A stretch of 22,035 bases of DNA from a bacterium ADurb.Bin243 (GTDB lineage Bacteria > Muiribacteriota > UBA9980). The stretch spans positions 1 through 22,035 of the forward strand of contig MWBZ01000061.1 of the NCBI GenBank assembly GCA_002069765.1, in the 5' to 3' direction. Positions 1 through 22,035 of the stretch are shown piece after piece. The notes below the pieces were generated by a model. It saw nothing but the letters and a program-made list of their open reading frames with translations. It had not been told where the DNA came from and did not search any database. The translations under genes and the position numbers were made by a program. Positions within the stretch are counted from its first letter, which is position 1; the number at the start of each line of letters is the position of its first letter.

Positions 1-1
1 A

Positions 2-73
2 GAGCTTCGCTTCGCTATCCGCGAAGGCGGCAGAACCGTAGGCGCAGGCATCGTTTCAGAAGTTATCGACTAA
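2..73 (+). CDS. tuf: Elongation factor Tu, C-terminal fragment (5' end lies outside the window)
   Basis: Frame 2 translates to ELRFAIREGGRTVGAGIVSEVID*, the canonical EF-Tu C-terminus. It lies immediately upstream of rpmG, tRNA-Trp, secE and nusG, the usual synteny. Confidence 0.85.
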   Translation, partial: ELRFAIREGGRTVGAGIVSEVID

Positions 74-86
74 TTTTAAAAAAAGC

Positions 87-116
87 TTGACAACAAGCTG
101 ATTAGTGTGATATAAT
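87..116 (+). promoter_or_regulatory. Near-consensus sigma70-type promoter upstream of rpmG: TTGACA, 18-nt spacer, TGaTATAAT (extended -10)
   Basis: TTGACA at 87-92; TG at 108-109; TATAAT at 111-116. Predicted TSS is about 123, giving a ~105-nt leader before the rpmG ATG. Confidence 0.55.
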
Positions 117-133
117 TAACAGATGTTATTAAA

Positions 134-173
134 TTAAGCCTGAAGCGGCAGAGAAATGTCGTTTCAGGCTTAA
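134..173 (+). promoter_or_regulatory. Perfect 11-bp inverted repeat (TTAAGCCTGAA ... TTCAGGCTTAA) with a 18-nt loop in the rpmG 5' leader
   Basis: Arms at 134-144 and 163-173 are exact reverse complements. No U-tract follows on the + strand, so it is not a canonical terminator. It lies between the predicted TSS and the rpmG RBS. Confidence 0.4.
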
Positions 174-228
174 GCAAACTAAAAATACGGTTTATATTAA
201 ACTAAAAAGTTAAGACAGGAGAGTTATC

Positions 229-378
229 ATGCGCGAAATTATTACACTCGAATGCACCACCTGCAAAAACAGGACATATTCGACAACAAAAAACAAACGC
301 AAGACGACGGATCGCCTTGTGTTGAACAAATACTGCAAATACGATCGCAAGCACACCGAACACAAAGAAGCTAAATAG
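229..378 (+). CDS. rpmG: 50S ribosomal protein L33
   Basis: 49-aa product [49 protein letters not shown] with the C-x2-C ... C-x motif typical of L33. A GGAGAG RBS sits 6 nt upstream. The six-frame track reports only the antisense 210-431 ORF here. Confidence 0.9.
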
Positions 379-487
379 CATTGCCGTCTGGCGGCTACTT
401 TGCGGCGGCGCAAGACGGTTTGATAGTGCAATTTAAGCCGGCGGCGTCGCGCTCTTGATTAGGTTCAGCGTTTGTTATTGCAATGTT

Positions 488-558
488 AGGGCTATAGTTC
501 AATGGTAGAATAGCGGTCTCCAAAACCGTTGATGGCGGTTCGAATCCGTCTGGCCCTG
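488..558 (+). tRNA. trnW: tRNA-Trp (anticodon CCA)
   Basis: Cloverleaf folds by hand. Acceptor 488-494 pairs with 551-557, with discriminator G at 558. Anticodon stem GCGGT/ACCGT with loop CTCCAAA gives anticodon CCA. T-loop is TTCGAAT. The 5' end AGGG..CCCUG resembles E. coli tRNA-Trp. CCA is not encoded. Position between tuf/rpmG and secE is the conserved location. Confidence 0.9.
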
Positions 559-613
559 TTTCAGGTTTTTAAACATAAGATAAAAAGAATTTATTTGGTG
601 GTGAATTGTAACA

Positions 614-835
614 ATGAGTTTAAGCGAATCAATAAAAGGCGGATACGCGAGATTAAAAGAATTTCTTGGCATCGAAGTTCCCGCTGAAATGAAAAAAGTT
701 TCCTGGCCCAACAAGCAGGGCGTTTATTCTTCAACGAAAGCCGTAGTCGTTTCGGTATTGATGATATCCGTTTATATAGCGGTTGTAGATACGGTTTTCA
801 ACCGCCTTTTCGAAGTGATATTAAAGGTTAAATAG
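614..835 (+). CDS. secE: Preprotein translocase subunit SecE
   Basis: 73-aa protein with a single C-terminal TM helix (VVVSVLMISVYIAVVDTVF) and a conserved ...KEVSWP... motif. Sits immediately upstream of nusG. Confidence 0.85.
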   Translation: MSLSESIKGGYARLKEFLGIEVPAEMKKVSWPNKQGVYSSTKAVVVSVLMISVYIAVVDTVFNRLFEVILKVK

Positions 836-964
836 TTATTTTCAGCGCCGATCTCGCCCGGGGGTGTTTACGGCGCGGGTTTATTTTAATAGGAAATGGG
901 GTGCCGCTTTAAACAGAAAGCGACTTTTAATTATTTTTCAGTTTAGCTTTTTGTGCGATATTAT

Positions 965-1495
965 ATGGAAAGATCCTGGTACGTTGTTCACACTTATTCC
1001 GGGTCGGAAGACAAAGTAAAGGCTAACATACGCCAGCGTATTGAAAGCATGGGTATGAAAGACCAGATATTTACGGTTGTCGTTCCGAAAGAAAAAGTCG
1101 TTGAAATTAAAGACGGCAAACGCGTTGAAATCGAGCGCAAAGTTTATCCAGGCTACATTTATGTAGAAATGATACTTACCGACGATTCATGGTATGTCGT
1201 GCGCAACACGCCCGGCGTTACCGGATTTATCGGTTTCGGAAACAAGCCGACCCCGCTCACTGAAAAAGACGTTCAGGGCATCATGAAGCTTCTCGGTTAC
1301 GGCGAACAGAAGCCCGAAGATAAAATCACGTTTAAGGTCGGCCAGAAAGTCCGCGTTATCGAAGGCCCGTTCTCCGGTTTCAACGGCACGATCGACAGCA
1401 TCAGCCCCGAAAAGCATCTTGTTAAAATCATGCTCAAGATATTCGGGCGCGACACATCGGTCGAACTGGATTTCGCCCAGATAGAAGAAGCTTAA
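965..1495 (+). CDS. nusG: Transcription termination/antitermination factor NusG
   Basis: An N-terminal NGN motif (WYVVHTYSGSE) and a C-terminal KOW motif (GQKVRVIEGPFSGFNGTI) are both present. ATG at 965 is preferred over the in-frame GTG at 953 reported by the ORF track. Neither start has a strong RBS. Confidence 0.9.
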   Translation: MERSWYVVHTYSGSEDKVKANIRQRIESMGMKDQIFTVVVPKEKVVEIKDGKRVEIERKVYPGYIYVEMILTDDSWYVVRNTPGVTGFIGFGNKPTPLTEKDVQGIMKLLGYGEQKPEDKITFKVGQKVRVIEGPFSGFNGTIDSISPEKHLVKIMLKIFGRDTSVELDFAQIEEA

Positions 1496-1554
1496 TTATT
1501 AAATCACGTTTAGTTTTAATAAAGATATAACACACACTCGGAAGGAGAATTATC

Positions 1555-1983
1555 ATGGCTAAAAAAGTTGTTGCTTATGTTAAACTGCAATGCCCCGCCG
1601 GCAAAGCGAATCCTGCGCCTCCAGTAGGTCCCGCTCTCGGCCAGCACGGCGTTAACATCATGGCATTCTGCAAAGAGTTCAACGCCCGCACTTCGGCGCA
1701 GGCTGGAACTATCATCCCGGTTATTATTACGGTTTACGCCGACAAGAGTTTCGATTTTATATGCAAAACCCCGCCCGCGGCTATCTTATTGCGCGAAGCT
1801 TTAAAACTCGAAAAAGGTTCCGGCGTTCCTAATAAAACGAAAGTCGGCAAAATTACCATGTCGAAGCTCAAAGAGATCGCCAAGAAAAAACTCAACGATC
1901 TTAACGCTTACGACGAAGTTCAGGGCGCGAAAATCATCGGCGGCACCGCTCGCTCGATGGGCATCGACGTCATCGAAGATTAA
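1555..1983 (+). CDS. rplK: 50S ribosomal protein L11
   Basis: 142 aa. N-terminus [12 protein letters not shown]...[30 protein letters not shown] is the L11 signature. AAGGAG RBS lies 8 nt upstream. Confidence 0.95.
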
Positions 1984-2069
1984 TTACGCAACTTTTGCAA
2001 TGGCGCTTTGACGCGCCGCAATTTGTGGAAGGATTTAATCCGCTATTACCACGAGGAGGTTTATTTTAA

Positions 2070-2759
2070 ATGGGAAAAAAATTCGAAGCCGCTTTGAAAA
2101 AAGTGGAACCCAACAAACTTTATAACTTTCAGGACGCTATAAAGCTCGCTAAAGAAATCGCTTATACCAAATTCGACTCTTCATTCGAAATTGCCATCAA
2201 GCTTGGCGTTGACCCGAAACATGCCGATCAGCAGGTTAGAAGCACAGTCGTTCTTCCTCACGGCACGGGCAAAAAAGTTAAAGTTTTAGTTTTCGCCGCA
2301 GGCGAAAAAGCCAAAGAAGCCGAACAGGCCGGCGCAGATTACGTAGGCGCTGACGATTACGCCGAAAAAATCAAAAAAGAAAGCTGGACCGATTTTGATT
2401 TCGTGGTAGCTACGCCCGATATGATGAAAATCGTCGGTCAGCTCGGTAAAATATTAGGTCCCCGCGGCTTAATGCCGAACCCGAAAACCGGAACCGTTAC
2501 ATTCGATATCGCTAAAGCGGTAAAAGAATTAAAAGCCGGCCGTATCGAGTTCAGAACCGAAAAGAACGGTATAATCCACGGACCTTTCGGAAAATCGTCT
2601 TTCGACGACAATAAATTAAATGAAAATTTCAGAGCTTTCTACGACGCCGTATTGAGAGCTAAACCTACAGGCGCTAAGGGCCAGTACATAAAGACCGTTA
2701 CCATCGCTACCACGATGGGCCCCGGACTCCGTATCAACCCCGCTTCGATGGTAAACTAA
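2070..2759 (+). CDS. rplA: 50S ribosomal protein L1
   Basis: 229 aa with typical L1 motifs ([21 protein letters not shown]..., [19 protein letters not shown]). GAGGAGG RBS upstream. Confidence 0.95.
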
Positions 2760-2957
2760 TTTATATAGACATTATGCCCTTATAAAAGGGCGGTTCTTTT
2801 ATAAGAATTTGTTAAAGACAGCATGGCAGGCATAGCCTTTAATCGCCAGGTTTTTAAAAACCGGCGGCCGGCCGAAACAAGCATAGAAATTTTGCGGATG
2901 ACGCCCTGCGGATCGTTTGATTATTTAACCGCCCGCCGGCGCGATTGTTCAAGATAT

Positions 2958-3010
2958 TAAAACCCTGTGTTGTTTCGGATATGCCAATGCCTTCAACGCA
3001 GGGTTTTTTT
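2958..3010 (+). terminator. Intrinsic terminator or attenuator in the rplA-rplJ spacer (the L10 leader region)
   Basis: A 10-bp stem, CCCTGTGTTG at 2962-2971 against CAACGCAGGG at 2993-3002, with one G.U pair. It is followed by T7 at 3003-3009. The loop is 21 nt, larger than a typical terminator loop. Sits ~100 nt upstream of the rplJ start, inside a 349-nt untranslated spacer. Confidence 0.5.
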
Positions 3011-3108
3011 AACCTCGCTTTGGAAGCCTCTTAAAACAAAAGCGTATGCAAAAAACCAAGTTATCCATAAATCGGAATAAATAAAATCTAAAGGAGGTGT
3101 ACACATTA

Positions 3109-3636
3109 ATGCCAACACCACAAAAAGAGCAAAAAGTTAAATTGATCAAAGAAAAACTGGGTCAGGCGCAGGGATTTATTTTAACGGACTTTAAAGGCGT
3201 CACAGTTAAAGACATTTCAGCTCTCCGCCGCAAGCTCAGAGCCGAAAAAGTCGAATATCGCATATTCAAAAACAATCTCGCGCGTATCGCCATCTCCGAA
3301 TTCGGATTTGCGGCGATCGAAAAACACATGACCGGCACGACCGCTATAGCTATAGCTTATGGCGATCCGATAGCGCCTTTGAAAGTATTGCACGAATTTG
3401 AAAAAATTAAAAAAATACCTTTAAAAGCCGGCGTTATCAACGGTGAAATTTACGATGCCGAACAGCTCACGGTTATGCGCAGCATTCCGGCTATGCCGCA
3501 ATTGCGCTCCATGTTCCTGTCGGTATTGCAGTCTCCTGCCCGCGGTATCGTTACCGTTCTTTCGGCCGGATCGAGAGGTCTCGTTCAGGTCCTCGCGCAG
3601 CACGCGAAGAAAATGGAAGAAGGACAGGCTGCATAG
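3109..3636 (+). CDS. rplJ: 50S ribosomal protein L10
   Basis: Conserved L10 N-terminal region (KLIKEKLGQAQGFILTDFKGVTVKDISALRRKLRAEKVEYRIFKNNLARIA). ATG at 3109 with AGGAGG at 3092-3097 is preferred over the GTG at 3097 from the ORF track. Confidence 0.92.
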   Translation: MPTPQKEQKVKLIKEKLGQAQGFILTDFKGVTVKDISALRRKLRAEKVEYRIFKNNLARIAISEFGFAAIEKHMTGTTAIAIAYGDPIAPLKVLHEFEKIKKIPLKAGVINGEIYDAEQLTVMRSIPAMPQLRSMFLSVLQSPARGIVTVLSAGSRGLVQVLAQHAKKMEEGQAA

Positions 3637-3737
3637 GCTTGATAAAAGCCTTTCCAACGCGTCAGGCATTTAATTGCGGCGCGGCGGCATAAAAAAATAA
3701 ATAAAACAATAAAAATTATCAGGAGGAAATGATTACA

Positions 3738-4100
3738 ATGACAAAAGATGAATTAATCCAGGCGCTTGAAAAAATGACATTACTCGAAGTTAACGATTTA
3801 GTGAAAACCCTCGAAGAAAAATGGGGAGTTTCCGCAGCAGCTCCGGTAGCGGTAGCAGCAGCAGCACCCGCAGCAGCGGCAGCTGAAAAAACAGAATTTG
3901 ACGTTATCCTTACCGATGCAGGCGCAAACAAAATCAACGTCATTAAAGTAGTTCGCGAACTCACCGGCCTCGGCCTGAAAGACGCGAAAGACCTCGTTGA
4001 CGGCGCTCCGAAGCCGGTAAAAGAAGGCATCGCTAAGAAAGACGCAGAAGACATAAAAGGCAAACTCGAAGCCGCTGGCGCGAAAGTTACCCTTAAATAA
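3738..4100 (+). CDS. rplL: 50S ribosomal protein L7/L12
   Basis: N-terminal dimerisation helix, Ala/Pro-rich hinge ([18 protein letters not shown]), then the C-terminal domain [39 protein letters not shown]...[16 protein letters not shown] at 3721-3726 favours ATG 3738 (11-nt spacing) over ATG 3729 (2-nt spacing). Confidence 0.93.
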
Positions 4101-4136
4101 TTCGGCTTTTTTTGTGGTAAATTAAAGCTCTAATAT

Positions 4137-4176
4137 AAAAACCCCCGCGAATAAATATTTGCGGGGGTTTTTATTA
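4137..4176. terminator. Strong bidirectional rho-independent terminator that closes the rplJL unit on + and the convergent 4228-5628 gene on -
   Basis: AAAACCCCCGCG aataaatattt GCGGGGGTTTTTATT. A perfect 7-bp GC-rich stem (4142-4148 / 4161-4167) is flanked by an A-run upstream and a T-run downstream, so it can work in both orientations. Confidence 0.85.
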
Positions 4177-4227
4177 TAATGCGCCTTGCCGGGTTAAAAT
4201 ATGCAATTTTTATGATTTTAGCTCGGT

Positions 4228-5628
4228 TCAGTCGGCCGTAATTGCGATACGAAAGCCGTATCGTATGCTTCTCGTGTTCTGCGGTCCGCCACCTCGCGCC
4301 GCGCTGCGGCAAAACGAAGCTTCATTTCCCCACGCGCCTCCGCGTCTTACGCGCGCATAACCTGACGAAGGGCCGGCCGGATCTATGACGGAAAGGCTGT
4401 CGTAACTTCCGTACCAGTAATCGGAGCACCATTCCATTAAATTGCCTGAAGTGTCGTATAAACCGAAAGCGTTAGGGCGCTTCGAACCGGCCGGGTTAGT
4501 TTTTAAACCTGAGTTTGTATAATACCAGGAATAATTTTGAATTTCTATGTTATCGGTATCATCGCCCCAGAAATACCTGCTTTGAGATCCGCCTCGCGCC
4601 GCGAACTCCCATTCGGCCTCCGTGGGCAATCTAAAACCGCTGTAACCGGAAGGCTTTAAAGCGTTTATTTTTTCGAGAAATCCTCCGGCGCCGTTGATGT
4701 CGTCCCATGAAACGTTATATGCCGGATAGTAGTCCCCGGCGCCGTAAGCGGCCGTAGGGGCCGTTTCTGGCCATTTTCCGTATATAGTAAGCCATTGCGC
4801 CTGCGTTATTTCATATATTCCCATATAAAAATTTCTGGTAAATGAAACCTGCCGTTCAGGACCTTCAAATGATTCGCGGCCTTGCTCGTTTTCGGGGCTT
4901 CCCATTTTAAAACTTTTTCCGGCCGAGTAGATTTTTGCCATTTCGAGCGTTACTTTTGGTGACAGTTCTATTTTTATTTTTTCGGCCGCGGTCGAAGATG
5001 CCGCATAAAAACTTATACCGTTTTCTGTGAATCTTAAAAAGCATCCGTCGCTGATATTGATAAAATATGATGTAGCGGGGCTGAAGCGAGGGTCGGCGCC
5101 GTCGACTAAGTGCGTAGAACCGGTGCCGTCAGTTATGACTGATATAAAAGAACCCGCCGCGGGGTTCCATTTGTAAATGCCTTTAATGAAATGATAATTT
5201 TTCATGACTTGAGAAAAAGTAATGGCGGAAGTTTGTCCCGTGACTCCGATCAGGTTAAAGCCTGGTTTAAGCGGAAGGTCTGACCCGGAAGCTTCTGTGC
5301 CCGGCACATTTATAATTCCAGAGGCTTTGGATTTTATAATATATCCTTTTCCAGAAGAGATAGAAGAAAGCGAACCGTCGGAAAGGCTTAAAAAAGATCC
5401 TGCCGCGGCGTTGAAAAGATAAATGTCTTCTATGAGCGAACTATATTTTTGCATAAGTTCCAGGGGAGTTGTTTGCGGGCTTACGCTGAAGCATACGAAA
5501 TTAAATCCTGCATGTAAATTAATGTCCTGCCCGGCGTTCTGAGCGTAGGAAGGAAAAATTATTCCTATAACCGCCGTTAATAATAAAACGAGCAAAGCTA
5601 TTTTTAAATTTTTATAAAATTTGTCCAT
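4228..5628 (-). CDS. Secreted FGE/SUMF1-fold protein (formylglycine-generating-enzyme family C-terminal domain) with an N-terminal internally duplicated domain of unknown function
   Basis: N-terminal signal peptide KIALLVLLLTAVIGIIFPSYAQNAG. The C-terminal ~210 aa carry FGE-family hallmarks: RLPTEAEWEFAARGG, GNLMEWCSDYW, RVRRGGAWGNEA and GFRIA. The N-terminal part holds two copies of an IxxIYxxNxAAGSF[LI]S..DG motif. Confidence 0.75.
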   Translation of the reverse strand: MDKFYKNLKIALLVLLLTAVIGIIFPSYAQNAGQDINLHAGFNFVCFSVSPQTTPLELMQKYSSLIEDIYLFNAAAGSFLSLSDGSLSSISSGKGYIIKSKASGIINVPGTEASGSDLPLKPGFNLIGVTGQTSAITFSQVMKNYHFIKGIYKWNPAAGSFISVITDGTGSTHLVDGADPRFSPATSYFINISDGCFLRFTENGISFYAASSTAAEKIKIELSPKVTLEMAKIYSAGKSFKMGSPENEQGRESFEGPERQVSFTRNFYMGIYEITQAQWLTIYGKWPETAPTAAYGAGDYYPAYNVSWDDINGAGGFLEKINALKPSGYSGFRLPTEAEWEFAARGGSQSRYFWGDDTDNIEIQNYSWYYTNSGLKTNPAGSKRPNAFGLYDTSGNLMEWCSDYWYGSYDSLSVIDPAGPSSGYARVRRGGAWGNEASFCRSAARGGGPQNTRSIRYGFRIAITAD

Positions 5629-5735
5629 TTTGCGCCGATGGCCCTCCTGATTTTTTTCTTTTTAATAAAAAAGGAGGCATGGCGCTTATAGCTTACCCTG
5701 CCTTCTTTTATACTAATGAGCTTTTTATTTTTATA

Positions 5736-7283
5736 TTACGCTTTTTTATTGTCGGTTCCGCCGTCGGCGTTATTGACGTTTTCTTTTCCCTCGAGCCTTT
5801 TGATTATGCTTTCGAGCTTGACGCCGGTAAGCGCTTCTATGGCGGGGGGAAGCTGCGAGATAACGTTGATGACTTCTTTCGTCATTTTAGAAGCTCCGCC
5901 GGGGCCGTCGCCGGAATTGATCATGACTATCTTTTCTGTGCGCGATAAGGGTTCCGCAACCGCGCGCGCGAGCTCGGGAAGCTTTTCGATTACCATCTGG
6001 ACTATGGCCGCGTCGTTATATTTCTGCCATGCCGCGGCTTTTTCGGTCATCGCTTCGGCTTCGGACTGGCCTTTCGCTTTTATAATCTGGGCTTCGGTCA
6101 TGCCGCGGTTCTTTTCGATTTCGATGCTGGTCAAGCCTTTCGCTTTTTCTACTTCGGCCTGCGCGAGACCCTGGGCTTTTTCAACTTCCGCGCTGGTAAG
6201 GCCTTTCGCTTTTTCTACTTCGACTTCGGTCAGGCTTTTGACTTTTGCGGCGCCGGCGAGCATTTCTATTTTCTGCTTTTCGGCTTCGGCCGCTTTTATT
6301 ATAGTCGCTTCGAATTCCTGCTGTTTTCTTTTTACTTCTTTTTCCTGTATTTCGATCGATTTTTCTTTTTCTACGATCTGTACGTTCATTTCTTCGCGCT
6401 TGACTTCCTGCTGTTTGATATTATATTCGAGGTCGTACGCGAGGTCCGTCTGCGCCTTCTTTTTATTTACCGACGCCTGATATTCGGCCTGGTTCATTTC
6501 AAAGTCGCGGGTTTTTTCGGCTATTCTCGTCTTGGCTTCGATCTTGGCTATTTCCCCGTCGCGGGCCGCTTCGGAAGCCTTTATGGTGGCTATCATCTGA
6601 GCGTTGGCCTCGCCTATGGAAGCGTCTTTTTTAATTTCGGCTATGCGCGCCTTACCGAGCGATTCCAGGTACTGGTTTTCGTCGGTTATATCGCGCAGCG
6701 TGAAGGACACGATGCAAAGGCCCATGTTGGAAAGATCGGGGGCCGAAACCTGCTGGACCTTTATGGCGAACTCGTCGCGGTTTTTATAGATATCTTCGAC
6801 GGTCATCGTGCCGAGTATCGCGCGGAGGTGGCCTTCGAGCGTCTGGTGTGCTATCTTCATGATTTCGGTCTGGGTTTTGGAAAGGAATTGCTCTGCGGCC
6901 GTTCCTATGGATATTTCATCGGATTTTACCTTGATCTGCGCCACGCCGTCTACCAGAACCGGAACGCCGTGCAGCGTTATAACCGGAGGCGTTTTGATAT
7001 CGAGCGTTATTAATTCCATGGACATTATCTGCGCCTGTTCTATGACCGGAATGACAAACGCGCCGCCGCCGTGGACGATTCTATAGCCGACGACCGAAAC
7101 CGATCCGTCGGGATGAATGACCTTGCGCTTGCGGCCTGAAATGATTAAAACTTCGTTAGGGCCTACCTTGATATACCTCGACGCCCATATATAAGCGAAA
7201 AGGAATATTACCAGTAAGACGAACCCGGCCATATAAGCCGCCGTTGAAGACATGGAATTCAGTATTTCCATAAATTGCCCCAT
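5736..7283 (-). CDS. Flotillin / SPFH (band-7) family protein, YqiK/FloT-like
   Basis: N-terminal TM helix (AAYMAGFVLLVIFLFAYIWA) followed by an SPFH domain. A long coiled coil follows, carrying about five tandem 11-residue flotillin-type repeats (AEVEKAKGLTS / AEVEKAQGLAQ ...). Lies directly downstream of an NfeD gene, the conserved operon partner. Alternative start ATG 7271 (MEILNS) is 12 codons in; the ATG at 7283 has an AAGGAG with ~0 spacing. Confidence 0.85.
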   Translation of the reverse strand: MGQFMEILNSMSSTAAYMAGFVLLVIFLFAYIWASRYIKVGPNEVLIISGRKRKVIHPDGSVSVVGYRIVHGGGAFVIPVIEQAQIMSMELITLDIKTPPVITLHGVPVLVDGVAQIKVKSDEISIGTAAEQFLSKTQTEIMKIAHQTLEGHLRAILGTMTVEDIYKNRDEFAIKVQQVSAPDLSNMGLCIVSFTLRDITDENQYLESLGKARIAEIKKDASIGEANAQMIATIKASEAARDGEIAKIEAKTRIAEKTRDFEMNQAEYQASVNKKKAQTDLAYDLEYNIKQQEVKREEMNVQIVEKEKSIEIQEKEVKRKQQEFEATIIKAAEAEKQKIEMLAGAAKVKSLTEVEVEKAKGLTSAEVEKAQGLAQAEVEKAKGLTSIEIEKNRGMTEAQIIKAKGQSEAEAMTEKAAAWQKYNDAAIVQMVIEKLPELARAVAEPLSRTEKIVMINSGDGPGGASKMTKEVINVISQLPPAIEALTGVKLESIIKRLEGKENVNNADGGTDNKKA

Positions 7284-7313
7284 CTCCTTTTGATATTTTT
7301 TTGATTTTAATTC

Positions 7314-7952
7314 TTATTCCTGAACGTAAACGTAGTTTTTATCGACTTTAACTATATTGACTTTTCTGTTTTTTTCGATAGGTTTTCCGTCGAGCGAACG
7401 CGCCATGGCTACCTGCCGTCTTCCTTTGGCGGCGAATACGAGCTGGCCTATAGGGTTTTCATCGTTGATTCCGACGGTGAGGTCTCCGGCGAGCCCTATC
7501 ATGTCTTCGTAGCGCACGTTGGACGTGCTCTGGACTTCTCTAAAGAGCATGGCGAAGGCGTAAAAAGTGAATACCGCTATTACCACGGCGAATATGACGC
7601 TTGAAACCACGCCCATTGGAGCGAAATTGGCCCCGAAAACCTTCTGCCAGCATATGCCGAAGCCGCCGAACGAAGTGGCGAAAACCGAAATAGTCATCGG
7701 CGAAAGAAGCGAAGGGCCGGAAAGATTTGAGTCTGAATGCATTTCGGCGCTTTGAGGCTCGCCGTGGCCGGCGTGGACGGTATCCGTCGAAGCCGCGTTT
7801 TCACCGTGGACAAGTTCGTGCGAGGAGGCCATATCGCCGTGATGGATGTCGGTGTCGCCCGAGACCGCCGAAAAAACGGCTGAAAGCACCGCGAAACCAA
7901 GGCCCAATACGAAAGAAAAAGTGTAGATCGAATTCAAATTGGCTTCTATCAT
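7314..7952 (-). CDS. NfeD-family membrane protein (YqiJ/YuaF-like), operon partner of flotillin
   Basis: Three hydrophobic helices and a His-rich loop, then a C-terminal OB-fold beta domain (GDLTVGINDENPIGQLVFAAKGRRQVAMARSLDGKPIEKNRKVNIVKVDKNYVYV). Start moved to ATG 7952 (MIEANLN...), which has an AAAGGAGA RBS. The upstream 20 codons of the tracked ORF do not look protein-like. Confidence 0.75.
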   Translation of the reverse strand: MIEANLNSIYTFSFVLGLGFAVLSAVFSAVSGDTDIHHGDMASSHELVHGENAASTDTVHAGHGEPQSAEMHSDSNLSGPSLLSPMTISVFATSFGGFGICWQKVFGANFAPMGVVSSVIFAVVIAVFTFYAFAMLFREVQSTSNVRYEDMIGLAGDLTVGINDENPIGQLVFAAKGRRQVAMARSLDGKPIEKNRKVNIVKVDKNYVYVQE

Positions 7953-8121
7953 AAAAATCTCCTTTGCGGGGGTGTATCGCGCCAACGCGGAAACAATAAA
8001 CGGCTGGCGCATGAAATAAACCGCCGCGCCTCATTAAAACCTTTAAATTATCTTAACATATTTAAGAATATATGTCAATTTTATTATATTCTTTTTTTAA
8101 CCTCATGTGTTTTCATTTAGC

Positions 8122-8151
8122 TTGACTGATATAACTATTTCATGTTATAAT
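8122..8151 (+). promoter_or_regulatory. Candidate sigma70 promoter for the HAD gene: TTGACT, 18-nt spacer, TGtTATAAT
   Basis: TTGACT at 8122-8127; extended -10 TG at 8143-8144 with TATAAT at 8146-8151. The -10 ends only 9 nt before the ATG at 8161, which implies a leaderless or near-leaderless transcript. Confidence 0.4.
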
Positions 8152-8160
8152 TTTTTCGTC

Positions 8161-8829
8161 ATGCATAAACAAAAGAAGAAAAGGCTTATACTTCTGGACA
8201 TAGACGATACTCTTTTTCGCTGCGACACTTTCGTGGCGTTTATAGCGTACTATCTTCGCCTAAATCCTTCGAGGGCTTTCGTGCTGCCCTGGATTCTGCT
8301 GCTGGCCGTTTTTTTTAAGCTGGGCGCGGTTTCAAACGTCACGCTCAAGCAAAACGCTCTGCTGATTTTAAAAGGCGAAACCCGCGCGTGCCTTGCCGCT
8401 TACGCCGGCAGGTTTTTGCGCCGCCTTTTCGCCGCAAAGCTCAATTTTTCCGTTTCTGAAGCTATAAAAAAACTTGTCGCTACGGGCCTTTACGATATCA
8501 TAGTAATTTCCGCTTCCCCGTCTTTTTACATAGAAACCATAGGCGGCAGGATAAACGCCCTGCGCACCATCGCCACCAATATTAAATTTGACGAATATGA
8601 CCGCCTGGTTCCGGTTCTTGACGGAAATAACTGCAAGGGCGAAGAAAAAATAACCCGCCTCAGGCAGGAGATAAACCTCGAAGATTACGACCTCGAAAAT
8701 TCATACGCTTTCTCAGACAGCGTTACCGACCTTCCCATGTTCGAGCTTGTAGGCAGGCCCGTGGCCGTTACGCCGGATTCAAAGCTTATGGCGCTCGCGC
8801 TCGACAAAAAATATATAATAATAAAATAA
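8161..8829 (+). CDS. HAD-superfamily hydrolase, subfamily IB (phosphoserine-phosphatase-like)
   Basis: Motif I LLDIDDTLF (DxDxT) sits near the N-terminus. Also present: motif II ISASPSF (S/T), the Lys of motif III in GNNCKGEEK, and the acidic motif IV SDSVTDLPM. Start set to ATG 8161 (MHKQKKKR...) rather than the upstream 8107 of the ORF track. Confidence 0.75.
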   Translation: MHKQKKKRLILLDIDDTLFRCDTFVAFIAYYLRLNPSRAFVLPWILLLAVFFKLGAVSNVTLKQNALLILKGETRACLAAYAGRFLRRLFAAKLNFSVSEAIKKLVATGLYDIIVISASPSFYIETIGGRINALRTIATNIKFDEYDRLVPVLDGNNCKGEEKITRLRQEINLEDYDLENSYAFSDSVTDLPMFELVGRPVAVTPDSKLMALALDKKYIIIK

Positions 8830-8840
8830 TTGCGTACAGG

Positions 8841-9722
8841 CTATTTTGCGGCCGCTATGATCGCGGCTCCGGCTATCATAAGAACCGAAGCCGTTATTCT
8901 GGCGCCCGCGCCGCGTTCACCGAATATTACCGAAGATATGGCTACGGCGAAAAAAATCTGCAGCATGGTCAGCGATTTGACGTACACCACGTTCGAGGCG
9001 GAGTTTTTGCAGTATTCGACAGCCAGCATCTGCGAAGCGAAAGCGGTTATCCCGAAAAAGCCCTGTATGAATAAATGCAGGAAATGCGATTTAAATTGAG
9101 AAATATAAATTTTCGAGTTTTTGCCCGCGAAAAAAAGAGGGCAAAAAATCAGCGCCGAAAAAGCGTTCCAGCAGATGGAATATATAATGCCTCCCGCTCC
9201 GGCGCTTTCTATGGCGGTCTTGTCCAGGACCGTGGTCAGTCCCAATATTATCGCGGAAATGAAAAAAAGCGCAGCCCCGCCTCCTGCCGCGGGCGCCCTG
9301 TCATGCACCGCGTTTTGCCTGCCGATTATATACGCGCCCGAACAAAGAAGAAATATTCCGGCCAGGCAATACTTTCCGGGCAGAGCCCCGTGGATTACAT
9401 AAACCCAGAATGCCATGAAAAACGGGACGAAAGAAAGAAACGGAAGCGAAGCGGAAATATCGTAATTTTTAACCGAATAAAACTGTATGACCGAAGAAAC
9501 GGCGGTCAAAACGGATGTGGCCACTACCGTAGCCATAAGCAGATTGGCGTTAAAGCCGCGCGCCTCGATAACGAACGCGAGCGGCGCGATTAAAAGCGCG
9601 CCGAAAAATCTTACGGAAAAAGTTATTACGAGCGAGCTCGCTTGCGAAAGGTATTTTTTAACGAAAATATAGCGCAGGGCGTAAAAAAACGCCGCAATAA
9701 GGCTCAGCGATATCCATTGCAT
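8841..9722 (-). CDS. EamA/DMT-superfamily transporter (10 TM)
   Basis: 293-aa protein with about 10 TM segments in two 5-TM halves. N-terminus MQWISLSLIAAFFYALRYIFVKKYL is typical of the EamA family. It is the last gene of the minus-strand run Tim44-like -> ankyrin -> EamA, 40 nt downstream of the ankyrin gene. Confidence 0.75.
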   Translation of the reverse strand: MQWISLSLIAAFFYALRYIFVKKYLSQASSLVITFSVRFFGALLIAPLAFVIEARGFNANLLMATVVATSVLTAVSSVIQFYSVKNYDISASLPFLSFVPFFMAFWVYVIHGALPGKYCLAGIFLLCSGAYIIGRQNAVHDRAPAAGGGAALFFISAIILGLTTVLDKTAIESAGAGGIIYSICWNAFSALIFCPLFFAGKNSKIYISQFKSHFLHLFIQGFFGITAFASQMLAVEYCKNSASNVVYVKSLTMLQIFFAVAISSVIFGERGAGARITASVLMIAGAAIIAAAK

Positions 9723-9762
9723 TATTTATCAGCGCCCCGCCGAGAGTCCAAGCGTTTTGCCT

Positions 9763-11025
9763 TCATTTTTTAGCCCGGCTTAAAAGTTCATAAATCTTAT
9801 CGTGGCCCTGTTTTTGCGCAAGGGTAAACGGCGTATCGCCGTGGAGAGTGGTAATGTTAATGTCCGCGCCGGATTCTATAAGGATTTTCACCGCTTCGTA
9901 ATGGCCGTTATATACCGCCCAGGTAAGCGCGGTGTCGCGGTACCCGGTTTCGGCGTTCACATTGGCGCCGCGGTTTATAAGAAGCCTTATGATGTCGCAG
10001 TTACCGTTCTTCGAAGCGTAGATCAGCGGCTTTAAATTGCTGAAATTAGAGTGTTCGTGGTTCGCGCCTTTTTCCAGAAGCATCTGGACCACTCCTGTGA
10101 AACCGCCGTCTATGGCGTAAAACAGGGCCGTATTTCCCGCGATATCCACGGATTCCATTGAGGCGCCTTTGTCGATCAAAAGCTTCACCAGGTCGGTAAA
10201 GCCCTTTTTGGCTGAATGCATTAAAGGAGTCATGGACGAAGAGTCCATTGCGTTGAGGTCGAAAATTCCGGATTCTATAAGGTTTTGAGCCGATTTAACG
10301 TCTGAATTTTGGATATATTGTATTATCATTGAATTGACGGCCAGTCTGCTTTTTTTTGCGGCCGGACGCGCCGGAGTTTTTTTAGGTTGGGCGCTCTGGC
10401 TTTTTTTGGCGCTCTGCCTGGACGGATAAGGCTGGAGCGCCTCTTCATTTTTTGAAACGTATATGCCGATCGCTATCAAAAAAAGGAGCATTACGAAACC
10501 GTATTTTAGTATGGTTATGATAAATGAAAATACGCCGGCTATAAAGCTCGAAGTTTGCCTGGCTTCGGAAGTGCAAATATATCTTCCGCCTTCCGGTTTG
10601 AGGGGAGTATGCGTTTTCGAAGCTTTTCCGGCTATAAGCGCGGCGATTTCTTTCTGGGAGTATAATTCTGCCAGTTCCGCCGCGGCCAGGCCGGAGCGGT
10701 CCTTTAAATAAACGCTCGCGCCTCTTTTTATAAGAGCCGCCGCCGCCTGTACGTTTGAATATGAGATAGCGTACATAAGGGCGCTGTTTCCGGAATCGTC
10801 GGTTTTATCGATTTTTGCGCCGTGATTTATCAGGCAGTCGATTATTTCTGCGTTAGAGGCCATGGACGCTATCATCAGTAACGTGGTTCCGGCTTTGTCA
10901 GACCAGCCGGCCAGCGATTTTTCAGAAGATAATATCTTTACGAGGCCCGCTTTATCGCCCGACAAAACGGCCGCGATCAGCCGGTCGTAATTATTATTGA
11001 GTTTTGCGTTGATATCAGCGCCCAT
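9763..11025 (-). CDS. Ankyrin-repeat protein with a central hydrophobic membrane anchor (3 ANK, ~32-aa hydrophobic segment, Lys/Pro-rich basic linker, 5 ANK)
   Basis: ANK consensus tetrapeptides and helix pairs recur: G.TLLMIASMASNAEIIDCLINHGAKID, TPLMHSAKKGFTDLVKLLIDKGAS, NTALFYAIDGG...VQMLLEKGAN, LKPLIYASKNGNCDIIRLLINRGANVN, DTALTWAVYNGHYEAVKILIESGADIN. The hydrophobic stretch is SSFIAGVFSFIITILKYGFVMLLFLIAIGIYV, followed by a basic linker (KKSQSAQPKKTPARPAAKKSR). AAGGTGA RBS upstream. Confidence 0.8.
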   Translation of the reverse strand: MGADINAKLNNNYDRLIAAVLSGDKAGLVKILSSEKSLAGWSDKAGTTLLMIASMASNAEIIDCLINHGAKIDKTDDSGNSALMYAISYSNVQAAAALIKRGASVYLKDRSGLAAAELAELYSQKEIAALIAGKASKTHTPLKPEGGRYICTSEARQTSSFIAGVFSFIITILKYGFVMLLFLIAIGIYVSKNEEALQPYPSRQSAKKSQSAQPKKTPARPAAKKSRLAVNSMIIQYIQNSDVKSAQNLIESGIFDLNAMDSSSMTPLMHSAKKGFTDLVKLLIDKGASMESVDIAGNTALFYAIDGGFTGVVQMLLEKGANHEHSNFSNLKPLIYASKNGNCDIIRLLINRGANVNAETGYRDTALTWAVYNGHYEAVKILIESGADINITTLHGDTPFTLAQKQGHDKIYELLSRAKK

Positions 11026-11065
11026 TAATCACCTTATATAAAAATAACATCGTTTTTAAAACAGG

Positions 11066-12037
11066 TTAACCGCCGGATATAATTTCATCCGCGATCCAGC
11101 CGTCATCTTCGTAAACGAAGTTCCACTGCTCGCAGAATTCGTCCGGCGCGTATTCGTCGCCGTCCACTATGCGCCCGGTGTTTTCGTCTATTACATAATC
11201 TATCATTGAAGCCCTTATAATCGTTTTCATGCGTCCGCCGCCGCCGTAACCGTCGGGTTCGAGCCCGTTTCCGCCGCCGGCGACTTCTACTATTTTGACG
11301 TCTATGATATTTATGTTTTTTAAAATATTTTTTTCCTGCTTGTGCAGCATATCTTCTATCTGCCTCTGGTGCTTGTAAAAAAGCCTCTGGCTCACATAGC
11401 TTTCGGCATATGAAGGCTCGCGCTCGCTCCAGGCTTCCTGCACCCGCATGAATACTTCCTTCACGCGTTCTTTTAATTCATACAGGTCGTTTCTGGGCGC
11501 TTCGGGCACGTCGGCGATATCCATGGAACGGCTGCCGTAAGAGCGTCCGGAACCCCCGAACGAGCCGCCATAGCCGCCCTGATATGACGAAGCGCTTCCG
11601 AAGCCGGGCGACGAAGACGGGAAAAAAGAAGTTCCACCGGAAGATGATTTAGAAGTCAGGAAATGTATTACGCCGATTACGGCTATTATAATGAAGGTGA
11701 AAAAAAGGATTATGGCCGAAGAAAAATGGCCGCGGCTCGACGAATAATATCCCCTCGCATAAGAAGAAGGATAGCTTCTGCGGCTGCTCGAAGAATATCC
11801 GGAGTAACCCGAGCGCCCGTAACTGCTCGAAGAATATCCGCGGCTGTAGCTAGAATAACTGCTAGACGAACTGTAAGAGCGTGAAGACGAGCCTCCGCTC
11901 CTTCCGGCGCGCGCTTCGCAAATGCCGCTCGAAAAGAAAGCGGCAAATGAAAACGCCGTTAAAACTGCGAGAAAAATTAAAATCGTTTTTTTAACGAATT
12001 TTTTATTCGTAAAATTTGTGCTTGTAAAATAATTCAT
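11066..12037 (-). CDS. Tim44-like-domain membrane protein with S/Y/R/G low-complexity regions
   Basis: N-terminal signal/TM segment (ILIFLAVLTAFSFAAFF). A ~55-aa SY/RS-rich segment follows (SSSRSYSSSSSYSSYSRGYSSSSYGRSGYSGYSSSSRRSYPSSYARGYYSSSRG). Then a second TM (AIILFFTFIIIAVIGVIHFL) and a G/S/Y-rich stretch. The C-terminal ~150 aa match the Tim44-like / NTF2-fold pattern (...GRIVDGDEYAPDEFCEQWNFVYEDDGWIADEI). Confidence 0.65.
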   Translation of the reverse strand: MNYFTSTNFTNKKFVKKTILIFLAVLTAFSFAAFFSSGICEARAGRSGGSSSRSYSSSSSYSSYSRGYSSSSYGRSGYSGYSSSSRRSYPSSYARGYYSSSRGHFSSAIILFFTFIIIAVIGVIHFLTSKSSSGGTSFFPSSSPGFGSASSYQGGYGGSFGGSGRSYGSRSMDIADVPEAPRNDLYELKERVKEVFMRVQEAWSEREPSYAESYVSQRLFYKHQRQIEDMLHKQEKNILKNINIIDVKIVEVAGGGNGLEPDGYGGGGRMKTIIRASMIDYVIDENTGRIVDGDEYAPDEFCEQWNFVYEDDGWIADEIISGG

Positions 12038-12065
12038 TTCAACACCTTTTTTTAATCGCTAAATT

Positions 12066-12094
12066 ATTATACCAGAATAATTTAAAAGTATCAA
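12066..12094 (-). promoter_or_regulatory. Candidate sigma70 promoter for the Tim44-like/ankyrin/EamA unit: TTGATA, 17-nt spacer, TATAAT on the minus strand
   Basis: On the minus strand, TTGATA is 12094..12089 and TATAAT is 12071..12066 (perfect -10). About 25 nt downstream lie an AAGGTG RBS and the ATG at 12037. Confidence 0.45.
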
Positions 12095-12152
12095 TTCATT
12101 ATTGCCGCCCGGTTCAAATTTTTAAGATATCTAAATTTATCTCATTTTTATA

Positions 12153-12181
12153 TTGAATTTTACTTCGGTTTGGTATAGAAT
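12153..12181 (+). promoter_or_regulatory. Candidate sigma70 promoter for the MVP-like gene: TTGAAT, 17-nt spacer, TAGAAT, divergent from the previous promoter
   Basis: TTGAAT at 12153-12158 and TAGAAT at 12176-12181. Leader to the ATG at 12277 is ~90 nt. Confidence 0.35.
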
Positions 12182-12276
12182 TATTACGTTATGGTTCAGG
12201 CGTTAAATGCCGGCCCATTGTTTAAAAAGAAAGTTCTTTAATTTTTAAATAATAATTATTGCGCAAAGGAGCGAAC

Positions 12277-22035: not shown

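Follow-up and report, generated by a model that had tools for sequence, protein, structure and literature searches.

Does the gene at this locus encode a bacterial membrane protein with a eukaryote-style low-complexity domain, or does it belong to a bacterial family in which such a layout is usual? An earlier note on the window (the whole stretch of 22,035 nucleotides analysed here) described a Tim44-like protein with a segment of almost pure Ser, Tyr, Arg and Gly between two hydrophobic helices, and likened that segment to FUS-, prion- or SR-like domains. The open reading frame is real and, as the note had it with all checkable details right, encodes 323 amino acids. Independent MAGs and metagenomes contain orthologues of the window protein, which are 88%, 60%, 56% or less identical to it; a contig scan with this single protein as query returned 2 loci. 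The gene, its putative expression signals and its C-terminal domain are laid out as follows.

12066 to 12094, minus strand: predicted sigma-70-type promoter-like site, TTGATA-17-TATAAT with extended -10 TG (11/12 consensus match)
12043 to 12047, minus strand: Shine-Dalgarno-like AGGTG, 5 nt 5' of the ATG (sequence inspection)
11066 to 12037, minus strand: complete coding sequence of the Tim44-like membrane protein, 323 aa plus stop (open reading frame list, orthologues)
11069 to 11521, minus strand: Tim44-like (NTF2-like) alpha+beta domain, residues 173-323 (Pfam, AlphaFold2, Foldseek)
11234 to 11278, minus strand: clade-specific G-rich loop GGGNGLEPDGYGGGG, residues 254-268, between two beta-strands (alignment)

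The gene is a member of the large bacterial Tim44-like membrane-protein family (PF04280), and the assignment made in the earlier note withstands both a profile and a fold search. Residues 184-307 match positions 16-129 of the 147-position Pfam Tim44 profile with 45.2 bits, above the gathering score of 29.6 (E = 1.4e-11), and Pfam finds no domain besides Tim44 in the window protein. Residues 171-323 are modelled by AlphaFold2 with pLDDT above 90 as helices packed on a five-stranded sheet. The first three PDB ranks in Foldseek are taken by the C-terminal domains of yeast and human Tim44 (3qk9, 2cw9), with probability 1.00, target-normalised TM-scores of 0.54-0.58, E = 4e-6 and 15-19% identity; further matches include mL45 and ARC6-type NTF2-like folds. 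No significant Tim44 match came from PDB sequences, whether searched with the single sequence or with a profile; it is thus the Pfam HMM and the fold search that link the protein to solved structures. The domain has a net charge of -15. In the alignment LEP is conserved across the window's clade, and the G-rich loop of the domain (pLDDT about 68) is missing in distant relatives. The alphaproteobacterial TimA proteins (NF033779, Tim44/TimA family putative adaptor) likewise have a Tim44-type C-terminal domain; against this NCBIfam model the window protein scores 11.4 bits (E 0.22) with a cut-off of 80, and thus falls outside the TimA subfamily. A match to the NCBIfam SAG1386/EF1546 surface proteins (E 0.52) was set aside as a low-complexity artefact.

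N-terminal to this domain the protein is divided into the following segments.

11906 to 12037, minus strand: signal-peptide-like N-terminus, residues 1-44: K-rich n-region, then hydrophobic core (18-40), then A42-R43-A44 (-3/-2/-1)
11903 to 11911, minus strand: R-A-G motif, residues 43-45 (alignments A1 and A2)
11726 to 11905, minus strand: LC1, an S/Y/R/G tract, residues 45-104 (60 aa), defined by composition and predicted to be disordered
11654 to 11725, minus strand: transmembrane helix TM2, residues 105-128 (hydropathy up to 2.96; predicted helix 104-128)
11522 to 11653, minus strand: LC2, a G/S/F/Y-rich linker, residues 129-172, defined by composition and predicted to be disordered

The two hydrophobic helices and the second GS/Y-rich stretch described earlier are thus both present. 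Hydropathy places the helices at residues 18-40 and 105-128 and AlphaFold2 at 9-35 and 104-128, the latter with pLDDT up to 88, and the stretch past TM2 (residues 129-172) contains S16, G12, F4 and Y3 among its 44 residues, with pLDDT below 50.

How unusual is this arrangement? A search with the Tim44 domain alone recovered 709 representatives at E<=1e-3, and the succession of N-terminal hydrophobic segment, R(A)G motif, G/S-rich tract, transmembrane helix and domain is found in 115 of 143 complete-looking relatives. Bacterial Tim44-like membrane proteins, which we take to be COG4395, therefore share the plan of the window protein: signal-like segment, ARAG, G/S tract, transmembrane helix, linker and Tim44 domain. 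Relatives of this kind are already labelled by JGI as 'predicted lipid-binding transport protein (Tim44 family)'. The suggestion that the architecture had not been described is thereby overturned for the layout, which is the family norm, and only the long Tyr/Arg-rich form of the tract is clade-specific. In typical members the tract has a median of 33 aa, is Gly/Ser-rich and Tyr/Arg-poor (G/S fraction at least 0.5 in 89 of 108 relatives) and is followed past the helix by a short basic linker. The window's clade, which is Wallbacteria-like, has instead a Tyr/Arg/Ser tract of 53-119 aa, a G/S/Y linker of 42-56 aa and the additional G-rich domain loop; a tract of at least 40 aa with at least 10% Tyr is nearly confined to it. 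Being an enlarged, strongly conserved form of a spacer that is common in the family, the tract of the window protein is best seen as a variant of its lineage and not as a eukaryote-like novelty.

The junction between the N-terminal segment and the tract is a conserved feature of the family. In the window protein four Lys precede the first hydrophobic segment, and A42-R43-A44-G45 follows right after it. Neither R43 nor G45 varies in either alignment; A44 does not vary in A1 and reaches at least 90% conservation in A2. The 143 complete-looking relatives include 93 with RAG, 83 with ARAG and 125 with the looser pattern [ASG]x[ASG]G[GRKS], and Ala occupies the -3 position in 84 of 96 RAG-bearing relatives. 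The N-terminal segment itself evolves fast (dN/dS about 1.06 between the window protein and its 88% orthologue, L013; dN 0.61 between a second pair of orthologues, L014 and L001). Judging from these sequence features, it is probably a Sec signal peptide cleaved after A44. A lipoprotein reading of 'SSGIC' (C40) was discarded, given that the preceding residues are unlike a lipobox and that orthologues do not conserve the Cys. In some family members Hint domains take the place of the tract behind the signal segment; with such autoprocessing domains sitting exactly there, the A-R-A/G(G)n junction may be a processing or ligation site.

On which side of the membrane does the tract lie? Of 94 relatives that fall outside the window's clade, 86 have more K+R on the side of the transmembrane helix that faces the domain, and the n-regions of the family are positive, with A/A at -3/-1. 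This family-wide charge bias suggests a tract outside the cytoplasm and a Tim44 domain inside, although in the SY-rich clade of the window the positive-inside signal is lost or reversed, with 2-3 Arg before TM2 (15 aa) against 0-2 K/R after it. The reversal raises an alternative scenario, in which the clade has an inverted topology with LC1 as a cytoplasmic Arg-rich loop held by two helices and the Tim44 domain in the periplasm; the 8 Arg and lack of acidic residues in LC1, together with the charge of -15 on the domain, would suit it. Nevertheless, the N-terminus is K-rich and followed by A-x-A, and the first segment evolves like a signal peptide whereas TM2 is frozen, with 0 non-synonymous changes relative to L013. 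The opposite charge bias of the 86 relatives also speaks against inversion, and the positive-inside rule does not bind long translocated loops. In addition, the homologous Tim44 and mL45 domains act at the matrix face, the equivalent of the cytoplasm. We thus regard an inverted topology as rather unlikely and favour a placement of the tract outside the cytoplasm as the more probable one.

The composition of LC1 is as extreme as first described. Residues 41-104 include S29, Y11, R9 and G9 among 64 (91%), and one run of 40 aa is 100% S/Y/G/R. No other open reading frame in the window or in six related loci has such a tract. The [S/G]Y[S/G] motifs and RS dipeptides reported for it are also there: we count 7 overlapping [G/S]Y[G/S] motifs, 4 RS and 4 SR, these dipeptides forming no RS/SR runs. 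LC1 has a net charge of +8 (8 R, no D/E), contains 0 Q and 0 N, and is modelled with pLDDT below 50. The tract had also been called AGC/TCG-rich, which holds in so far as AGC (9) and TCG (7) are frequent Ser codons; TCT (8) is equally so, and with AGT (3), TCA (1) and TCC (1) all six are in use.

Purifying selection on LC1 is no weaker than on the folded domain. Relative to L013 it has equal length, no indel and 59 of 60 residues identical, with 14 synonymous changes and 1 non-synonymous change. On these few substitutions (15 in LC1), dN/dS amounts to 0.018 in LC1, 1.06 in the signal peptide, 0 in TM2, 0.355 in LC2 and 0.105 in the domain, at similar dS across segments (0.42 in LC1, 0.46 in the domain). 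The pattern recurs between L014 and L001, where dN is 0.61 in the signal peptide, 0.116 in LC1, 0.19 in TM2, 0.70 in LC2 and 0.163 in the domain. Clade-wide, the two end blocks of LC1 (GRSGGSSSRSY... and ...RRSYPSSYARGYY) are conserved at identities of 0.65-0.73; in general, identity is inflated when low-complexity sequence is aligned. LC2 evolves fast also at this depth (clade identity 0.34). To see if proteins other than Tim44-like ones have the RAG-LC1-TM module, residues 36-135 were searched on their own; nothing was retrieved at E<=0.01, an uninformative outcome that probably reflects low-complexity bias correction. Orthologues do retain the low-complexity tracts and the Tim44 HMM match holds, and on neither point, a tract found only here or a failed domain assignment, does the earlier note fall.

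These data bear directly on the likeness to eukaryotic domains, according to which LC1 would be a FUS-, prion- or SR-like segment engaged in phase separation or RNA assembly, in an otherwise unknown architecture. Part of the likeness is genuine. FUS-type condensation is attributed to Tyr and Arg, and LC1 combines 7 [G/S]Y[G/S] motifs, dense in a Ser/Gly background as in a FUS-type domain, with 8 Arg per 60 aa and with disorder in the AlphaFold2 model; our literature search found no description of such tracts. The remainder of the comparison does not hold. LC1 lacks Gln, Asn and RS runs, is strongly cationic and only 60 aa long, and Pfam finds no RRM or other RNA-binding domain in the window protein. 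Its residue-by-residue conservation is atypical of selection on composition only, and the architecture in which it sits is that of the family. LC1 lies between a signal segment and a transmembrane helix, probably outside the cytoplasm and thus away from RNA, which argues against an SR- or FUS-like role in RNA binding or condensates of the cytoplasm. As for a eukaryotic origin we see no sign of it: neither GC content (48.7% against 45.9% in the window) nor the mixed Ser codons give a hint of foreign descent. Altogether, we consider this explanation improbable.

The tract also contains an 18-nt direct repeat, CTGCTCGAAGAATATCCG, which is exact and lies where it had been reported.

11823 to 11840, no strand assigned: repeat copy 1, 18 nt, encoding part of R66 plus G67-S72 (GYSSSS)
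11784 to 11801, no strand assigned: repeat copy 2, 18 nt, encoding G80-S85 (GYSSSS)

Under synonymous-codon resampling a repeat of at least 18 nt has P about 0.0005, and it is therefore not due to chance. In L013 one copy is exact and the other agrees at 17 of 18 bases; more distant orthologues lack the repeat. Could LC1 then be a passive spacer, or a slippage-prone tract of the contingency type that changes freely in length with the repeat as substrate? Besides the repeat itself, the range of tract lengths (53-119 aa within the clade, 6-119 aa within the family) and indels of the SYG/GYGSS type in mid-tract fit such a process. However, TRF detects no tandem array in the tract, its output being limited to two marginal rows, which score 32-36. 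A spacing of 39 nt separates the repeat copies, their flanks are unrepeated, and all six Ser codons are used in LC1. The proposal that the tract may expand or contract finds no echo in L013, where length is equal and divergence almost entirely synonymous, and the constraint replicates in L014 versus L001; length differs only at deeper divergence. A freely varying tract is, in our judgement, quite unlikely. A further possibility is that the conservation stems from an overlapping gene, an antisense reading frame or RNA structure, since reading frames at 11663..11884 (plus strand) and 11710..11946 (minus strand, other frame) overlap the tract. Such frames are to be expected where a low-complexity tract is coding, and dS in LC1 is as high as in the domain with almost nil non-synonymous divergence, which points to selection on the Tim44-like reading frame only. 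This last option can be given next to no credence.

The Tim44-like gene is followed by a second gene for a putative membrane protein.

9763 to 11025, minus strand: ankyrin gene, 420 aa, probable operon partner (Pfam Ank_2, 166.6 bits)

This gene starts 40 nt past the stop of the Tim44-like gene; with the promoter-like site ahead of the latter and no terminator-like site found in the gap, the two are a probable operon. The product of the ankyrin gene has two ankyrin blocks, between which lie first a hydrophobic segment and then a basic linker. An orthologue lies immediately 3' of the Tim44-like gene in L001, L002, L004 and L012, and a 426-aa open reading frame occupies the same position in L014; the partner is absent at L006, L008, L010 and L015, which rules out the pairing as a family-wide functional link. 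Confined to one subclade, it may mean common ancestry rather than function. A defence-island reading of the locus was dropped, as PADLOC matched none of the Tim44-like, MVP-like, SPFH and NfeD-like proteins to a defence system and the ankyrin protein has only generic ankyrin matches.

In this context, we put forward that the window protein is a Tim44-like family protein with an extracytoplasmic LC1, a transmembrane anchor and a cytoplasmic Tim44 docking domain, to which we assign a probability of about 0.55. Once the signal peptide is cleaved, LC1 would be exposed at the outer face of the cytoplasmic membrane, with the conserved transmembrane helix as anchor of the protein and LC2 as a flexible linker in the cytoplasm. 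The acidic Tim44 domain would be a module for docking, or for binding lipids or partners, on the cytoplasmic side of the membrane, much as Tim44 and mL45/Mba1 are on the mitochondrial matrix face. The most speculative step concerns LC1, which might be a sequence-specific cationic and aromatic interaction segment, either self-associating through Tyr/Arg contacts or binding anionic envelope components; either activity could cluster or position the protein, possibly along with the probably co-transcribed ankyrin membrane protein. That LC1 is specifically an extracytoplasmic 'sticker', whose homotypic assembly (condensate-, gel- or kinked-beta-like) clusters the Tim44 domain and the ankyrin partner via TM2 in a bacterium of a candidate phylum, we regard as unlikely, but if true it would cluster proteins across the membrane in a way for which no bacterial parallel has been described. 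The G/S/Y flavour of LC1 recurs in LC2 and in the domain loop, on the presumed opposite side of the membrane, and this counts against the model.

Comparison with mitochondrial systems helps to frame the proposed role. The C-terminal domain of mitochondrial Tim44 (3QK9, 2FXT, 2CW9) belongs to the same Pfam family and is the best structural match to residues ~173-323, and both proteins likely work at the cytoplasm-equivalent face of an energy-transducing membrane. In contrast, mitochondrial Tim44 is peripheral and has an N-terminal domain binding Hsp70 (mtHsp70) and Pam16-18, which the window protein lacks; the latter is membrane-anchored, with a signal-like N-terminus and two low-complexity tracts. 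The ribosome-membrane adaptor mL45/Mba1, whose Tim44-like fold is among the top structural matches, is likewise a docking module at a membrane face, but mL45 is ribosome-associated, differs in its N-terminal part and has neither a transmembrane anchor nor a low-complexity tract. A bacterial origin of Tim44 and mL45 has been discussed (PMC1950548, PMC5455965). Our own survey shows that bacterial Tim44-like proteins, the presumed ancestors of Tim44 and mL45/Mba1, are widespread (709 representative clusters from one domain), while a literature search found no functional study of these proteins or of their low-complexity tracts, and no family member with a demonstrated function. What might pass for N-terminal 'junk' in this family has a structure of its own, with an ARAG junction and a tract ranging from a few glycines to 119 residues. 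Being as tightly conserved as the folded domain, the tract of the window's clade is a testable functional element and not a linker. LC1 is thus a candidate of a rare kind, a Tyr/Arg-rich disordered region constrained in its sequence and probably located outside the bacterial cytoplasm; even if it should prove ordinary, the impression of a eukaryote-like oddity is corrected. Elsewhere in the family, at least two CxxC motifs occur in 15 of 169 sequences examined, and the two proteins scanned with Pfam, P0011 and P0097, have a sub-threshold zinc-ribbon match C-terminal to the Tim44 domain.

Three features on the minus strand frame the description that follows.

9763-11025, - strand: ankyrin gene, 420 aa, starting 40 nt downstream of the Tim44-like gene
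11066-12037, - strand: Tim44-like gene, a 323-aa ORF called in the window
12094-12066, - strand: sigma-70-type promoter-like site by consensus match, TTGATA-17-TGnTATAAT, near consensus

The sequence also reads AGGTG 5 nt upstream of the ATG of the Tim44-like gene. Hydropathy places hydrophobic segments at residues 18-40 and 105-128 of the protein; of the 64 residues between them (41-104), 29 are Ser, 11 Tyr, 9 Arg and 9 Gly, and of the 44 past the second (129-172), 16 are Ser, 12 Gly, 4 Phe and 3 Tyr. We refer to the S/Y/R/G tract (residues 45-104) as LC1, to the helix at 105-128 as TM2 and to the G/S-rich linker (129-172) as LC2. LC1 carries a net charge of +8, 11 Tyr and seven [G/S]Y[G/S] motifs, and in the window and six related loci the Tim44-like gene is the sole ORF with a 40-aa stretch in which S/Y/G/R make up at least 75% and Tyr at least 10%. 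The ORF, the two hydrophobic segments, both tracts and the exact 18-nt repeat described in the earlier note are thus confirmed by ORF calling, hydropathy, composition and repeat position.

The Tim44-like assignment also stands, since the protein reaches 45.2 bits with the Pfam Tim44 model (PF04280; gathering score 29.6) and Foldseek ranks Tim44 domains first. In an AlphaFold2 model built with 16 homologues, residues 171-323 form helices on a five-stranded sheet (pLDDT >90), helices are predicted at residues 9-35 and 104-128, and residues 35-102 and 130-170 have pLDDT <50, both tracts being predicted disordered. The top PDB fold matches are the C-terminal domains of yeast (3qk9) and human (2cw9) Tim44, followed by the NTF2-like domains of ARC6/PARC6 and by mitoribosomal chain d, which we take to be mL45. 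The N-terminal domain with which mitochondrial Tim44 binds the motor is missing, and the protein falls outside the alphaproteobacterial TimA subfamily (11.4 bits, cut-off 80). It is a Tim44-domain protein of a bacterial membrane-anchored group, neither TimA nor mitochondrial-type Tim44. Between two strands of the domain, residues 254-268 (11234-11278, - strand) form a Gly-rich loop with a conserved Leu-Glu-Pro, which is clade-specific, missing from distant relatives and modelled at pLDDT ~68; its DNA is GGC/GCC-rich and holds a 13-nt near-repeat (D6).

The family plan is general. All 24 word-index homologues have the Tim44 domain, and all 20 that were read, with annotations including Candidatus Wallbacteria, Planctomycetes and "predicted lipid-binding transport protein (Tim44 family)", share the order N-terminal hydrophobic segment, junction motif (ARAG in 14 of the 20), S/G-rich tract, TM helix and Tim44 domain. 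An exhaustive search with the domain alone, which the tract could not bias, returned 709 representatives (E<=1e-3). Among 143 complete-looking sequences from the best of these, motif, tract, helix and domain follow in order in 115; the junction is exactly RAG in 93, ARAG in 83 and [ASG]x[ASG]G[GRKS] in 125. The tract spans 6 to 119 aa (median 33) and is mostly Gly/Ser-rich. Tracts that combine a length of at least 40 aa with a Tyr content of 10% or more are found almost only in the clade of the window protein (P0001-P0008, P0028, P0030), hereafter the SY clade, and in two outliers. In this clade the TM helix is also followed by a long G/S/Y linker, and the domain contains the extra G-rich "LEP" loop. 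Its nearest named genome is Candidatus Wallbacteria GWC2_49_35 (60% identity to the window protein); the 88% orthologue, L013, is carried by a MAG. Thus, as judged from sequence, the architecture, which the earlier note considered undescribed, is not new; what is particular to the clade is the enlarged, Tyr/Arg-rich form of the tract, a variant within a known but uncharacterised group. In the literature searched, bacterial Tim44 homologues appear only as ancestors of Tim44 and mL45, with nothing on function or on these tracts. In a distant lineage, two same-strand Tim44-like paralogues lie in tandem (L008, 4240-5824; L009, 4206-5790).

Selection on the segments was compared between the window and L013 and in an independent pair, L014 and L001 (66% protein identity).

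Substitution by segment: dN/dS, window vs. L013; dN, L014 vs. L001
Signal segment: 1.06; 0.61
LC1: 0.018; 0.116
TM2: 0; 0.19
LC2: 0.355; 0.70
Tim44 domain: 0.105; 0.163

In LC1, the window and L013 agree in length and at 59 of 60 residues, with 14 synonymous differences and one non-synonymous. In 11 SY-clade members, the ARAG block and a juxtamembrane block, [YS]RRSY[GP]S[SG]YG..GYY, reach pairwise identities of 0.65-0.73, values inflated by gapped low-complexity alignment (chance identity at LC1-block composition is ~0.26 by our own calculation); the Tim44 domain gives 0.48-0.61 and LC2 0.34. At the level of these alignments, LC1, like TM2, is strongly constrained and LC2 is not. An overlapping gene or RNA structure behind this conservation is ruled out by normal dS, which is alike across segments (0.33-0.46 outside the signal segment, window vs. 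L013).

The 18-nt direct repeat (11784-11801 and 11823-11840) codes for GYSSSS twice, and synonymous-codon resampling yields a repeat this long in ~0.05% of trials. The exact pair occurs in the window only; L013 has one exact copy and one 17/18-base copy, and deeper orthologues lack the repeat. Tandem Repeats Finder detected no true tandem array in the tract, which draws on all six Ser codons (AGC 9, TCT 8, TCG 7, AGT 3, TCA 1, TCC 1). The repeat arose recently, by duplication or conversion, and shows no sign of instability; the proposal that the tract may expand or contract is not borne out, LC1 being of identical length in L013. Across 11 SY-clade members, mid-LC1 varies through indels of SYG/GYGSS-type units.

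Several features bear on topology. In 104 members with the standard plan, the region upstream of the first hydrophobic segment is basic (mean 1.5 K+R, 0.1 D+E). Counting back from the invariant Gly, 84 of 96 sequences have Ala at -3, and -1 is Ala too, fitting a signal-peptidase-I pattern. The 15 residues past the TM helix average 3.7 K+R, against 1.2 before it, and outside the SY clade 86 of 94 relatives have the more basic flank on the domain side. At least two CxxC motifs occur in 15 of 169 family sequences examined, and both sequences scanned (P0011, P0097) have a sub-threshold zinc-ribbon match C-terminal to the domain. Finally, the first hydrophobic segment shows signal-peptide-like evolution, and TM2 is frozen between close orthologues. 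Together, these suggest a tract outside the cytoplasm and a Tim44 domain inside. In the SY clade, however, the charge bias is lost or reversed (2-3 Arg before TM2, 0-2 K/R after), so for the window protein we can only infer this topology.

We envisage that a Sec signal peptide would be cleaved at A44|G45, leaving LC1 outside the cytoplasm, with LC2 forming a flexible linker in the cytoplasm; at the inner face of the membrane, the acidic domain (net charge -15) might be a docking or lipid-/partner-binding module. More speculatively, LC1 could mediate specific self-association or bind anionic envelope components. The resemblance to FUS- or SR-like domains that the earlier note saw in its composition is unlikely to reflect a similar cytoplasmic role: LC1 has no Q/N, RS runs or RNA-binding domain, is probably extracytoplasmic and is conserved residue by residue. 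Such tight constraint on a disordered Tyr/Arg/Ser tract, probably outside the cytoplasm, is what makes it of interest.

Also of interest is the invariant ARAG junction. In some Tim44-like family members (P0079, P0093, P0104, P0132, P0133, P0152), one to three tandem Hint/intein-type domains (PT-HINT, Intein_splicing, Hint, Hint_2) occupy the usual G/S-tract site instead, opening with "ARGGGG|CF..." and closing with "HN|K". These resemble bacterial intein-like autoprocessing domains, not canonical inteins, and their position hints at a possible processing site at the oligo-Gly junction.

Regarding the neighbourhood, an ankyrin orthologue directly follows the Tim44-like gene in L001, L002, L004 and L012, the remaining surroundings differing in L004, and L014 has a 426-aa ORF at this position. 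No terminator-like site was found in the 40-nt gap. The pairing is absent in SY-clade L010 and L015 and in distant relatives, and the ankyrin gene is probably an operon partner within one subclade, not a family rule. Its protein runs from an ankyrin block through one hydrophobic segment (residues 161-193; just 21-25 aa long in orthologues) and a very basic linker to a second ankyrin block. It has no signal peptide, and how it would sit in the membrane is puzzling.

Several loci also retain, close to the Tim44-like gene, a HAD hydrolase, an NfeD-like gene and an SPFH/flotillin-like gene, which could reflect shared ancestry or a membrane-organisation neighbourhood. In the window (5736-8012, - strand; 8107-8829, + strand) these are an SPFH/Band-7 (flotillin-like) gene, a 232-aa ORF in the place taken in orthologous loci by an NfeD_TM-marked gene, and a HAD hydrolase; L001, L002 and L010 keep them in the vicinity of the Tim44-like gene. 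Between truA and the Tim44-like gene lies an 835-aa major-vault-protein-like gene (12259-14766, + strand; Pfam MVP_shoulder 92.6 bits, weak Vault_3), a lineage-specific insertion, since truA directly adjoins the Tim44-like gene in L001, L002 and L014; bacterial MVP homologues have been described (bioRxiv 10.1101/872010; PMC3762200). In L001, L002 and probably L014, synteny with the Tim44-like gene extends to two large hybrid histidine kinases (15671-18889 and 19008-21743, + strand; PAS, HisKA, HATPase and receiver, with Hpt in one).
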